64,000 nucleotides of DNA from Caulobacteraceae bacterium (GTDB lineage Bacteria > Pseudomonadota > Alphaproteobacteria > Caulobacterales > Caulobacteraceae), in NCBI GenBank assembly GCA_043742825.1, contig JAYTXQ010000227.1, positions 963 to 64,962 on the forward strand, given 5' to 3'. Below the pieces are notes generated by a model. It was not told the DNA's origin. It did not search any database and saw only the letters and a list, made by a program, of their open reading frames with translations. Shown piece after piece: positions 1 through 64,000 of this stretch (position 1 is the stretch's first letter; each line of letters opens with the position of its first letter). Position numbers and translations under genes: made by a program.

Positions 1-250
1 GCAGAGCCGCGCCGCCCACGCCAATGCCATGGCGGCGCGCCTGGCGGGCCTGATGCCGTTTGCACTGGCCCACTCGGTGCAGGCCAACGGCGTCTTCGTC
101 CACATGGATGAGCCGGCGCTGCAGCGCCTGCGCGCCAGTGGCTGGTTCGTTTATCGCTTTATCGATGGCAGTGTCCGCTTCATGTGCTCCTGGGCGACCA
201 AGCCTGAAGCCGTCGATGAACTGGGCGAGGCCTTGCGGAGTATCGTCTAG
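1..250 (+). CDS. threonine aldolase-like (beta-eliminating lyase family) protein, C-terminal fragment; 5' end outside window
   Basis: The frame of ORF 29..250 stays open back to the window edge and ends at TAG 248-250. The tail ...QANGVFVHMDEPALQRL...VRFMCSWATKPEAVDELGEAL matches my recollection of low-specificity L-threonine aldolase C-termini. No search run. Confidence 0.55.
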   Translation, partial: QSRAAHANAMAARLAGLMPFALAHSVQANGVFVHMDEPALQRLRASGWFVYRFIDGSVRFMCSWATKPEAVDELGEALRSIV

Positions 251-302
251 GCGTGGTTTTGTAGATGGAGACCCCACGCACCGCCAGAGGCCGACGCCGC
301 AG

Positions 303-1061
303 ATGTCAGAGCTGATAAATTTCCGCGATTTCGGCGGCCAGACGACTTCCGATGGCCGCAAGGTGCGCACCGACCGGCTGTATCGCTGCGGCCATATGGC
401 GGAGCTGGGCGAGCCGGCGATCGAGCAACTTCTGGGCCTGGATTTCAGCCTCATTGCCGACCTGCGCTATGTTTCGGAACGCGAGACAGATCGTTCACCC
501 TGGCCGGCGCACTATGAGGACCGGATCTTTGCTCATGACGGCGAACGCAACAGCGTCGCGCCACACGTGGCTCTGCTCAGCAGCGATACGGTTGATGCGA
601 CGATGGTCGCCGGGTTTTTTGGCCGGTTTTATCCTGAGCTGCCGTTTCACGATTTCTATCGGCCCCTGTTCGCTCGCACCGTCCTGGCTATGGCCGACAA
701 CAGCGGTCGCAGCCTGATCCACTGCACCGCCGGCAAGGACCGCACCGGGGTGCTGTGTTTTCTTATTCTCACCAGCCTGGGGGTTCCGCGCGATCAGATC
801 ATGGCCGACTATCTGCGCTCTTCAGGTGCGCCCGGCCTGATCGCCATGAAACCCAGAATGATCGCGCGCACCCAGAGGCAATATGGCCAGATCCTCACCC
901 CTGAGGCGGCCGCCGTGATGGTGGATGTGAAACCTGACTATCTGCTGGGGGCCATCGCTGCCGTGGAAACCCAATGCGGATCGGTCGAAGCCTATCTGGC
1001 GCAGAGCGGTGTCGACAGCGCCGCACTTGATCGGCTGAGAGATCAACTGCTGGAAAATTGA
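303..1061 (+). CDS. protein tyrosine/serine phosphatase (CX5R family)
   Basis: ORF 60..1061. I chose ATG 303 (MSELINFRDFGG...) because the upstream part overlaps the previous gene. The catalytic P-loop HCTAGKDRTG is present. Confidence 0.8.
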   Translation: MSELINFRDFGGQTTSDGRKVRTDRLYRCGHMAELGEPAIEQLLGLDFSLIADLRYVSERETDRSPWPAHYEDRIFAHDGERNSVAPHVALLSSDTVDATMVAGFFGRFYPELPFHDFYRPLFARTVLAMADNSGRSLIHCTAGKDRTGVLCFLILTSLGVPRDQIMADYLRSSGAPGLIAMKPRMIARTQRQYGQILTPEAAAVMVDVKPDYLLGAIAAVETQCGSVEAYLAQSGVDSAALDRLRDQLLEN

Positions 1062-1151
1062 TCGATTGCGCCGGGCCAGTCGATAGACATGACGGGTGCG
1101 GGCATGCCAGTACACCGCTTCGATCCCCCCATCACTTCATAAGGACGATCT

Positions 1152-1526
1152 ATGTTTTCCCACATTATGATTGGCACCAACAACCTTGACACTTCCAAGG
1201 CGTTCTACGATGCGCTGCTGGGCACCTTGGATGTCGCCCCGGCCGCCGTCGATGGTAATCGGATTTTCTATTTTACCCCGACTGGCATCTTCTCCGTCTC
1301 TCAGCCGATCAACGGTGAGCCGGCAACCCATGCCAATGGCGGTACCATAGGCTTCGCCGCCAGTTCACCGGCACAGGCCGACGCCTGGCATGCGGCGGGC
1401 GTCGCCGCCGGCGGCACCACCTGTGAAGATCCCCCCGGCGTGCGCGAAGGCAATGCCGGCAAGATGTATCTGGCCTATCTGCGTGATCCGGACGGCAATA
1501 AGATCTGCGCCCTGCACCGGATGTAG
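1152..1526 (+). CDS. VOC (glyoxalase/bleomycin-resistance/dioxygenase) family protein
   Basis: 124-aa ORF with AAGGA 6-7 nt upstream of the ATG. N-terminus MFSHIMIGTNNLDTSKAFYDALL and C-terminus YLRDPDGNKI are typical VOC-fold signatures. Confidence 0.8.
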   Translation: MFSHIMIGTNNLDTSKAFYDALLGTLDVAPAAVDGNRIFYFTPTGIFSVSQPINGEPATHANGGTIGFAASSPAQADAWHAAGVAAGGTTCEDPPGVREGNAGKMYLAYLRDPDGNKICALHRM

Positions 1527-1555
1527 GATTACCCCGCAGGTGATGGTGAGGCGGT

Positions 1556-2632
1556 TCAGGCCGCTTCGACCATTGCCGTGGTGGTCAGGTATTCACCGTC
1601 CAGCCACATGACGACCTCGCGGGCGGCGGCATGGTCGATGGCGGCGTAACGCTCACGCAAGCGCCCTGCCCGCTCGCCCAGTCGGTCGAGGCCGGTATCC
1701 TGGAGCAGGTTCAGGTGCCGGTCGATCAATTCGCCCAGTTCCTCGCCCAGCAGAGCCTTGGCGGCGGCGCGAAAAGCGGTGCCATATTCATAAGCCTCGC
1801 CCAGGCGGTAACTATCGGCCAGGGTCAGGGCCGGGACGCAGGAAAGGGTCGGCTGCAATGCCGGATTGATCGCGTGGCCGGCGATGTGGGGCGCAAGGTC
1901 TGCCGGGCGGCCGGTAAAGGCGCGCAGATGCAGAGACTGCGACATCACCGGGGAATCGTTGACCGGGTAGTTATCCCACACCAAAGGCTTACGGCGCAGG
2001 GTTTCGCCAATGCGCTGCACATGGCCAGACGTGAACTCACGCGAGCACACCTCTTCGCCGGTCCAGAAGATGTCGATTGAGGCATCGAGGGTGCGACCGA
2101 GGTCGGCCAGATATTGCGGCGGCCGGTTGCCAAACACTCGGTCGAGCATGGTTGTGTCACTGTAATAGGTCGGGCACAGGATCAGACGTTTCGCACCCAT
2201 CCGCTGCGCGATCCAGTGCAGGATTTCCACCTGCGTCCTGGCCAGATCCGCAACATCGCCGCGCATATCATCGAAGAGGATCGCCAGAACCTGAACCCCC
2301 ATAGCGTCCAGGGCCGCAAGCTTCCGTGACAGCGCCGCTTTGGCTTCGGCATCGAAGTTGAGAAACAGCTCATATGGGCTAAGACCGACGCCGAAACTGA
2401 CCCCCGCCGCGGTGCAGACTGCGGCCGTATCCTTGAGCCCCTGAGCCATATCTGCGGGGTGATCTTCCCGCCAGCGCCGACGCAGGAAGCTGTCGAATTT
2501 CGGGGCATAGATGAAAAATTCATAGCCATGTGGGGCCAGCGTCCGGATGGTTCTGGCCCGATCCTCCCACGACCAAATCTTGCCGTAGTAGCCTTCGATA
2601 ATGCCGAGGGACGGACTAACGGGATGCTTCAT
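1556..2632 (-). CDS. GH84-like beta-N-acetylglucosaminidase (O-GlcNAcase/NagJ-type catalytic domain)
   Basis: 358-aa ORF. The N-terminus GIIEGYYGKIWSWEDRARTIRTLAPHGYEFFIYAPKFD matches the GH84 (G-x-E-G-F-Y-G...YAPKDD) opening motif. Confidence 0.7.
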   Translation of the reverse strand: MKHPVSPSLGIIEGYYGKIWSWEDRARTIRTLAPHGYEFFIYAPKFDSFLRRRWREDHPADMAQGLKDTAAVCTAAGVSFGVGLSPYELFLNFDAEAKAALSRKLAALDAMGVQVLAILFDDMRGDVADLARTQVEILHWIAQRMGAKRLILCPTYYSDTTMLDRVFGNRPPQYLADLGRTLDASIDIFWTGEEVCSREFTSGHVQRIGETLRRKPLVWDNYPVNDSPVMSQSLHLRAFTGRPADLAPHIAGHAINPALQPTLSCVPALTLADSYRLGEAYEYGTAFRAAAKALLGEELGELIDRHLNLLQDTGLDRLGERAGRLRERYAAIDHAAAREVVMWLDGEYLTTTAMVEAA

Positions 2633-2706
2633 TTAAACTAACGCGAAACCAAGGCGCGGCAGGACCGTCCGCATGTATCTTGTTGATGTTTCGAATTTTT
2701 AAAAAC

Positions 2707-2850
2707 CTCCCTCCCCTTTATGGGGAGGGTGGATCGCGCGTAGCGCGAGACGGGTGGGGCTTGTCGCCGCACTGCCCATGTTGGCGATCGGCTGCTGTGC
2801 CCCACCCTGATCGCTTCGCGATCTGTCCCTCCCCATAAAGGGGAGGGAGG
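2707..2850. repeat. REPIN-like composite palindromic element (GGGGAGGG double-hairpin family), copy 1
   Basis: Two inverted arms of about 52 nt (2707-2760 and 2799-2850). Each arm has hairpin CCCTCCCC-TTTAT-GGGGAGGG, a second short GC hairpin, and GGGTGGGGC. The same family recurs at 7809-7954. Confidence 0.85.
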
Positions 2851-2897
2851 AAGGAAACGACGCGTATAATCACGACAATCATCGTACGCACTGGACA

Positions 2898-3557
2898 TCA
2901 CTGCAGCGCCAGCCATTGCTGGATGGAGGCGACAACCGGTTCCAGGCCGTTAAAGCCGCGAGTGATCATCGCGAAGGTGCCATCGGCGTTGGGTCCGACG
3001 ATCAATGTTGGGAAGCCACTAACGCCGGTATTTTGCGACAGCTCATAGTCGTTCCAGGTTTCCCGGCTAAGGGTTTCGTCGTCCAGGGCGGCGCGAAACA
3101 CTGCGCGATCCTCACCCAGCTCAGCGGCGAGATCGGCCAGCACGTCCCGGCTGGTGACATCCAGCCCGCGAAGATAGAAGGCAGTGTGGGCCGCCTTGAG
3201 CATGGCCAGGCCCAGAGCCGGACTCTGCCGCCGCGCCAGGGCCACGGCGCGGCAGGCCGGATCGGTGTCATAAACAAAAGTGCCCGTGGTGATGACGCTG
3301 GGGCCAAACGGTTGGCCAGAGGCTTCGTGAATCTGATCCCAATGACCTTGCAAGTCCGCGCCGGCCTTGGCGGTCATCGGCACGGTGTTTCCGGGGCGCA
3401 GGCCGCCCAAGATAAGGCGAATGGGCAGGACTTCCTCAAACGTCTGCTCCACCTGTTCGATCACCGGCTGGAACCCGTAACACCACGAACACATGGGGTC
3501 GGCGAAATAGATCAGGTGCGGCCCATGTGCCCCAGCGGCTTCAGATAACTCAGTCAT
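2898..3557 (-). CDS. DsbA-family thioredoxin-fold protein
   Basis: 219-aa ORF with a CxxC motif in the context YFADPMCSWCYGF, typical of DsbA-like / 2-hydroxychromene-2-carboxylate-isomerase-like proteins. Confidence 0.75.
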   Translation of the reverse strand: MTELSEAAGAHGPHLIYFADPMCSWCYGFQPVIEQVEQTFEEVLPIRLILGGLRPGNTVPMTAKAGADLQGHWDQIHEASGQPFGPSVITTGTFVYDTDPACRAVALARRQSPALGLAMLKAAHTAFYLRGLDVTSRDVLADLAAELGEDRAVFRAALDDETLSRETWNDYELSQNTGVSGFPTLIVGPNADGTFAMITRGFNGLEPVVASIQQWLALQ

Positions 3558-4738
3558 CAGGCGACCCGGGCATCAGGGAAAATGCGCAGGAAGTTTTCGG
3601 CGTAGAAGCGGTCTCGCACGGGCTCGGGGCGCTCGCCCAGTGCCGCTTCAAAGCGGGCGATGGGATTGCGGCCGCCTTCCACGTGCGGATAGTCGCTGGA
3701 AAACAGATACAGATCGTCGCTGGATTGATCGATCAGATCGCCGACCTCTTCGAAGACAAAGGGGGTGAAAGCCATCTGGGCGCGCAGCTGCTGCGACGGG
3801 GTGCGGGTGAATTTGGCCAGGTTTTCGTCGACCCGGCTCCAGTGCTTGGCCACCCAGTCCAGGCGGGTCAGCATGGAGGGGACCCAGCCGGCCCCAAGCT
3901 CAACACTGGCCCCGCGAAGTTTGGGAAAGCGTTCGAAAATCCCGTCGATGACCATGATCGACAAAAAGGTCTCCGGTCCCTGGTGCAGGACCGCTGCATC
4001 GCGGGTGCGCAGGTTCTCGCCGCCGCCCATCCAGTCGCGGGTCGCCGGCCGGCCGGTATTGGCCCAGGGCTTGGCCAGTTGCAGCGGCGATCCGCCCACA
4101 TGCAGAACAAACGGCACGCCGGCCTCTTCCAGGCGGGCCCAGAACGGATCCAGGTCGATGTGAGTGGGTGAGCGATCACCACAATAGCGGTGCGGCACCC
4201 AGATCGCCTTCAGCCCGGCGGCAAGACACCACTCCAGCTCCTCAATCGCCAAGGCCGCATCATCCAGGGGCACGATGCCGACGCCCAGGAGGCGCGCGTC
4301 ATGGCCGCAAAAATCCACCATATGCCGGTTGTGCGCCCGCGCCGCGCCGTAACGCAGCTTCGGGTCCAGCTTAGTTGAGGGGTTGAACGGCATGGCCACG
4401 CTGTGGGTGGCAAAGACCAGTTGCTTTTTGAAGCCCAGCATATCCATGGCCTGACGCCGATCACCGCCGTCAAAGGCCCCGAGCGCCTGAATTTCCTTGG
4501 ATTTCTCGATCAACTGATCGCCCAGACCGATCATTTCGGCCAGATGCGCATCACTGTGCCGCCCGCCCTGAGCCATGATCACCGCGACCTCTTCGTCGGT
4601 GACCAGAGAGGCGCTGTAGCTGACCAGGGGCACCTGATCGCGCAGGCCTGGATCAGCATATTTCTTCAGGAAATCCGGCAACTCCATGATGTGACTATCG
4701 GCATCATAAAAGGCACGGTGCGCGGGGGCATAGGTCAT
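3557..4738 (-). CDS. amidohydrolase-2 (ACMSD-like metal-dependent hydrolase) family protein
   Basis: 393-aa ORF. It opens with FYDADSHIMELPDFL (the metal-binding D-x-H region) and has a high-GC3 coding pattern. Confidence 0.75.
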   Translation of the reverse strand: MTYAPAHRAFYDADSHIMELPDFLKKYADPGLRDQVPLVSYSASLVTDEEVAVIMAQGGRHSDAHLAEMIGLGDQLIEKSKEIQALGAFDGGDRRQAMDMLGFKKQLVFATHSVAMPFNPSTKLDPKLRYGAARAHNRHMVDFCGHDARLLGVGIVPLDDAALAIEELEWCLAAGLKAIWVPHRYCGDRSPTHIDLDPFWARLEEAGVPFVLHVGGSPLQLAKPWANTGRPATRDWMGGGENLRTRDAAVLHQGPETFLSIMVIDGIFERFPKLRGASVELGAGWVPSMLTRLDWVAKHWSRVDENLAKFTRTPSQQLRAQMAFTPFVFEEVGDLIDQSSDDLYLFSSDYPHVEGGRNPIARFEAALGERPEPVRDRFYAENFLRIFPDARVA

Positions 4739-4820
4739 CGGCGTTCCTCTTAGCTTTTCACCAGTTTGAGCCGGTGCTGTGCATTTGTCACGCGTGTGGC
4801 GGCGAGGTGGGAAGAATCTT

Positions 4821-4950
4821 CCGCAGATTACGCAGATTTAGGCAGATGGGGACAGTTTGTCCGGCAAAGCTCAGAAAATCCAAAACGGCGAGATTATCGC
4901 CTGCGGCGCAAGCACCGACCGCCATCTGTATAAATCTGCGTTATCTGCGG
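4821..4950. repeat. MITE-like element with 29-nt terminal inverted repeats made of three phased GCAGAT motifs, copy 1
   Basis: Left arm 4821-4849 is CCGCAGATTACGCAGATTTAGGCAGATGG. Right arm 4922-4950 is CCATCTGTATAAATCTGCGTTATCTGCGG, a near-perfect reverse complement. Same architecture at 39230-39368 and 63764-63894. Confidence 0.85.
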
Positions 4951-4972
4951 AAAACTGGTCGCTGTCAGGGAT

Positions 4973-6403
4973 TCACGCGCCTGGCCCGTAGACCAAGGCC
5001 TTCCACGCCGCGAAACGGTTATCGGCTTCATCGGCGCTGATCTTTGGCAAATAGGTTTTGTCGTAACGGCGGAAGGCTTCGACATCTCCCGATTGGAGCA
5101 AACCGACCCCCCGACCGGCGCAGATGGCGGCCCCGCAGGCGGTGGCTTCGGCTATGGCGTGACGGCGGATGGGCAGCTTCAGCATGTCGGCCTGGATTTG
5201 CAGGAAGGTCTCATTGCCAGTCAGTCCCCCATCGACGCCCAGCGCCTCTGGCAGAGCGACCTCGGCCAGACCGAAGACGTGTTCGGCTGCCTCCCTGACG
5301 CGAAAGGCGATGCCCTCAAGGCCGGAGCGAGCGATGTGTGCAGGGCCCACTGCGGAATTCAAGCCGGCGACAGCGGCGCGCTGGTTGGGGTCGCCATGCG
5401 GCGCGCCTAGGCCCTGTAGAGCGGGAAGAAAGGCTGCGCCGGTTGTTCCGGCGACGCTGGCAGCGGATGCCTCAAACCGTCGATGATCCCCCAATCGCCA
5501 CAGTTGTCGCATCCAATCCAGCGCTGAGCCTGCGGAAAGCACCATGCCTTCAAGGCAGAACAGGGTCTCCCCGCCGCTGGCGCTCAGCACAAACGGCGGC
5601 GCGGTCATGGACTTGAACACCAGCTCGGAGCCAGTAGAAAGATTGAGGGTTGCCGACGTGCCAAAAGTGACCTTGGCCGTGCCTGCCGCCTCGCCATGGG
5701 CGATCAGGGCGCTTTGCTGGTCGGCAATATCGGCGGCGATCGGCACGCGGGCACCGAACACGGAGACGTCGGTGTGGCCCATGACGCCCTGGGTATCGAC
5801 CATTCGTGGAAAGGCCAGGTCACCCAGCCCCTGGTGCGCGATCAGCGCGGTATTCCAGGTGCCCTTGAACAGGTCGAAATAGCCCGTCGGCCAGCATTGG
5901 CTGGCGTCTGTGGCATGCACCGCGCCGCCGCTCAGCTTCCAGATCAGAAAGCTGTCGAGCGCGCCCCAGGCGAGGTCACCCAGGGGCCGGCCCACGTTGG
6001 CCAGGACCCCTTCAAGCTTGGTCGCCGCCTGTTGCGGGGCGAGCATGAACCCGGCGGCGGCCAGTTCTCGGGCCCGCTCGACGCCGCGCAGATCGCTCCA
6101 GATCACCATGGGGGCAACAGGCCGACCGGTGCGGCGATCCCAGAGGACGATGCTGGTTCTTTGCGTGGTCACACCAATGGCGGCGATGTCGGAAGGCGCA
6201 CGGCCAGCCTGATCCAGGGCCTGGGCCAGCACCCGACGGGTTGTACGCCAGACTGTATCGGCGTCTTGTTCCACCCGTCCCGGTGCCGGATTACGTGAGC
6301 GCAAGGGCGCGCGGGCTAGGGACAACTGCGCTCCGGCGGGACTAAAAACTGCTGCGCGGGCCGTCGTGGTGCCGATATCCAGGGCCAGGATGAGCTCAGG
6401 CAT
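4973..6403 (-). CDS. FGGY-family carbohydrate kinase (glycerol/xylulose kinase-like)
   Basis: 476-aa ORF. N-terminus LILALDIGTTTARAAVF is the FGGY phosphate-1 motif. It overlaps the upstream oxidase gene by 8 nt (6396-6403). Confidence 0.85.
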   Translation of the reverse strand: MPELILALDIGTTTARAAVFSPAGAQLSLARAPLRSRNPAPGRVEQDADTVWRTTRRVLAQALDQAGRAPSDIAAIGVTTQRTSIVLWDRRTGRPVAPMVIWSDLRGVERARELAAAGFMLAPQQAATKLEGVLANVGRPLGDLAWGALDSFLIWKLSGGAVHATDASQCWPTGYFDLFKGTWNTALIAHQGLGDLAFPRMVDTQGVMGHTDVSVFGARVPIAADIADQQSALIAHGEAAGTAKVTFGTSATLNLSTGSELVFKSMTAPPFVLSASGGETLFCLEGMVLSAGSALDWMRQLWRLGDHRRFEASAASVAGTTGAAFLPALQGLGAPHGDPNQRAAVAGLNSAVGPAHIARSGLEGIAFRVREAAEHVFGLAEVALPEALGVDGGLTGNETFLQIQADMLKLPIRRHAIAEATACGAAICAGRGVGLLQSGDVEAFRRYDKTYLPKISADEADNRFAAWKALVYGPGA

Positions 6404-7793
6404 CGGGGACCAGGACGCCGGGGTTCATCATGGCGGTAGGATCCAACGCTGCCTTCACCTTGCGCAACAGTCCCACTCCCTCGCTGCCAAGTTCCTGCGT
6501 CAGCCACTCGCGCCGCACCCGGCCGATACCGTGATGGTGGGCCAGGGAACCCCCATGACGGGTGGTGGCCTGCATGATCCGCCGCCAGCCGTCGAAATAG
6601 ACCGCCTCCATCTTCGCCGGGTCGGGCACGTTCACCGCGAAGGTGAAATAGAGATTGAGGCCGGTGCGATAGAGGTGCGAGCTATGGGCTGAGCCGGCTA
6701 GTACCCCGTCGATCTTGGCCAGGTCCGCCACAGCGTCATCGTATATCGCTCCGATCACATCCCAGCCGCCAGAGATTTCTACCGTATCCAGAACGATTCC
6801 GCGTTCGAGAAACTGGTTCCAGTGCGGCACATGATTGCGGTTCTTCAACCAAGTTTCGACGATATCACTCGGCGCTGCGGTCGCGTCTGCCTGGGCGGCC
6901 AGATCCGCCACCCCGGCGACCTCAGCATCGACCAGGCTCTGGGGGCCTTCATGGACCATGATCAACACACAGGTCTCGGCGCGGGCATCAAGGCGGCGGG
7001 CCTCGCGCTCATCATATTGACGTACCACCGGCGGTGCCCAGCCGGTCTGGATGATCTCGCGTTGCAGGGCAAAGCCGGCGGCCATGTCTGGTACCCACCA
7101 GGCACTGACCGCTCTGGCGGCGGGGGCCCGTCGCAGTTTTAGCGTCACGCCGGTGATCACGCCTAAGGTGCCTTCCGAACCCAGCATCAGGTGGCGCAGA
7201 TCGGGACCCGCTGAGGCCCGCGGCCCTTTGCCCAGGACCACCAGTTCACCGGTGGGCAGCACCGCTTCGATACAATGGACGATGTCTTCGATGTTTCCGT
7301 AGGCGGACGAAAACTGACCCGACGCCCGCGTGGCGACCCAACCACCGACACTGCTAACCGCGATGGACTGGGGCCAGTGGCCAATGGTCAGCCCTTGAGC
7401 TGCTACCGCCTCTTCAGCTTCCAGCCCGTTTTTGCCAGCGTCGAAACTGGCCAGCAGGTTAACTGGGTCGATCCCGCGCACCTGGTTCATGGCGCTCATG
7501 TCCAGAACCACGGCGTCCGGTGAAGCCACGACACCGCCGACAACACCGCTGCCCAGGCCAAAGGGAATGACCGGCACACCGTGCGCCCTGGCGACACTCA
7601 ATGCCGCCTGAACGTCAGCCACACTGGTCGGGCGCACGACGCAAACCCCCTGCGGCCCGGGCGTGCCGATATGATCGCGCACATGGCTGACCACCCAATA
7701 GTCATGGCGACGCGCAGCCAGGGTCACCGGATCGGTCAGGACCTTGGCCTCGCCTATTGCCGCACGCAATTCGGTGATCAGGGGTCTGCTCAT
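6396..7793 (-). CDS. FAD-binding (FAD-linked, PCMH-type) oxidase
   Basis: 465-aa ORF. It has the FAD_binding_4-type region VVRPTSVADVQAALSVARAHGVPVIPFGLGSGVVGG and a GlcD/ADPS-like C-terminal domain ...HHHGIGRVR. Confidence 0.85.
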   Translation of the reverse strand: MSRPLITELRAAIGEAKVLTDPVTLAARRHDYWVVSHVRDHIGTPGPQGVCVVRPTSVADVQAALSVARAHGVPVIPFGLGSGVVGGVVASPDAVVLDMSAMNQVRGIDPVNLLASFDAGKNGLEAEEAVAAQGLTIGHWPQSIAVSSVGGWVATRASGQFSSAYGNIEDIVHCIEAVLPTGELVVLGKGPRASAGPDLRHLMLGSEGTLGVITGVTLKLRRAPAARAVSAWWVPDMAAGFALQREIIQTGWAPPVVRQYDEREARRLDARAETCVLIMVHEGPQSLVDAEVAGVADLAAQADATAAPSDIVETWLKNRNHVPHWNQFLERGIVLDTVEISGGWDVIGAIYDDAVADLAKIDGVLAGSAHSSHLYRTGLNLYFTFAVNVPDPAKMEAVYFDGWRRIMQATTRHGGSLAHHHGIGRVRREWLTQELGSEGVGLLRKVKAALDPTAMMNPGVLVPDA

Positions 7794-7808
7794 GGCCGTA
7801 CCTAAATT

Positions 7809-7954
7809 CCTCCCTCCCCTTTATGGGGAGGGACAGACGGCGAAGCCGTCAGGGTGGGGCTTGGAGCAACCGCGACGCCGTGTGGGAATTCCAAAGCGCC
7901 CCACCCGTCTTTTCGCTACGCTCAAATCCACCCTCCCCATAAAGGGGAGGGAGG
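7809..7954. repeat. REPIN-like composite palindromic element (GGGGAGGG double-hairpin family), copy 2, inverted relative to copy 1
   Basis: Arms at 7809-7860 and 7898-7954. Its left arm matches the reverse complement of copy 1's right arm, and vice versa. The central spacer is not conserved. Confidence 0.85.
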
Positions 7955-7993
7955 CCGGGTGGAAGCCCGGCGACGGTGGATCAGTGGTCAGTG

Positions 7994-8302
7994 TTAGAGA
8001 ATGAGAGCCTTTACCAGCAGGACCGTGGTCAGGCCGCTGTTCCATTCGGTGTCGGGATAACGATCAGCTTCCACATAGCGACGTGCCCGACAGAACGCCT
8101 GGCTCCTGAGATTAAAAGTGTCGGTCTCGAGCCGCTCGGCGGCATAAACGGAGGGCCGGTCCTCATCCCTAAATGCCTCGGCGGCCAGCGGCGTGATGTT
8201 CGGCAGCCAAGTTCTCTCAAAGGTATCGTACAGGATAGCCCGTAGAGCCGACGCGTCGGCAGCGAGGGCCTTGCGGATGCGGGTGGGGTCAGGCGGCGGC
8301 AT
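7994..8302 (-). pseudogene. possible GNAT acetyltransferase remnant (N-terminal part only)
   Basis: The 102-aa ORF starts IRKALAADASALRAILYDTFERTW (GNAT-like N-terminus) but lacks the acetyl-CoA motif. A second overlapping frame (8029..8334) suggests a frameshift. The ORF runs into the repeat at 7809-7954. Confidence 0.3.
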
Positions 8303-8308
8303 AGGACC

Positions 8309-9058
8309 CTAGCTTCGCGTGAAAACCGGTGCACGTTTCTCGCGGAAGGCCGCTACCGCTTCGCGATGATCGTTACTGGCGCGCAGCTTGCCGACCGCGT
8401 CGTGCTCCCAGGTTGCGGCGTCGTGCGGCGAGAGATCAATGGCGCGTTCGGCGTATGTTTTCACCGACTCCACCGACAGCGGTGCGCGGCTGGCGATCCG
8501 GGTGGCCAGGGCCAGGGCCGCGTCCTGTAGCGTGTCTGGCGCGTGCAGTGCGGTCACCAGACCCCACCTTTCGGCGACCTGCGCATCATGCGGCAAGCCG
8601 GTGAGCAACATGGCCTTGGCGCGCGAGACCCCGATCAGGCGCGGCAGGCGATAGGCCGAGGCCATCAGACCCATATTCACCCCCGCCGCCACAAAGGTCG
8701 CGCCGGTGGCGGCGATGCGGATGTCGCAGCTGAGTGCCAGTTCCAGCCCGCCGCCCATGCAATGGCCGTTGATGGCGGCAATGACGGGCACGCGTGAGCC
8801 GGCCACGGCGGCTATGGCCACCGCGAAGCCCGCACCGGTTCCGCGCTCACCGCCACCCTTCAGATCGGCCCCGGCGCAAAAGGACACGCCCCGTCCGGTG
8901 AGCACGACCACTCTAACGCTAGTATCGGCGTCGCTCTGGGCAAACGCGTCGGCCAACTGGAGACACATGTTTTGCCCCAGCGGATTCATCGGCGGATTGT
9001 CGATCTCCAGCTTGACGACGCCCGCGGCGGGCCGGGAGATGTGCACGGTTGCGGTCAC
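8309..9058 (-). CDS. enoyl-CoA hydratase/isomerase (crotonase) family protein
   Basis: ORF 8309..9211. I chose GTG 9058 (VTATVHISRPAAGVVKLEIDNPP...) because it lies just after the upstream gene's stop (9078). Crotonase motif VVVLTGRGVSFCAGADLKG is present. Confidence 0.75.
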   Translation of the reverse strand: MTATVHISRPAAGVVKLEIDNPPMNPLGQNMCLQLADAFAQSDADTSVRVVVLTGRGVSFCAGADLKGGGERGTGAGFAVAIAAVAGSRVPVIAAINGHCMGGGLELALSCDIRIAATGATFVAAGVNMGLMASAYRLPRLIGVSRAKAMLLTGLPHDAQVAERWGLVTALHAPDTLQDAALALATRIASRAPLSVESVKTYAERAIDLSPHDAATWEHDAVGKLRASNDHREAVAAFREKRAPVFTRS

Positions 9059-9077
9059 GAAGGAATATTCCCCATAA

Positions 9078-10307
9078 TCAGATGATCGCGTCCGCGCGGA
9101 GCTGAGCGACCTCGTCATCCCCATAGCCCAACTCAGCGAGAATCGCATCGGTGTGCTGGCCGGGCTGCGGGGCCGGGGTGTCATAGTGTGGCTCGAGGCC
9201 CGACAGTCCAAATGCTTGGCCGACGACCTGAGTTGCCAGAGGGTCGTGCTTCAGTGTTCGTGCCATGCGCAGATGGCGCACCTGTGGGTCGGCAAACATC
9301 TCATCAATGGCATAGACCGGACCGCAGGGGACCCCGGCATCGTTAAAGGTTTCGACCCAGTGGCCGGTCGGCTGCAATCTCAGGGCGGCGGCGACCGCAG
9401 CGTTGAGCGCACCGCGGTTACGTGCCCGCGCGCCCGCAGTGGCAAATCGTGCCTCGTCGATCAGGGCCGGCACGTCGGCAGCGCGGCAGAACCGCTCGAA
9501 CATCTCCTGGCCCAGAACCCCAATATTGACTTGGCTGTCAGCGGTCTGGAACAGACCCATTGCCGGCGAAGTCGGGTGCAGGTTTCCCTCTTGGCCGGGC
9601 GTGAACCCGTCGATCAGATAGCGGGCCGCCTGAAAATCGAGCAGGGCGATCTGCGCCTGCAATAGCGAGGTGGTGACCCATCGCCCGCGCCCGGTCACGT
9701 GACGCTCCAGCAAAGCCGTCATTACCCCTAAGGCGCAATAGAGACCGGCGGCGGTATCGGCGATGGCGATGCCGGCGCGCACAGGGCCCTGGCCAGGAAA
9801 TCCGGTGACCGACATCAACCCGCCCATGCCCTGGGCGATCTGATCAATTCCGGGACGATCCGCATAGGGGCCGTCCTCGCCGAACCCGGAGATACTGGCA
9901 TAGATCAACCGAGGATTGAGCGCGCTCAAGGTTTGATAATCTATCTTCAGGCGGCGTTTGACGGCCGGTCGGTAGTTCTCGATCAGAATATCGGCGGTTT
10001 CCACCAGATGTAGCAGGACCTGCCGCCCGGCGGGCTGTTTCAGGTCCAGGGTCAGGCTACGTTTATTGCGATGCAGGTTGCGTGCGTCCGAGCCCAGGCG
10101 CGGCATGGCACCATCGCCCTCGCCTGGCGGCTCGATCATCACAACGTCCGCCCCCCAGTCAGCGAACTGCCGCACGGCCGTAGGGCCCGAGCGCACTCGG
10201 CTCAGATCAATGACTCGCAACCCCTCGAACGGCAGACGTGCCGAGGCGTCGGTGGTCTCTGGAGTTCGGGGCGCGGTCGCGGGTTCACCCCGGGGCGGCC
10301 GGATCAT
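9078..10307 (-). CDS. CaiB/BaiF family III CoA-transferase
   Basis: 409-aa ORF with GLRVIDLSRVRSGPTAVRQFADWGADVVMIEPP, the classic family III CoA-transferase N-terminus. ATGA start/stop overlap with the upstream glpD-like gene (10304-10307). Confidence 0.85.
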   Translation of the reverse strand: MIRPPRGEPATAPRTPETTDASARLPFEGLRVIDLSRVRSGPTAVRQFADWGADVVMIEPPGEGDGAMPRLGSDARNLHRNKRSLTLDLKQPAGRQVLLHLVETADILIENYRPAVKRRLKIDYQTLSALNPRLIYASISGFGEDGPYADRPGIDQIAQGMGGLMSVTGFPGQGPVRAGIAIADTAAGLYCALGVMTALLERHVTGRGRWVTTSLLQAQIALLDFQAARYLIDGFTPGQEGNLHPTSPAMGLFQTADSQVNIGVLGQEMFERFCRAADVPALIDEARFATAGARARNRGALNAAVAAALRLQPTGHWVETFNDAGVPCGPVYAIDEMFADPQVRHLRMARTLKHDPLATQVVGQAFGLSGLEPHYDTPAPQPGQHTDAILAELGYGDDEVAQLRADAII

Positions 10308-11821
10308 CGAAAGTCCATGTCACGGGTGTGTTGATCGCGGCAGATGGCAACCTGCCGCGCGATCTCTGCGGACGACCAGCCGAGCAGAGGGGCCATGGCG
10401 TCGGCAGCGGTTTGCAACGCGCCCATTCCAGCATCAAGGTCGAAGAACGCCCGGCCGCTGCGCCTTACCCACCAGTCTTCTAGGGTGAGCGCGCCCTCGA
10501 CCAACACGGCATGGATGGCCTGAGCGGAAACACCGCCGGGGATGGATGCGATATCGGCACCGGCATCGCCACCGATGAGAGGCGTCACCGCCGTCCGGCT
10601 GGCCTGTGGCTTGCGGCCCATCGCCAGTTCCACCGCGTCGACCACGCGCTGCGCCATCTGGCGATAGGCGGTCAGCTTGCCACCGGCTATCGAGATCATG
10701 CCGGCAGGTCCGGTCCACAGCTCATCGCGGCGGGAGATTTCCGAGGCGCTCTTCCCGGCCTGAGCCACCAGGGGGCGAACGCCCGACCACACTGAAACGA
10801 TATCGGCGGGCGTGATCGGATCGACTGCGAAGCGGCGGTTGGTGGCGGCCAATAGATACTCAACGTCCTGAGCGGTGATCGGAGGCCAGGCTTCAGCGTC
10901 AGGATGAAAGGTATCGGTGGTACCCAGATAGGTCACCGGCCCTTTGGGGACCGCAAAGACGCCACGCCCATCGGCGGCATTCATGATGATTGTGCGATTG
11001 ATTGGCAGCCGCGCGTGGGGGATCACCAAGTGCACCCCGCGCGCGAGGGTGAGACGGGAGGCAGATCCGGCGTCTTCCATCGCCCTGACGCTATCGGCCC
11101 AGGGACCGGCGGCATTGACGATGATGCGGGCCATAAGCCGAGCCTGCCGGTCCTCGCCTCCCGGCAGAGTGTCCAGGACCTCAAGGCCTGTGGCTTTGTC
11201 GCCGTCGCGTATGATCGCTCCGGCCCGCGCATAGCTGGCCACGACCGCCCCGTCTGTGGCAGCGGAGCGGACATTGGCCAGGGTCAGGCGTGCGTCGTCG
11301 GTAAGGTATTCAGGATAAACCACCGCCCCGGCCAGGTCAGAGGCCGCAAGGGTTGGTTCGCGCATTCGCAGTTGGGCCGCCGACCAGACCTCGTGCCTGT
11401 TGGATTTGGCGACGCCGCCCAGCTTTTCGAAGGTCCACAAGCCGGCGCGAAGTTTAGCCATCACCGCCGCGTTTTTGGCCGGAATGACAAAGGGGGTCTC
11501 GCGCGCCAGGTGTGGGGCGATATGCTGCACAATCGCGCGCTCCGAGGCTGCCTCGCGCACCAAGGCCAGGTCCCCTTGAGCCAGATACCGCAGCCCGCCA
11601 TGAATCATTTTCGACGAGCGGCTGGACGTGCCCGCGGCGAAATCCCGCGCATCAATGAGGGCCACCCGCAGGCCTCGCAAAGCGGCGTCCCGCGCCACGC
11701 CCGCCCCGGTGATTCCTGCCCCGATCACCGCCAGATCGAACACTTCGGCTTCCAGGGCAGCGAACAGGGCATCGCGGTTCCTAAGATCCAGAGCGCCCGA
11801 CACCGATGCCATCCTGTTCAA
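10304..11821 (-). CDS. glpD: FAD-dependent glycerol-3-phosphate dehydrogenase-like oxidoreductase
   Basis: 505-aa ORF. It has the dinucleotide fold DLAVIGAGITGAGVARDAALRG followed by SSRSSKMIHGGLRYL, the GlpD hallmark. Confidence 0.8.
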   Translation of the reverse strand: MNRMASVSGALDLRNRDALFAALEAEVFDLAVIGAGITGAGVARDAALRGLRVALIDARDFAAGTSSRSSKMIHGGLRYLAQGDLALVREAASERAIVQHIAPHLARETPFVIPAKNAAVMAKLRAGLWTFEKLGGVAKSNRHEVWSAAQLRMREPTLAASDLAGAVVYPEYLTDDARLTLANVRSAATDGAVVASYARAGAIIRDGDKATGLEVLDTLPGGEDRQARLMARIIVNAAGPWADSVRAMEDAGSASRLTLARGVHLVIPHARLPINRTIIMNAADGRGVFAVPKGPVTYLGTTDTFHPDAEAWPPITAQDVEYLLAATNRRFAVDPITPADIVSVWSGVRPLVAQAGKSASEISRRDELWTGPAGMISIAGGKLTAYRQMAQRVVDAVELAMGRKPQASRTAVTPLIGGDAGADIASIPGGVSAQAIHAVLVEGALTLEDWWVRRSGRAFFDLDAGMGALQTAADAMAPLLGWSSAEIARQVAICRDQHTRDMDFR

Positions 11822-11903
11822 ACCCCAGCGAAACGCCTAATCTTGCTTCCAGACTCTACAGGGCAGGCCATGGCCTGCGCAATCTTCACGAGGCTGACAC
11901 CCG

Positions 11904-13382
11904 ATGATCCTTGAACGCCTGGCCCCCGTGGTCACCAGCTTAGCCCCGAGCAACCATCCGTATCTGAACGGGGCCTGGACGCCGTTGCATGAGGAGGTCA
12001 ACGCTTCTGATTTGCAGGTGATCGAGGGGGCAATCCCCACAGACATCGACGGGATTTACCTGCGCAATACTGAAAATCAGGTGCATCAGCCTCTGGGCCG
12101 ATTCCATCCCTTTGACGGCGACGGGATGATCCATCAGATCGAGTTCAGCGGCGGAAAAGCAAGCTATCGCAACCGGTATATTCGTACGCGTGGGTTCCAG
12201 GCCGAGCAAGAGGCAGGTGCATCCCTGTGGGGTGGGCTGGCCGACCCGGTGACCCTGGCCAGGCGGCCCGGGTTCGGCGCGCACGGGGCTTTGAAGGATA
12301 GCTCCAGCACCGACGTAATCGTGCACGCCGGGCGCGGACTTTCGACCTTTTACCAATGCGGCGAGGGCTATCGCTTTGATCCCCTGACCCTTGAAATGCA
12401 TGGACAGGAGGCATGGACCCCTATTGACGGGATTTCCGCGCACCCTAAAGTTGATCTGGCGACGGGCGAGCTTTTGTTTTTCAACTATTCCAAACACGCC
12501 CCACACATGCACCTGGGCATTGTCGATAAGCGCAACCACCTGACCAGCTATCGCCCGATTCCCTTAGCCGGGCCCCGCTTGCCGCACGACATGGCATTCA
12601 CCGAAAATTACGCGATACTCAATGACTTACCTGTGTTCTGGGACGCCGAGCTGTTGAAACGCGACATTCATGCTGTGCGGCTGCACGAAGGCCTGCCGTC
12701 GCGTTTCGCTCTGGTGCCGCGCCGGGGCGACGGGCCGATCCTGTGGTTCGAGGCGGCCCCCACCTATGTCCTGCACTGGTTGAATGCTTATGAGGATGGA
12801 GACGAGGTAATTCTGGATGGTTATTTTCAGGAAGAGCCCATGCCCAAACCCCATGCCGACGCCCTTCCCGGCTTTGGCCACATGATGGCCTATCTGGACA
12901 TGCACAGCTTCAAGCCCCGCCTGCATCGCTGGCGCTTTAACCTCAAGACTGGGGCGACGCGGGAAGAGCGGCTGGACGACCGGATTTTAGAATTCGGCAT
13001 GATCAATGCCCGCTTTGCCGGCCAACCCTATCGGTATGGTTATTCCACCACCGCCCTTCCCGGCTGGTTCCTGTTCAACGGCTTTGTCAAACATGACCTG
13101 ATCAGCGGCGAAAGCTGGAGCTACACCCTCCCCGAAAGCCGCTACGCCAGCGAAGCCCCTTTCGCACCGCGCGTCGGTGCCACAGCCGAAGATGAGGGCT
13201 ATCTGGTCAGCTTCGTCACCGACGAAAACACCGGCACCAGCGAATGCATCTTGCTGGACGCCCAGCGCATCCAGGACGGCCCGGTGTGCAGGGTAGCCCT
13301 ACCCCACAAACTGTGCAGTGGTACCCACGCCTGGTGGGCGGACCGGGCGGATTTGGCGGCTGGGCGAGCCGATGCGCCCTGA
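11904..13382 (+). CDS. carotenoid oxygenase family protein (carotenoid/lignostilbene cleavage dioxygenase)
   Basis: 492-aa ORF with NHPYLNGAWTPLHEEV...IEGAIPTDIDGIYLRNTEN...FHPFDGDGMIHQIEF and conserved His-containing blocks (ISAHPK, MPHDMAFT, YVLHWLNAYE). Confidence 0.85.
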   Translation: MILERLAPVVTSLAPSNHPYLNGAWTPLHEEVNASDLQVIEGAIPTDIDGIYLRNTENQVHQPLGRFHPFDGDGMIHQIEFSGGKASYRNRYIRTRGFQAEQEAGASLWGGLADPVTLARRPGFGAHGALKDSSSTDVIVHAGRGLSTFYQCGEGYRFDPLTLEMHGQEAWTPIDGISAHPKVDLATGELLFFNYSKHAPHMHLGIVDKRNHLTSYRPIPLAGPRLPHDMAFTENYAILNDLPVFWDAELLKRDIHAVRLHEGLPSRFALVPRRGDGPILWFEAAPTYVLHWLNAYEDGDEVILDGYFQEEPMPKPHADALPGFGHMMAYLDMHSFKPRLHRWRFNLKTGATREERLDDRILEFGMINARFAGQPYRYGYSTTALPGWFLFNGFVKHDLISGESWSYTLPESRYASEAPFAPRVGATAEDEGYLVSFVTDENTGTSECILLDAQRIQDGPVCRVALPHKLCSGTHAWWADRADLAAGRADAP

Positions 13383-13510
13383 CCTGATCCCGGGCGGCGC
13401 CAGGACGCCAGACCGACCCCCCGCAGGATGAACACCTGATGAACGGCGGGAACCTGCGCCGTTCAGAAACGTTTCCTTATACGCATTTCCAGACCGCAAC
13501 AGGAGTTGTC

Positions 13511-14716
13511 ATGCGCAAGTTCCAATCCGCCTCATTGGCCGTTTTAATCGGACTGGGTGCCGCGATGAGTCTCGTCGCGCCAGGGATAAGCCAGGCTCAA
13601 GTGAGCATCGGCATCAGCGTCGGCTATGGGCCGCCCGCCATCCCCTATTACCGGCAACCGGAAATTCCCGGCTACGGCTATATCTGGACACCAGGATATT
13701 GGGCCTACGACGACGACTATAGCGATTATTACTGGGTGCCGGGCACGTGGGTGAGGCCGCCGCGCATCGGCTATCTATGGACGCCTGGATATTGGGGTTA
13801 TAACGACGGCTCTTACCTGTTCAATCAGGGCTATTGGGGCTCATCGATCGGTTTCTACGGCGGGATCAATTATGGTTATGGCTACGGCGGCTACGGCTAC
13901 GATGGCGGCTATTGGAGAGGCCGCGACTTCTATTACAACCGCACCGTCAACAATGTCACCAACATCAATATCACTAATGTTTACAACCGCCAGGTGAACA
14001 CGACGATCAATCATATCAGCTATAATGGCGGCCCAACCGGTGTGCAGGCGCGACCAACGCCGCAACAACTGGCCGTGACCAACCGACCGCGCCTTCAGCC
14101 GACGGCGTTGCAAATGCAGCACCGACAGATGGCCGCGACCACCCCCGCCTTGCGAGCCAGTATCAATCACGGTGCCCCGGCGATCGCTGCTACGGCTCAG
14201 CCTGGCGTACTGCGCGGACCGGGCGTGATCGCGGCGGCACGCCCTGGCGCTCCGTATCACCCAGGCAACAGTTTCGCCCGACCTAACCAATCGCAGCCCC
14301 GTCAGGCACAGCAGCCGATGACAAATCCCCAGGGTGATCGGGTCTCACAATCCCAGCGTGGGCCATATCACGCCAACGCTCGGGTTAATCCTGACAGCGG
14401 ATACGGCGGTAATCCAAACTATTATGGCCAGGCGCATCAGAACCCGAGGCAATCAGTGCCGCGCGACCAGGCTGGACAGCTGCGGGACCGTTCGTACCCG
14501 CAACAACAGGGTCATGCCCCGCCGCAGCAACAGTTACGTGGGCCGCCGCAGCAGCAGTTTCATGGCCCGCCCCAGCAGCAGTTCCGTGCACCGTCGCAGC
14601 AACAGTTCCGTGGACCGCCTCCCGGTCAGTCCCACGCGCCCCCGCCTCAACGGGAGCGAGCCCAACCCCAGTCTCGGCAAGCACCGGAGGATAGACGCGA
14701 TGGCGGTCGGCAGTAG
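13511..14716 (+). CDS. secreted YxWxPGxW-repeat protein with Gln/Pro-rich repetitive tail
   Basis: AGGAG precedes ATG 13511. Signal peptide MRKFQSASLAVLIGLGAAMSLVAPGISQA. Repeats YIWTPGYWAY, YYWVPGTWV, YLWTPGYWGY. The tail has four PPQQQ(L/F)(R/H)G units. Confidence 0.75.
   Translation: MRKFQSASLAVLIGLGAAMSLVAPGISQAQVSIGISVGYGPPAIPYYRQPEIPGYGYIWTPGYWAYDDDYSDYYWVPGTWVRPPRIGYLWTPGYWGYNDGSYLFNQGYWGSSIGFYGGINYGYGYGGYGYDGGYWRGRDFYYNRTVNNVTNINITNVYNRQVNTTINHISYNGGPTGVQARPTPQQLAVTNRPRLQPTALQMQHRQMAATTPALRASINHGAPAIAATAQPGVLRGPGVIAAARPGAPYHPGNSFARPNQSQPRQAQQPMTNPQGDRVSQSQRGPYHANARVNPDSGYGGNPNYYGQAHQNPRQSVPRDQAGQLRDRSYPQQQGHAPPQQQLRGPPQQQFHGPPQQQFRAPSQQQFRGPPPGQSHAPPPQRERAQPQSRQAPEDRRDGGRQ
14519..14614 (+). 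repeat. 4 x 24-nt in-frame tandem repeat inside the CDS
   Basis: Units at 14519-14542, 14543-14566, 14567-14590 and 14591-14614 encode PPQQQLRG / PPQQQFHG / PPQQQFRA / PSQQQFRG. Confidence 0.85.
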
Positions 14717-14757
14717 TTAGGCGACCCTCGCTTCGGGCGGATGATTGTCCTATTGTT

Positions 14758-15735
14758 TCAGGCTAACCCAATCACCGCTCGACGCCGCCGTGCAAATCCG
14801 CCCAAGGCGCCAATGCCGATAAACATCAGGGCCCAGGTTGCCGGCTCAGGCACCCCAAGGGGATTGTAGAGCCAGTTTTCGCTGCCGTTAGTCAGCACCA
14901 CTTCGCCCAAGTCGTTGATGCCAAAAGCGTTATAGTTGTTACCGGTCGGCGGGTTCAGGTCGATGAAGCCGTTGGTGAGCAGGTTATAGGTAAAGGGGTG
15001 CAATATGGCCCCTGCATCGACCCATTCGCCCACAGCCAGGCCATTGTTGTTGACCCCCTCCAGATAGGTGCCGTTCACTGCATTGGGGTCATTGACGAAA
15101 CTATAACCGCCACCGGAATAAACAAAGCCCTGGATCAGGCCCGCCGACGATGTCCAGCCGATGATCAACCCCGCATCGGTGACCCCGCGCGCCAGGGTGC
15201 GGACGCTAAAAACAGGGGACACCGACAGATCGGTGCAGCTGCCGCCATTAAGGATATAGCCGTGACGGTAGAGATGGCCGCCTGAGTAGAAGAAATAATC
15301 TCCGACTATGACGCCACTGGCATTGATCCCTTGAGCGATGCCGTTGAGGGGTGCGGAGGTTGCCGGATCCACCAGGGTTGTGACGGCACCTCCGGCGCTG
15401 CGCTGGAATTCGGAGGCTGTTCTTAGGTTCAGCGTCGAGTCGGTGGAATAGCCGGTGATGGTGTTGGCCGCGTTAATCGCCCGGCCCGTCGTGGCGAAGG
15501 CACCCGCGTCGGTGAAGGTGGTGTAGACACCAGCAGGGTCGCGGATGAAAGCCGGGCCGGCAGAGGTCGAGTCGTTGATCGCACCGGTCATATAGCCGGC
15601 ATTATTGATCGCCAGTACCGCGGTTGTCGTACCGGGCGCGCCGTAAGCGGCAATCGGGGTGTAGCTGCCCGCAGAGGCTGTCGTCGCGGCCAGCAAAAGT
15701 CCTGCTGCGGCGGCAAATAACCGAATTCGTGCCAT
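14758..15735 (-). CDS. PEP-CTERM sorting-domain protein with HAF-type (INxxGxxxG) extracellular repeats
   Basis: Signal peptide MARIRLFAAAAGLLLAATTASA. Recurring (A/G)IN(N/D)xG...G repeats. C-terminus VPEPATWALMFIGIGALGGFARRRR is PEP motif + TM + basic tail. Confidence 0.85.
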   Translation of the reverse strand: MARIRLFAAAAGLLLAATTASAGSYTPIAAYGAPGTTTAVLAINNAGYMTGAINDSTSAGPAFIRDPAGVYTTFTDAGAFATTGRAINAANTITGYSTDSTLNLRTASEFQRSAGGAVTTLVDPATSAPLNGIAQGINASGVIVGDYFFYSGGHLYRHGYILNGGSCTDLSVSPVFSVRTLARGVTDAGLIIGWTSSAGLIQGFVYSGGGYSFVNDPNAVNGTYLEGVNNNGLAVGEWVDAGAILHPFTYNLLTNGFIDLNPPTGNNYNAFGINDLGEVVLTNGSENWLYNPLGVPEPATWALMFIGIGALGGFARRRRAVIGLA

Positions 15736-15999
15736 TTTGTCTCGTCCTATGGGGTTGGGGCTGTTGGGTTAGGGGCTATCGGATTAGAGGCTATTGTGCA
15801 CCCAGCGTTGGCAAACCGGCGAGCGCATCTTCAGCTGCTGCCTGGATCGCCTCGGTGCCAGCCGCGCTGGCATCGCTGGTGATCTGGACGCTACCGAGCA
15901 CGAGATAGGCCGCACCCTCGACACTGCCGGGGCCAGGCCGCTGGCGTCATCGGCAACTTGCGGCAGGGGTGTTCCACGAGCGCTGATCCGCGCCGAAAG

Positions 16000-16173
16000 T
16001 TAGTACAGGCCGTCGGCGGTCGAGACCGTTATTCTGTCAGTATCAATGGCGACGTTGCGCGCCTGAAACGCAGCGACCAGCGCGCCGGCGATATCGTCCT
16101 CAGTGAGCTGGATGGACTGTCGACCAGGGGCGTCACCCTCACTCGTCACAGCGGCGTCATCGGCCATCGTCAT
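16000..16173 (-). CDS. small hypothetical ORF (57 aa), possibly the 5' piece of a decayed gene
   Basis: Below the 60-aa cut-off of the supplied track. ATG 16173 is preceded by AAGAGGGA. Product: MTMADDAAVTSEGDAPGRQSIQLTEDDIAGALVAAFQARNVAIDTDRITVSTADGLY. GC-rich third positions. A second coding-looking frame continues to TAG 15791. Confidence 0.25.
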   Translation of the reverse strand: MTMADDAAVTSEGDAPGRQSIQLTEDDIAGALVAAFQARNVAIDTDRITVSTADGLY

Positions 16174-16383
16174 TCCCTCTTAATGCGGATCGTGCACAGG
16201 CGTACAATGAAGCCTGTTTTCAGGTCTGGCTCAAGGGGGTTGTCAGCGCCGCGGCTCACGCGCTGATGTTGGGTCTGACTATAGGTGTGGTGTGCATGCA
16301 CTCCGGCACTGGTTCAGGACCCCCCTGGCGTAAACAGTGGCGGGCCACTAGATTGGTGCCAGAGCCAAATAGGGATAATAGCC

Positions 16384-17010
16384 GTGCATCTGAAACTCAA
16401 AAACCTGTCGCGCCTGTGCCTTTTGCTGATCCTGCCGGCGGCCCTGGCCGGGTGCGGGATCAATGCCATTCCGACAAAACAGGAAGCGGCCAAGGCCAAA
16501 TGGGGCGAAGTGGAAAATGCTTATCAGCGACGGGCCGATCTGATCCCGTCACTTGTCGCCACGGTCAAAGGCTTTGCGGCTCAGGAAAAGAGCGTGTTGG
16601 TCGAGGTTACTCAAGCCAGGGCCAGCGCCACGCAGGTAAAGGTCGATCCTGGCACCCTGACCAATCCCGCCGCCCTGCAGAAATTCGAGCAATCCCAGGG
16701 CCAGTTGTCTGGGGCCTTGGGCCGCCTGATGGTGATCCAGGAGAAGTATCCAGAGTTGAAATCCAACGAAAACTTCCTGGCTTTGCAGTCCCAGCTTGAG
16801 GGCACGGAAAACCGCATCGCTGTGGCCAGGCGCGATTATATCGACGCAGTGCAAGACTTTAACACCGCGCTGCGCACCTTCCCGACAGTGATCTGGGCCA
16901 GCACTTTCTATTCGGCGGAAAAACCCATGGTCACGTTCACGGCTGGTGCCGCCGCACAGACTGCGCCAACGGTGAATTTCGATACCCCTGCCACGCCGGC
17001 GACAAAGTGA
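16384..17010 (+). CDS. lemA: LemA family lipoprotein
   Basis: GTG 16384 within ORF 16285..17010. Lipobox LPAALAGC. Then KWGEVENAYQRRADLIPSLVATVKG...EKYPELKSNENFLALQSQLEGTENRIAVARRDY, the LemA signature. Confidence 0.85.
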   Translation: MHLKLKNLSRLCLLLILPAALAGCGINAIPTKQEAAKAKWGEVENAYQRRADLIPSLVATVKGFAAQEKSVLVEVTQARASATQVKVDPGTLTNPAALQKFEQSQGQLSGALGRLMVIQEKYPELKSNENFLALQSQLEGTENRIAVARRDYIDAVQDFNTALRTFPTVIWASTFYSAEKPMVTFTAGAAAQTAPTVNFDTPATPATK

Positions 17011-17813
17011 AGCTTCTCGCCGCCTGGCTGGCTATGGCGGCGGCCCTGCTGCTGGCCGCACCGGCTTTTGCCGCCCTGACCTTTCCACCCCTCAGCGGGC
17101 GCGTGGTTGATCAGGCCCATGTGCTCAGCCCGCAGGCTCAGGCGGAACTGACCGCAAAGCTCGCCGCATTGGAACAAAAAACCAGTCGCCAACTGGTGGT
17201 GGTCACCCTGCCCAGCCTGCAGGGTGACGACATCGAGGACTATGGGAATAAGCTGCTCAGAACCTGGGGCCTGGGCCAGAAGGCCACTAACAACGGCGTC
17301 CTGTTCATCATCGTGCCGTCTGAACATAAGGTGCGCATCGAGGTGGGCTATGGCCTGGAAGGCCAATTCACCGATGCCCTGTCCAGCGTGATTTTGCAGC
17401 GGTCAGTGATCCCCAAATTCCGCGCCGGCGATGTTCAGGGCGGCGTGGTGGCTGGCACCGATGAGATCATCACCCAGCTTGGCCTTGATGCCTCCACCGC
17501 CGAGGCACGCGCGGCGCAGGCGGCCCAGAGCCTATCGCGGCCGCAAGGTCGCATCGGCAACCCGCTTGGCGGGATCGTGCCGATTTTGCTCATTATCTTC
17601 ATCGGCTTTCATCTGCTGCGAGGCCGCGGCGGGGCCGGCGGCGGTGGTGGCGGCTTGGCATGGTTGTTACCGATGATGATCCTGGGTAGTTCCAGAGGTG
17701 GCTGGGGCGGGGGTGGCGGCGGCTTTGGTGGTGGGGATTTCGGCGGCGGTGGCGGGGGGTTCGGCGGCGGTGGCGGGTCAGGCGGTGGCGGCGGTGCCTC
17801 GGGGGGGTGGTGA
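17007..17813 (+). CDS. TPM-domain (YgcG-like) protein with Gly-rich C-terminal tail
   Basis: 4-nt overlap with lemA. GRVVDQAHVLSPQAQAELTAKLAALEQKTSRQLVVVTLPSLQG...GVLFIIVPSEHKVRIEVGYGLEG is the TPM phosphatase-fold pattern. TM segment plus poly-Gly tail. Confidence 0.85.
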   Translation: MKLLAAWLAMAAALLLAAPAFAALTFPPLSGRVVDQAHVLSPQAQAELTAKLAALEQKTSRQLVVVTLPSLQGDDIEDYGNKLLRTWGLGQKATNNGVLFIIVPSEHKVRIEVGYGLEGQFTDALSSVILQRSVIPKFRAGDVQGGVVAGTDEIITQLGLDASTAEARAAQAAQSLSRPQGRIGNPLGGIVPILLIIFIGFHLLRGRGGAGGGGGGLAWLLPMMILGSSRGGWGGGGGGFGGGDFGGGGGGFGGGGGSGGGGGASGGW

Positions 17814-17814
17814 T

Positions 17815-18501
17815 ATGCTAAGCCGATTGGATGAGGATCGTATTGAAGCGGCGGTAACTGCAGCTGAAGACGGCACATCGGGCGAGATTCTCTGTGCCCT
17901 TGCAGCCGAGGTGTCGCAATACCGGGAGGTTCCCCTGGCCTGGGGCGCGGGCGTGGCTCTGGCCTTGCCCCCCCTGGCGCTGACTTTGGGCGTCAACCCC
18001 CTGGATCTGGCGAGCCGGGCAGGTGCCTGGTTGCCCGGCCAGGTTTCGGCCATGGCCGGCCAGATCGATCTGGCCCTGGCACTCTACGCCCTGGTGCAGC
18101 TGGGCCTTTTCGTCGTCACCGCTCTGATTGTCCACATTCCAGCGGTGCGTCGGCATCTGACACCTGCCAGTCTGAAACGCCGCCGGGTCGCCAGGGCGGC
18201 ACAGCACCAGTTTGCGACCATGAGTGCGCGTGCGACCGGCAGCGATACGGGTATCCTGATCTTTGTCGCGGTGGATGACCGGCAGGTGCAGATTCTAGCC
18301 GACGCCAACATCCATCAGAAAATCGAAGATGATGCCTGGAACCGCGCCGCCAAGGCGATTGGTGCCGAGATGAAGGCAGGGCACGATCCCACCGGCGGAA
18401 TTGTCCAGGCTATTGAAATCTGTGGCCAGGCCTTGAAACTGCACTTCCCCTCTGATGCCCCGCATCCGCACAGTTTTCGCGCCAGGCCGGTAGAAGTCTG
18501 A
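17815..18501 (+). CDS. TPM-domain membrane protein (second TPM gene of the LemA operon)
   Basis: ATG 17815 lies 2 nt after the previous stop (within ORF 17698..18501). N-terminus IEAAVTAAEDGTSGEI, two TM segments, and ...ILIFVAVDDRQVQILADANIHQKI. Confidence 0.7.
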   Translation: MLSRLDEDRIEAAVTAAEDGTSGEILCALAAEVSQYREVPLAWGAGVALALPPLALTLGVNPLDLASRAGAWLPGQVSAMAGQIDLALALYALVQLGLFVVTALIVHIPAVRRHLTPASLKRRRVARAAQHQFATMSARATGSDTGILIFVAVDDRQVQILADANIHQKIEDDAWNRAAKAIGAEMKAGHDPTGGIVQAIEICGQALKLHFPSDAPHPHSFRARPVEV

Positions 18502-18502
18502 C

Positions 18503-19297
18503 ATGACCCCCTCCCATGGGCGCAAGTGCATCTTCATAACCGGTGCAGCCTCAGGTATGGGCCGCGAGACTGCACGGCTGTTCGCCGGTGAGGGATGGTT
18601 CGTCGGCGGTGTGGACGTTAATCTTGCCGACCTGCAGGCCTTGCAGATCGAGCTGGGCCCAGAAAACCTGTTCGTCCGCAGTCTGGATGTAACCGATCGC
18701 GAGGCCTATGCGGCGGTCCTGACCGCGTTTTCCGAGGCAACAGGCGGCAAGCTCGATCTGTTGTTCAACAACGCCGGCATCGGCCGGGGCGGTCCCTTTG
18801 AAGACATGAGCTGGGACGACGTCATGGCTGTGATCAACGTCAATCTGATCGGCGTGCTGAGTGGTGTACACTTGGCCCTGCCCCTGTTGAAAGCGACACC
18901 TGGATCGTTGTGTTTTTCCACATCATCGTCATCGGCAACCTTTGGCATGGCCGGCATTGCGGTCTATTCGGCCACCAAACACGCGGTAAAAGGCTTCACC
19001 GAAGCTTTGTCGGTGGAGATGAAGGCCCATGGGGTGCGGGTGGCCGACACACTGCCTGGCCTGATCGACACCCCGATCCTGCCCGACGTGGCCAAAGCCC
19101 GGGCACCCGCGGAAGGCATGTGGCGGCTGATCCCTGCGGTTGAGGTGGCCAAGGCCGTCTGGGCCGCCTACCACAGCGATAAGATCCATTGGTATGTGCC
19201 GCCAGAACTGCATGCGTTTGACACTCTGGTCACGGCGTCCCCCGAACAGGTGCGCGATGCCATGGCGGCGGGAGAGTTTCTGAACTTTAGCGATTGA
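18503..19297 (+). CDS. SDR family oxidoreductase
   Basis: 264-aa ORF with TGAASGMGRETA (TGxxxGxG), NNAG, and the S...YSATK catalytic motif. Confidence 0.85.
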   Translation: MTPSHGRKCIFITGAASGMGRETARLFAGEGWFVGGVDVNLADLQALQIELGPENLFVRSLDVTDREAYAAVLTAFSEATGGKLDLLFNNAGIGRGGPFEDMSWDDVMAVINVNLIGVLSGVHLALPLLKATPGSLCFSTSSSSATFGMAGIAVYSATKHAVKGFTEALSVEMKAHGVRVADTLPGLIDTPILPDVAKARAPAEGMWRLIPAVEVAKAVWAAYHSDKIHWYVPPELHAFDTLVTASPEQVRDAMAAGEFLNFSD

Positions 19298-19348
19298 CCA
19301 GCGTGCGTGGGACCGTCACACGCGGCGAAATTTACGGGGCCTGTACCA

Positions 19349-20896
19349 ATGGATCGGTTACTCGAGCGTCTGGTTGATGCCGCCTATACCGGCATGACCG
19401 CCAGTGTCTGGGCGGACGTCAAGGGTGATCAGATTGCCATCTATGATCCCGTCGGCACTCGAACCTTTTTCGATGTCAATGCCAATACCAATCGCGTGGT
19501 CCGGCTCTTGCGCGTCCATGGTCTGGTGCCGGGCGACTCAGTGGCGCTGCTCTGCTCGAACCGGGCCGAATTCGTCGAGGTGTTCAGCGCCTGTCTGCGG
19601 GCTGGCTTTCGCGTCACCCCGGTCAACTGGCACCTGACAGCCGATGAAGTTGAATATATCATCAACGATTGCGAGGCGAAGGCTCTGATCGCCGAGACCC
19701 GCTACCCAGCAGCACTCTCCACAAAGGCGCCGGCACTGGCGGTCAGGATCAGTATCGGGCCCGACGCACCCGGCTTTATTTCCTATGCCGCCGCCATGGC
19801 AGAGCTGGACGGTGCCGACATTACCGACCCGCTGATGGGCGGGGCTATGCTCTATACTTCGGGGACCACGGGACGTCCCAAAGGCGTCTATCGCCCGGTG
19901 AATACCACGGTTCTACTGCCTGGCCCCGGCGAGGCGGATGACGTGCAGATGTGTGCAGGCCCTGCCTATCATGCCGCGCCTCTGGCCTTTGATGTGCGCA
20001 CGGCCATGGCGCAGGGCAGCCCCCTAGTATTTCTCGATAGATGGGACAGCGAAGGGGTCTTGCGGGCGATTGCCACGCACCGTGTCACCCGCGCGCACCT
20101 AGTGCCGATTATGTTCCAACGCCTTTTGGCTTTGCCGGACGAGGTAAAAGCCAGGCACGATATTTCCAGTCTGAGCTTCATCGTCCACGGGGCAGCGCCC
20201 TGCCCGCCAGAGGTGAAAAAGGCGATGATCGATTGGGTGGGACCGATCCTGCATGAGTATTATGCCGGGTCCGAAGGCGGGGCCGGCTTTATCGTCAGCT
20301 CGCAGGAGTGGCTGGCCAAACCAGGCACGGTGGGCCGCCTGCCTGCACCTGGCGCGATCCGGATTGTGGATGACGAGGGTCAGGACATCACCCAGCCCGG
20401 CCTTCCCGGCACGATCTATTTTCAGGTCTCACCGGTGAGCCCCTTCGAGTATTTCAAGGATCCGGCAAAGACGGCTGCGGCGCATCGGGGCGAGTATTTC
20501 ACCCTGGGCGATGTCGGTTATCTGGACGAAGACGAATATCTGTTTCTGACTGGACGCAGCGCCGAATGCATCATCTCCGGCGGAGTGAATATCTATCCCC
20601 AGGAGATCGATAACGAGATGATCAAACATCTTGCGGTTGAAGACAGTTGCGCCATTGGCGTCCCCAATGAGGAGTGGGGCGAAGAGGTCAAGGTGGTCAT
20701 CACCCTCAACCCCGGACACACCCCCAGCGACGCGCTTGCGGCCGAGATTATCGCTTTTTCCCGTTTACGTCTGGCCGGTTTCAAGGTGCCGCGCAGCCTG
20801 GAGTTTGTCGATGAACTGCCCCGCAGTCCCGCCGGTAAGATCCAACGCGGCAAGGTGCGGGCACCCTATTGGGCCGGTCGGGCCCGACAAATATGA
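19349..20896 (+). CDS. AMP-dependent acyl-CoA synthetase/ligase
   Basis: ORF 19307..20896; ATG 19349 preferred over GTG 19307. AMP-binding motif LYTSGTTGRPKGV, plus YFTLGDVGYLDEDEYLFLTGR and C-terminal PRSPAGKIQR. Confidence 0.85.
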   Translation: MDRLLERLVDAAYTGMTASVWADVKGDQIAIYDPVGTRTFFDVNANTNRVVRLLRVHGLVPGDSVALLCSNRAEFVEVFSACLRAGFRVTPVNWHLTADEVEYIINDCEAKALIAETRYPAALSTKAPALAVRISIGPDAPGFISYAAAMAELDGADITDPLMGGAMLYTSGTTGRPKGVYRPVNTTVLLPGPGEADDVQMCAGPAYHAAPLAFDVRTAMAQGSPLVFLDRWDSEGVLRAIATHRVTRAHLVPIMFQRLLALPDEVKARHDISSLSFIVHGAAPCPPEVKKAMIDWVGPILHEYYAGSEGGAGFIVSSQEWLAKPGTVGRLPAPGAIRIVDDEGQDITQPGLPGTIYFQVSPVSPFEYFKDPAKTAAAHRGEYFTLGDVGYLDEDEYLFLTGRSAECIISGGVNIYPQEIDNEMIKHLAVEDSCAIGVPNEEWGEEVKVVITLNPGHTPSDALAAEIIAFSRLRLAGFKVPRSLEFVDELPRSPAGKIQRGKVRAPYWAGRARQI

Positions 20897-20908
20897 CAAG
20901 GATATCGC

Positions 20909-21880
20909 ATGCAGACCACTAAGCTCGGCCCTCTCGATACTGTAAGTCGCCTGACACTCGGAGGCGGCGGTATTGGCCAAGGCTGGGGACCGACGAATCG
21001 CGATGAGGCGATCGCCACGTTGCACGAGGCTGTCGATGCCGGGATCAATCTGATCGATACCGCGCCGATGTACTGGAACTGCGAGGCGATTATCGGCGAG
21101 GCCTTTGACGGGGCTTTGCCGGCCGGCGTGCGCATCACCAGCAAGTGCCAACTGGGCACGCTGCCGGCCGCCGACGTCTATGAACGCCTGCAATCCTCGC
21201 TCGCGGCGTCTATGGCCGTGATGCGCGTCGAACACATCGATCTTTTCTTCCTGCATTCCAGTATCGCGCCCGACGACTATGCCTACGCCTTTGGCGATGC
21301 CCGCCAGGATGAGTTTTCCACGCGCTGGTCGCTCTACATCGATGCCGTAATCCCGGCGTTTGAGCGGTTGCAGGCGCAAGGGCGAATAGGGGCGTGGGGC
21401 ATTACCGGAATTGGGGTACCGCAAACCATTCTGACCGCCCTGGCCCATGAGCGCGCGCCCGCGGTGACCCAGGTGATCACCAATCTGCTCGATTCCGCCG
21501 GCGGTATCCGTCGCTTCGCCGAGCCCGCCCAACCACGGGCGATCCTGGCAGCTGCACAGGACCGGGGCGTCGGTATCATGGGCATTCGAGCGGTACAGGC
21601 CGGTGCACTGACCCGAGAGCTGGACCGGACGATCTCGCCAAATCATCCCGAAACTCAAGACTATCAGCGGGCAGCGCCGTTCCGTGCGCTTTGCGAAACC
21701 TGGGGTGAGGATCCGGCCATGGTTGCTCACCGCTATGCCCTGGGCCTGCCGGGCGTCGATACTCTGGTTCTGGGGGTAAAAAACCGCCATGAACTGCGGC
21801 AAGTTGTGGCGGCAGAAGCGGCTGGGCCATTGCCTTTAGATCAGGTGGCACAGATCGACAATCTAGGCTTGCGCACATGA
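20909..21880 (+). CDS. aldo/keto reductase
   Basis: 323-aa ORF with LTLGGGGIG...EAVDAGINLIDTAPMY. 4-nt overlap with the downstream SDR gene. Confidence 0.85.
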   Translation: MQTTKLGPLDTVSRLTLGGGGIGQGWGPTNRDEAIATLHEAVDAGINLIDTAPMYWNCEAIIGEAFDGALPAGVRITSKCQLGTLPAADVYERLQSSLAASMAVMRVEHIDLFFLHSSIAPDDYAYAFGDARQDEFSTRWSLYIDAVIPAFERLQAQGRIGAWGITGIGVPQTILTALAHERAPAVTQVITNLLDSAGGIRRFAEPAQPRAILAAAQDRGVGIMGIRAVQAGALTRELDRTISPNHPETQDYQRAAPFRALCETWGEDPAMVAHRYALGLPGVDTLVLGVKNRHELRQVVAAEAAGPLPLDQVAQIDNLGLRT

Positions 21881-22725
21881 AAAGTATTGTCGTCACCGGC
21901 GTTTCGACCGGTATAGGCGCCAGCGTAACCAAGATCATGATTGCCAAGGGTTTCCGCGTCTTTGGCAGCGTGCGCCGCGAGGCAGACGCCGACCGTCTGC
22001 GCCAGGAATTTGGCGAGGCCTTTGTACCCCTGATCTTTGATGTCACCGACCCGGCGGCGGTTAAGGCGGCGGCGGCAACGGTCCGCGAAGCCTTGGCCGG
22101 AGAGACCCTGGCAGGGCTGGTGAACAATGCCGGTATCGCGGTCACTGGGCCCCTGCTCGAACTGCCCATCGACCAATTTAGACTGCAGATCGAGGTCAAT
22201 CTGACCGGCGTTGTGATCACTACACAGGCCTTTGCACCGTTACTGGCCGCGACTGAGGGCCGAACTGGCAAGCCTGGCCGCATCGTCAACATCAGCTCCA
22301 TAGGTGCCCGTAATGGCGCGCCCTTCCTGGCCGGTTACACCGCCTCGAAAGCCGCCCTCGAAGGACTATCCGAAGCCTTGCGCCGCGAGTTATTGTTGTT
22401 CGGCGTCGATGTGATCGTGGTCGCACCAGGGTCAGTGGCCACAGCCATCTGGGAAAAGGCCAAGCCCGAAGATATCCTGCCCTACAAAGACACTCCCTAT
22501 TTCCCGGCCCTGCAAAATGTGCAGAATTTCGTCAACGACCAAGGCAACCGCGGCCTGCCACCCGAGCGTCTGGGCGAGGCGGTCGCCAAGGCCCTGACCA
22601 CGGCCCGACCCAAGGTGCATTACACTGTCGCCCCCGACCCAATCCTGACCTTCTTTCTGGCCAATCTGCCGCGCCGACTGGTGGACCAGCTGTTGGGGCG
22701 GCGGCTGGGGTTATTGCCGAAGTAA
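21877..22725 (+). CDS. SDR family oxidoreductase
   Basis: 282-aa ORF with VVTGVSTGIGAS, NNAG, and the S...YTASK motif. Confidence 0.85.
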   Translation: MKSIVVTGVSTGIGASVTKIMIAKGFRVFGSVRREADADRLRQEFGEAFVPLIFDVTDPAAVKAAAATVREALAGETLAGLVNNAGIAVTGPLLELPIDQFRLQIEVNLTGVVITTQAFAPLLAATEGRTGKPGRIVNISSIGARNGAPFLAGYTASKAALEGLSEALRRELLLFGVDVIVVAPGSVATAIWEKAKPEDILPYKDTPYFPALQNVQNFVNDQGNRGLPPERLGEAVAKALTTARPKVHYTVAPDPILTFFLANLPRRLVDQLLGRRLGLLPK

Positions 22726-22782
22726 GGGTTGGAGAATGTTGAAACCGTTGCGCGCCCGACAGATTTGTAGTAACACTTATTT

Positions 22783-23088
22783 ATGAGAATTCGGTTCGAA
22801 TGGGATTCCGTAAAGGCGACGTTTAACCAAAGAAAACATGGAATTAGCTTCGATATTGCGATTCGCGCCTTCGCCGACCCTTTCGCACTGACCGATCAGG
22901 ATCGCATCGCCGGCGGGGAATTCCGTTGGCGCACTTTGGGCACTGTCGACGGCCATCTGGTGTTGCTGGTAGCCCACGCCCTTTGGGACCAAGACGATGA
23001 AGAGGGGCCCATCGAAGTCGTGCGCATAATCTCGGCCCGCAGGGCCGATCGAGCAGAAAGGAAGCGCTATGAAAACGAACACCGTTAG
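22783..23088 (+). CDS. brnT: BrnT-family (DUF497) type II toxin
   Basis: 101 aa. FEWDSVKATFNQRKHGISFDIAIRAFADPF...RIISARRA is the BrnT ribonuclease-toxin pattern. Toxin-first order and a 20-nt overlap with brnA. Confidence 0.85.
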   Translation: MRIRFEWDSVKATFNQRKHGISFDIAIRAFADPFALTDQDRIAGGEFRWRTLGTVDGHLVLLVAHALWDQDDEEGPIEVVRIISARRADRAERKRYENEHR

Positions 23089-23392
23089 ACGAAACCTCGA
23101 TCTTGCCGATCTGGCGCCGCTGAGCGCCAAACAGATAGCAGACCTCGCCGCGCTTGCCGGTCAACCCGACAGCGAGATCGACTACAGCGATATACCTCGA
23201 CTGACCGAAGCGTTCTGGACTGGCACCAAGCGCGGCCATTTTTACAGGCCGAGCAAGACCTCGACCACCGTGCGCATCGACTCCGACATCCTGGCCTGGC
23301 TACGCGCTCAGGGTAGGGGGTATCAGACACGCATCAACGCCATATTGCGCCGGGAGATGCTAAGCGCGGGCCGGGGGGTAGCAGAGGAATAG
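23069..23392 (+). CDS. brnA: BrnA-family antitoxin
   Basis: 107 aa. IDYSDIPRLTEAFW...TTVRIDSDILAWLRAQGRGYQTRINAILRREM is the BrnA pattern. Confidence 0.8.
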   Translation: MKTNTVRRNLDLADLAPLSAKQIADLAALAGQPDSEIDYSDIPRLTEAFWTGTKRGHFYRPSKTSTTVRIDSDILAWLRAQGRGYQTRINAILRREMLSAGRGVAEE

Positions 23393-23504
23393 CTTGTCGC
23401 ATTGAAGTCGGCCAAACGGAGACGCCCTGGAACGGGACGAAATGCGGTTCCTCTAGCCCCAGAGAAATGCTAGCGACGCAAAGAAAATTTAAGGGAAATC
23501 GAAA

Positions 23505-24680
23505 ATGCTGTCGGCGATCATTGCTGCTGTTGCTGTCGCGGCCGCGCCTCAGCCTTCCATCGCAGTCGGAAAATATGGTCAGACGCCTGCTTCGACGACG
23601 GACGCCATCTGGCTGCAGGTTCCCAGTGATGCCCAGGTAGAGGCCGCTTGGCCTGGCATCGCAAAACGTTTGCATGTGAGTGGTGCGGCAACACTAGACT
23701 GCGCCGTGGGCGAGGATGGTAAACTCACTCAGTGCACGGTATTCGCGGAAACTCCGGCAGGCTCTGGCTTCGGCGCAGCCGCAACTGTCCTGGCTACCGG
23801 TTATGTGGCGCAACCCGGCCTCGTCAAGCCTGGACCGATACGCCCGCGTGTCAACATACCGATCATATTTCAATTTCCTGGTTCCAACTATACGGGAGCC
23901 CAGACGATTAGAGATCGTATCACTGCTGTTATGAACCCCCCAGGGGCCTCGATGCCTCGGGACCAAGAGGCACTGAATCTTCTATTGCAAAAGGAAGACT
24001 ATCACGCTTTGGGCCGAAAACTTGCCTTAGTGAATGATGGCAATCAGGTTGGGCTTGACATGAACTGGGAGCGATCAAAGCACGCCGACGGAGCCGGTTT
24101 GGCTGTCGCTCTCCTCTATGTCACTGACCTCTGGCGATTAGGGTCCGCTATACCCGGCGCGACGGGCGACAGTCTGAAACAAACGGCAGCGGCATTCGGC
24201 CTTTATGCCTACGAATTGATCGCCATTGACGGAACACGCTGTGAAGACTCCTCCGCCCCCAGCCATCATCTAGACCAGCTAGTGTTCAGTCGCCATACTC
24301 TTTGGGTGTATGCGCTCAGCTTGCCCGAGTCAGATCGGGCGAAGCTATGGAATCTGGCCTTAACGATTGAACAGGGCACTCAATCGGTCCGAAGAGAGGA
24401 CAAATACCTTTGCAGCGGCGGCCTAGATGAAATGAACGCCTCTTTTGCAGCTTTGGGCAATAAACCGTTGACCCTGGCCCCGATCCCGCCAAGTCCAGGT
24501 CAGCTTCTGGGTCACCAGTATGTCGTCACGCCACCGGCAAATTTCCAGCCCGGCTTCCTCAAGCCTGAACTGTGGCGCGCCAAACAGGATGAACTGCGCA
24601 AACAGATGCCGACTATCCTCAAGCGACTTCTCACTGCACCCCCGGCACCTCCGACACTGATCGCCCCAAACGGAAAATAA
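23505..24680 (+). CDS. hypothetical protein with N-terminal TonB-C-like domain fused to an unknown ~260-aa helical domain
   Basis: Residues ~35-120, WLQVPSDAQVEAAWPGIAKRLHVSGAATLDCAVGEDGKLTQCTVFAETPAGSGFGAAATVLA...IPIIFQF, fit the TonB C-terminal domain pattern (YP..A....G.v.l.C.v...G.l..C.v..e.P.g.GFg.AA). I do not recognise the rest. The gene is visibly more A/T-rich than its neighbours. Confidence 0.55.
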   Translation: MLSAIIAAVAVAAAPQPSIAVGKYGQTPASTTDAIWLQVPSDAQVEAAWPGIAKRLHVSGAATLDCAVGEDGKLTQCTVFAETPAGSGFGAAATVLATGYVAQPGLVKPGPIRPRVNIPIIFQFPGSNYTGAQTIRDRITAVMNPPGASMPRDQEALNLLLQKEDYHALGRKLALVNDGNQVGLDMNWERSKHADGAGLAVALLYVTDLWRLGSAIPGATGDSLKQTAAAFGLYAYELIAIDGTRCEDSSAPSHHLDQLVFSRHTLWVYALSLPESDRAKLWNLALTIEQGTQSVRREDKYLCSGGLDEMNASFAALGNKPLTLAPIPPSPGQLLGHQYVVTPPANFQPGFLKPELWRAKQDELRKQMPTILKRLLTAPPAPPTLIAPNGK

Positions 24681-24694
24681 ACAGGTGTTTCTCT

Positions 24695-25468
24695 CTACGC
24701 CAGCCCCCTAATCGCTTCGGCCACCGCCGCCGGCTGTTCCAGCGTGACCATGTGCCCCGCCTCCGGCACCATCACCGGTTTCGCCCCCGCAATGGCGGCA
24801 GCGAACGCCGCAGCATAGACTGGCGGGATCATTCGATCACTTTCGCCCCAGATGACGACCGTCGGGACCTTGATGCGGTAGAGGCGGCTGATCAGGCCGC
24901 GCTCAGGGATGGGGAACATGAGCTTGCCAGCCATGCCCAGTTGCCGGGCGTTGCGCACCAGGTAGGTTTTCAGAAACTCCGGATCACTCATGTTCAGGCC
25001 CGCCGTCATCAGCGCGGTCCCGGCGGCGACATCATGAAATAGCATCGCTGGAAGCTCATAGGGCAGTAAGATGAACATATCGGGGATCGGGTGATCATCT
25101 AGCCACAGGCCGGCCGGGGCGATCAGGACCAGACCGGCCAGATCATTGGGGGCCACAGCGGCCATTTCCGCCGCGATCATGCCGCCCATGGCCTCGCCAA
25201 CGATCATCGGTTTTTTGATGCCGAGCGCATCGACGACATCCCAGGTGTGCAAAGTATAGTCGAGCATGTCGCGCAGCTGCGGACAATCCTCGGTCTCGCC
25301 GTAACCGGGCAGATACGGCGCGATCACCGTGTGGGTTTCGGCGAGGCTAGACAGGAGCGCGTCCGGCATAATCCCCCCCGCCCCATGCAGATAGACAAGC
25401 GGTGGGCCGCTACCTGCCTCGCGATAAGGCACGTCGGCAGCCTGGGTTTTGACGGTCTTGAGTTCCAT
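24695..25468 (-). CDS. alpha/beta hydrolase
   Basis: 257 aa. Oxyanion HGAGG, nucleophile elbow GEAMGG, and C-terminal EAGHMV. Confidence 0.8.
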   Translation of the reverse strand: MELKTVKTQAADVPYREAGSGPPLVYLHGAGGIMPDALLSSLAETHTVIAPYLPGYGETEDCPQLRDMLDYTLHTWDVVDALGIKKPMIVGEAMGGMIAAEMAAVAPNDLAGLVLIAPAGLWLDDHPIPDMFILLPYELPAMLFHDVAAGTALMTAGLNMSDPEFLKTYLVRNARQLGMAGKLMFPIPERGLISRLYRIKVPTVVIWGESDRMIPPVYAAAFAAAIAGAKPVMVPEAGHMVTLEQPAAVAEAIRGLA

Positions 25469-25479
25469 ACTACGGCTCC

Positions 25480-26742
25480 CTAGGCGGTTTCAGCGACGGG
25501 CGGCACATAGGCACCAGGCAGGGCACCGGGTTTAGCCAGAGTCTTCAAGGGATGGGCCCAGAACCTCTCGTCGCCGTCGCATTCCGGAAGAAGGCCGCGC
25601 AGCTTCGGCATGACCTTCTCGGCAAACAGCCGTGTGGAATACATGCACTTGTCGGCGGGCATATTGCCCACATGCATCAGACAAAAGATGTGCCCGACGT
25701 TCAGGCCCTTGATCAGGTCTTCCATGCGGTGGCGCACCGTCTCCGGTGATCCGGCAATGACGTGGCCGCCGTCTACCAGATCCTTCCAGGTCAGTTGCGT
25801 GTAGCCCCCGACGGGCGGTGCATATTGCGACAGGGCCCCTGTCTGGATGGTCTTAATCGTCCGATAGCCCGGCGCATCAGCGAATCCCGGAAAGACGTGC
25901 AGGCAACGGTTGTAGAAATACAGCACATGCTCCGAGTACAGACGTTCAGCCTCTTCGTCGGATTCGGCGACGCAGATGGTCTGGGCGAAACCCGCGCGAT
26001 AGGGCGAGGTATCCGGGGCATTCCGCTCTTCCACCCGGTCCCAATAGCCCTGCATCAGGGTCTTGGCCCGTAAGTAACCGGAAAAGCTGAGGTAGGAATA
26101 GGAATACGTATTGTCGATGCAGAAGTCATAGGTCTCCACCGAGCCGCCACCGGGGATGTGGATGGGAGGATGCGGCTGTTGGATCGGGCGCGGCCAGATA
26201 TTGACGTGGCGCAGCTTATTGTAGCGACCGTTGAAGGCAAAGGGTTCGCGTTTCGTCCACGCCTTGATGATCAGATCATGCGCCTCGGCATATTTTTCCC
26301 GTGTCAGGGCCGGTATCTGGCCGTAGCAATAGTTGGTGTCCATGGAGGTGCCAACGGGAAACCCTGCTACCAAGCGGCCCCCGGAAATGCAATCCAGCAT
26401 GGCGAATTCCTCAGCCACCCGCACCGGCGGATTGTACAGGGCGATGGAATTTCCCAGCACAACCAGGGCGGCATTCTTGGTCCGTCTGGCGAGGCCGGCG
26501 GCGATGATGTTGGGCGAGGGCATAATACCATAGCCGTTCTGGTGATGCTCATTCACCCCGATGCCGTCGAACCCCAGGGTATCGGCATATTCGAGCATGT
26601 CCATATAGGTGTTGTAAACCTCATGGCTCTTCACCGGATCAAACAGCTTTTGATCGATGTCCACCCAAACCGAGCGGTTCGTCTGACGGAAATCATCCGG
26701 CAGATACGGCCAGGGCATCAGATTGAACCAGGTAAACTTCAT
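25480..26742 (-). CDS. LLM-class (luciferase-like) flavin-dependent oxidoreductase
   Basis: 420 aa. MKFTWFNLMPWPY...LGFDGIGVNEHHQNGYG is the luciferase-like monooxygenase signature. Confidence 0.85.
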   Translation of the reverse strand: MKFTWFNLMPWPYLPDDFRQTNRSVWVDIDQKLFDPVKSHEVYNTYMDMLEYADTLGFDGIGVNEHHQNGYGIMPSPNIIAAGLARRTKNAALVVLGNSIALYNPPVRVAEEFAMLDCISGGRLVAGFPVGTSMDTNYCYGQIPALTREKYAEAHDLIIKAWTKREPFAFNGRYNKLRHVNIWPRPIQQPHPPIHIPGGGSVETYDFCIDNTYSYSYLSFSGYLRAKTLMQGYWDRVEERNAPDTSPYRAGFAQTICVAESDEEAERLYSEHVLYFYNRCLHVFPGFADAPGYRTIKTIQTGALSQYAPPVGGYTQLTWKDLVDGGHVIAGSPETVRHRMEDLIKGLNVGHIFCLMHVGNMPADKCMYSTRLFAEKVMPKLRGLLPECDGDERFWAHPLKTLAKPGALPGAYVPPVAETA

Positions 26743-27053
26743 GGCGCGTCATCTCCAGTCGCTGCTGATCACATAGGGGAACCGACCGGTCGCAGCTTAC
26801 ACGTCAACCTAGGTCACGACCGGTCCAGCGCGCAACAGCACGCGGTGCATATTTCAAACATTTGTTCGATGGCGGCGACAGAGAGGTTTCAGGTGCGCAT
26901 CAACAGCGATCAGAGAGGCCAGGCCAATCGTTCGGCACGCACTGGTTGATTCCATTCTCAAGACTGAGGCGCACCATGGCATGTTGCAACTGAGACGGGA
27001 TCATCCCAGACTACCTGCTCAAAGGGTGCTGCGGTCCCGCCGCCCTGGGGAAT

Positions 27054-28574
27054 TTGCACCGCATGCCGCAGCCTCCAGGCGATCACCAGGAAGATCTGCA
27101 ACGGCTGCACAGCCTGGGCTATGCCCAGGAGCTTTCGCGCAGCATGGGCCTGTTTTCGAATTTTGCCATTTCGTTCTCGATCATCTGCATCCTGTCCGGT
27201 GGGGTCAATTCCCTGGCCCAGGCGATCAGTGGCGTTGGCGGCGCGGGAGTGGGAATCGGCTGGCTGGTCGGCGGCGCAGCGGCCATGCTTTTTGCCCTCG
27301 CCATGGCCCAGATCGCCTCAGCCTTTCCCACCGCCGGCGGGCTTTACCACTGGAGCTCGATGCTCGGGGGCAGGTTCTGGGGTTGGTTGACGGCCTGGTT
27401 TAACCTGCTGGGCCTGATCACGGTCCTGGCGGCGATCAACGTCGGCACCTTTCTGTTTTTCGTCGGCGCGTTTGGTAAAATCCTGGGAATCACCGGGGGT
27501 TATGCCTCGCAGCTGATCTTTATGATCGTGGTGACCTGCGGCCAGGCTTTGATCAATCATCTGGGCATCCGCCTGACCTCGAAACTGACCGATCTTTCGG
27601 GCTATCTGATCCTGTTTGCCGCCGTGGTCCTGACGGTCAGCCTGCTCGCCTTTGCGCCAAGCCACGACATTAGCCGTCTTTGGACCTTCACCAATTTCAG
27701 CGGTGCGGCGGGCGGAGACGTCTGGCCCCGATCTGGGTCCATGGGCCTGGTTTTTCTCCTAGGACTGTTCCTGCCGATCTATACCCTTACCGGCTATGAC
27801 GCCTCGGCCCATACTGCCGAAGAGACCGTGGCCGCCGCGCACCGCGTGCCCCGGGGCATTATCCACGCCGTATTCTGGGCCAGCCTGTTTGCCTGGATAT
27901 TTTCCTGCGCCTTCGTCATGGCAATCCCCGACATGACACGCGCTGCGGCGCAAGGCTGGAATGTCTTCTTCTTTGTCATGGACGCCGTGATCCCGGCCCC
28001 CCTCAAGCTGGCCCTTTATGCTGCGATCTTCGTCGCCCAGTTGCTCTGCGGTCTGGCGACCGTGACATCCGCCTCCCGCATGACCTACGCCTTTGCGCGA
28101 GACGATGGCCTGCCCTTCTCCGCCGCCCTTAAGTAGGTCAGCCCGCGCCGGCGCGCGCCCGCCGCCGCCATCTGGACTACAGCGGTGATCGCGGTGGCCT
28201 TCACCGCCTATGCCCGGGCCTATACGACAGTGGTGTCGGTCACCTCGATCGCCCTGTATGTCTCCTACGCTATGCCCATTGCCGCCGGCCTTTTTGCCTA
28301 CGGCAGAACCTGGACTCAGATGGGCCCCTGGGACATGGGCCCCGCCTTCAGGATCGTTGCTGCCCTTTGTATACTGGTCGCCGGCGTGATTTTTTATATC
28401 GGCGTACAGCCGCCCAATGAGCTGGCTCTGAAGGTGCTGATGGTCATTGGCGGGGTGACCCTCGCCGCCTGGTTCGGCCTGGAGTCGCGCCGATTCAAAG
28501 GCCCCCCGACAGGGAGCCGGATCGGCGACCGCGCGGCCCAGATTGCGGCTGCAGAAGCCGAATTGAACATCTAA
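27054..28574 (+). pseudogene. APC-family amino-acid/amine permease interrupted by one in-frame TAG (28134-28136)
   Basis: ORFs 27054..28136 and 28185..28574 are in the same frame. The read-through is ...DDGLPFSAALK*VSPRRRAPAAAIWTTAVIAVAF..., which continues the permease without a gap. About 12 TM segments overall. Confidence 0.75.
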
Positions 28575-28583
28575 GGTTGAAGC

Positions 28584-29963
28584 ATGACCTCCGCCATTCC
28601 CGACCGACCGAAAACCGCCCAGGCGCTGCTAGCCCATCTCGCTGCGTCGCCGCTCCCCTATGCCAAGGTTGCCGTCTTCGACATCGACGGGGTCATGCGC
28701 GGCAAATACATGGCCAAGGATAAGCTCTCGGCGGCTCTGGAAACCGGTTACGGCTTCTGTGACGTCGTCCTGGGGTGGGATAGCCAGGACCAGCTCTACG
28801 ACAATACCCGCCTCACCGGCTGGCTCACCGCCTATCCCGATGCTCAGGTGCGTCTGGTGCCGGAAACCACCCGCATCCTGCCGCTTGAGGACGGCGTGCC
28901 TTTGGTGCTGGGCGAGTTTGCCGGCAAGATGCAGGCGATTTGCCCCCGGTCGCTGTTGCGCCGGGTCCTGCAGCGCGCCGATGATCTGGGTTTTGCTGTC
29001 AAATCCGCAGCCGAATTTGAGTTTTTTGTCTTCGAGGAAACCCCCAACTCGGTGCGCGAAAAAGACTACCGCAACCTCAAAACCATCACCCCTGGTAATT
29101 TCGGCTATTCGTTGCTGCGCGCCGGCGTACACGCAGACTTCTACCGCGATCTTTTAGACCTGTGCCTGGACATGGATATGGAGCTTGAGGCGCTGCATAC
29201 CGAGACCGGCCCGGGCGTAATTGAGGCGGCGATCCGGTATGACGAAGCCATGGCGTCCGCCGACAAGGCGGCCCTGTTCAAGACCATGACCAAGATCCTG
29301 GCGCAGCGCCGAGGCTGGATGGCCACCTTCATGGCTAAGTGGTCAAACGCCTGGCCGGGGCAATCGGGGCACCTGCATGTGTCCCTGGTGGACAAGGTTA
29401 CCGGCGCGCCGGTGTTCTTCGCCGCCGACAAGCCGATGGGCATGTCCGACACGATGCGCTGGTTCGTTGGCGGGCAGCAGGCCCTGATGCCCTCGCTGCT
29501 CAGCATGATCGCCTGTACGGTAAACAGCTACACACGCCTGATCCCAGGATATTGGGCCCCCACTAGCGCCAGTTGGGGTTATGAAAACCGCACCTGTGCC
29601 TTACGCGTTATAGGCGGCGCAGCCAGCGCGCAGCGAGTGGAATACAGGATCGCTGCCGCCGACATCAATCCCTATGTCGCCTTCGCTGCGGCCATTGGCT
29701 CGGGCCTCTGGGGTATAGAAAACCACATTGAACCGACCGCACCCACCGAGGGTAACGCCTATGCCAAGTCATTCGCCGCCAAAATGTCATTGCCTCAGAC
29801 TCTGTGGGATGCTGCCCAGCGGCTGAAAACATCCAAACCGGCACGGGCCCTCTTCGGCGATGCCTTTGTCGACCATTATGCCGCGACACGAGAATGGGAA
29901 GAACGCGAGGCACGCAAAGCCGTTACCGACTGGCAGCTACGCCGCTATTTCGAAATCATCTGA
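28584..29963 (+). CDS. glutamine synthetase family protein (gamma-glutamyl-amine synthetase type)
   Basis: 459 aa. GS beta-grasp region VFDIDGVMRGKYM and catalytic-domain blocks AAEFEFFVFEE, LHTETGPGVIEAAI, SGHLHVSL and ENRTCALRV. Confidence 0.85.
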   Translation: MTSAIPDRPKTAQALLAHLAASPLPYAKVAVFDIDGVMRGKYMAKDKLSAALETGYGFCDVVLGWDSQDQLYDNTRLTGWLTAYPDAQVRLVPETTRILPLEDGVPLVLGEFAGKMQAICPRSLLRRVLQRADDLGFAVKSAAEFEFFVFEETPNSVREKDYRNLKTITPGNFGYSLLRAGVHADFYRDLLDLCLDMDMELEALHTETGPGVIEAAIRYDEAMASADKAALFKTMTKILAQRRGWMATFMAKWSNAWPGQSGHLHVSLVDKVTGAPVFFAADKPMGMSDTMRWFVGGQQALMPSLLSMIACTVNSYTRLIPGYWAPTSASWGYENRTCALRVIGGAASAQRVEYRIAAADINPYVAFAAAIGSGLWGIENHIEPTAPTEGNAYAKSFAAKMSLPQTLWDAAQRLKTSKPARALFGDAFVDHYAATREWEEREARKAVTDWQLRRYFEII

Positions 29964-29989
29964 CTTCACCCCTGTTTTTAGGAAATCTG

Positions 29990-31177
29990 TTGACCGCCTC
30001 CCTTATCGGCAATTGGAATTACCCGACCCGCATCCTCAGCGGACCAGGCCGCATCGCCGATCTTGGCGGGGCTTGCGCAGCCACCGGTATAACGCAACCT
30101 CTGGTGGTCACTGATAGAGGGCTGGCGGGCGGCACGGTTATGGCGGCTGTGGGATTGGCCCTGCAAAGCGTCGGCCTCTCGTTCGCCGTCTATGCCGAAG
30201 TCAAGGGCAATCCTGTGGGGGCTAACGTCGATGACGGCGTGGCGGTCTATCGCGCCGGCGGCCACGATGGCGTGATCGCTGTGGGCGGTGGCTCCGCCCT
30301 TGATGTCGGCAAGGCCATAGCCTTTATGTCCGGCCAATCCCGGCCTCTCTGGGACTTTGAAGATGTGGGTGACTGGTGGACGAGGGCCGACCCCGCCGGC
30401 ATAGCCCCGATCATCGCGGTACCCACCACTGCCGGTACCGGGTCGGAAGTCGGTCGCGCCAGCGTGGTGGTCAAACAAGATACCCACGAAAAGAAGATCA
30501 TTTTTCACCCGAAGATGCTCCCGGCGATCGTTATCGCCGACCCCGAACTGACCACGGGCCTGCCGCAGCACCTCACCGCCGCCACCGGCCTGGACGCTTT
30601 TGTCCACTGTTTCGAAGCCTTCTGTGCACCCGGTTTTCACCCCATGGCCGACGGCATCGCTCTCGAAGGCATGGCGCTAGTGAAAACCCATCTACCGCGC
30701 GCCTTCGCCGACGGCCAGGATCTGGAGGCCCGCTCGCGGATGCTTGCCGCCGCCAGTATGGGGGCAACGGCTTTCCAGAAGGGCCTGGGCGCAGTCCACT
30801 CGATTTCCCATCCGGTCGGGGCTTTTTATGACACCCACCATGGCCTGACCAATGCAGTGGTTCTGCCTTATGTCATGGTCTTCAACCGTCCGATGATCGA
30901 AATGCAGATGACAAAGCTCGCCCGTTACCTGGATCTTCCGGGCCAGGGGTTCGACGCGGTCCTGGCCTGGGTGCTGCAGTTTCGCCAGGCCCTGAGCATT
31001 CCTGAAACCCTGGCGGCGCTGAACGTTCCGTTGCACCAGGCGGACCTGATCGGCGAACACGCCCAGCGCGATCCCTCAACCAGCGGCAACCCCCGCCCCA
31101 CCGACGCCGCTGCCATGACGCGGATATTTCGGGCTGCTGTGGCGGGGGATCTCAGTTCTAAAGGCGTCGGAGCCTGA
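29990..31177 (+). CDS. iron-containing (group III) alcohol dehydrogenase
   Basis: ORF 29804..31177. I chose TTG 29990 (AGGA 6 nt upstream) because it lies after the GS stop. GGGSALDVGKAIAF and the His-rich metal site (...HCFEAF..., HSISHPVG) are present. Confidence 0.8.
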   Translation: MTASLIGNWNYPTRILSGPGRIADLGGACAATGITQPLVVTDRGLAGGTVMAAVGLALQSVGLSFAVYAEVKGNPVGANVDDGVAVYRAGGHDGVIAVGGGSALDVGKAIAFMSGQSRPLWDFEDVGDWWTRADPAGIAPIIAVPTTAGTGSEVGRASVVVKQDTHEKKIIFHPKMLPAIVIADPELTTGLPQHLTAATGLDAFVHCFEAFCAPGFHPMADGIALEGMALVKTHLPRAFADGQDLEARSRMLAAASMGATAFQKGLGAVHSISHPVGAFYDTHHGLTNAVVLPYVMVFNRPMIEMQMTKLARYLDLPGQGFDAVLAWVLQFRQALSIPETLAALNVPLHQADLIGEHAQRDPSTSGNPRPTDAAAMTRIFRAAVAGDLSSKGVGA

Positions 31178-31313
31178 GAAATTTGCCGACCAGTGACGCA
31201 AAGCTCTCCAGTCGAAAAGTGGGGCACACACTCTTAAACCCATCGATCATCGTTAGAACGCGGAATCATCGTCGCCACTGTCGGCGTTAGGCGCCGGCTT
31301 CGGCGGTCGTCCG
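31130..31313. repeat. direct duplication, copy A (3' end of the Fe-ADH gene + spacer + 3' end of the RAYT-like gene)
   Basis: Aligns by eye with 33571-33793 (GGCTGCTGTGGCGGGG.ATCTCAGT.CT.AAGGCGTCGGAGCCT.AGAA ... GACACACACTCTTAAACC ... CGTCGCCACTGTCGGCGT.AGG..CCGG.TTCGGCGGTCG.CCG). Copy B has about 45 extra nt. Confidence 0.8.
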
Positions 31314-31811
31314 GGTGGCGGTTCGGCCAGATCGCGACCCATGGGCACCGATAAGGCCTTGACCCAGTCGGCCGCCCTCAAGGGCCGGCCAGTGGATGAG
31401 GCTCGGCGGAGTTTGCGCAGGGCCTTTGCCTCTATATCCACCCCAAGGAACGCGATTAACGCAGGTGCCTGTTCCCCGCAGCCTGAGCTATGGCCTCTAG
31501 CCGCCCTAGAGCTTGATGATGTTTCATAGAAACATCTGAATCAAGCTCTACACTTTGGGTTTAGAGCAGGATTCTGCTTTTTAATGATTCTATCAAAAAC
31601 CATCCTGCTCTAGCGCGGCAAACAGATGCACGTGGTTTGGCATCAGGCAGCAGGACTAGACTTCCACCTGCGCATCGTTGAACGCCTTGGCGGCGATGCC
31701 CAGATAAGCGCGATAGTCGGTCTCACAGAAAAATGTGCGCTGACGACGGTTACCGCGCTACGTGACATGGTGTAGCGCACCGGCGATAACGATCCTGGCC
31801 TGCCTGGGCAC
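31253..31811 (-). pseudogene. RAYT-like HUH transposase pseudogene (two in-frame TAGs, internal deletion/insertion)
   Basis: Minus-strand translation from GTG 31811: VPRQARIVIAGALHHVT*RGNRRQRTFFCETDYRAYLGIAAKAFNDAQVEV*SCCLMPNHVHLFAA. The HUH motif is HVH. TAGs lie at 31758-31760 and 31656-31658. The C-terminal piece (ORF 31253..31441) ...STGRPLRAADWV...GRPPKP fits RAYT tails. The middle is replaced by palindromes 31508-31613. Confidence 0.6.
31508..31613. repeat. pair of TAGAGC...GCTCTA palindromic hairpin elements nested inside the transposase pseudogene
   Basis: 31508-31551 is TAGAGCTTGATGATGTTTCATAGAAACATCTGAATCAAGCTCTA. 31563-31613 is TAGAGCAGGAT...ATCCTGCTCTA and contains TAGAATCAT, which is shared with the element at 59793-59870. 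Confidence 0.7.
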
Positions 31812-32201
31812 GGGGCGTTCCTGCGGAACAAGACGTTAAATTGTTCACGCATTGTTCTCTATGGTAATAGCTGTTTACTGCTGATCGCGTGACGATCGCT
31901 AGGGATCGACGGAAAGAGTGTGTGTCCCGGTTTCTGCCTGAGCAGCATTGCGGACGCCTCGGCAGTCGCTCGCGGCGGGGCCTCGATCGCTTCTACCGCA
32001 CGACTTTTCGCGTCGACCCGAACGGCCCGGCGGCATTGGCACACCTCCGCCTTCAGCATGTCGCTCTCCATCTGTCGGTCGGCAGACACTTAGGCATGGA
32101 CGGCAGACCTTGAGCGGGGTGACGGCTGCCCATACCCCATGATGCCGGCAAAACAGCGTCAGGAAACCAACTCGGTCACCACCCAGGACCAAGCAGGCTT
32201 G

Positions 32202-33041
32202 TCAGCCTAAAGTGGCCTTCCTCTGACGCGAGGATCGCAGCGCGACGCCTAGGCCACCGAATCCCAGTAGCATCAAAGCCCAGGCCGAGGGTTCGGGAGC
32301 TGTTGCCTCGCCCAGGAAGGCTAAGCCGTCGATTGTGTCAGTGATCCCACCGAAGGGCCGGAAACCTCCGTTCAGCGCTGTGCCTGTAAGTGAATAGGGA
32401 ACGATGGAACCACCCTCCATTCCGACCCACAGAATGTGGTCGGCGGCGTCATAGGCCAAGCCGCCGGCGTTGTTGGGCGTACTAAATTGCGCCGTGAAGA
32501 CGTTTGTCACGGGATCCCATATACCCACCTGTCTGGCACCCCAGTGGGTTATCCAGATTTTACCGCCGACGTAGGACATGCCGACCACGTCGGGTTGAGA
32601 CTGATTGCTGAGAATGGCACCTGTGGTGATGTCGATCCGTTGAATGCCGTTACCAAATTGACCGTGATACAGCGACGTTCCGGTCCAGATCATGTCTTCG
32701 TTACAGCAACCCGTCTGGATGCCGGGAACGGAAATCGAGCCCAAAAGGGAGCCTGTGTAGCTGACTTTGTTGATTTTCCCGCTGAATGGATCGCCCGCGT
32801 ACAGAAAATTTTGCCCGCTTACGTCAGTCAAGCCATTGATATGAAAAGTGGTGTTATAATTAGTCTGGCTGACAAAGGCCGCGCCGCTCACCGAGACCAC
32901 GCCTAAGATATCCGGCAGTGTGTTGTTGAAACTTCTGACGTCGGCACCGACAAACAGCTTGCCGGCGGTCGCGCCGGCCGAAAAAGCCGGAATCGTCATC
33001 GCAATCGCAAGCGCCGCGATATATTTCTTATGAACCTTCAT
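32202..33041 (-). CDS. PEP-CTERM sorting-domain protein (beta-propeller-like body)
   Basis: 279 aa. Signal peptide MKVHKKYIAALAIAMTIPAFSAGA. C-terminus APEPSAWALMLLGFGGLGVALRSSRQRK. Followed upstream by ~440 bp of unusually A/T-rich non-coding DNA. Confidence 0.8.
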   Translation of the reverse strand: MKVHKKYIAALAIAMTIPAFSAGATAGKLFVGADVRSFNNTLPDILGVVSVSGAAFVSQTNYNTTFHINGLTDVSGQNFLYAGDPFSGKINKVSYTGSLLGSISVPGIQTGCCNEDMIWTGTSLYHGQFGNGIQRIDITTGAILSNQSQPDVVGMSYVGGKIWITHWGARQVGIWDPVTNVFTAQFSTPNNAGGLAYDAADHILWVGMEGGSIVPYSLTGTALNGGFRPFGGITDTIDGLAFLGEATAPEPSAWALMLLGFGGLGVALRSSRQRKATLG

Positions 33042-33570
33042 CCCTATTTCCCTTCGGCTTGGCGCGAGGCACCGAGAACCGCACTTGATCGCGGGAGCGG
33101 AATCCCGCTGGTGGGTATAATACGCTGGACTCTCCGTGACCTATCGCACGGAAGCAAAAATTTTAACACAAAAATGACCCTATCTCAGCAATCAATTCTG
33201 TCAAGATAAAAGGGCCGCTTGTCCATAGTAATCAGATGCGTTGGCGCAATCTTCAACCTTTAGGCGGGTCACACACCCTTATGGACTGCACCCCTGGACT
33301 GAGACAGGGAAAACAGGGACAGTTCTAACGAAGGAGAACCGATACCCCACGAAGAACGACGAAGTTACAGCTGAGAGGACAAGCTGAAGGCAGTTGAAGG
33401 TTTCGTCACGGAATGAAAGAGTGATAACTTATTAGAACAATATAAAATCCAGTATTTGGTCACAGTAGCCGGGTGAGCGTTGCTATGGTCACTGTCGATT
33501 CAACGGGCGACGTGCCGCCGGACAGGCAAACAAAAGGGCAAACAAAAGGGTCAGAGTCACTTCTATCCCC

Positions 33571-33793
33571 CAGGCTGCTGTGGCGGGGCATCTCAGTCCT
33601 CAAGGCGTCGGAGCCTAAGAATTTTGCCGACCGGTGACGCAAAGCGCTCCTCCTCCTCCTGGCTCGCGAAACAAATCAAGATTTGTGCATTTTCGAAAAG
33701 CGGGACACACACTCTTAAACCTATAGATCATCATGAGAACGCGAGAATATCGTCGCCACTGTCGGCGTCAGGTACCGGTTTCGGCGGTCGCCC
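33571..33793. repeat. direct duplication, copy B (orphan copy of the Fe-ADH 3' end + RAYT 3' end)
   Basis: See copy A. It contains a non-functional copy of the last ~16 ADH codons. On the minus strand it also has a remnant ...GRPPKPVPDADSGDDILAFS* (33731-33793) of the RAYT tail. Confidence 0.8.
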
Positions 33794-33902
33794 GCGAAAA
33801 GAAAGGGGGCAGAGTCAATGAAACGCAAGTCTGCGTGATAATCGGATTCCGCGACACCTTTATTCTCTCCGACCCCATTCCTGCACTCGAACGTCAGAGT
33901 TC

Positions 33903-34004
33903 ATGAACCACAAACGGGACCTGACCCTGGATCAGATCCGTCGGATGCAACCCGCCTGGCGCATTCCCATCGACGCCCTGGTTGGACTCGAAAACCAAGT
34001 CTGA
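33903..34004 (+). pseudogene. remnant of an XRE/HigA-type HTH antitoxin (C-terminal ~33 codons)
   Basis: MNHKRDLTLDQIRRMQPAWRIPIDALVGLENQV* resembles the ...GKRELT..QIR.LA..F.IP...L ending of HigA-like HTH proteins. The upstream frame is broken. Confidence 0.3.
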
Positions 34005-34112
34005 CTTAAAAAAGACTATGGGTTACGATGGATACGAGCGGTTTAGCGTCGGCGCGCATGGGAAGGGAGCTATGGAAGACTCGCTGAAGCCGGTTGGCCG
34101 TTCCAGTGGTTG

Positions 34113-35192
34113 TCAATCCAGTTCGATGACAATCCCGCGTGATGGATTGGTTTGGCCTTTGACCGTGGCGACGAAAGCCTGCATCGCGCTTTCGAGACCG
34201 TTGTTGCGATCAACCTGAACCACGCCGGCAACTTCGCTAAGGAAGGCATGCCAGCGCTCTGCCACCGCGTCGGCGAAGGCCTTTGGCCCTGCCGCATTGA
34301 TCGCTGCTGCGGCCTCGTCTGGCGCAAAGAAGAAGACAGGCTTTGGACCAGGTAAAGGGGCATCAGTGGCAGCGTCACGCGCGTCCACGTGGGTTACGCC
34401 GACCAAGCAGGAATAGGCCAGGTAGTCGCCGAGCACCGTGTGAATTTCCCTCCGGATACTGCCATTTCCGGCGAAATCCACCGATACGCTTGCCACTGGA
34501 GCCAGCGAGGCGATCTCGCCGTAGTCCAGAACCTCGTCGTAAAGGCCACTCTCTCGAACGAAGGTCAGATTGGGTGTTGAGGTCAGGCCAATGCGACGGA
34601 TTGCCGGCGATCCGTCGCGGGCAACGCTGGCCATCGCCAGCGCGGTCTTGGACGAGGCACTGGTCATGATCACCGTTCCGGCACCATGCCAACCCTGGCG
34701 ACGAAACATCGACTCAAGCAGAAACCCGGTCTTGAACAGGGGGCCGAAGATCATCCGTTCCGCTTCCCGCGCTGGGTCATGCTCGGGGTCGGCGGCAAGG
34801 CGGCTGTAGGTATTGTAAATCGCGGCCATTGGTTGGCGGTGCGCAGTGGCATCGACAAATTGCCCGACCCTGATGCGGTCTGGTAGGACGTCGAGATGCG
34901 TCCCCATGGGCATGTAGCCGTAGACGCGTTCGCCAACCAGAATGTCCGGGTGGCATGACTCGACGACGACCGCGTGTCCCCACATGGGAACCACGCCCTT
35001 GCCCTGCGGTGCCGGGAAAAAGTTCCAATAGCCAAGCATGTCGCCCGCGACGGCATAGGTGACATTGTTAGCCGTCACCGCGAAACTCTGCACCGCCAGC
35101 CTGACCCCATGCTCGGCCAAAGCAGGCAAGGGCTGGTCGGCGATAGTCGCACTGACGATGTTGGTCCTGTCGACATGGACAATTCTGGACAT
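34113..35192 (-). CDS. DUF2855 family protein
   Basis: ORF 34113..35234; ATG 35192 (AAGGA upstream). VQSFAVTANNVTYAVAGDMLGYWNFFPAP...VPMWGHAVVVES...GERVYGYMPM matches my recollection of DUF2855. Confidence 0.65.
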   Translation of the reverse strand: MSRIVHVDRTNIVSATIADQPLPALAEHGVRLAVQSFAVTANNVTYAVAGDMLGYWNFFPAPQGKGVVPMWGHAVVVESCHPDILVGERVYGYMPMGTHLDVLPDRIRVGQFVDATAHRQPMAAIYNTYSRLAADPEHDPAREAERMIFGPLFKTGFLLESMFRRQGWHGAGTVIMTSASSKTALAMASVARDGSPAIRRIGLTSTPNLTFVRESGLYDEVLDYGEIASLAPVASVSVDFAGNGSIRREIHTVLGDYLAYSCLVGVTHVDARDAATDAPLPGPKPVFFFAPDEAAAAINAAGPKAFADAVAERWHAFLSEVAGVVQVDRNNGLESAMQAFVATVKGQTNPSRGIVIELD

Positions 35193-35295
35193 CGGCTTTT
35201 TCCTTACTGTTCGAGGTTGGATGAGCACACACACTCTATTGAACTTGCCCCAAAGGGAAGGTAGGCGGCTCGCCGAAGTGTCATCCTTTTGCGAG

Positions 35296-35823
35296 TTAGA
35301 GCAGGTGCCGGGACTGCAGATCCGCCGTAAAGGTCGTCAGCGGCATGACAAGAGTAAGTGCCTTATCGCGCAGCGGTTCGGCGCCGTAACCGGCGTACCA
35401 TTTGGCGGCCCGCTCGCTCTTGGCGTCGATGATCAGCAACACGCCGCCGACCTGCGTGGCGATCCGCAGGCAGCGCAGGGCAGCGGCCGCCAGGAGTTGT
35501 CCACCGAGCCCGTGCCCTGCCACCATGATATCAGTCGCGATGCGCGCGAGCTTGAACCCGGAAACCTCATGCCGGGCCAGACCCTTCACCATTGCTGCGG
35601 GTGCGTCGTCATGGGCAACAGCGGAGGGTGTGATTGTGTAGAAACCGAGGATCGTGTTTGGGAATGAAATATCGATCGCACAGAAGGTCTTTGAGGCGTT
35701 CTGGTCGTGACTTTGTCGCGCATGACGACAGAGGAAATCGTTCATCTGCCCGTCGCCGCAATCGAAAGCCGCCCGATCATGAGACTTCGAGATCGGCTCC
35801 TCGCGCCATATCGGAACCGTCAT
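35296..35823 (-). CDS. GNAT-family type II toxin (TacT/KacT-like acetyltransferase)
   Basis: 175 aa. ...HDRAAFDCGDGQMNDFL... and LARIATD...GHGLGGQLL. ATGA overlap with the upstream DUF1778 antitoxin gene. Confidence 0.8.
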   Translation of the reverse strand: MTVPIWREEPISKSHDRAAFDCGDGQMNDFLCRHARQSHDQNASKTFCAIDISFPNTILGFYTITPSAVAHDDAPAAMVKGLARHEVSGFKLARIATDIMVAGHGLGGQLLAAAALRCLRIATQVGGVLLIIDAKSERAAKWYAGYGAEPLRDKALTLVMPLTTFTADLQSRHLL

Positions 35824-36098
35824 ATCGTGTTGGGCAAGGCCGCAATGGCACCCCGGAGTTTAACGTTGGGCTTGGGAGGATTTTCAAGCAGTTCCAGAAC
35901 GCGCGCATAGTCGCGGCCCGATAAGTGTAGCATTTCGGCCTCCTCAATAACTGCGTCCGCCTCCCGCAGTGCCGTCTGCGTTACGAAGCTCGTCAGGTCG
36001 GTGTGGCGAAGCGCAGCCGCCCGCACAAGTCGCGCTTTAACCTCTGCTCTGACCCGCAGGTTCATCCGTTCGTTGTTGTCAACGGCGGTCCGGGGCAT
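35820..36098 (-). CDS. DUF1778 (TacA-like RHH) antitoxin
   Basis: ORF 35820..36125; ATG 36098 preferred (AGGAG 8 nt upstream). ERMNLRVRAEVKARLVRAAALRHTDLTSFVTQTALREADAVIEE...LENPPKPNVKL is the DUF1778 pattern. Confidence 0.8.
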   Translation of the reverse strand: MPRTAVDNNERMNLRVRAEVKARLVRAAALRHTDLTSFVTQTALREADAVIEEAEMLHLSGRDYARVLELLENPPKPNVKLRGAIAALPNTI

Positions 36099-36194
36099 GA
36101 CTTTCACTCCTGATTTTGTACTCACCTAAGGCGTACACATACCCATGGTCGTGTCAAATTTCAAGGGTGCCGCCGACCGTCCGCATACCGCCCC

Positions 36195-37223
36195 CTAATT
36201 CGGCTTCAGCAGCAGTTTGCAGCTGTCGGCCCCGCCGCGCAGGGCCTCGAACGCGGCACTGAAACGGTCAAATTCGGCGATCTCAGTGACCAACGGGTGC
36301 GGGTCGATACGGCCACTTAACAGGCTGTCGATGACGAAGGCGAAATCGCCGCGGTCGTGGCCAAGGACGAAGGTGAGCGTCAGCTCCTTGGTCAGAGCCA
36401 CCATGGGATAGAGGTGGTCCTGTTCCATGCAGGCGCCCACCACGATCACGCGGCCGAAGAGCGGGGCGATACGTACCGCTTCCTCAATCATCCCCGGCGT
36501 GCCGACGCACTCGAAAATGACCTCCGGCGGCCCCCCCACGAGGTCGGCGAAAGCCACGCCAGCGTCGCCGGCCGCAGGATCAAGGGTGGCGGTGGCGCCA
36601 AGGCCGGCGGCACGGCAACGTGCGGCTTCGCGGGGTTCTGAAACCACCACCGATCGTGCGCCGGCCACGCGGGCGTAGAGGGCTACGGCCTGACCGACCG
36701 GGCCGGCGCCGATAACCAGGACCCGTAGCCCCAGGATCGATCCGGCCTTACGCACTGCGTGGTAGCCGACGGCGAGAGGCTCAACCAGCGCGCCGCAGAT
36801 CAGGTCTACCGGTCCCGGAAGTTTCAGGGCCTGGGCGGCACCTACGGCGACATACTGGGCGTTGCCGCCTGGCAGGCCGATCCCAAGGTAAGAGACGCTG
36901 GGGCAGATGATGTCGAAACCATCCTTGCACACCGCGCCGCAGGTAGGACATGGCCGAAACGGCATCACCGTGACCCGTTCCCCGGTGCGCCAATGATCTC
37001 CGGCGCTGCGGCCAACCTCGACCACCTCTCCGGCGAACTCATGGCCAAGGATGATCCCGGGGCTAAGGGCACGAGCAATTCCCGGTTGGGTCAGATGCAG
37101 GTCGGTGCCGCACACTCCGCTGTAGGCAACCTTAATCAGAAGATCGCCGGCCCCGATTTCTGGATCAGGCAGGTCTATCACCGCCAGCGGCGCGCCCTGA
37201 GACTGAAAAACACTGGCTTTCAT
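36195..37223 (-). CDS. zinc-binding medium-chain alcohol dehydrogenase
   Basis: 342 aa. GVCGTDLH, GHEFAGEV, a structural Zn Cys cluster (CPTCGAVC), and the Rossmann motif VIGAGPVG. Confidence 0.85.
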   Translation of the reverse strand: MKASVFQSQGAPLAVIDLPDPEIGAGDLLIKVAYSGVCGTDLHLTQPGIARALSPGIILGHEFAGEVVEVGRSAGDHWRTGERVTVMPFRPCPTCGAVCKDGFDIICPSVSYLGIGLPGGNAQYVAVGAAQALKLPGPVDLICGALVEPLAVGYHAVRKAGSILGLRVLVIGAGPVGQAVALYARVAGARSVVVSEPREAARCRAAGLGATATLDPAAGDAGVAFADLVGGPPEVIFECVGTPGMIEEAVRIAPLFGRVIVVGACMEQDHLYPMVALTKELTLTFVLGHDRGDFAFVIDSLLSGRIDPHPLVTEIAEFDRFSAAFEALRGGADSCKLLLKPN

Positions 37224-37313
37224 GCAACGCCCTCCGCGACCATCACCTCTTGTTTAGGCGCATAGCTGTGGCCAAACAAACCCTGCGATTGTAGATCAGA
37301 GACTAGGGAGACA

Positions 37314-38669
37314 ATGATGGTGCAATGCACGGACTTGGCGGCGTTGATTGATGATCGACCGGGCGAAGGGGTCTTCAGCGTCAACAAAAAAGCCTTCACC
37401 GATCAGGCGGTTTTCGATCTGGAGATGAAACACATCTTTGAGCGCGGCTGGGTCTTTCTCGGCATGGCCTGCCAGGCGCCGAGCCCCCACGACTTTTTCA
37501 CCACCACCGTGGGCCGCGCGCCGGTGGTGATCATGCGCGACGGGGCGGGAAACCTGAACGCTTTCATCAATTCCTGCCCGCACAAGGGGGCCCGGATCTG
37601 TCACACGCGCCAGGGACGGGGCAAACTTCACGTCTGTGCTTATCACAGCTGGAGTTTTGACAGCGCCGGCAAAAACGTCGCGGTCAAATGGTTGGAGGAA
37701 GGCGCTTACGCAGAACCCTTCAAGCAAACTGACCGCAACCTGGCCAGGCTGGGCGCTTTTGCCGAATATCGTGGATTTCTCTTCGGCAGCCTAACACCTG
37801 CGGGCCCGCTGGAGGACTATCTTGGCGAGGCCCGCCGCCTCCTGGACCTGGTGGTCGACCAGAGCCCCGATGGGTGCGAGCTTGTCCCCGGCGAGGTCAT
37901 CTTCACCTATGACGGTAACTGGAAGATGCAGCTGGAAAACTGTTCTGACGCCTATCACTTCACTTCCGCTCACCCCTCCTATCTGCGCCTTCTGGAGAAA
38001 CGCGCCGAGGCACCGAAAGCTGGTTCAGTACGCTCGGTCTGGGAAAAGGACATGACCTGGCTGGAGGGGGGCGAGGGGATCACCGGCGGGTCGTTCAGTT
38101 TTGACCACGGTCACGTGCTGAACTGGGCGCGCGTGGCGGTGAGCGAGGCCTCGCCCCTGTTCGAGCGCGCGGAAATCCTGGCCGAGCGGTATGGCGCGGC
38201 ACGGCGCGATTGGATGTTCAACCTGCGCAATTTGACCCTGTTTCCCAACATGCAGGTGGCGGAAAATGCCTCCAGTCAGCTACGGATTATCCGGCCAATT
38301 GCGCCCAATAAGACCGAGATGCGCACCTTCTGCATCGCTCCCAAGGGCGAAGCGCCGGCGGCGCGGCGCGCCCGGATCCGCAATTACGAGGATTTCTTTA
38401 ATCCCACCGGCATGGCGACGCCCGACGATACGGTGAGCTATGAGGATTGCCAGGAAGGCCACGGCAGCCCTGTGCGCCCTTGGCTCCTGGGCTATTCGCG
38501 GGGCATGACCAACACCCGCGCCGGGGGCAACGCCTTTTCCACCGGCGCGCCGATGGATCCGGCGCGTAATGCCCAGGGCGGGGCGCAACTCTGTGACGAG
38601 ACCCTGTATCATAGCTATTACCGTGCCTGGTTGAAGCGCCTGGCCGCCGGCATGGAGGCCAGTGCGTGA
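37314..38669 (+). CDS. aromatic ring-hydroxylating dioxygenase, alpha (Rieske) subunit
   Basis: 451 aa. Rieske motif CPHKGARICH...CAYHSWSF and catalytic-domain His pair (...DAYHFTSAHP...). Confidence 0.85.
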   Translation: MMVQCTDLAALIDDRPGEGVFSVNKKAFTDQAVFDLEMKHIFERGWVFLGMACQAPSPHDFFTTTVGRAPVVIMRDGAGNLNAFINSCPHKGARICHTRQGRGKLHVCAYHSWSFDSAGKNVAVKWLEEGAYAEPFKQTDRNLARLGAFAEYRGFLFGSLTPAGPLEDYLGEARRLLDLVVDQSPDGCELVPGEVIFTYDGNWKMQLENCSDAYHFTSAHPSYLRLLEKRAEAPKAGSVRSVWEKDMTWLEGGEGITGGSFSFDHGHVLNWARVAVSEASPLFERAEILAERYGAARRDWMFNLRNLTLFPNMQVAENASSQLRIIRPIAPNKTEMRTFCIAPKGEAPAARRARIRNYEDFFNPTGMATPDDTVSYEDCQEGHGSPVRPWLLGYSRGMTNTRAGGNAFSTGAPMDPARNAQGGAQLCDETLYHSYYRAWLKRLAAGMEASA

Positions 38670-39166
38670 GCGGGCCCCTGACCCAAGCTGGAGCGGCGCA
38701 ATTGCTTAGCCTCGAAGCGCTCTACCTGGACCGGCGGCAATTCGACGCCTGGCTGGCACTCTATACCGCAGACGCGGTCTTTTGGGCCCCGGCCTGGCGC
38801 GATGAGGTGACCCCTACCGCCAACCCGGATACCGAGCTCTCACTGATATATTATGCAGGCCGGCACAATTTGGAGGACCGGGTGTGGCGGGCCAATTCTG
38901 GTCTATCAGTCGCCTCCGCCACCTTGCCCCGCACGGTGCATGCGGTGACCAATATACTGGTGGAAAGCGGTGATGCGCAGAGCTGCAAGGTCACAGCGGC
39001 CTGGACGGTGCACCAGTTCAACGCCGTGCGGCAGACCCAGCACGTGTTTTTCGGGCGTTATGATTACCGTCTGCAGCGTGAACAGGCTGTCTGGCGGATA
39101 GCCGCCAAGACCATTTTGATCCTCAACGACCGGATCCCGACTGTAGCGGATTTCTATTCGATCTGA
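38666..39166 (+). CDS. aromatic ring-hydroxylating dioxygenase, beta subunit (SnoaL/NTF2 fold)
   Basis: 166 aa with a 4-nt overlap with the alpha gene. LDRRQFDAWLALYTADAVFWAP...YYAGRHNLEDRVWR is the beta-subunit pattern. Confidence 0.8.
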   Translation: MSGPLTQAGAAQLLSLEALYLDRRQFDAWLALYTADAVFWAPAWRDEVTPTANPDTELSLIYYAGRHNLEDRVWRANSGLSVASATLPRTVHAVTNILVESGDAQSCKVTAAWTVHQFNAVRQTQHVFFGRYDYRLQREQAVWRIAAKTILILNDRIPTVADFYSI

Positions 39167-39229
39167 CGGGTGTGACTCTGAGTCAGGTTCGCAGGGGTAT
39201 CGGGGGTGTTCAGAGCCAATTAAGATTAT

Positions 39230-39368
39230 CCACAGATGACGCAGATTTACACAGATGGGTTTACGTTAAACGCCCGCGAAGCGGTCAAAATAGCCAAATG
39301 GTAGATTGTCTTGCGCCTTCGGCGCGTTCGTTAAGGAGCCCATCTGTGTCTATCTGCGGTATCTGCGG
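39230..39368. repeat. GCAGAT-triplet TIR element, copy 2
   Basis: Left arm 39230-39258 is CCACAGATGACGCAGATTTACACAGATGG. Right arm 39340-39368 is CCATCTGTGTCTATCTGCGGTATCTGCGG. It lies between convergent genes. Confidence 0.85.
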
Positions 39369-39413
39369 ATAAAAATCTTCAATCGTTAGCCTATCCGATT
39401 GCCATAGTTAGGC

Positions 39414-40187
39414 TCAGGTGAGGCGCGGGCCGGTCAGGGAGAACATGGCGCCTTGTGGGTCCACCGCGTTGATGATCCAGCCACCGCCGGGGACGGCGCT
39501 GGGGCCAAACAGGATCGACCCCCCGGCCCCCGTGACGCGGGCCGCCGCCGTGTCAATATTATCGGCGCAGATGTAATAACTCCACATCGGCTGAGGGGAA
39601 TTTGTATCGGTCATCATGCCGCCGACGGCATCGCCACCAGCGTTGAAGAGCAGGTAGGTTCCCATGCCGCCCATATCGAGCGTTTCGGATTTACCCCAGC
39701 CGAACTGGTCGGCGTAAAAAGTGAACCCCGCTTCCCAATCGCTTGTGTGCAACTCATTCCAGCCGGCATGCCCAGGCATGGGCGGCATGAACGAGACGCT
39801 TGGCCCCCCGCCTATGGGTTGCATGATATAAAAGAGTGCCCCTTGCGGATCGCTGACCATGGCAAAGCTGCCGACACCGGGAACTTCGGTGGCCGGCATG
39901 TGCACCTTGCCTCCGGCCGCCGTCAGACTGCTCATTGCGGCAGGCAGATCGTCAACACTGATATAGCCCAGCCACATCGGCCGCATGCCGGTCTGGTCCG
40001 CGCCCTGCGGCAGCGCCATCAGGCCGCCGACATAGTGCTCGCCCATCTTCAGCTGCCGATAGTCCATACCGCTCTGGCCGGCGTCTTCAACGGTCCAACC
40101 AACCACATCGCCGTAAAATTTTGTCGCCGCCGCAACGTCGCTGGTGATCAATTCGTACCAGATGAAACCGCTGGGGGTCTTGGTCAT
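39414..40187 (-). CDS. two-domain VOC (glyoxalase-fold) protein
   Basis: ORF 39414..40556; ATG 40187 (MTKTPSGFIWYELITSD...). Two repeats of the WYEL/WNEL...FY..VFGW... VOC module. Confidence 0.75.
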   Translation of the reverse strand: MTKTPSGFIWYELITSDVAAATKFYGDVVGWTVEDAGQSGMDYRQLKMGEHYVGGLMALPQGADQTGMRPMWLGYISVDDLPAAMSSLTAAGGKVHMPATEVPGVGSFAMVSDPQGALFYIMQPIGGGPSVSFMPPMPGHAGWNELHTSDWEAGFTFYADQFGWGKSETLDMGGMGTYLLFNAGGDAVGGMMTDTNSPQPMWSYYICADNIDTAAARVTGAGGSILFGPSAVPGGGWIINAVDPQGAMFSLTGPRLT

Positions 40188-40316
40188 GGTAGCTGTTCCC
40201 GTCGAAAATTGATGTGTGTCGGCAGTTCGAACTCGCACTCGATAGTCTAACTCAAACCAGGGGTCGCTTGTGAAAGCATTTGTCGGCGCGCGTCTGTATG
40301 ATGCATAAAGCCACGT

Positions 40317-41417
40317 ATGACCAATCTCTTCGCCCCCCTCACCCTCACGCGCGGCCCCGCCTGGAAAAACCGCTTCATGCTGGCCCCGCTGACCAACAGC
40401 CAGAGCCACACCGACGGGACGTTGTCGGATGACGAATTCCGTTGGCTGACCTTGCGCGCCAGCGGCGACTTTGGTCTGGTGATGACCTGCGCAGCGCATG
40501 TACAGGCGCGGGGCCAGGGCTTTGCCGGACAACTTGGGACATTCGGCGATGAACACCTGGCGGGTCTGACCCGACTGGCTAAGGAAATCCGCAGCCGTGG
40601 CGCGGTCTCTTCGGTGCAGTTACACCACGCGGGCTTTCGTTCTCCGGCTGACCTGATCGGCGAGACACCGGTAGCGCCGTCTGAAAACGCCGAGTTTGCC
40701 TGTCGCGCCCTGACCGGGGCGGAGATTGAACAACTGACCGAAGACTTCATTGCCGCAGCGGTCAGATCCGAGAAGGCCGGATTCGACGGCGTCGAGCTGC
40801 ACGGCGCACATGGCTATATTATCTGTGCGTTTCTCTCGCCCGAGACCAATGTTCGCACCGATGCGTGGGGCGGCACCCTGGCGGGCCGGTCCAAGCTGTT
40901 GCTGGACATCATTGCTGGTGTCCGCGCCCGCTGCCGTCCCGATTTCCAGCTTGGCGTCAGGCTGTCACCGGAACGTTTCGGCATGCAGATAGGCGAGGCC
41001 CGCGACCTGGCGACCCAACTGATGACCAGCGGCGATATCGACTATCTGGATATGTCTCTTTGGGACGTCTTCAAGATCCCTAATGAGGCTGACTATGCGG
41101 CCAAAACCTTGATCGACTGGTTCGCCGATCTGCCACGAGGGGCGACGCGACTGGGGGCCGCCGGAAAGATTATGAACGGGGCCAGCGCCCGGCAGGTCAT
41201 GCAAAGCGGCGTCGATTTCACCGTCATCGGCCGCGCCGCCGTCCTGCACCACGACTATCCGCGCCAGATCGCCGCCGATCCCGATTTCGAGCCCATCGCC
41301 CGCCCGGTCAGCCGGGCCCATCTGCGGGCCGAAGGGCTGAGTGAGACCTTCGTCAACTATATGAACAACTGGAAGGGATTCGTGGCACCCGAAGAGGCGA
41401 TGAGCGAAACGGTTTGA
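40317..41417 (+). CDS. NADH:flavin oxidoreductase (Old Yellow Enzyme family)
   Basis: 366 aa with LKNRFMLAPLT, FDGVELHGAHGYI and RLSPE blocks. Confidence 0.85.
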   Translation: MTNLFAPLTLTRGPAWKNRFMLAPLTNSQSHTDGTLSDDEFRWLTLRASGDFGLVMTCAAHVQARGQGFAGQLGTFGDEHLAGLTRLAKEIRSRGAVSSVQLHHAGFRSPADLIGETPVAPSENAEFACRALTGAEIEQLTEDFIAAAVRSEKAGFDGVELHGAHGYIICAFLSPETNVRTDAWGGTLAGRSKLLLDIIAGVRARCRPDFQLGVRLSPERFGMQIGEARDLATQLMTSGDIDYLDMSLWDVFKIPNEADYAAKTLIDWFADLPRGATRLGAAGKIMNGASARQVMQSGVDFTVIGRAAVLHHDYPRQIAADPDFEPIARPVSRAHLRAEGLSETFVNYMNNWKGFVAPEEAMSETV

Positions 41418-41555
41418 GGCACGCCAGCTGATAGGGCGATACTTCAGAGCGATCGAGTGACTTAACGGTTCAAGAATTTTTATCTGTGGGCAATCTTGTT
41501 GAGCTCTAAACTCGCCCGATTATCCCGGTGCCAGAGCTCCCAATCGTCGGATCGG

Positions 41556-42194
41556 TCAGGCAATCAATCCCATCGAACGACCCTTGGCCGTCGCCTCCAT
41601 TCGATTAGTCGCCCCCAGCACGGCGATGAGTGCGGCGACATGGGCTTTTACGGTTGCCGGTGACACGCCGAGGTCTCGGGCGATCTCTTTGTTGGATGAA
41701 CCCAGGGCGATTTTTTGCAGAACCTGAATCTGTCGCTGGGTCAGGCTAAGGGTGGCCGCCCGCTGGGATGAGGGGGCATCCCGGGCAATGGCACCGGTCA
41801 GCGCGATCATGCGCGGCGGAAGATAGGTCCCTCCCGCCAGGACGAGACGAATAGCGGCCTCCAGGATGGCACCACTGGACGCTTTTGGGACGAAACCGGC
41901 TATTCCCAGATTAAAGAGGTCGAGCAGCAAGCCATCATCCTCAAGCGCAGTCACGACCATCAGTCGCGCGGCGGGGGCTGCGGTGCGGACCTTGCCGACG
42001 CCGACAAGCGGGGGAGCCCCCGGCATGCCCAGATCGCACAGGATCACCTCAGGCTGGTTGGACGCCGCCGCCGCCCATGCCGTTGGAAAATCGGTCACGC
42101 GGAGAACATCGGCCATCGGCCAATGCATGGCGATCGTACCCGCCAAAGCTTCGCGCATCATGGCGTGATCGTCGCAAATTAGGCATGAGCGCAT
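41556..42194 (-). CDS. LuxR/NarL-family response regulator
   Basis: 212 aa. REC domain (ICDDH...ILCDLGMPG) plus the LuxR HTH LTQRQIQVLQKIALGSSNKEIARDLGVSPATVKAHV. Confidence 0.85.
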   Translation of the reverse strand: MRSCLICDDHAMMREALAGTIAMHWPMADVLRVTDFPTAWAAAASNQPEVILCDLGMPGAPPLVGVGKVRTAAPAARLMVVTALEDDGLLLDLFNLGIAGFVPKASSGAILEAAIRLVLAGGTYLPPRMIALTGAIARDAPSSQRAATLSLTQRQIQVLQKIALGSSNKEIARDLGVSPATVKAHVAALIAVLGATNRMEATAKGRSMGLIA

Positions 42195-43468
42195 GGCTCA
42201 TTTAAACGCGGCACCGTAGCCAATTCAATGAAAAACGCCGCGCCGTGGTGCCAGCGCGGCTCAATTCCGCCCTGGCCGCCCAAAAGCGAGGCAATGCGGC
42301 GAACCGACGCGAGCCCAAGCCCAAAACCGCCGCGAACTTCATTGCCGTGATCGACGTCCTGAACATAGTCGTCAAATAGAGAGCCCGGATCGGTATGAGT
42401 GATGCCGACACCGTCATCAGATGCCATAAGTCGCACGTGGGCACCTCGATGTCGCGCGCCGATAAGCAGCCGTCGCGCCTTAGCGTGGCGAATCGTGTTG
42501 TCGACGAGGTTTGAGAGCGCGCGTTCGAGCAGATCCGGATCGGCGTTGACCAGCAGCCGACTGGGGATGGCGCTGATTTTCAGCCCCACGAGGTCTGCCG
42601 CCGGCGCGAACGACGCGGCGACCCGCGCCATCAGGGCCCCTATCGCGATTTCAGCAAGTTGTGGGACTGTCGCGCCCGCTTCAAGTCGCAGGTGTTCGTT
42701 GATGTTTTTCAGTTGGCGCTCCACCGCATCGAATGCGGCTTCCGCCTGGCTCGCGGCCTTTGCCCGCCGGACAGGGTCGGTGCCGCGCACAGCCTGATCG
42801 AAAAACAGACGCGCCGAGTGCAAGGGTTGGCCCAGATCATGCGACGCCGATGCCAGGAACCGGGCTTTGGCCTCTCGCTGAGCGTCGGCGTCGGCCTTGG
42901 CATCCCAGGCCTGACTGACTGCGGCCTGCAGGGCTCGCCGCAACAGCAACTGCAATCCACAGAACAGGATCGTGAACAAAATGATCGGTATAGAGAAGGT
43001 GCCCCGGTGCACCAGGAAATATAAAACAATTCCAAACGGGATCACGGTGGGGGCGATCAGCCCCGCCAGGCCCAAGGAGGCTCGCGCGCGCCGCACCGTC
43101 CCCATCGCGGAGATCGACACTGAAAACTGGGCAATTAACACCACCAGCATTTGCTCGGCCTGATTGGCATAGGGCATTGCCAGCCAGAATGCCCCGACAA
43201 ATGCGACCGCCACGCTCCAGAAACTGGTTGCCGAATTTGAATACCAACGGTCGGGCGAGTCGTCGCCGAAATCCGGTTGACGGCGAATGGCCACGAATGA
43301 AGCCACCCGCCAAAGGATCAACGCAACGATCAGGGCGTCGATGACCGTCAGGCGGCCAGGCGGCACACGTCCGGCGAGCCATAGCTGCGAATAGATCAAG
43401 ACGAGCACCATTACCGGTATTGCCACAATCTGTACGCGCAGCATCTGGATGATCGCGGGCCGGGCCAT
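42179..43468 (-). CDS. membrane sensor histidine kinase
   Basis: ORF 42179..43510; ATG 43468 preferred (AAGGAGAA upstream). About 6 TM segments, H-box FLASASHDLGQPL, and HATPase G-boxes (DDGVGI, GGFGLGL). Overlaps the regulator gene by 16 nt. Confidence 0.8.
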   Translation of the reverse strand: MARPAIIQMLRVQIVAIPVMVLVLIYSQLWLAGRVPPGRLTVIDALIVALILWRVASFVAIRRQPDFGDDSPDRWYSNSATSFWSVAVAFVGAFWLAMPYANQAEQMLVVLIAQFSVSISAMGTVRRARASLGLAGLIAPTVIPFGIVLYFLVHRGTFSIPIILFTILFCGLQLLLRRALQAAVSQAWDAKADADAQREAKARFLASASHDLGQPLHSARLFFDQAVRGTDPVRRAKAASQAEAAFDAVERQLKNINEHLRLEAGATVPQLAEIAIGALMARVAASFAPAADLVGLKISAIPSRLLVNADPDLLERALSNLVDNTIRHAKARRLLIGARHRGAHVRLMASDDGVGITHTDPGSLFDDYVQDVDHGNEVRGGFGLGLASVRRIASLLGGQGGIEPRWHHGAAFFIELATVPRLNEPCAHA

Positions 43469-43611
43469 GGGTTCTCCTTTCGCCGTTGAATGTCTGCCCA
43501 AGTTGGCCACGGCGCAACGGGTTAGGCCATCCAGCTAGCCATCTGGGCAATGGGCGCGCCTGCGAATGTGGGCGAAAAGTCGACCGTTCAATCAACCAAG
43601 GAGATGAAGCT

Positions 43612-44232
43612 ATGCTAACCTCGTCAATCGTCAAATTCCTCGCAGCCACGACATGCTTGGTATGTGTCTCGGCCGCTGGAGCCGCAACAGCGTCAGGCAA
43701 TCTTCTGACAAACGGGGATTTCGCAACTGGCGACCTGACGGGCTGGACCCTGAATGCGCCGGGGAGACCCACCGAACCGCCGTACATACAGGTGACGAAC
43801 AACTTTACCCGGGGATGCTTCAGCGCGGCGTACTATTGCTTTTATACAAAGGTGGGCACGCCCGGCGACTTCGTCGATCTATCACAGAGTTTTCATTCAA
43901 AGGCCGGATCGCCTCTGACGATTGATTTTCATTTTTTACAACAAGTTGCGGGCCCAACGAATCCGTTATCATTCTCGGTGGTTCTGGACGGTACTACGCT
44001 GGGCACTTTCACGAACACGAGTTTTGTCGTGGATCAGCTTGTAGCACTGCATGCACTGTCTACAGGCAATGACACCCTCGACTTCAAGTTTGCGGAGTTT
44101 CAGGGCCTTGGTGCGCAAGCAATCGGCGGCGTCTCGGTCTCCGTTCCCGAACCGGCGTCCTGGGCGTTGATGATCACCGGCTTCGGACTGACCGGTGCCT
44201 CCCTTCGCCGCAGGGCGCCTAAAGCGGTCTAG
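43612..44232 (+). CDS. PEP-CTERM sorting-domain protein
   Basis: ATG 43612 (GGAG upstream) within ORF 43486..44232. Signal peptide, then NLLTNGDFATGDLTGWT (CBM/galactose-binding-like opening). C-terminus VPEPASWALMITGFGLTGASLRRR. Confidence 0.8.
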   Translation: MLTSSIVKFLAATTCLVCVSAAGAATASGNLLTNGDFATGDLTGWTLNAPGRPTEPPYIQVTNNFTRGCFSAAYYCFYTKVGTPGDFVDLSQSFHSKAGSPLTIDFHFLQQVAGPTNPLSFSVVLDGTTLGTFTNTSFVVDQLVALHALSTGNDTLDFKFAEFQGLGAQAIGGVSVSVPEPASWALMITGFGLTGASLRRRAPKAV

Positions 44233-44410
44233 GCCTGTCACAACTATAGAGCGGGGGCTTGCTACGGTCTCCGCTCACGGCACGTTGACGGGTGAAACCC
44301 GCAGCTGGTGACAGGCGATCAACCCGGACGCTCCTACTGCCTTGACCGGGGACGTCGAATTGGTGTCTGACATCGTCAGGTTTCACCTTCTCAGCCGTCA
44401 GGTCCGCCCG

Positions 44411-45571
44411 ATGAAGACCTATCGCATTGCGGTCATCGGCCTGGGCCAGAGGATCGCTCACGTCCTGGCGGCAATGAAGGCCGTGGGATGGGACATTTAC
44501 GTCGTCGGCCACGTCGATCCTGCGCCGGTTGGGCTGCCAATCCTGCAGGCCGCCGCGATTAAGCCTGGCCCCGTATTCGACGACCCGGAAGCCCTGTTCA
44601 CGGCCGGGCCGTTTGATCTGGTCATGATCGGTTCGCCCAATCATTTGCATCTGCACCACCTGCACAGCGCCATAGCGGCGGGCTGGCCGATCTTTTGCGA
44701 AAAACCTATCGTCCGTACCCAGACTGAAACCCTGACCCTAGCCCGTCGGCTTGCCGGTGGGTCCGTACCACCGCTTTTCATCGGCCTAGTTATGCGCTCG
44801 ATGCCCATCGTTCGCGAAGTTATCGCACGCGTGGACGCTGGAGAACTGGGCGAGCTGATCTCGATGGATGCCACTGAGCATCTGCACCCTGAGCATGGGT
44901 CCTATCTGGCCCGCAACTGGCGCCGGCGGGCCGACTGGGGAGGGTCCTTTCTGCTCGACAAGGTCTGTCATGACTTTGATATTTTCGGCCGCATCGCCGG
45001 CGGGCGTCCCGCTCAGGTGGCCAGTTTCGGTGGGCGACGGATTTTCACCCCGCAAAACGCGCATCTGCCGCGTACCTATGATGACGGCGAGGCGGCTTAT
45101 ACAGAGCGCGACTCCGGCTGGGCGGCGGCCAACGATCCATTCCAGTCCGATATGGATCTGGCTGACCACCAGACGGCCATCGTCCGCTACGACACTGGTC
45201 TAGCCCTGGCGTTTCACTGCAACAGCCACGCAGCTTTGCAGGAGCGGCGCTGGTACATCGCCGGCACGCGCGGCACCCTGATCGCTGATCTGGTGCGCAA
45301 CAAGGTGATGCTGCGCCCCAGCCTGTCACGCGCCCGCCCTGAGCGCATAGACTTTGGCGGCCTGACTGCCGATCTGCACAACGGCGCGGATGAAGCCATG
45401 GCGATAGACCTGCTGGCGGCGATTGAGGGTCGAGCCACCTTCCCCGTCACAGCAGCCGATTCGATGGAGGCGGGCTTGACCGTCATGGCCATCGACCAGT
45501 CCATGGCCGAGGGTCGGATGATCGACTGCGCACCCATGTGGTCCGCCTACGACGAGGCGCGACGGGCCTGA
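44411..45571 (+). CDS. Gfo/Idh/MocA family oxidoreductase
   Basis: ATG 44411 within ORF 44342..45571. MKTYRIAVIGLGQRIA Rossmann start and ...FCEKP motif. Confidence 0.8.
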   Translation: MKTYRIAVIGLGQRIAHVLAAMKAVGWDIYVVGHVDPAPVGLPILQAAAIKPGPVFDDPEALFTAGPFDLVMIGSPNHLHLHHLHSAIAAGWPIFCEKPIVRTQTETLTLARRLAGGSVPPLFIGLVMRSMPIVREVIARVDAGELGELISMDATEHLHPEHGSYLARNWRRRADWGGSFLLDKVCHDFDIFGRIAGGRPAQVASFGGRRIFTPQNAHLPRTYDDGEAAYTERDSGWAAANDPFQSDMDLADHQTAIVRYDTGLALAFHCNSHAALQERRWYIAGTRGTLIADLVRNKVMLRPSLSRARPERIDFGGLTADLHNGADEAMAIDLLAAIEGRATFPVTAADSMEAGLTVMAIDQSMAEGRMIDCAPMWSAYDEARRA

Positions 45572-45572
45572 C

Positions 45573-46928
45573 GTGAGTTTTGTCAGCCAAAAGACCGCCG
45601 ACTGGCGCGACCCGGTCGAAGTCATGGCCCCGTTCGCGGACAAGCCGTTTGCACTGTTAATGTTGTCCAACGGATCGCCAGGTGCCCGCTGGTCCTACCT
45701 CTCGCTGCTGGCCGACGACAGCGAAAAGCTCTGGCCGGACGATGCGGATACGAGCTTTGCCAGCCTGGCGGAATGGTTGACGCGCAATGACCGTGCGGCC
45801 CCGCTCACCCAGGCCCCCCCCCCGTTCCAGGGCGGCATTGTCGCCCTGGCCGCTTATGAATATGCAGACCGGCTTGAACAGCTGGACCTGCTGCGGGACC
45901 CCGACTGGCCCGACCTGTGTCTGATTGAGGTCGGCGCGGTTCTGGCTTTTGACCATGAGCAAAAGCGCGTCCTGGCAGTGGGACGGGGCATGGCCCCAAG
46001 TGCCGCGAAGCGTGCGGTTTCTGTTGCCCTGTCCTGGCTGACAGGCACGGCTGCCAAGCTACCGTCATCAATCAGTCTGGCCGATGAGTTTACCTGCGAA
46101 ACGGACGCTGCGGTGTATGAAGCGGCTGTCACCGACGTGATCGGACGGATCGCAGCGGGTGAGATATTCCAGGCCAATATCGCCAGAACCTGGACCGGGA
46201 CCCTGCGGCCAGAGGCCACCCCTTTCGATGTTTTTCGCCGCCTGACCGCTCAGAGTCCGGCTCCCTATAGTGCCTATCTGCGCCTGCCAGGTTTGGCTCT
46301 GGTCTCGCATTCGCCCGAACAGTTTGTCGCAATCGCCGCCGATGGGAAGACCGTCACCTCCAGGCCAATCAAGGGCACGCGGCCACGTGGCGAGACGCCG
46401 GAGGCGGACGCCGAACAGATTGCAGCTTTACTGGCTAGCGACAAGGAACGAGCGGAGAACCTAATGATCGTCGATCTGGTCCGCAATGACCTTGCACGAG
46501 TGTGCATTGCGGGCTCGGTAAAGACCCCAGAGCTCTTCGCCGTGCAAACCTTTCCCGCTGTGCACCACCTGGTCTCCACCATCACGGGCACCATGATCGA
46601 TGGGTTAGGGCCCGCCGATCTGTTGGCCGCTACCTTCCCACCGGGGTCTATCACCGGTGCCCCGAAAATCCAGGCCATGAAGGTGATCGCCGGCCACGAG
46701 CCACCGCGCGGCCCCTGGTGCGGCACGCTGGCCTGGGTGGGCTATAATGGAGCCATGGACTCCAGCGTCCTAATCCGCACTGCCGCCTTCGTTCAGGACG
46801 CCGAGGGCTGGCGGTTTCGCGCAACTGCGGGGGCCGGTATCGTCGCCGACAGCAACCCGGTGGCCGAGCGCGAAGAGACGGAGGTAAAGATTGCCGGCTT
46901 GCGCCGGGCCCTGGTGGAACCGCGATGA
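45573..46928 (+). CDS. pabB: aminodeoxychorismate synthase component I
   Basis: 451 aa (GTG start). Chorismate-binding blocks PIKGTRPRG, AENLMIVDLVRNDL and GSITGAPK. Followed by an overlapping class IV aminotransferase gene. Confidence 0.8.
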   Translation: MSFVSQKTADWRDPVEVMAPFADKPFALLMLSNGSPGARWSYLSLLADDSEKLWPDDADTSFASLAEWLTRNDRAAPLTQAPPPFQGGIVALAAYEYADRLEQLDLLRDPDWPDLCLIEVGAVLAFDHEQKRVLAVGRGMAPSAAKRAVSVALSWLTGTAAKLPSSISLADEFTCETDAAVYEAAVTDVIGRIAAGEIFQANIARTWTGTLRPEATPFDVFRRLTAQSPAPYSAYLRLPGLALVSHSPEQFVAIAADGKTVTSRPIKGTRPRGETPEADAEQIAALLASDKERAENLMIVDLVRNDLARVCIAGSVKTPELFAVQTFPAVHHLVSTITGTMIDGLGPADLLAATFPPGSITGAPKIQAMKVIAGHEPPRGPWCGTLAWVGYNGAMDSSVLIRTAAFVQDAEGWRFRATAGAGIVADSNPVAEREETEVKIAGLRRALVEPR

Positions 46929-47686
46929 CTGTCGAAGCCTCTGACAGAGGTCTTTTGCTTGGCGACGGATTATTCGAAACGGTTTTGTGGACGGATGGCC
47001 GTCTGGATAGGTTCGACGCCCATGCTGCGCGCCTCATCGCCGGATGCGAGGTATTGGACCTGCCGGCACCTGCCGAAGCGCGCCTGCGCGCCGCCGCTAT
47101 GGAAGCTATATCGCGGGGAGTTCTGGAGACGACACGCGCCGCCGTGCGCCTGACCTGGACCGCCGGACCGGGCGGCCGAGGACTCGACCGCCCCCCCGTA
47201 CCGACCCCCGTTCTACTCGCCACCGCAGCACCATCGCCAAGCCCAGTCGATGCGGTAAGGCTAGCCACCGTATCAGTGCGCCGAAACGAGGGCTCGCTTT
47301 CGTCGCGGCTGAAGACTTTGGCCTATCTCGACAACGTTCTGGCCCGGCGCGAGGCCCTTAGGCTCGGCGCGGAGGAAGCCCTGATGCTCAACAACCGTGG
47401 CGAAATCACCTGCGCAGCGGCGGCAAATCTGTTCTGGTTCGAAGCTGACATGTTGATCACACCGACGCTGGAGTGCGGGGTTCTGGACGGGGTGATGCGA
47501 CGGGCGGTCATCGAGCAGGCTGGGGACCTCGGCATCGATGTGCGGGAGGTACGATCCCCCAGCTCCGCTTTGGCGGCGGCGTCCGGCCTGTTTCTGACCA
47601 ACAGCCTGATCGGGGTTCGAGCTGTGGCAAGCCTGGATGGAAACGACATGCCGAGCCACCCGTTAACGGCTCAGCTTAAACCTTAA
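46925..47686 (+). CDS. pabC: aminodeoxychorismate lyase (class IV aminotransferase fold)
   Basis: 253 aa with a 4-nt overlap with pabB. DRGLLLGDGLFETV start and ...LKTLAYLDNVLARREA... Confidence 0.7.
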   Translation: MTVEASDRGLLLGDGLFETVLWTDGRLDRFDAHAARLIAGCEVLDLPAPAEARLRAAAMEAISRGVLETTRAAVRLTWTAGPGGRGLDRPPVPTPVLLATAAPSPSPVDAVRLATVSVRRNEGSLSSRLKTLAYLDNVLARREALRLGAEEALMLNNRGEITCAAAANLFWFEADMLITPTLECGVLDGVMRRAVIEQAGDLGIDVREVRSPSSALAAASGLFLTNSLIGVRAVASLDGNDMPSHPLTAQLKP

Positions 47687-47877
47687 AATATCGCGTAGAC
47701 AAATGGAGCGACGTAGCTGAGGCCGCCGGCGACGACCAGGAGGATCGCACTGACCGCGAGGAGCACCACTACCGGCAAAAGAAACCATCGGCCACGACTG
47801 GTAAAGTGGCGCAGCAGCGCCCCGACGGTCGAGCCGCGCGACAAAAACCGGGATAGACGCGATTGATACACGTTCAT
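47683..47877 (-). CDS. DUF5989 family small membrane protein
   Basis: 64 aa with a single TM and C-terminus ...YVAPFVYAIF, the recalled DUF5989 ending (APFIYTLF). Sits immediately downstream of the carbamoyltransferase gene, the usual context. Confidence 0.6.
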   Translation of the reverse strand: MNVYQSRLSRFLSRGSTVGALLRHFTSRGRWFLLPVVVLLAVSAILLVVAGGLSYVAPFVYAIF

Positions 47878-47881
47878 CGGC

Positions 47882-49591
47882 TCATCTCCGTCTGATCAGA
47901 ATGTCTTGCACCAGCATGGCGTCCACCGAATGGGAAACGAAGAAGGCCAGTGCGTCCGCCTCGCTGGCAACGATCGGCTCGCCAGCTCCGTTAAGCGAGG
48001 TGTTGAGCACGATCGGGACGTCCGTGCGGCGGTTGACGGCCTTTAGCAGGCGATGAAAATCCGGCGACGCCTCAGCGCTGACCGTCTGTGCGCGCGAGGT
48101 GCCGTCCACATGCGTAACCGCCTGAAGATTTTGGGTTCGTGCCGGCGTCACCCGGGCCGTTGTTGTCATGAAGGGGGCCATATCGTTATCGATTTCAGTG
48201 AACCAGGACCCCGCTTCGTCGGCGAGCACGGCCGGCGCGAAGGGACGGAAGGGCTCGCGCTTCTTGATGATCCGATTGAGCCGCTCGCGCATCTCACTGT
48301 TTCCAGGTGAGGCCAAGATGGAGCGCTGTCCCAGGGCGCGAGGGCCCCATTCGAAACGGCCGCGGGCGAAGGCGACGACCTTGTCCTGAGCAATCAGCTC
48401 TGCCGCGGCCTCGACCGCGTCCGGCGGCGTTTCGAAGTATAATCCCAGACGGGCCGCCAAGTCGCGGGCGACATCGTTGCACAGGCCCATGCCGAGCGCA
48501 GCCGTGTTCATCGCCTGGGGCCGGCGACCATCGAGGTCCACCGAGCCCAGCATCGCGGCACCCAGAGCCCCCCCGGCATCGCCCGCGGCAGGCTGAACAA
48601 ACACTCGAGCGAACCCTGCTTCACGCAACACCCTGGCGTTGGCAACACAGTTGAGAGCAACGCCGCCGGCCAGACACAGATCCTCGCAGCCAGTTCGGCG
48701 ACGGGCTTCCTTGGCCAGGGCGATGATCGCCTCCTCGGTGGCCTGCTGCAGGCTGGCGGCGATATCGGCGTAGAGCTGGTCCTCGAACGAATCGGCGATT
48801 TCCCAGGGCTTGCCGACCGGGCGACGTGGGCCCAACAGCGTCTCCAGCTTGGGGCTGAAGGCGATATCAGTGTCGGTGTGGAAGGCGAAATAGGCCAGAT
48901 CGAGCTCGAAGGCGCCTTCCGCCCGGGGTTTCAACAGCCGGTCGATGGCGTCGCGGTATCGCGGGCTGCCGAACGCCGCAAGGCCCATGACTTTGTATTC
49001 GCCCTCGTTGACTTCAAAGCCCAGATAGGCGGTCAGCGCGGCGTAGAGCAGGCCCAGGGAATGAGGATATTCAATGGATCCCAGGCCGGTGATTGAGGTC
49101 CCCTCTCCGCGCCAAATGGCCGTGGAAACGGCCTCGCCCACGCCGTCGATGGTCAGGATCGCGGCCCGATCATAGGGGCTGGCGAAGAAGGCGCTGGCAG
49201 CATGGCTGCGATGATGGCTGGTGTGGACGACCTTGGCCCTTGGCACATCCAGCATTGCAGCGATGGCGTCCAGAACCCAGACCTTGGTGCTCAGTTGCGC
49301 CCGCATGGCACCGGGGAACTGTCGCCAGGAGCGCGGGAAGGTGCGCAAGGATGCCATAATTACCCGCTCTAGCCGGGCGAAAGGGTCTTCGTAAAACACC
49401 ACCTGGTCGATGTCGCCGCTGGTCAATCCGGCCATTGCGAGACAGGCTAGGGCGGCCTGGACCGGCAGACCCGCCTCATTCTTGCGCCGCGAAAACCGCT
49501 CTTCCTGCATCGCCGCGACGATTCGGCCATCGACCACCAGGGCCGCAGCTGAGTCATGGTAATAGGCGGAAATCCCCAGAACCACGCTCAT
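47882..49591 (-). CDS. NodU/CmcH-family carbamoyltransferase
   Basis: 569 aa. VLGISAYYHDSAAALVVDGRIVAAMQEERFSRRKN is the family's hallmark N-terminus. Confidence 0.85.
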   Translation of the reverse strand: MSVVLGISAYYHDSAAALVVDGRIVAAMQEERFSRRKNEAGLPVQAALACLAMAGLTSGDIDQVVFYEDPFARLERVIMASLRTFPRSWRQFPGAMRAQLSTKVWVLDAIAAMLDVPRAKVVHTSHHRSHAASAFFASPYDRAAILTIDGVGEAVSTAIWRGEGTSITGLGSIEYPHSLGLLYAALTAYLGFEVNEGEYKVMGLAAFGSPRYRDAIDRLLKPRAEGAFELDLAYFAFHTDTDIAFSPKLETLLGPRRPVGKPWEIADSFEDQLYADIAASLQQATEEAIIALAKEARRRTGCEDLCLAGGVALNCVANARVLREAGFARVFVQPAAGDAGGALGAAMLGSVDLDGRRPQAMNTAALGMGLCNDVARDLAARLGLYFETPPDAVEAAAELIAQDKVVAFARGRFEWGPRALGQRSILASPGNSEMRERLNRIIKKREPFRPFAPAVLADEAGSWFTEIDNDMAPFMTTTARVTPARTQNLQAVTHVDGTSRAQTVSAEASPDFHRLLKAVNRRTDVPIVLNTSLNGAGEPIVASEADALAFFVSHSVDAMLVQDILIRRR

Positions 49592-49607
49592 GGGTCAAAC
49601 GTCGCCA

Positions 49608-50309
49608 TCACGACTCGTCCGCCCGAATGTCCGGCACCGACCAGCCTGACGGTGCCGGCCGCAGCCATGCGGCGAGCAGAGTGAAGGGCGCGAGCAGAGC
49701 ATAAAAGGCCAGCATCAGCACGAAATAGAACCCTTCCGCCGCTGCCCGCCCAAGCCGACGCCAATGTCTCCAGGCTTCCCACAAGGCGGCGAGTGTGAGC
49801 TCCTTGCGGGCATTCGCCTCGCCGCCGGCCAGCTCGACCAGCAGAGCGCGGGTATAGGTCTCGTGGCGAGTTTCATCGCGCACGATCGCCTCGAACATTG
49901 CCCGGGTCTTGTTGTCGCCCTGCCTCGCGAACCAGGCCTTGTAGGTTTCGAACTGCGCCCGACCGCGACGTTCGCCGCGATGGACAAAGGCCAGGAACCG
50001 AACCTCGCCCAGGCGTTCGAACAAATTTTCGAAATCCGCGTGTGGAAAGCCCAGACTGGGGCGGCCGCCTTCAACGCGCAGTTCGTTGGCGCGCATCGCG
50101 AACATGCGGGCGTGCCGGTTCTCATCCAGCATGTGCTGCAAATACAGGGCCGCGCGCTGCGGCGATGTGGTCAATCGGGAGGCCGCGTTCAGATCCAGCA
50201 TGCTGCTGTGTTCAGCAAAAGAAAAGCCATGCAGCTTGCGCGCGCCGTGCCCCGGGATACGCCAGACAATGGGGTTTACGAGTCTGGCCAGAAGCGCCGT
50301 CATGTCCAC
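49608..50309 (-). CDS. ferritin-like di-iron fold protein with C-terminal TM segment
   Basis: 233 aa with two ExxH motifs (DENRH, DETRH) in helical context and the TM segment GFYFVLMLAFYALLAPFTLLAAWL. Confidence 0.55.
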   Translation of the reverse strand: MDMTALLARLVNPIVWRIPGHGARKLHGFSFAEHSSMLDLNAASRLTTSPQRAALYLQHMLDENRHARMFAMRANELRVEGGRPSLGFPHADFENLFERLGEVRFLAFVHRGERRGRAQFETYKAWFARQGDNKTRAMFEAIVRDETRHETYTRALLVELAGGEANARKELTLAALWEAWRHWRRLGRAAAEGFYFVLMLAFYALLAPFTLLAAWLRPAPSGWSVPDIRADES

Positions 50310-50425
50310 TTAATCCCGGTGCAATGCCTGAGACCTCACATCCCAGACGAAAAACGATCTCCACTCCAAATAAACCCGTTGGCGAAGTCTTGGTTCCCGC
50401 AAAGTCTATCAATAGGTACCAGCCC

Positions 50426-51613
50426 ATGCCGAAGCGATTGATGCGCCTGGGACTGGCGCTCGGCCTCGCCGCCGGAGGCGCAGCCGTCGTCTATGATTTT
50501 GGCGCTTCGCCGTATGTTGCCAGCTATGCGCTGATCACCCTGGCGGCGCTCATCGCCGTTGCGGGCACCGGCTGGCCTTCAGGACGCAGCAAGCGACTCT
50601 TTTTGCTGACAGCGGTATCTATGCTCTGCCTGGCTGCGCTGGACGCCGAGGTCGGCCTGATCTTCTTTCCCAGAATCACCATGGAGGGCCGCTCAGACAG
50701 ATTCATTATCCCCGACCCCCTTTTGGGGTATGCGCCCCGGCCAGGCGTGCGCGCCCGCATTATCTGGCGACGGTTTGGCCGGACGATCTATGACGCCCAC
50801 TATGGCATCGATCCGCGAGGCCATCGCCTGACCGTCGGATCAAACGATCACTCGGCGACATCGGTCGTCTTTGTCGGCGATTCCTATACCTTCGGCGATG
50901 GCCTGAACGACACCCAGGCCCTGCCGGCACGGTTTTCGCAGACCACGGGTTTCGCTCTGAAAGTGACCAACGCCGCGTTCAGTGGCTATGGGACCAACCA
51001 GGTTCTGCGCCTGGTGGACTCTGGCCGCCTTATCCCCGACCTCAAGTCCGGCCCGAGATTGATTATCTATTCGGCCAGTGACCAACAGCTTGGCCGCATC
51101 GATGACCGGGCGTGGGTTCATCGCGCGGGGACACCGCGTTTCGTGCTCGAAGAAGGCAGATTGCGCGATGCTGGCGTTTTTGAACCCGGATGGCTCGGCA
51201 CCAGCGTCGCTCTGGCGTCCCGCAGCGCGATCGTCGCCGGACTTCGTGATCTTGCCTTAGCCGCACCAAGTCCGGCAAGCGCCAGGCTGTTTGGCGCCAT
51301 GGTCGCGGCGGCGCGTGATGCGGCCAAGCTTCGGTATGGGGCCGATTTTCTGGTGCTCCTGTGGGACGAACCAGCATGGCAGGACGGTGGCGACGTGGGC
51401 CGTGCGCGCCAAAGGACGGCGGCCGTGCAGGCGATGGCCGCAGAAATGCAGGCTCGCGGCGTCCCCTATTTGCGTGTGTCGGCGCTGATCCCCGACTATA
51501 CCAGCCAAATGTCGTCTTATGTTCTGTCCGGTAGCGGCCATCCCTCCGCAGCGCTCAATCAACGCCTCGCCCGCGCCCTGGCTGGCAAGCTCGCACTGTC
51601 GTCGCGCCAATGA
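50426..51613 (+). CDS. membrane-anchored SGNH/GDSL hydrolase family protein
   Basis: ATG 50426 within ORF 49898..51613. Two N-terminal TM segments, block I VVFVGDSYTFGDG, and a later ...GSGHPS block. Confidence 0.65.
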   Translation: MPKRLMRLGLALGLAAGGAAVVYDFGASPYVASYALITLAALIAVAGTGWPSGRSKRLFLLTAVSMLCLAALDAEVGLIFFPRITMEGRSDRFIIPDPLLGYAPRPGVRARIIWRRFGRTIYDAHYGIDPRGHRLTVGSNDHSATSVVFVGDSYTFGDGLNDTQALPARFSQTTGFALKVTNAAFSGYGTNQVLRLVDSGRLIPDLKSGPRLIIYSASDQQLGRIDDRAWVHRAGTPRFVLEEGRLRDAGVFEPGWLGTSVALASRSAIVAGLRDLALAAPSPASARLFGAMVAAARDAAKLRYGADFLVLLWDEPAWQDGGDVGRARQRTAAVQAMAAEMQARGVPYLRVSALIPDYTSQMSSYVLSGSGHPSAALNQRLARALAGKLALSSRQ

Positions 51614-51705
51614 CCTATCGCGCCCGGTTCCGCAACGTGACCGTTTTGCATTGCACGCGGTTGGGTTAGACAGACTTAAGACCGAACACGACGGGAGCTG
51701 GATAA

Positions 51706-52686
51706 ATGACGTCGGAACTGGACGAGCCCCTCGCTCGCATGGCCAAGGCTCGCCTCGGCGGCCTGGGCGTCGCCGACGTAGCTCGGATGTCAGCCGGGGC
51801 TTCGCAGGAGATATGGCGGTTTTCGGTTTTGAGTCACGATGGGCCTGTGCCCATGGTCCTGCGTCGCGCACCGGGCGGGGGTCGTGTTTCCGACCTGGCG
51901 ATAGGCCTTGAGGTCGAGGCCCAATTGATCGAGGCCGCTGCGGCGGTCGGTGTGCCGGTGCCCAGCGTCCCATGGGTCCTGACCCCGGAAGACGGCCTCG
52001 GACGCGGATTTATCATGGGTTTTGTCGAGGGCGAGACTTTAGGGGGGCGGATCGTCAAGAGCCCGGAGCTCGCTGTGGCCCGGGAATTCCTGGCCCACCA
52101 ATGCGGCGAGATCATTGCCAGGATCCACACAATGAATCCGGATGATTTCCCGACCCTGCGCCGTTACACGCCTGCCGAGCAGGTGGCGCAATACAAAGAG
52201 ACCTACCTGGCGACCAACTGGCCGAGACCCGTGTTTGATCTGGCCTTTTGCTGGCTGGAGGACAACTGCCCACCGCCGCCGAAACACCCCAAACTGGTGC
52301 ACGGTGATTTTCGCAACGGCAATCTGATGATCGGCCCGGACGGGGTGCGTGCGGTATTGGACTGGGAGATCGCCCATATCGCCGACCCCATGGCGGATCT
52401 GGGATGGCTGTGCACGAGTTGCTGGCGCTTTGGCATGATCGACAAACCCGTCGGCGGCTTTGGTCTACGCGAAGATCTTTGGGCCGGCTACGAAACGGCC
52501 GGCGGCGCTCCGGTCAATCGTGACCACGCCAAGTTCTGGGAAGTCTTCGGTTCGATCCGCTGGGGTGTCATGTGCTGCGGCATGAGCGAGAGCTTCCGCA
52601 CGGTCGATCCCAGCGTCGAGCGCGCCGTGATTGCCCGTCGCAGCAGCGAAAACGAGATCGATCTCTTGCGGCTGATCGCGGCCTGA
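51706..52686 (+). CDS. phosphotransferase (APH/choline-kinase fold) family protein
   Basis: 326 aa with the Brenner/APH motif LVHGDFRNGNLMI and DWE. Confidence 0.8.
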   Translation: MTSELDEPLARMAKARLGGLGVADVARMSAGASQEIWRFSVLSHDGPVPMVLRRAPGGGRVSDLAIGLEVEAQLIEAAAAVGVPVPSVPWVLTPEDGLGRGFIMGFVEGETLGGRIVKSPELAVAREFLAHQCGEIIARIHTMNPDDFPTLRRYTPAEQVAQYKETYLATNWPRPVFDLAFCWLEDNCPPPPKHPKLVHGDFRNGNLMIGPDGVRAVLDWEIAHIADPMADLGWLCTSCWRFGMIDKPVGGFGLREDLWAGYETAGGAPVNRDHAKFWEVFGSIRWGVMCCGMSESFRTVDPSVERAVIARRSSENEIDLLRLIAA

Positions 52687-52687
52687 C

Positions 52688-53092
52688 ATGCAAGATCAAC
52701 CCAACCCCAACGAGGTTCTCGCCGCCGTCGCCCGGTTTCTGAAAGCCGATGTTGCGCCCGCCCTTTCAGGCCATACGGGATTCCAGGTGCGGGTCGCCGC
52801 CAATGCCCTGGAGATGATGGCCCGCCAGCTCGACCTGACACCTGCAAGCGACGCCGATGAACTGGCGACCCTCAGAGCCTTGCTTGGCCAAGACGGGGAT
52901 TTGACCCATCTGAATGCGGAGCTCTCCCGCCGCATCCTGGATCGCCAGATGGATTTGAACACGCCCGGTCTTGCGGAACACCTATGGGCGACGACCATGG
53001 CAAAACTTGCTGTGGACCAGCCCACCTATGCCGCCTACCGTGCCAGACTGGCGACGCGCGAGCCCGACCCCAACCCCGCCGACCGATCATAG
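52688..53092 (+). CDS. DUF6285 domain protein
   Basis: 134 aa. PNEVLAAVARFLKADVAPALSGHTGFQVRVAANALEMMARQL fits the recalled DUF6285 pattern. It lies between the APH-like and acyl-CoA dehydrogenase genes, its usual context. Confidence 0.6.
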   Translation: MQDQPNPNEVLAAVARFLKADVAPALSGHTGFQVRVAANALEMMARQLDLTPASDADELATLRALLGQDGDLTHLNAELSRRILDRQMDLNTPGLAEHLWATTMAKLAVDQPTYAAYRARLATREPDPNPADRS

Positions 53093-53108
53093 CCTAAGAG
53101 GAAACGCC

Positions 53109-54434
53109 ATGGATTTCGCCCTGTCACCTGAGCTCACCGCCTATCTGGCTGAGCTGGACGCCTTCATCGAAGCCAAGATCAAACCGATCGAACAGCGAGA
53201 TGACAATATCCGTTTTTTTGATCACCGCCGCGAGAATGCCCGTACCGACTGGGACAACAATGGTTTGCCCCGGCACGAGTGGGAGGAACTCCTGGCCGAG
53301 GCACGGGCGGTCGCGAATGAGGCAGGGCACCTGCGTTATGGCTGGCCCAAGGAAATGGGCGGGCAAGGGGGCAGCAACCTGGATATGGCGGTCATCCGCG
53401 AGCACCTGGCGGCCAGAGGACTTGGCCTGCACAACGACCTGCAGACCGAGCATTCGATCGTCGGAAACAACCCGTTCATCCTGATGTTCAAGGAATTTGC
53501 CACCAACGCCCAGTACGAAATGTACGGCGAAAAGCTGCTGGCCGGCCAGATCCGTACCGGCTTTGGCCTGACCGAACCCAACCACGGCTCTGACGCCACC
53601 TTTATGGAAACCCGCGCCGTGCGCGAGGACAAGGACGGGGTTGCCGGCTGGCGGATCAATGGCGAGAAGATGTGGACCACCGGCATGCACGTGGCCAACT
53701 ACATCATGGTTTTCGCCCGCACGAGCGGCAAGGACGGAGATTCCACTGGCCTGACGGTGTTCCTTGTTCCCGCAGATAATCCTGGGGTAAAGATTGAGGA
53801 ATATCTGTGGACCTTCAACATGCCCACCGATCACCCGCGCGTCAGCCTCACCAACATCTGGGTCAGCGATGATGCCATCTGGGGCGTTGAAGGCCGGGGC
53901 TTAGGGCTAGGCCAAAGCTTCGTGCACCAGAACCGTATCCGTCAGGCCGCCTCATCCCTGGGCGCGGCGGTCTATTGCGTCGAAGAAAGCGTCAAATATG
54001 CCCGCATGCGCAAGCCCTTCGGCAAGCCTTTGTCCGACAATCAAGCCATCCAGTTTCCCTTGGTCGAACTGGCTACTCAGTGCGAAATGCTGCGCCTGCT
54101 GATCCGCAAGACCGCATGGGAAATGGACAACATGCCCCACAAGGAGGTGGAAAAACAGATCTCCGACAAGGTCTCCATGTGCAATTATTGGGGCAATCGC
54201 TTGGTCTGCGAAGCCGCCGACCGGGCCATGCAGGTGCATGGCGGTATCGGCTATTCCCGCCACAAATCTTTCGAACACATCTATCGCCACCACCGCCGCT
54301 ACCGCATCACTGAAGGCAGCGAAGAAATCCAGATGCGCAAAGTCGCGGCCTTCCTGTTCGGCTATCTAGGGCCCAAAAGGGAGACATACAAAACCCTGAC
54401 CTGGGACGACGTGGATTATCGCAAGGGGAATTAG
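53109..54434 (+). CDS. acyl-CoA dehydrogenase
   Basis: ATG 53109 within ORF 52971..54434. GFGLTEPNHGSDA, KMWTTG and the C-terminal QVHGGIGYS...YRITEGSEEIQ blocks. Confidence 0.85.
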   Translation: MDFALSPELTAYLAELDAFIEAKIKPIEQRDDNIRFFDHRRENARTDWDNNGLPRHEWEELLAEARAVANEAGHLRYGWPKEMGGQGGSNLDMAVIREHLAARGLGLHNDLQTEHSIVGNNPFILMFKEFATNAQYEMYGEKLLAGQIRTGFGLTEPNHGSDATFMETRAVREDKDGVAGWRINGEKMWTTGMHVANYIMVFARTSGKDGDSTGLTVFLVPADNPGVKIEEYLWTFNMPTDHPRVSLTNIWVSDDAIWGVEGRGLGLGQSFVHQNRIRQAASSLGAAVYCVEESVKYARMRKPFGKPLSDNQAIQFPLVELATQCEMLRLLIRKTAWEMDNMPHKEVEKQISDKVSMCNYWGNRLVCEAADRAMQVHGGIGYSRHKSFEHIYRHHRRYRITEGSEEIQMRKVAAFLFGYLGPKRETYKTLTWDDVDYRKGN

Positions 54435-54516
54435 GGAGCGCGCGCTTGTTTGCGTTTGGACGCCGTATCCGTGTCATGTATATTGAGCGTGTCCGTATAA
54501 ACATTCGAGACAACAA

Positions 54517-54753
54517 ATGGCTCTACAAATCGCAAATCCCGTCGTCGTTGCGAAGGTGCAACGGCTGGCCCGCGCTGTCGGCATGACAAAGACGGCTCTT
54601 GTCGAACGGGCGATTGATAGCTTGGCGGGGGAAATTCATCGCGTGTCCGACATAGGACGAATGGCTGCACTATTGGCTCAACTCGACCGCATCCCAGATC
54701 GCACGGATGCTTTCGATCCTCTGGATTGGGACAGCCACGGCCTACCGAAGTGA
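54517..54753 (+). CDS. vapB: VapB-family (Rv0623/FitA-like) antitoxin
   Basis: 78 aa. MALQIANPVVVAKVQRLARAVGMTKTALVERAI... and C-terminal ...DPLDWDSHGLPK. GTGA overlap with the PIN gene. Confidence 0.75.
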   Translation: MALQIANPVVVAKVQRLARAVGMTKTALVERAIDSLAGEIHRVSDIGRMAALLAQLDRIPDRTDAFDPLDWDSHGLPK

Positions 54754-55170
54754 TCGTTGTCGATACCTCCGCGATCGTCGCAATTGTCTTTGGCGAGCCA
54801 GAACGTGAGGCGTTTTTTGACATCATTCGTAAGGCCGGCAAGGCTTTGATTAGCACCGTGTCGGTAGTTGAGGCCAAGATGGTAGTTCACGGTCGGCGGG
54901 GTGAGCGCGCAGTCGTTCTGGTCGACGACCTGTTACGGCTCGAAGCTTTCGAGGTTGTGGCACCGGGCGTGCCGGAGATGAACGCTGCCTATTCTGCCTT
55001 CGTCGCTTTCGGCAAGGGCAGCGGCCACCCCGCAAGCCTGAATTTTCGGCGCTGTCTTCAGTTATGCCCTGGCTAAGGTGAGGGGCCAGCAGCTGCTGTT
55101 CAAAGGCAATGACTTCGCGCAAACCGATGTGGCTAGCGCTGTCGCGACGCACACCGCCACCCGCCCGTGA
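54750..55170 (+). pseudogene. vapC: VapC (PIN-domain) toxin with +1 frameshift in a T4 run
   Basis: GTG 54750: VIVVDTSAIVAIVFGEPE... In the annotated frame it ends ...SLNFRRCLQLCPG* (55076). Removing one T from TTTT 55043-55046 restores LNFGAVFSYALAKVRGQQLLFKGNDFAQTDVA...* (stop 55168-55170), the canonical VapC C-terminus. Confidence 0.7.
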
Positions 55171-55320
55171 TAAAGTTGCGCGTGCGGTTTCTGGTAGGCA
55201 GCTTATGCAAAATCGCGAAGGGCGGGATTCTGATCTTTTCAATCAAGCTGAAACACGCCACCAGGCCAAAGTTGGGGTAATTGGGAGTTACCGTAGGACG
55301 ACCTAAGCTATCCAACTCGC

Positions 55321-55944
55321 TCAGCCGCGGCGCAGGAAATCAAGCTTGTTGGTCAGGGTGGCGTAGCCACGCTCCTGCAGCCGTTTGAGTGTTTGTTCAA
55401 ACACCAAGAGCTCCGCCTTCTGCAATTCGACCCAGCGTTTGTCGGCGCTGCCTGAGAACGTGTCCATGCGCAACACGTCCTCGTAATAACGCTTCAGAGC
55501 CGTCACCGGTCGGGCGTAGTCTATAATAGTGAGAAATTTTACCGCATTGATCTCGGTGATGCGGTAGTTAACACCGTAGTATCTGCGATTTGCGTTCAGA
55601 AACACCGACCCCTTCTGACTGAGGTCGAACTAAGCGTTGCAGCGTTGGAACGCAGGCCCGTCGAGCCGCTCGGGCATAATGATCTGGATGCTGGTCGTGT
55701 CCAGACTAAATGTCGTTTCGACTCCGCCGCCGCCCTCCTGTGGCCGGGGGTTGTCGTTAAGAGTGACAACGCCGCTAATGAGCTGTTGTCCAACGACGTC
55801 GAGGAAATTGTAGTAGTAACCGGTAGCCAAACCGGGGGCCATCAACAGGGGATCGTCGTCAGTCTTCTTCGGCGAGAAGACGGGTGAGAGAACACGCTCT
55901 GCCAGCTTGATACCGGCGTCGATTGCGACGTCTGTCCAGACCAT
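55321..55944 (-). pseudogene. stand-alone prokaryotic STING-like cyclic-dinucleotide-binding domain protein, one in-frame TAG (55630-55632)
   Basis: ORFs 55630..55944 and 55321..55605 share one frame (...FQRCNA*FDLSQKGSVFLNANRRYY...). Motifs appear in STING order: GLATGYYYNF, IQIIMP, RRYYGVNY, IIDYARPVTAL, LVFEQTLKRL. Compared with human STING recalled from memory. GGAG lies 8 nt before ATG 55944. Confidence 0.6.
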
Positions 55945-56038
55945 GGGAGAATCTCCAAGCTTGTCTCGCGGCTAACCGCAAGGTCGCGCATTTGCTTGGG
56001 TCTGGCAGCTCATAACCGTTGGCGCAATAGGTCGATAA

Positions 56039-56248
56039 TTACGACGTCAGCTTACCTAACACCACCAACGCTTCCCGCCCCAGCGCCTCGATTTCGCAGT
56101 CGATCTCGGCCAGGGCCAGTTCGAGTTCACCTCGCAGCGCTCGTGTTTCCCCCGTCGCGTCTGATCCTCGGGCCGGGTAAGCCAAGAATTCAATATGGCG
56201 CACTAAATCCTCGCGGGCCGCGAGGATGGGTTCGCGGGGCGTGACCAC
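56039..56248 (-). CDS. questionable small ORF (69 aa, GTG start, coiled-coil-like)
   Basis: It lies between the epmB stop and the STING-like gene. Moderately GC-rich third positions, but it contains the 9-bp-stem palindrome 56207-56227 and has no recognisable family. Confidence 0.2.
   Translation of the reverse strand: MVTPREPILAAREDLVRHIEFLAYPARGSDATGETRALRGELELALAEIDCEIEALGREALVVLGKLTS
56207..56227 (-). terminator. possible hairpin terminator after epmB
   Basis: ATCCTCGCG-GGC-CGCGAGGAT has a perfect 9-bp stem and 3-nt loop, about 80 nt after the epmB stop. The downstream T-tract is weak. Confidence 0.3.
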
Positions 56249-56308
56249 CCTTTCGGGGATTGTCGCCGTGAACGAGCCAGCGGACGAAACTATGCAGCAA
56301 ACTCGACA

Positions 56309-57361
56309 TTACACCTCCGGTGGGTAGATGTGCGTGATACCCCAGGGGTCTTCAACCCGTGCTGTGCCGTCCAGGGCGTCCTGGCAATAGGTCGGCCCGA
56401 CCGGGACCTTGCCGTGCCCGCCGGGGATGTCGAGGACGAAGGTGGGTTGGCAGAGGCCCGACAGGCTACCGCGCATCTCGCGCATCAGGGCCTGACCGTC
56501 ACAGAGGTTGGCGCGCAGATGGGCGGTGCCAGGGGCCAGATCACTTTGGTGCAGGTAATAGGGCTTGATCCGGGTCTCGACGAACGCGCGCATCAGCTCG
56601 CTAAGGGTCTGGGCATTGTCATTGACCCCGCGCAGAAGCACGGTCTGGCTGAGCATCGGGATACCGGCATCGATCATTCGGGCACAGGCGGCGCGCACAA
56701 CGGCCGTCAGCTCACGGGGGTGGTTTGCGTGTAGGGCAACATAGACCGCCTTGTTCGCCCGCTTCAGCGCCGCGACCAAGGCACCGCTGATCCGCGCCGG
56801 ATCTACCGCCGGTACCCGGGTATGCAGGCGTACGACCTTAACGTGGTCGATTTGAGCCAGGCGGTCCATGATCAGGCCTAACCGCCTGGGCGACAGGATC
56901 AGGGGATCACCGCCGGTGAGGATCACCTCCCAGATGGCCGGGCGCTGCGAGATATAGGCGAAGGCGGCGTCCAGGTCTTCGGGACTCAGCGCCTGGGCAT
57001 GGCCGGGGCCAACCGTTTCCCGGCGAAAGCAGAAACGGCAATAGGTTACGCAGGTATGGGTTGGCATCAGCAGCACGCGGTCGGGATAGCGATGCACAAC
57101 TCCAGCGACCGGGCTGTGAACCGCGTCGCCGACCGGATCGGTCATATCCCCTGGCTGGCCGTGCAGTTCGGCCTCGTTCGGTAGGAACTGAAGCGCAATG
57201 GGATCGGCCGGGTCGTCGTGGTCGATGAGTTCGGCGCTGTGCGCGGTTATGGCCACAGCATAGCGCGCCGCTACCAGTTGCAGAGCCGTAAGGCGCTCGG
57301 GGGCAATAAAACCCAGCTCCGCGAGAGCTGCAGGCGTGGTGAGGGTACTTGAGCGGGTCAT
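56309..57361 (-). CDS. epmB: EF-P beta-lysylation radical-SAM lysine 2,3-aminomutase
   Basis: 350 aa. CxxxCxxC (CVTYCRFCFRRE), KamA-family blocks, and position next to epmA and efp. Confidence 0.85.
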   Translation of the reverse strand: MTRSSTLTTPAALAELGFIAPERLTALQLVAARYAVAITAHSAELIDHDDPADPIALQFLPNEAELHGQPGDMTDPVGDAVHSPVAGVVHRYPDRVLLMPTHTCVTYCRFCFRRETVGPGHAQALSPEDLDAAFAYISQRPAIWEVILTGGDPLILSPRRLGLIMDRLAQIDHVKVVRLHTRVPAVDPARISGALVAALKRANKAVYVALHANHPRELTAVVRAACARMIDAGIPMLSQTVLLRGVNDNAQTLSELMRAFVETRIKPYYLHQSDLAPGTAHLRANLCDGQALMREMRGSLSGLCQPTFVLDIPGGHGKVPVGPTYCQDALDGTARVEDPWGITHIYPPEV

Positions 57362-57370
57362 ATCAAGTCC

Positions 57371-58450
57371 TTAGCCGACAACAGGCGTCCAACGAACCTG
57401 ATCGATGTGGGTTGCCCCTGTGGCCAGCATGACCAGACGATCAAAACCCAAGGCGGCACCACTGGCGGGTGGCATCACTGCCAGTGCGGCGAGGAAATCC
57501 TCGTCGATGGGATAGCTGGAGCCGTAAACACGCTGCATCTCAGCCATTTCGGCCGTGAAGCGTCGGCGTTGCTCAGCCGGGTCGGTGAGTTCGGCAAAAG
57601 CATTGGCCAGTTCGACGCCGCAGGCATAGAGCTCAAAGCGTTCGGCGACCTTGGGCGAGCCGGGCTTGGCGCGGGCGAGGGCGGCCTCGGCGACGGGATA
57701 CTCACAAAGTATGGTCGCCCGACCCAGACCCAGATTCGGCTCAATCCGTTCCACCATGACCCGGCTGAAGACATCGGCCCAGGTATCATCGGGAGCGATC
57801 CTCACACCGGCGCCGTGCGCGGTAGCGGCCAGAGTCTCACGGTCGGGTTCTCCACCATTATCCAGGCTGGCCAGCAGATCGATGTCGGAGAAACGCTCAA
57901 AGGCCTCCGCCACCGTCAGGCGTTCTGGGCTGAGAAACGGGTCCATTGTTCGACCGCGAAATTCGAAGTGCCGGCATCGCGCCGTTTGGGCGCTCAGGCT
58001 GAGTAACCTAGCGCAGTCGTCCATCAACGCCTGGTAGGGTTCCCCTGCGCGGTACCATTCCAACAACGTAAATTCCGGACTGTGCAGGGGCCCGCGCTCG
58101 CGATTGCGCCAGACAGTGGCGAAATCGAAAATCCGCTCTTCCCCTGCCGCCAACAGTTTCTTGCAGGCGAATTCCGGCGAAGTATGCAGATACAACTGCT
58201 GTGCTTCGCCGCCCAGCGTGATCAGTTCGGTGGCAAAGGCATGCAGATGCGCTTCGTTGCCCGGTGAGACCTGTAAGGCCGCCGTCTGCGTCTCCACAAA
58301 GCCTTGAGCTTCGAACCAGTCCCTCACCGCGCGCGTCACCTGGTTGCGCATCAGAAGCCGCGGACGACGCAATGCGTGGCGCTCTGGCAACCACCAAGGC
58401 GGCTCTGCCTCTGGCCTTTCGGGTGCCGGGTGGTGTAGGTGCGCGTTCAA
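57371..58450 (-). CDS. epmA: EF-P lysine aminoacylase (truncated LysRS paralogue, GenX/PoxA)
   Basis: 359 aa. [28 protein letters not shown]..., LYLHTSPEF, and class II aaRS motifs (FTLLEWY, ELANAF). Confidence 0.85.
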
Positions 58451-58507
58451 ATTTCAATTCCGTACCGGGGCGCGAAGCTGCGCTCCGGGCGTAGTTTAGA
58501 GGGTATC

Positions 58508-59077
58508 ATGGTCAAGGTCGCGGCAAGTTCACTGCGCAGAGGTTCCGTCGTCGATCTGGAGGGGAAGCTATATGTGGTGCTCAGCCTGGAAAATATTCAC
58601 CCCGGCAAGGGCACGCCTGTCACTCAATTGGACATGCGCCGGATCTCCGATGGTGTGAAGGTCTCCGAACGCTGGCGCACGACCGAGCAAGTGGAACGCG
58701 CCTTTGTCGATGATCGCGACTATAATTTTCTCTATTCAGACGGGGATGGCTATCACTTCATGAATCCGGCCAACTTTGACCAGGTCTCGGTGCCAGCCGA
58801 CCTAGTGGGTGACGCTGCTGCCTATCTGCAAGACGGGATGACAGTGACACTGTCGCTGCACAACGAAATTCCCATTGCCCTGGAATTGCCAACGCGGGCA
58901 ACTTTGGAGGTGGTCGAAACCGAACCTTCAGTAAAGGGCCAGACCGCATCGGGATCCGCCAAGCCAGCGATTCTGTCCAATGGTGTGCGCACGATGGTGC
59001 CAGCCTATCTGACCGTTGGCACCCGCGTCGTCGTTCTGACCGCTGACGGCTCTTATATCGAGCGCGCTAAAGACTAG
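58508..59077 (+). CDS. efp: elongation factor P
   Basis: ATG 58508 within ORF 58439..59077. 189 aa with the modification loop ...[10 protein letters not shown]... (Lys in PGKG), OB domains, and C-terminal ...[16 protein letters not shown]. Confidence 0.9.
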
Positions 59078-59267
59078 ACCGCAGCGGCCTGAGGGTCCCG
59101 AGTAGCAAAAGGTCAACCGAGCAGTTCACTATTGTTGGGCAGCCGTAGCGATATGACTGCGGCAGCCCGAAGCCCCGCAACTGATCGCTGCTGGATAGCG
59201 GTCGCACCGGCAACACACGGGTCAACTGGCAAGGATCATCGCACGCGTCCGAGGCAAATAGTCTCGA

Positions 59268-59621
59268 TCAGCGAAACCAACGCCCGCACGCGGATGGGGT
59301 AACGCGCAGCTCATAGCGGCCATCATAGGGGTCCCAAACCCGACGACGTACAACACATGTGCCGCCGCCATAACCTCTGCCCCAGTATCGGCCGCGCCAT
59401 TCGCGATGTTCACGGTCGCCCTCGCCATGATAGCGCACGCCCCAGCCGTCTCCGCGCCAGTGGTCGCCGCCCCGCCAATCAGAGCCTCGGCCATCGCCGT
59501 AGTAGCCACCACGATCACCACGGTAATGATCGCCGTCAGCCAAGGTCGGCGTTGCAATCGCCAAAGCCGCGCCGGCCAGACTGAGGATGGCCAATCCGCG
59601 CAAAACCAAACGTTTCATCAT
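59268..59621 (-). CDS. small secreted Arg/Gly/Asp/Trp/Tyr-rich protein
   Basis: ORF 59268..59645; ATG 59621 (GAGG upstream). Signal peptide MMKRLVLRGLAILSLAGAALAIA. Mature part DGDHYRGDRGGYYGDGRGSDWRGGDHWRGDGWG...GGGTCVVRRRVWDPYDGRYELRVTPSACGRWFR has 2 Cys. Confidence 0.55.
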   Translation of the reverse strand: MMKRLVLRGLAILSLAGAALAIATPTLADGDHYRGDRGGYYGDGRGSDWRGGDHWRGDGWGVRYHGEGDREHREWRGRYWGRGYGGGTCVVRRRVWDPYDGRYELRVTPSACGRWFR

Positions 59622-59792
59622 AAGCCTCACAACTCTGCCTGCCATGTCAGGACTCCGAAGTGGAGACCGCGTCAGGGATGAGACGGGTTTACGGCCACCC
59701 TGCTGAACCGGTGCTGAACGCCGGCATCAGCTTTGGATGCAGCTTTCCAGGCCACGCAGGCCTGTAGTTGCCAATCGAAACCCTGAACGGCG

Positions 59793-59870
59793 CTAAAGCG
59801 GGACGCGGATAAGTGGACACCGGTTATCCGCGCAAATCCCGCTCTAAATGTTTAGAATCATCGTGATCTA
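59793..59870. repeat. alphaproteobacterial-type palindromic intergenic element
   Basis: CTAAAGCGGGACGCGGATAAGTGGACACCGGTTATCCGCGCAAATCCCGCTCTAAATGTTTAGAATCATCGTGATCTAG. It has nested stems GCGGATAA/TTATCCGC and GCGGGA/TCCCGC. TAGAATCAT is shared with 31563-31613. Confidence 0.6.
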
Positions 59871-60398
59871 GTTCAGCGTGATCGTTTTGGGGCCGCCTCG
59901 AGTTTCCACGCGGCGGGTCAGGGCGATCGCTTCGCCTTGGCCATTTACTGGCTTGGCAACTGTGATGACAAACCAGGACCCGCGCGGCAGGCCGGAAAAG
60001 CTGAACTGATTTTCGCTGTTGCAGGTGGTTTTGCGCACAAAGCGGGCGAAATCGCCGGTGGGTGCCGATGGCGTGCGAGCGCGGACGATAGACACCGGGG
60101 CAGAGCCCGCCGACGCGGTGCCATAAAGAATCACCATGCGCCGCCGACTCCAGGGCGTTTCCGGCGTCAGGCGAACGTCACTGCCCTCGCAGCTATAGCG
60201 CACCTCGCCAGTGTGATAGGTCATAACCCCGGATATCGATGCGCCGCCCTGCTCAGTTGACCAAGTGAAATCTTCGGCTCGAAACTCATCCTCCTGGCCG
60301 CCAGCCTGGACGCTAACAGGGGCGACCAGTCCCATGGGCGTTTGGGCGCAGGCGGCCAAGGTCAAAACAAGCACAATGACGGGAACAGCAAACTTCAT
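59868..60398 (-). CDS. lipoprotein of unknown function
   Basis: ORF 59868..60434; ATG 60398 gives MKFAVPVIVLVLTLAAC (lipobox LAAC). No family recognised. Confidence 0.6.
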   Translation of the reverse strand: MKFAVPVIVLVLTLAACAQTPMGLVAPVSVQAGGQEDEFRAEDFTWSTEQGGASISGVMTYHTGEVRYSCEGSDVRLTPETPWSRRRMVILYGTASAGSAPVSIVRARTPSAPTGDFARFVRKTTCNSENQFSFSGLPRGSWFVITVAKPVNGQGEAIALTRRVETRGGPKTITLN

Positions 60399-60559
60399 GA
60401 CGATTAGCTTACGGCGGAAGCGCGCGCGCGGCAATCAGGCACGAACCCATCGCCTGACAATCATCCGAAAATATCACAGAGAATATGGCTTGGCGCGCGA
60501 CGCATGAGCAGCGATAACCTGAAACTTAGAACCCTAGTCACACCCCTGGAGAGGAAACC

Positions 60560-61645
60560 ATGAAAGCTGCCGTATTACGTGAGGTCAGAACGCCACTTCG
60601 GATCGAGAACGTTCAGATCAACAAGCCTGGGCCGCACGAAGTGCTGATCCGCACCGCCGCTGCTGGCGTTTGCCATTCGGACCTGCACTTCATCGAAGGC
60701 CTTTATCCCTACGCCCTGCCCGCGGTCCTGGGCCACGAGAGTGCGGGCGTTGTGGAACAGATAGGCTCAGAAGTACGGACGGTAAAGGTCGGTGACCATG
60801 TCATCACCTGTCTCTCGGCCTTTTGCGGTCATTGTAACCACTGCCTGACCGGACACATGAGCCTGTGTATCAGCCCAGATACGCGGCGCGGTGACCAGGA
60901 TGAACCTCGTTTGTCGCAAAGTGACGGCCCAATGGGCCAGTTCCTGAATCTGTCGTCCTTCGCCGAACAGATGTTGATCCACGAGCATGCCTGCACCGCG
61001 ATCCGTAAAGACATGCCGTTAGATCGCGCTGCCCTGATCGGATGCGGCGTCCTTACCGGCATGGGCGCGGTGTTTCATACCTCCAATGTTCGACCAGGCG
61101 ACACGGTCGCTGTGATCGGTTGTGGCGGCGTCGGCCTTGCCGCGATCAATGGCGCAGCCATTGCCGGAGCCGGCCGGATTATCGCCATCGATCTATCGCC
61201 GTCCAAGGACAATATGGCTCGGCATTTCGGCGCCACTGACTTCATCTGCGCCGCCGACAAAGATGTGGTGAAAGAAGTGCTGGAGATGACCAAAGGCGGG
61301 GTTCAGCACAGCTTTGAGGCCATCGGCCTGAAGAAGACCGCTGAGCAGTCTTTCGGCATGATCGGCCGGGGCGGCACCGCCAATATCATCGGCATGGTGC
61401 CTCTGGGTCAGACCCTGGAAATTCCTGGTTGGGCCTTCCTTGGGGAAAAGAAGATTCAGGGCTCACTTATGGGCTCGAACCACTTCCCGGTCGATATGCC
61501 GCGCATGGTCGATATGTACCTGGCCGGTAAGCTAAAGCTTGATGAGATGATCTCACGCCGCATAAAGCTGGAAGAGATCAACGAAGCCTTCGTCGAGATG
61601 AAAACCGGCGAAATCGCCCGTTCGGTCATCGTGTTCGACAGCTAG
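60560..61645 (+). CDS. zinc-dependent alcohol dehydrogenase (class III-like)
   Basis: 361 aa with GVCHSDLH, GHESAGVV, the structural Zn cluster CGHCNHCLTGHMSLC, and GCGGVGL. Confidence 0.85.
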   Translation: MKAAVLREVRTPLRIENVQINKPGPHEVLIRTAAAGVCHSDLHFIEGLYPYALPAVLGHESAGVVEQIGSEVRTVKVGDHVITCLSAFCGHCNHCLTGHMSLCISPDTRRGDQDEPRLSQSDGPMGQFLNLSSFAEQMLIHEHACTAIRKDMPLDRAALIGCGVLTGMGAVFHTSNVRPGDTVAVIGCGGVGLAAINGAAIAGAGRIIAIDLSPSKDNMARHFGATDFICAADKDVVKEVLEMTKGGVQHSFEAIGLKKTAEQSFGMIGRGGTANIIGMVPLGQTLEIPGWAFLGEKKIQGSLMGSNHFPVDMPRMVDMYLAGKLKLDEMISRRIKLEEINEAFVEMKTGEIARSVIVFDS

Positions 61646-61704
61646 GGCCGCCCGAACCGGAGTGGACACCGAACCGGCGGTGGCCATTTCCGGTTCAGGC
61701 TAGG

Positions 61705-62283
61705 TCAGGCCGCCTCAATAGCGCGGGCGGCACCGTCCAGGACCTCAGCGATGGCACCAATCTGGGCTTGGGATACATCGCCACGTTCCATTCGCAGGCG
61801 CAGGGCTACATGCAGGTTGCTTATGGCGCGGACGATCTGGGGTGCGCGGCCCCCTTGGCTGCGCTGGGCCAAGCCTGCGATGCGCTGAAACAGCCCCTCG
61901 ACCAAGGGGCGGTTTTGTTCGAGTGCTGTCAGCCCTTCGTCGGTAATCGCATAGGCTTTCTTCGCCCCCTCGCTGGCGGCAGCGGCGATATAGCCCGCCT
62001 CTTCGAGAAAGGTCAGAGTGGGATAGACGACGCCCGGACTGGGGCTATAGGCCCCGCCCAGGCGGTCTTCGATTTCCTTGATCAGCTCATAGCCGTGGCT
62101 GGGCTTTTCCGAAATCAGCTTGAGAATGACAAAGCGCAGGTCGCCCTGATCAAACACGCGGCCCCGCCGACTTCTGCCTTGCCCACGGCCCTCGCCGCGC
62201 CCCTCAAAGCCTTCGCCGCCCAAACCTCTTTGCGGCCTCTCGCCGTGACCTTCGCCCCGGCGCATATGATGACGTCCAAACAT
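61705..62283 (-). CDS. PadR family transcriptional regulator with Gly/Arg-rich N-terminal extension
   Basis: 192 aa. LRFVILKLISEKPSHGYELIKEIEDRLGGAYSPSPGVVYPTLTFLEEAGYI is the PadR winged-helix signature. Confidence 0.85.
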   Translation of the reverse strand: MFGRHHMRRGEGHGERPQRGLGGEGFEGRGEGRGQGRSRRGRVFDQGDLRFVILKLISEKPSHGYELIKEIEDRLGGAYSPSPGVVYPTLTFLEEAGYIAAAASEGAKKAYAITDEGLTALEQNRPLVEGLFQRIAGLAQRSQGGRAPQIVRAISNLHVALRLRMERGDVSQAQIGAIAEVLDGAARAIEAA

Positions 62284-62307
62284 TTTAGTTCCTTATTAAC
62301 TCGTCCA

Positions 62308-62334
62308 AGATATATCGGACAATTCGTTATATCT
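62308..62334. promoter_or_regulatory. candidate operator palindrome upstream of padR
   Basis: AGATATA-N13-TATATCT inverted repeat, 25-50 nt upstream of the padR start in an A/T-rich stretch. Function is inferred only. Confidence 0.2.
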
Positions 62335-62509
62335 AACTTGTGTCGGAGATTGCAAGGAGTTTTTTTGAGACATGATCATGCGTTACTGCGACGACGCCGT
62401 TAACGCAGTGCGGGCGACCGCTAAATAGCCAAATTGTACGGCGAACAGTCGCGGTCGGGACTAACCACCTGAAAGGGCCTTGAGCTGACGGGGCAGAAAG
62501 CCGTATCCG

Positions 62510-63727
62510 TCAGACGCGTTCCTGCATCTGCATCCCAGGCTCTTGCGCAAATATCGCTTTTAGTTGCGTGTCGTCTGCCGCAAGTAGCCGATCAACCCAT
62601 TGGTGAAACCGCTGGGCACCGCCTTCGTTCTCGCCGAAGAGCACCCATTCACGGCCGCCGTTCTCCAGAGCTTTTTGCTGGCGAATGCCGGTGGCGTAGT
62701 CCTCATCACGGACGACGGTTTCGAGAAATTTGAACTGCTCGGCAACCGCAACGGCCTCTTCCGCCGTCGGCAGCCTCTGGGTCAGGTAGATCTGGGTCGT
62801 GAACGACTCGCTGACATTACGCCCTGGCATCAATTGCGAAATCAACACCCCGCGACAACCGCCGTCAAAGCTGGCGATGGAGACGTGGGGAAAAATCGTC
62901 CACACACCGCTCATCTTGGCTTCATCAGTCCACTGATCTTCTCTCTGGTCGCCCAACGCGGCGATGTCTGCCGTAGGGGCTTTGAAAAACTGATGTGGCC
63001 CCCAGGCATAATAGAGGGCCTGATTGTACATATCTTCGCCAAAGGTATTTTTATGCAGCACTGGCAGGTGATAGAAATCCAGATAGCCGTCGTAGGCGAT
63101 TTTCCAGTTTGGGCCGGCCAGGGTGCGCTTGTCGAAAAAATGCCAATCCTGAAAGCCGAAATTGGCTAGGAGTTTGTCATAACCCGAAAGGAAGTCATCA
63201 AAGCTGAGCTGCGACTTCGCGTTGACGATACCCCAGATCAGGCCTGAGCGCTCATCGCAAGGCAGGGGTGTCAGGCCGTAACAGGACTTGTCGATTGGGC
63301 CAAAATCTTCCGGTGAAGCGACACCCATCAGCTCGCCCTTCTGGGTGAAGGTCCAGCCGTGATAGGGGCAGACAAAGCGCTTGGCATTGCCTGTGGGCTC
63401 AATGGTGACATTGGTGCCACGATGGCTGCAGGAGTTTAAAAACGCCCGCACTACGCCGTCCTGACCCCGGACGAGTAGCACCGGCACACCCACCGCCTCG
63501 AGCGTCTTAAAGTCACCGGGTTTCGGCATTTCGGCGGTCGCCGCCAGAACCAGAGGCACCCGCTTGAAGATCTGATCGACCTCACGCTGGAAATTGTCGG
63601 CGTCATAGTAGCGACTGGCCGCCAGCTTGAGCACACCCGCCGCCCTGGAGATGGTTCCCGCGCGGGCATGACCGATCGCATCATGCATGATCGCGGTGAG
63701 CTCGGATTGGTCCAACATCTTGTTCAT
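62510..63727 (-). CDS. Rieske (2Fe-2S) aromatic ring-hydroxylating oxygenase, alpha-type subunit
   Basis: ORF 62510..63853. I chose ATG 63727 (MNKMLDQSEL...) because the upstream part translates the repeat element. Rieske motif CSHRGTNV...CPYHGWTF. Confidence 0.85.
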   Translation of the reverse strand: MNKMLDQSELTAIMHDAIGHARAGTISRAAGVLKLAASRYYDADNFQREVDQIFKRVPLVLAATAEMPKPGDFKTLEAVGVPVLLVRGQDGVVRAFLNSCSHRGTNVTIEPTGNAKRFVCPYHGWTFTQKGELMGVASPEDFGPIDKSCYGLTPLPCDERSGLIWGIVNAKSQLSFDDFLSGYDKLLANFGFQDWHFFDKRTLAGPNWKIAYDGYLDFYHLPVLHKNTFGEDMYNQALYYAWGPHQFFKAPTADIAALGDQREDQWTDEAKMSGVWTIFPHVSIASFDGGCRGVLISQLMPGRNVSESFTTQIYLTQRLPTAEEAVAVAEQFKFLETVVRDEDYATGIRQQKALENGGREWVLFGENEGGAQRFHQWVDRLLAADDTQLKAIFAQEPGMQMQERV

Positions 63728-63763
63728 AGCGGCAAGGATCCTGATGTTCGAAGAGATTTCTAT

Positions 63764-63894
63764 CCGCAGATGATGCAGATTAAAGCAGATGGCGGTCGGG
63801 TTGGCGGGCAAAGCCAATTCGGGTGCGAGTGCGGCTTTGATCGCCGGTGGCACCGGAACGCACCACCATCTGCACTAATCTGCGTCATCTGCGG
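63764..63894. repeat. GCAGAT-triplet TIR element, copy 3
   Basis: Left arm 63764-63792 is CCGCAGATGATGCAGATTAAAGCAGATGG. Right arm 63866-63894 is CCATCTGCACTAATCTGCGTCATCTGCGG. It starts 37 nt upstream of the Rieske gene's ATG. Confidence 0.85.
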
Positions 63895-63904
63895 ACAGTT
63901 TTCC

Positions 63905-64000
63905 TTATCCCGCAGTGAAAAAATCGCCGCGCGGCTGGCCTTGTGGATCATAGACCGGCTCGACCAGGTCCACGCGATATTTGCGGGTGTCCGCACCTAG
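63905..64000 (-). CDS. 3' end of an unidentified gene (5' part outside window)
   Basis: The minus frame is open from the window edge: ...LGADTRKYRVDLVEPVYDPQGQPRGDFFTAG* with TAA at 63905-63907. GC-rich third positions. Product not recognised. Confidence 0.35.
   Translation of the reverse strand, partial: LGADTRKYRVDLVEPVYDPQGQPRGDFFTAG

Follow-up and report, generated by a model that had tools for sequence, protein, structure and literature searches.

What is the role of a STING-like gene that stands without a recognisable effector domain or a neighbouring cyclase gene on a bacterial chromosome, and why is it interrupted by an in-frame amber codon? This question is raised by a locus in a Caulobacteraceae genome, for which a preliminary description had offered two answers, namely that it is the silenced relic of a CBASS effector, with the TAG relieving its toxicity, or that it encodes an undescribed minimal STING-type cyclic-dinucleotide receptor or sponge. 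Bacterial STING proteins are CBASS effectors in which the STING domain is fused to a TIR domain, to transmembrane (TM) segments or to one of a few enzymatic domains, and they are driven by a c-di-GMP-making CD-NTase encoded next to them. In the work of Morehouse et al. of 2020, bacterial STING was reportedly found mostly in lineages without housekeeping c-di-GMP. In the TM-STINGs, which are CBASS effectors of Flavobacteriaceae and their relatives, the STING domain follows one or more transmembrane helices. The mechanism by which these TM-STINGs act is still unknown (PMC10732462).

Results

A single reading frame with one internal stop

The window, i.e. the whole 64,000-nucleotide stretch of DNA analysed here, contains two minus-strand ORFs at 55630..55944 (104 aa) and 55321..55605 (94 aa), which upon translation proved to be a single frame with one internal stop only (Table 1), in agreement with the preliminary description of one frame of approximately 207 aa split by one TAG. 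In the deposited NCBI record the two halves are annotated as separate proteins. The assigned ATG start codon is supported by the GGAG located 8 nt upstream, and a GGAGG is present at the matching position of a related locus, L040. Scanning of the region for promoters and terminators returned matches at consensus level only; a terminator-like hairpin lies 2 nt past the TAG, within conserved coding sequence. The window gave no Rfam match at the gathering threshold, and thus neither a regulatory RNA nor a c-di-GMP riboswitch.

Table 1. Features of the STING pseudogene and its surroundings (positions within the window)
Feature	Position	Strand	Description or basis
Whole STING pseudogene	55321..55944	-	207 codons, terminal TGA at 55323-55321, one internal TAG
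Premature TAG, codon 105	55630..55632	-	Replaces the near-invariant family GAG (Glu); single G-to-T change
Shine-Dalgarno-like GGAG	55953..55956	-	8 nt upstream of ATG 55944-55942; sequence
N-terminal helix, residues 3-22	55879..55938	-	AF2 helix in orthologue; conservation; hydrophobic moment
STING cyclic-dinucleotide-binding domain, residues 36-187, TAG-interrupted	55384..55839	-	Pfam, fold match, profile alignment
Phe47, base-stacking aromatic, helix alpha-1 (GLATGYYYNF)	55804..55806	-	Equivalent to PcSTING F171, FsSTING F92, human Y167
Arg121-Tyr122-Tyr123, R-x-Y motif of the beta-strand lid	55576..55584	-	Equivalent to PcSTING R233/Y235
Asp142 (IIDYARP)	55519..55521	-	Equivalent to the guanine-N2-contacting Asp (PcSTING D252, FsSTING D169)
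Conserved C-terminal tail, residues 188-207 (LQERGYATLTNKLDFLRRG)	55324..55383	-	Conservation; AF2; hhalign
GTG opening the downstream 94-aa ORF, preceded by AGAAGGGG	55603..55605	-	Candidate re-initiation site
vapB (Rv0623-like antitoxin) and vapC (PIN) pair, context only	54517..55076	+	Pfam

A complete STING domain with conserved ligand-contact residues

The joined product matched the Pfam family PF20300 (prok_STING) with an E-value of 8.4e-10, its score of 39.2 bits exceeding the gathering threshold of 27.1 bits, and since the match pairs residues 36-187 with positions 2-137 of a profile of 137 positions, i.e. nearly the whole profile, both halves are parts of one domain. The start of the match at residue 36 is in keeping with the figure of about 38 residues that had been counted ahead of the domain by eye. 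Apart from STING, the Pfam search of the window product brought up no domain, TIR included, and approximately 35 residues precede the STING domain. Each of the 12 homologues has a PF20300 match in precomputed annotation. The PADLOC TIR-STING effector model PDLC00729 matched in its STING half only (profile positions 153-296), as did the NCBIfam Cap12 model, which reached 22.7 bits with its cut-off at 450, and a PDB sequence search retrieved Cap12/8hwi with E=0.018 for the single sequence and E=8e-7 for the family profile.

Owing to the stop, the fold was modelled on an 85%-identical orthologue, P0001, instead of the window sequence (AF2; pLDDT 79.4, pTM 0.76). When this model was compared with the PDB using Foldseek, bacterial STINGs filled the first 23 places, with E-values down to 1.7e-7, the top matches being 7un9, 8hwi, 8hy9, 9lmq, 7ebd and 6wt5 (E 1.7e-7 to 2e-6), and these were followed by STINGs of oyster, human, anemone and Drosophila. 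The residues that contact c-di-GMP in bacterial STINGs are known, namely a stacking Phe or Leu, an Arg and a Tyr or Phe of the lid and an Asp at guanine N2 (PMC8748872), and the corresponding F47, R121, Y123 and D142 were invariant across the 13 sequences of the family alignment and fell, in a profile alignment, on their counterparts in 8hwi and 7ebl. The Larkinella STING has the identical GLAxGYYYNF block, and the R-x-Y motif and the Asp of IIDYARP match those of solved bacterial STINGs, so that the hallmark blocks previously aligned by eye to human STING are real. The spacing of 22 residues between the R-x-Y Arg and the (D/E)YAxP block, which had been given for both proteins, applies to human STING, where we take R238 and E260 to be 22 residues apart, and not to the window product, where Arg121 and Asp142 are 21 apart.

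The window gene is accordingly best described as a predicted bacterial STING-type cyclic-dinucleotide sensor gene, the similarity being far beyond chance. The preliminary proposal of a STING-fold cyclic-dinucleotide-binding domain was upheld by both Pfam, where the joined translation exceeded the threshold across the whole domain, and Foldseek, where bacterial STINGs ranked first.

The stop codon is real and recent

Codon 105, which is TAG in the window, is GAG at loci L001 and L030 and encodes Glu in all intact homologues. The same TAG is present in an independent Logan assembly of run SRR23617268 (contig L029), which was 100% identical to the window over the compared overlap of about 2.2 kb and which may stem from the very run behind the deposited assembly. 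The Glu codon of the intact orthologues and the recurrence of the TAG in this contig corroborate the earlier view of the TAG as a real inactivating lesion. No other lesion was detected in the frame, and the dN/dS ratio between the window copy and the gene encoding P0001 was 0.044 (0.03 for the half downstream of the stop), while that between the window copy and L040 was 0.036 at a dS of 0.80; a ratio of approximately 0.04 that persists even downstream of the stop indicates that the gene was selectively maintained until lately. These comparisons show the window locus to be a solo STING gene that was inactivated very recently by one GAG-to-TAG change. A full-length STING product is not made in this genome.

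The gene at L040, which is 94% identical to the window copy and occupies the same chromosomal junction, has its own stop, a TGA at codon 96, that arose independently of the window TAG. Frameshifts were observed in the family copies L026 and L028 and aberrant proteins in P0008, P0086 and P0103; three of the about seven known family lesions fall within helix alpha-2 (codons 96-110), and some of the disrupted metagenome copies may be assembly errors. The independent lesion in a sister lineage hints at selection against the active protein, and the suggestion that the TAG relieves toxicity, which is possible, gains some weight from it.

In the window, vapBC lies between the STING pseudogene and an acyl-CoA dehydrogenase gene, whereas at L040 the STING gene abuts the same acyl-CoA dehydrogenase gene with no vapBC in between. 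The arrival of the STING gene and vapBC as one recent island was considered and rejected on the basis of this junction, which shows that the two are separate events. In a tblastn search against plasmids, the acyl-CoA dehydrogenase reached at most 70% identity, to Sulfitobacter, a match that is not diagnostic of the host taxon, and the window contained no taxonomic marker.

A rare family of short, solo STINGs

The 12 homologues are 195-264 aa in length, all of them falling between 195 and 209 aa save P0008, with its aberrant C-terminus, and 11 are full-length and intact; intact orthologues in general comprise approximately 195-210 aa. In all of them an N-terminal amphipathic helix of about 20 residues is followed by a short Lys-rich linker and the STING domain, and the protein closes with a C-terminal tail that is likewise conserved. 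At about 25 homologous loci (7 genome and 19 metagenome), the frames are open, have no room for a further domain and contain no TIR domain. The hosts are Verrucomicrobiota, Methylomirabilota and Chitinophagaceae, with further members on metagenome contigs. The family is rare, as 94 clusters were found among 1.84 billion representatives, nearly all of at most 280 aa, with 22 clusters matched at E<=1e-30.

A cyclase or another partner was sought in the neighbourhoods, over a flank of 6-10 kb at each homologous locus and over the 64 kb of the window. None of the 25 listed of the 32 PADLOC families matched by 119 neighbour ORFs at 17 loci was a cyclase family; likewise, 63 ORFs of the window matched six PADLOC families without a cyclase, and phmmer with the STING-linked CD-NTase of L039 gave no match in the window or at the other loci examined, as had been proposed for the window from its sequence. 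No GG[DE]EF-containing ORF was found in the window or in the fetched loci, whose flanks extend over 6-10 kb only. An unlinked CD-NTase elsewhere in the genomes of the family is possible.

Shared neighbours were equally lacking in an all-versus-all BLAST of 122 neighbour ORFs and in a direct comparison of the upstream ORFs of the window, L001, L030 and L031, and the deaminases of L039 and L041, used as queries, revealed no recurrent neighbour. PADLOC and Pfam scans of the 119 neighbour ORFs identified no recurrent partner, generic two-component domains alone recurring. One three-member BLAST cluster consists of antisense ORFs that overlap the STING gene itself. The window copy and relatives 85%, 77% and approximately 62% identical to it reside in different neighbourhoods, the neighbours being chromosomal housekeeping genes, and the GC content is 0.52-0.58 at the STING gene versus 0.61-0.66 in the flanks. 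The check on orthologues suggested in the preliminary description thus shows that intact orthologues exist and that, within the flanks covered, they have no cdnE or TIR partner and no recurrent neighbour.

By these comparisons, the cyclase-less short STINGs form a rare yet phylogenetically wide family of single-gene units. No description of a solo, standalone or orphan bacterial STING was found in the searchable literature, where the cases found are eukaryotic only. The idea of an undescribed minimal STING-type receptor therefore comes close at the level of the family, with its conserved solo STINGs of about 200 aa, and finds no support with respect to a sponge.

Conserved elements on either side of the domain

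Family-conserved residues W3, A7, L14, F23 and K27 mark the region of the N-terminal helix, which is amphipathic, with a hydrophobic moment of 0.4-0.69 at a mean hydrophobicity of about 0, and which is modelled with moderate confidence (pLDDT 45-71). No TM segment was detected in the N-terminal region of close family members using 19-residue windows and a Kyte-Doolittle mean of at least 1.6, the only segments flagged being the STING motif of P0018 and the aberrant C-terminus of P0008; five family variants (P0013, P0023, P0032, P0035 and P0049) possess an extra hydrophobic N-terminal helix. The amphipathic helix occupies the place of the transmembrane helix in the closest relatives. The C-terminal tail, which finishes in a predicted beta-strand (AF2 strand 203-208 in the orthologue), is common to the family and its single-TM (1TM) STING relatives, as aligned by hhalign. 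With a conserved helix at the place of a TM helix and a conserved tail, a membrane-directed output is plausible; a helix that docks to another protein, or one that serves in packing, is just as conceivable. The description of the product as effector-less is consequently correct insofar as there is no TIR, TM or named effector domain, and it overlooks the conserved amphipathic helix and tail.

Relation to known STING systems

In hmmsearch with the family profile, 1TM-STINGs scored 60-101 bits versus 32 bits for the Larkinella TIR-STING, and hhalign of the family against the 1TM group gave a probability of 100% and E=9e-42 over columns 41-211 versus 44-211, tail included; judged by these scores, single-pass TM-STINGs are the closest relatives of the family. 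The two groups have in common a length of approximately 200-235 aa and the succession of one N-terminal helix, a basic linker and then GLAVGYYYNF. They differ in that the helix of the window family is amphipathic and not membrane-spanning and in that no family locus has a CD-NTase, so that the family possesses the domain and tail of a TM-STING and neither its N-terminal TM helix nor its CBASS context. P0043, a 1TM-STING of Spirosoma oryzae, adjoins a SMODS/AGS_C CD-NTase in an operon; this was the only one of five 1TM-STING loci looked up to have a CD-NTase, the other four being without a cyclase, and cyclase-less members may be common across the whole 1TM-STING clade.

The CBASS TIR-STINGs (Cap12; SfSTING 7UN8/7UN9, Larkinella 8HWI and PcSTING 7EBD) resemble the family in fold (target-normalised TM-score 0.66-0.75), in an identical AVGYYYNFL motif and in the retained Phe/Arg/Tyr/Asp determinants of c-di-GMP binding, but they are distant in sequence (32 bits, about 15-20% identity) and the window family has neither their TIR NADase domain nor their CdnE partner. 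The TM effectors that operate in CBASS and in type III CRISPR systems bring short N-terminal helices together by means of a nucleotide-binding sensor, and the clustered helices perturb the membrane. The same clustering logic may be proposed for the window family, although those effectors have other sensor folds (SAVED, CARF and others), true TM helices and a cyclase in the operon.

Choanoflagellates and further unicellular eukaryotes possess standalone STINGs, which are found in genomes or loci that contain no cognate CD-NTase or cGLR (Li et al. 2025 preprint, 10.1101/2025.09.04.674280; blSTINGs, Culbertson & Levin 2023, PMC10732462), and it was proposed that they sense nucleotides made by others (10.1101/2025.09.04.674280, PMC10732462). 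They share with the window family the lack of a linked cyclase and a bacteria-like PF20300 domain, which in the eukaryotic proteins retains 3'3'-c-di-GMP recognition. In contrast to the window family, they mostly have four transmembrane helices or PNP fusions and their hosts are eukaryotic, whereas the host of the window family is a bacterium that may make c-di-GMP itself; moreover, ligand binding is a measured property of the eukaryotic proteins and a predicted one of the window family.

Discussion

On balance, we favour the view that the locus is a recently inactivated solo short STING, the intact form of which is most likely a membrane-directed effector triggered by a cyclic dinucleotide. 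The intact protein would work as a dimer that binds a cyclic dinucleotide of the 3'3' type, c-di-GMP being the likeliest, and this ligand would be supplied in trans, possibly by an unlinked cyclase, by GGDEF enzymes of the cell itself or by an invader. Binding of the ligand would shut the lid and lead to STING-STING oligomerisation, as in TIR-STING filaments, and the clustered N-terminal helices would then act on the inner membrane, following the output logic of TM-STINGs and helix-based CBASS effectors. Such a gene would be costly, which may explain its sparseness, its movement from one genomic context to another and its repeated inactivation (window, L040, L026, L028 and others).

The alternatives differ widely in probability. 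It is highly improbable that the TAG arose in sequencing or assembly and that the organism itself has an intact gene, for although the codon is one base away from the family consensus, the change is a substitution rather than a homopolymer indel, the Logan assembly has the same base within its identical stretch of about 2.2 kb (possibly from the same run) and the sister lineage carries its own, different stop. Very improbable, too, is a gene that functions despite its stop, either through re-initiation at GTG 55605, yielding a two-piece STING that reassembles, or through read-through or suppression. The stops of the sister lineages differ both in kind (TAG versus TGA) and in codon, which is not what a recoding signal would look like, no tRNA and hence no suppressor tRNA was found in the window, and single-chain intact orthologues are the rule; the clustering of lesions in helix alpha-2 does speak for this reading, as do the lack of further lesions and the dN/dS of 0.03 past the stop, but very recent stops explain the low ratio equally well. 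The Shine-Dalgarno-like AGAAGGGG ahead of the GTG might likewise be taken as favourable, yet these bases encode a conserved KG, invariant or nearly so in the alignment, and the protein sequence KGSV accounts for the conservation of the AGAAGGGG and GTG codons. An origin as a cyclic-dinucleotide sponge or anti-defence protein of a phage or mobile element, which the small size and a ligand-binding domain without any enzymatic domain would allow, is scarcely credible: the neighbours are chromosomal housekeeping genes, the helix and tail are conserved in common with membrane-anchored STINGs, and no viral homologue was identified by sequence among 2.9 million viral contigs (IMG/VR) or by fold in BFVD at E<=0.001, which speaks against the sponge previously suggested.

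That the STING lost its CD-NTase at this locus and is decaying there as a toxic relic of a CBASS operon, silenced by the TAG, we regard as improbable. Because one member of the 1TM-STING sister group is linked to a CD-NTase, descent of the family from CBASS effectors is plausible, and the window and L040 have independent stops; nevertheless, every intact orthologue examined is already solo, the flanks contain no CD-NTase fragment, and strong purifying selection (dN/dS about 0.04) acted on the solo gene over a dS of about 0.8-2. The loss of cyclase linkage is thus ancient and family-wide and not a matter of local decay, contrary to the first alternative of the preliminary description. Rather unlikely, though deserving of more attention, is a non-lethal housekeeping c-di-GMP receptor, i.e. 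a small, possibly membrane-peripheral effector or adaptor with a PilZ-like role, of which the window copy would be a lost accessory gene. The invariant c-di-GMP contact residues, the absence of cyclase linkage amid housekeeping neighbours and the long vertical residence indicated by a dN/dS of 0.04 together with the synteny of the window and L040 are consistent with such a receptor, as are hosts that include Verrucomicrobiota and Methylomirabilota, which generally use c-di-GMP. It is at odds, however, with a very sparse gene (1.84 billion representatives yielded 22 clusters at E<=1e-30) whose context differs among relatives 62-85% identical, whose copies are repeatedly disrupted, whose sister clade holds a bona fide CBASS effector and for which no partner or output is apparent. 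A gene that is sparse, context-variable, often broken and sister to CBASS effectors fits better as an accessory or defence gene than as part of core signalling.

The membrane-directed effector that we favour has to be reconciled with the physiology of its hosts, as a lethal effector triggered by c-di-GMP would self-activate wherever c-di-GMP serves housekeeping purposes, which favours another ligand or threshold, or a non-lethal role. Furthermore, the long-term purifying selection and the synteny of the window and L040 look more like those of a resident housekeeping-type gene than of a mobile defence gene.

As a dead gene, the window copy is of limited direct value, and it is the family to which it leads that matters. 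A single-gene STING clade kept by selection would widen the picture of bacterial STING as a CBASS effector, and it raises the question of what the ligand and output are of proteins with only a 20-residue helix as output; the family would also be a minimal and soluble model in which the mechanism of TM-STINGs could be studied, and it would set a precedent among prokaryotes for the recently described STINGs of unicellular eukaryotes that are independent of a cyclase. We tentatively raise the possibility, itself doubtful at present, of a cyclase-independent STING pathway in bacteria, in which a clade of solo short STINGs with an amphipathic helix or a single TM segment monitors the cell's own or a foreign pool of 3'3'-cyclic dinucleotides. 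Such proteins could act as stand-alone immune or stress sensors, or as guards against phage sponges or nucleases that perturb c-di-GMP. If this were true, the repeated, independent nonsense mutations would represent the cost of a self-monitoring sensor, and the clade would be the prokaryotic counterpart, and possibly the source, of the standalone c-di-GMP-sensing STINGs of eukaryotes.

Results

A STING reading frame broken by one stop codon

The two minus-strand ORFs of 104 and 94 aa named in the preliminary description were recovered exactly so by ORF listing, and translation confirmed that they form one frame of 207 codons split by one TAG at codon 105. GGAG is located 8 nt upstream of the ATG, and the start codon is credible because a close relative on a metagenome contig of 1.2 kb (L040) keeps GGAGG at the same position. 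Codon 105 corresponds to Glu in all intact homologues and to GAG in the orthologous genes, and the lesion is therefore a single G-to-T change. The same TAG is present in L029, a separate Logan assembly of SRR23617268 (a run that is possibly also the source of the deposited assembly), which shows 100% identity to the window throughout the overlap compared (about 2.2 kb). The gene carries no further lesion. Against the gene of P0001 (an intact orthologue, 85% identical) its dN/dS comes to 0.044 for the whole gene and 0.03 for the half 3' of the stop, and strong purifying selection thus acted until very recently. The window copy is a pseudogene, and in the deposited 81-kb NCBI contig its halves are annotated as two separate proteins. 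Starting 2 nt past the premature TAG, within conserved coding sequence, there is a terminator-like hairpin with a T-rich run behind it, which may be a coincidence.

L040, which was reached by tracing the 61-aa fragment P0038, carries a STING gene with 86% nucleotide and 94% amino acid identity to that of the window, in which codon 105 is an intact GAG while codon 96, GGG in the window, reads TGA. Comparison of the two copies gives a dN/dS of 0.036 with dS at 0.80; this low ratio and the different stops indicate selection through substantial divergence, followed by one nonsense mutation of its own in each sister lineage. Frameshifts were also observed in the copies on L028 (at about codons 100–106) and L026 (at about codons 63–69), while the homologues P0008, P0086 and P0103 have frameshifted ends. 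Three of approximately seven family lesions (window, L040 and L028) fall in helix alpha-2 (codons 96–110), a clustering that is tighter than expected, albeit on small numbers and with a codon interval picked post hoc.

On L040 the STING stop codon is 18 bp from a dehydrogenase gene, the 3' end of which has 91% nucleotide identity to the acyl-CoA dehydrogenase gene of the window. In the window a vapB/vapC pair, coinciding with a GC dip (0.52–0.58), sits between this gene and the STING pseudogene. As the L040 junction lacks the pair, it was either inserted in the window lineage or deleted in the L040 lineage, and the STING gene is the older resident of the junction. A putative 69-aa ORF directly upstream of the STING gene (54 aa in the NCBI version) matched no Pfam family; apart from the window, the same-strain contig L029 was the only sequence in which it was seen.

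Coordinates of features in the window and in homologous loci
Feature	Location	Strand	Remarks
STING pseudogene	55944..55321	minus	207 codons; terminal TGA
ORF 5' of the stop	55630..55944	minus	104 aa
ORF 3' of the stop	55321..55605	minus	94 aa
Internal TAG	55632-55630	minus	codon 105
Helix alpha-2	55615-55659	minus	codons 96–110
Terminator-like hairpin	55605-55628	minus	
Putative ORF	56039-56248	minus	69 aa
vapB/vapC pair	54517-55076	plus	Rv0623-like antitoxin and PIN toxin gene; Pfam PSK_trans_fac and PIN
Acyl-CoA dehydrogenase segment	53954-54428		matched by L040
STING relative	L040:39-662		
CBASS with single-TM STING	L039:2122-4908		P0043
Deaminase and 1TM-STING pair	L041:4069-5478		P0070; 12.4-kb contig
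Single-TM STING gene	L035:6001-6651		
Single-TM STING gene	L037:6001-6681		
Single-TM STING gene	L042:5198-5836		
Variant	L011:495-1259		listed among extra-hydrophobic-helix variants
Flavipsychrobacter copy	L009:10001-10587		interrupted in the stored record by a masked run of N

Identity of the product

The joined product matched Pfam PF20300 (prok_STING) with E=8.4e-10 and 39.2 bits, above the gathering score of 27.1, and the match covers the profile end to end, running across the stop codon and hence over both halves. Only the STING halves of the PADLOC TIR-STING effector model and the NCBIfam Cap12 model were matched, the latter at 22.7 bits, far under its 450-bit cut-off. The family profile matched the solved Larkinella STING (8hwi) with E=8e-7; in this alignment the two share an identical alpha-1 motif, AVGYYYNFL, and the R-x-Y and Asp positions correspond. 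When an AlphaFold2 model of P0001 (pLDDT 79.4, pTM 0.76) was compared with the PDB using Foldseek, the first 23 matches were all bacterial STINGs (best E 1.7e-7; target-normalised TM-score 0.39–0.75, lowest against full-length TIR-STING chains), with metazoan STINGs ranking next. These approaches, which include the profile and structural comparisons proposed in the preliminary description, agree that the joined ORF encodes a STING domain.

The c-di-GMP determinants of bacterial STING are a stacking Phe/Leu, a lid Arg with Tyr/Phe, and an Asp contacting guanine N2 (Ko et al., PMC8748872). The corresponding residues of the window product, F47, R121, Y123 and D142, are invariant across the family, and the earlier alignment by eye to human STING was thus essentially right, except that the spacing from Arg121 to Asp142 is 21 residues and not 22. 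STING identity and pseudogene status are near certain.

Architecture and relatives

Family members share three conserved parts: an N-terminal helix (residues 3–22; conserved W3, A7, L14, F23 and K27), the STING domain, and a C-terminal tail, LQxRGYxxLxNKLDF, ending in a predicted strand. By hydropathy scan the helix is too weakly hydrophobic for a membrane span and clearly amphipathic (hydrophobic moment 0.4–0.69, mean hydrophobicity near zero). More distant profile matches of approximately 200–235 aa, the 1TM-STINGs, have at the same place one strong transmembrane helix and, after it, a basic stretch. When the two groups were compared profile to profile, the STING domain and tail aligned with 100% probability (E=9e-42), while TIR-STINGs reached only about 32 bits against the family profile, which places the window gene in the TM-STING branch. 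Five variants (P0013, P0023, P0032, P0035 and P0049) have an extra N-terminal hydrophobic helix, with the common motif WLGGGVxxxAGGxWAV, ahead of the amphipathic one.

The context of 1TM-STINGs was sampled at five loci. P0043 (Spirosoma oryzae, WP_106141070) belongs to a compact CBASS comprising a cytidine/dCMP-type deaminase, the STING and a SMODS and AGS_C CD-NTase, on a small Rep3/relaxase/MobC plasmid-like contig. P0070 is paired with a deaminase without a CD-NTase; the two deaminases match at 1e-60, and this enzyme may be a recurrent partner. The neighbours of P0048, P0054 and P0037 are housekeeping genes (DEAD helicase, Dyp peroxidase, enolase, ABC-F), and no CD-NTase lies within 5–7 kb of the STING genes on L035, L037 and L042. 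In this five-locus sample most of the TM-STING branch seems to have no linked cyclase, and STINGs lacking a cyclase may be common across the clade.

A rare family of solo genes

The first protein search returned 12 homologues (42–85% identity) of 195–209 aa, except P0008, which reaches 264 aa through its frameshifted, extended C-terminus. Members occur on genome contigs of Methylomirabilota, Verrucomicrobiota (Limisphaerales and others) and Chitinophagaceae (Ferruginibacter, Flavisolibacter and Flavipsychrobacter), and on 19 metagenome contigs. Extended to the flanking stops, nearly all matches span 194–209 aa from the first ATG, so that a fused domain would not fit. Among 1.84 billion cluster representatives searched exhaustively by HMM, only 94 clusters reached E<=1e-3, and 22 of these E<=1e-30; nearly all are <=280 aa. 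The family is rare yet phylogenetically wide.

PADLOC identified no CBASS component in the 63 larger ORFs of the window, and phmmer with the STING-linked L039 CD-NTase as query found no relative in the window or the other loci examined, so that the gene was correctly called an orphan. Weak PADLOC matches to CARF3 (best 4e-6), E1-E2 (3e-5) and oxidoreductase (1e-10) models among the window ORFs are probably generic domain similarities. All-vs-all BLAST of the neighbour ORFs of 17 loci revealed no recurrent family, no cyclase was among the PADLOC matches listed for these ORFs, and in Pfam only generic two-component domains recur. P0001, P0003 and P0006 occupy three unrelated neighbourhoods (TonB-like/DUF427/BLUF; gatB; HTH_3/glycosidase), and the window junction is shared by L040 only. 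The proposed inspection of intact relatives thus showed neither CD-NTase nor recurrent partner, and the orphan state therefore characterises the family as a whole instead of reflecting local decay.

Discussion

Concerning earlier work, the "standalone" STINGs of 10.1101/2025.09.04.674280 are eukaryotic, and the literature searched, the reach of which stopped short of Morehouse 2020 and Burroughs & Aravind 2020, yielded no account of bacterial STINGs that are solo and cyclase-less. Such proteins already bear the database label 'STING domain-containing protein', and the family is not categorically new.

The solo gene encodes a STING fold in which the c-di-GMP-type contact residues are intact, together with a conserved amphipathic helix at the transmembrane position. 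It is possible, though we hold this tentatively, that the intact protein would bind a 3'3'-cyclic dinucleotide produced in trans, that it would oligomerise like other bacterial STINGs, for which ligand-driven filaments are described (PMC9402430, PMC8748872), and that the clustered N-terminal helices would then act on the membrane. Taken jointly, identity, pseudogene status and mechanism make an explanation that we consider fairly probable.

The main rival, a non-lethal housekeeping c-di-GMP receptor, is unlikely in our estimation, albeit a better fit to the long vertical residence and to the housekeeping neighbours. Each further alternative is less likely again: a relic of a local CBASS, to be set beside the cyclase-less state of the homologous loci; a split or read-through gene that still functions, beside the different stops at different codons in the two sister lineages; a TAG arising from sequencing error, beside its recurrence in the second assembly; and a phage-type sponge, beside a search of 2.9 million viral contigs in which no relative of the family was found. 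Returning to the reading of a membrane-acting STING, the family differs from the 1TM-STINGs in that the helix at their common N-terminal position is amphipathic and not transmembrane: an amphipathic helix has taken over from the membrane anchor, in a gene that was under strong purifying selection and is sparse, changing in context and repeatedly lost.
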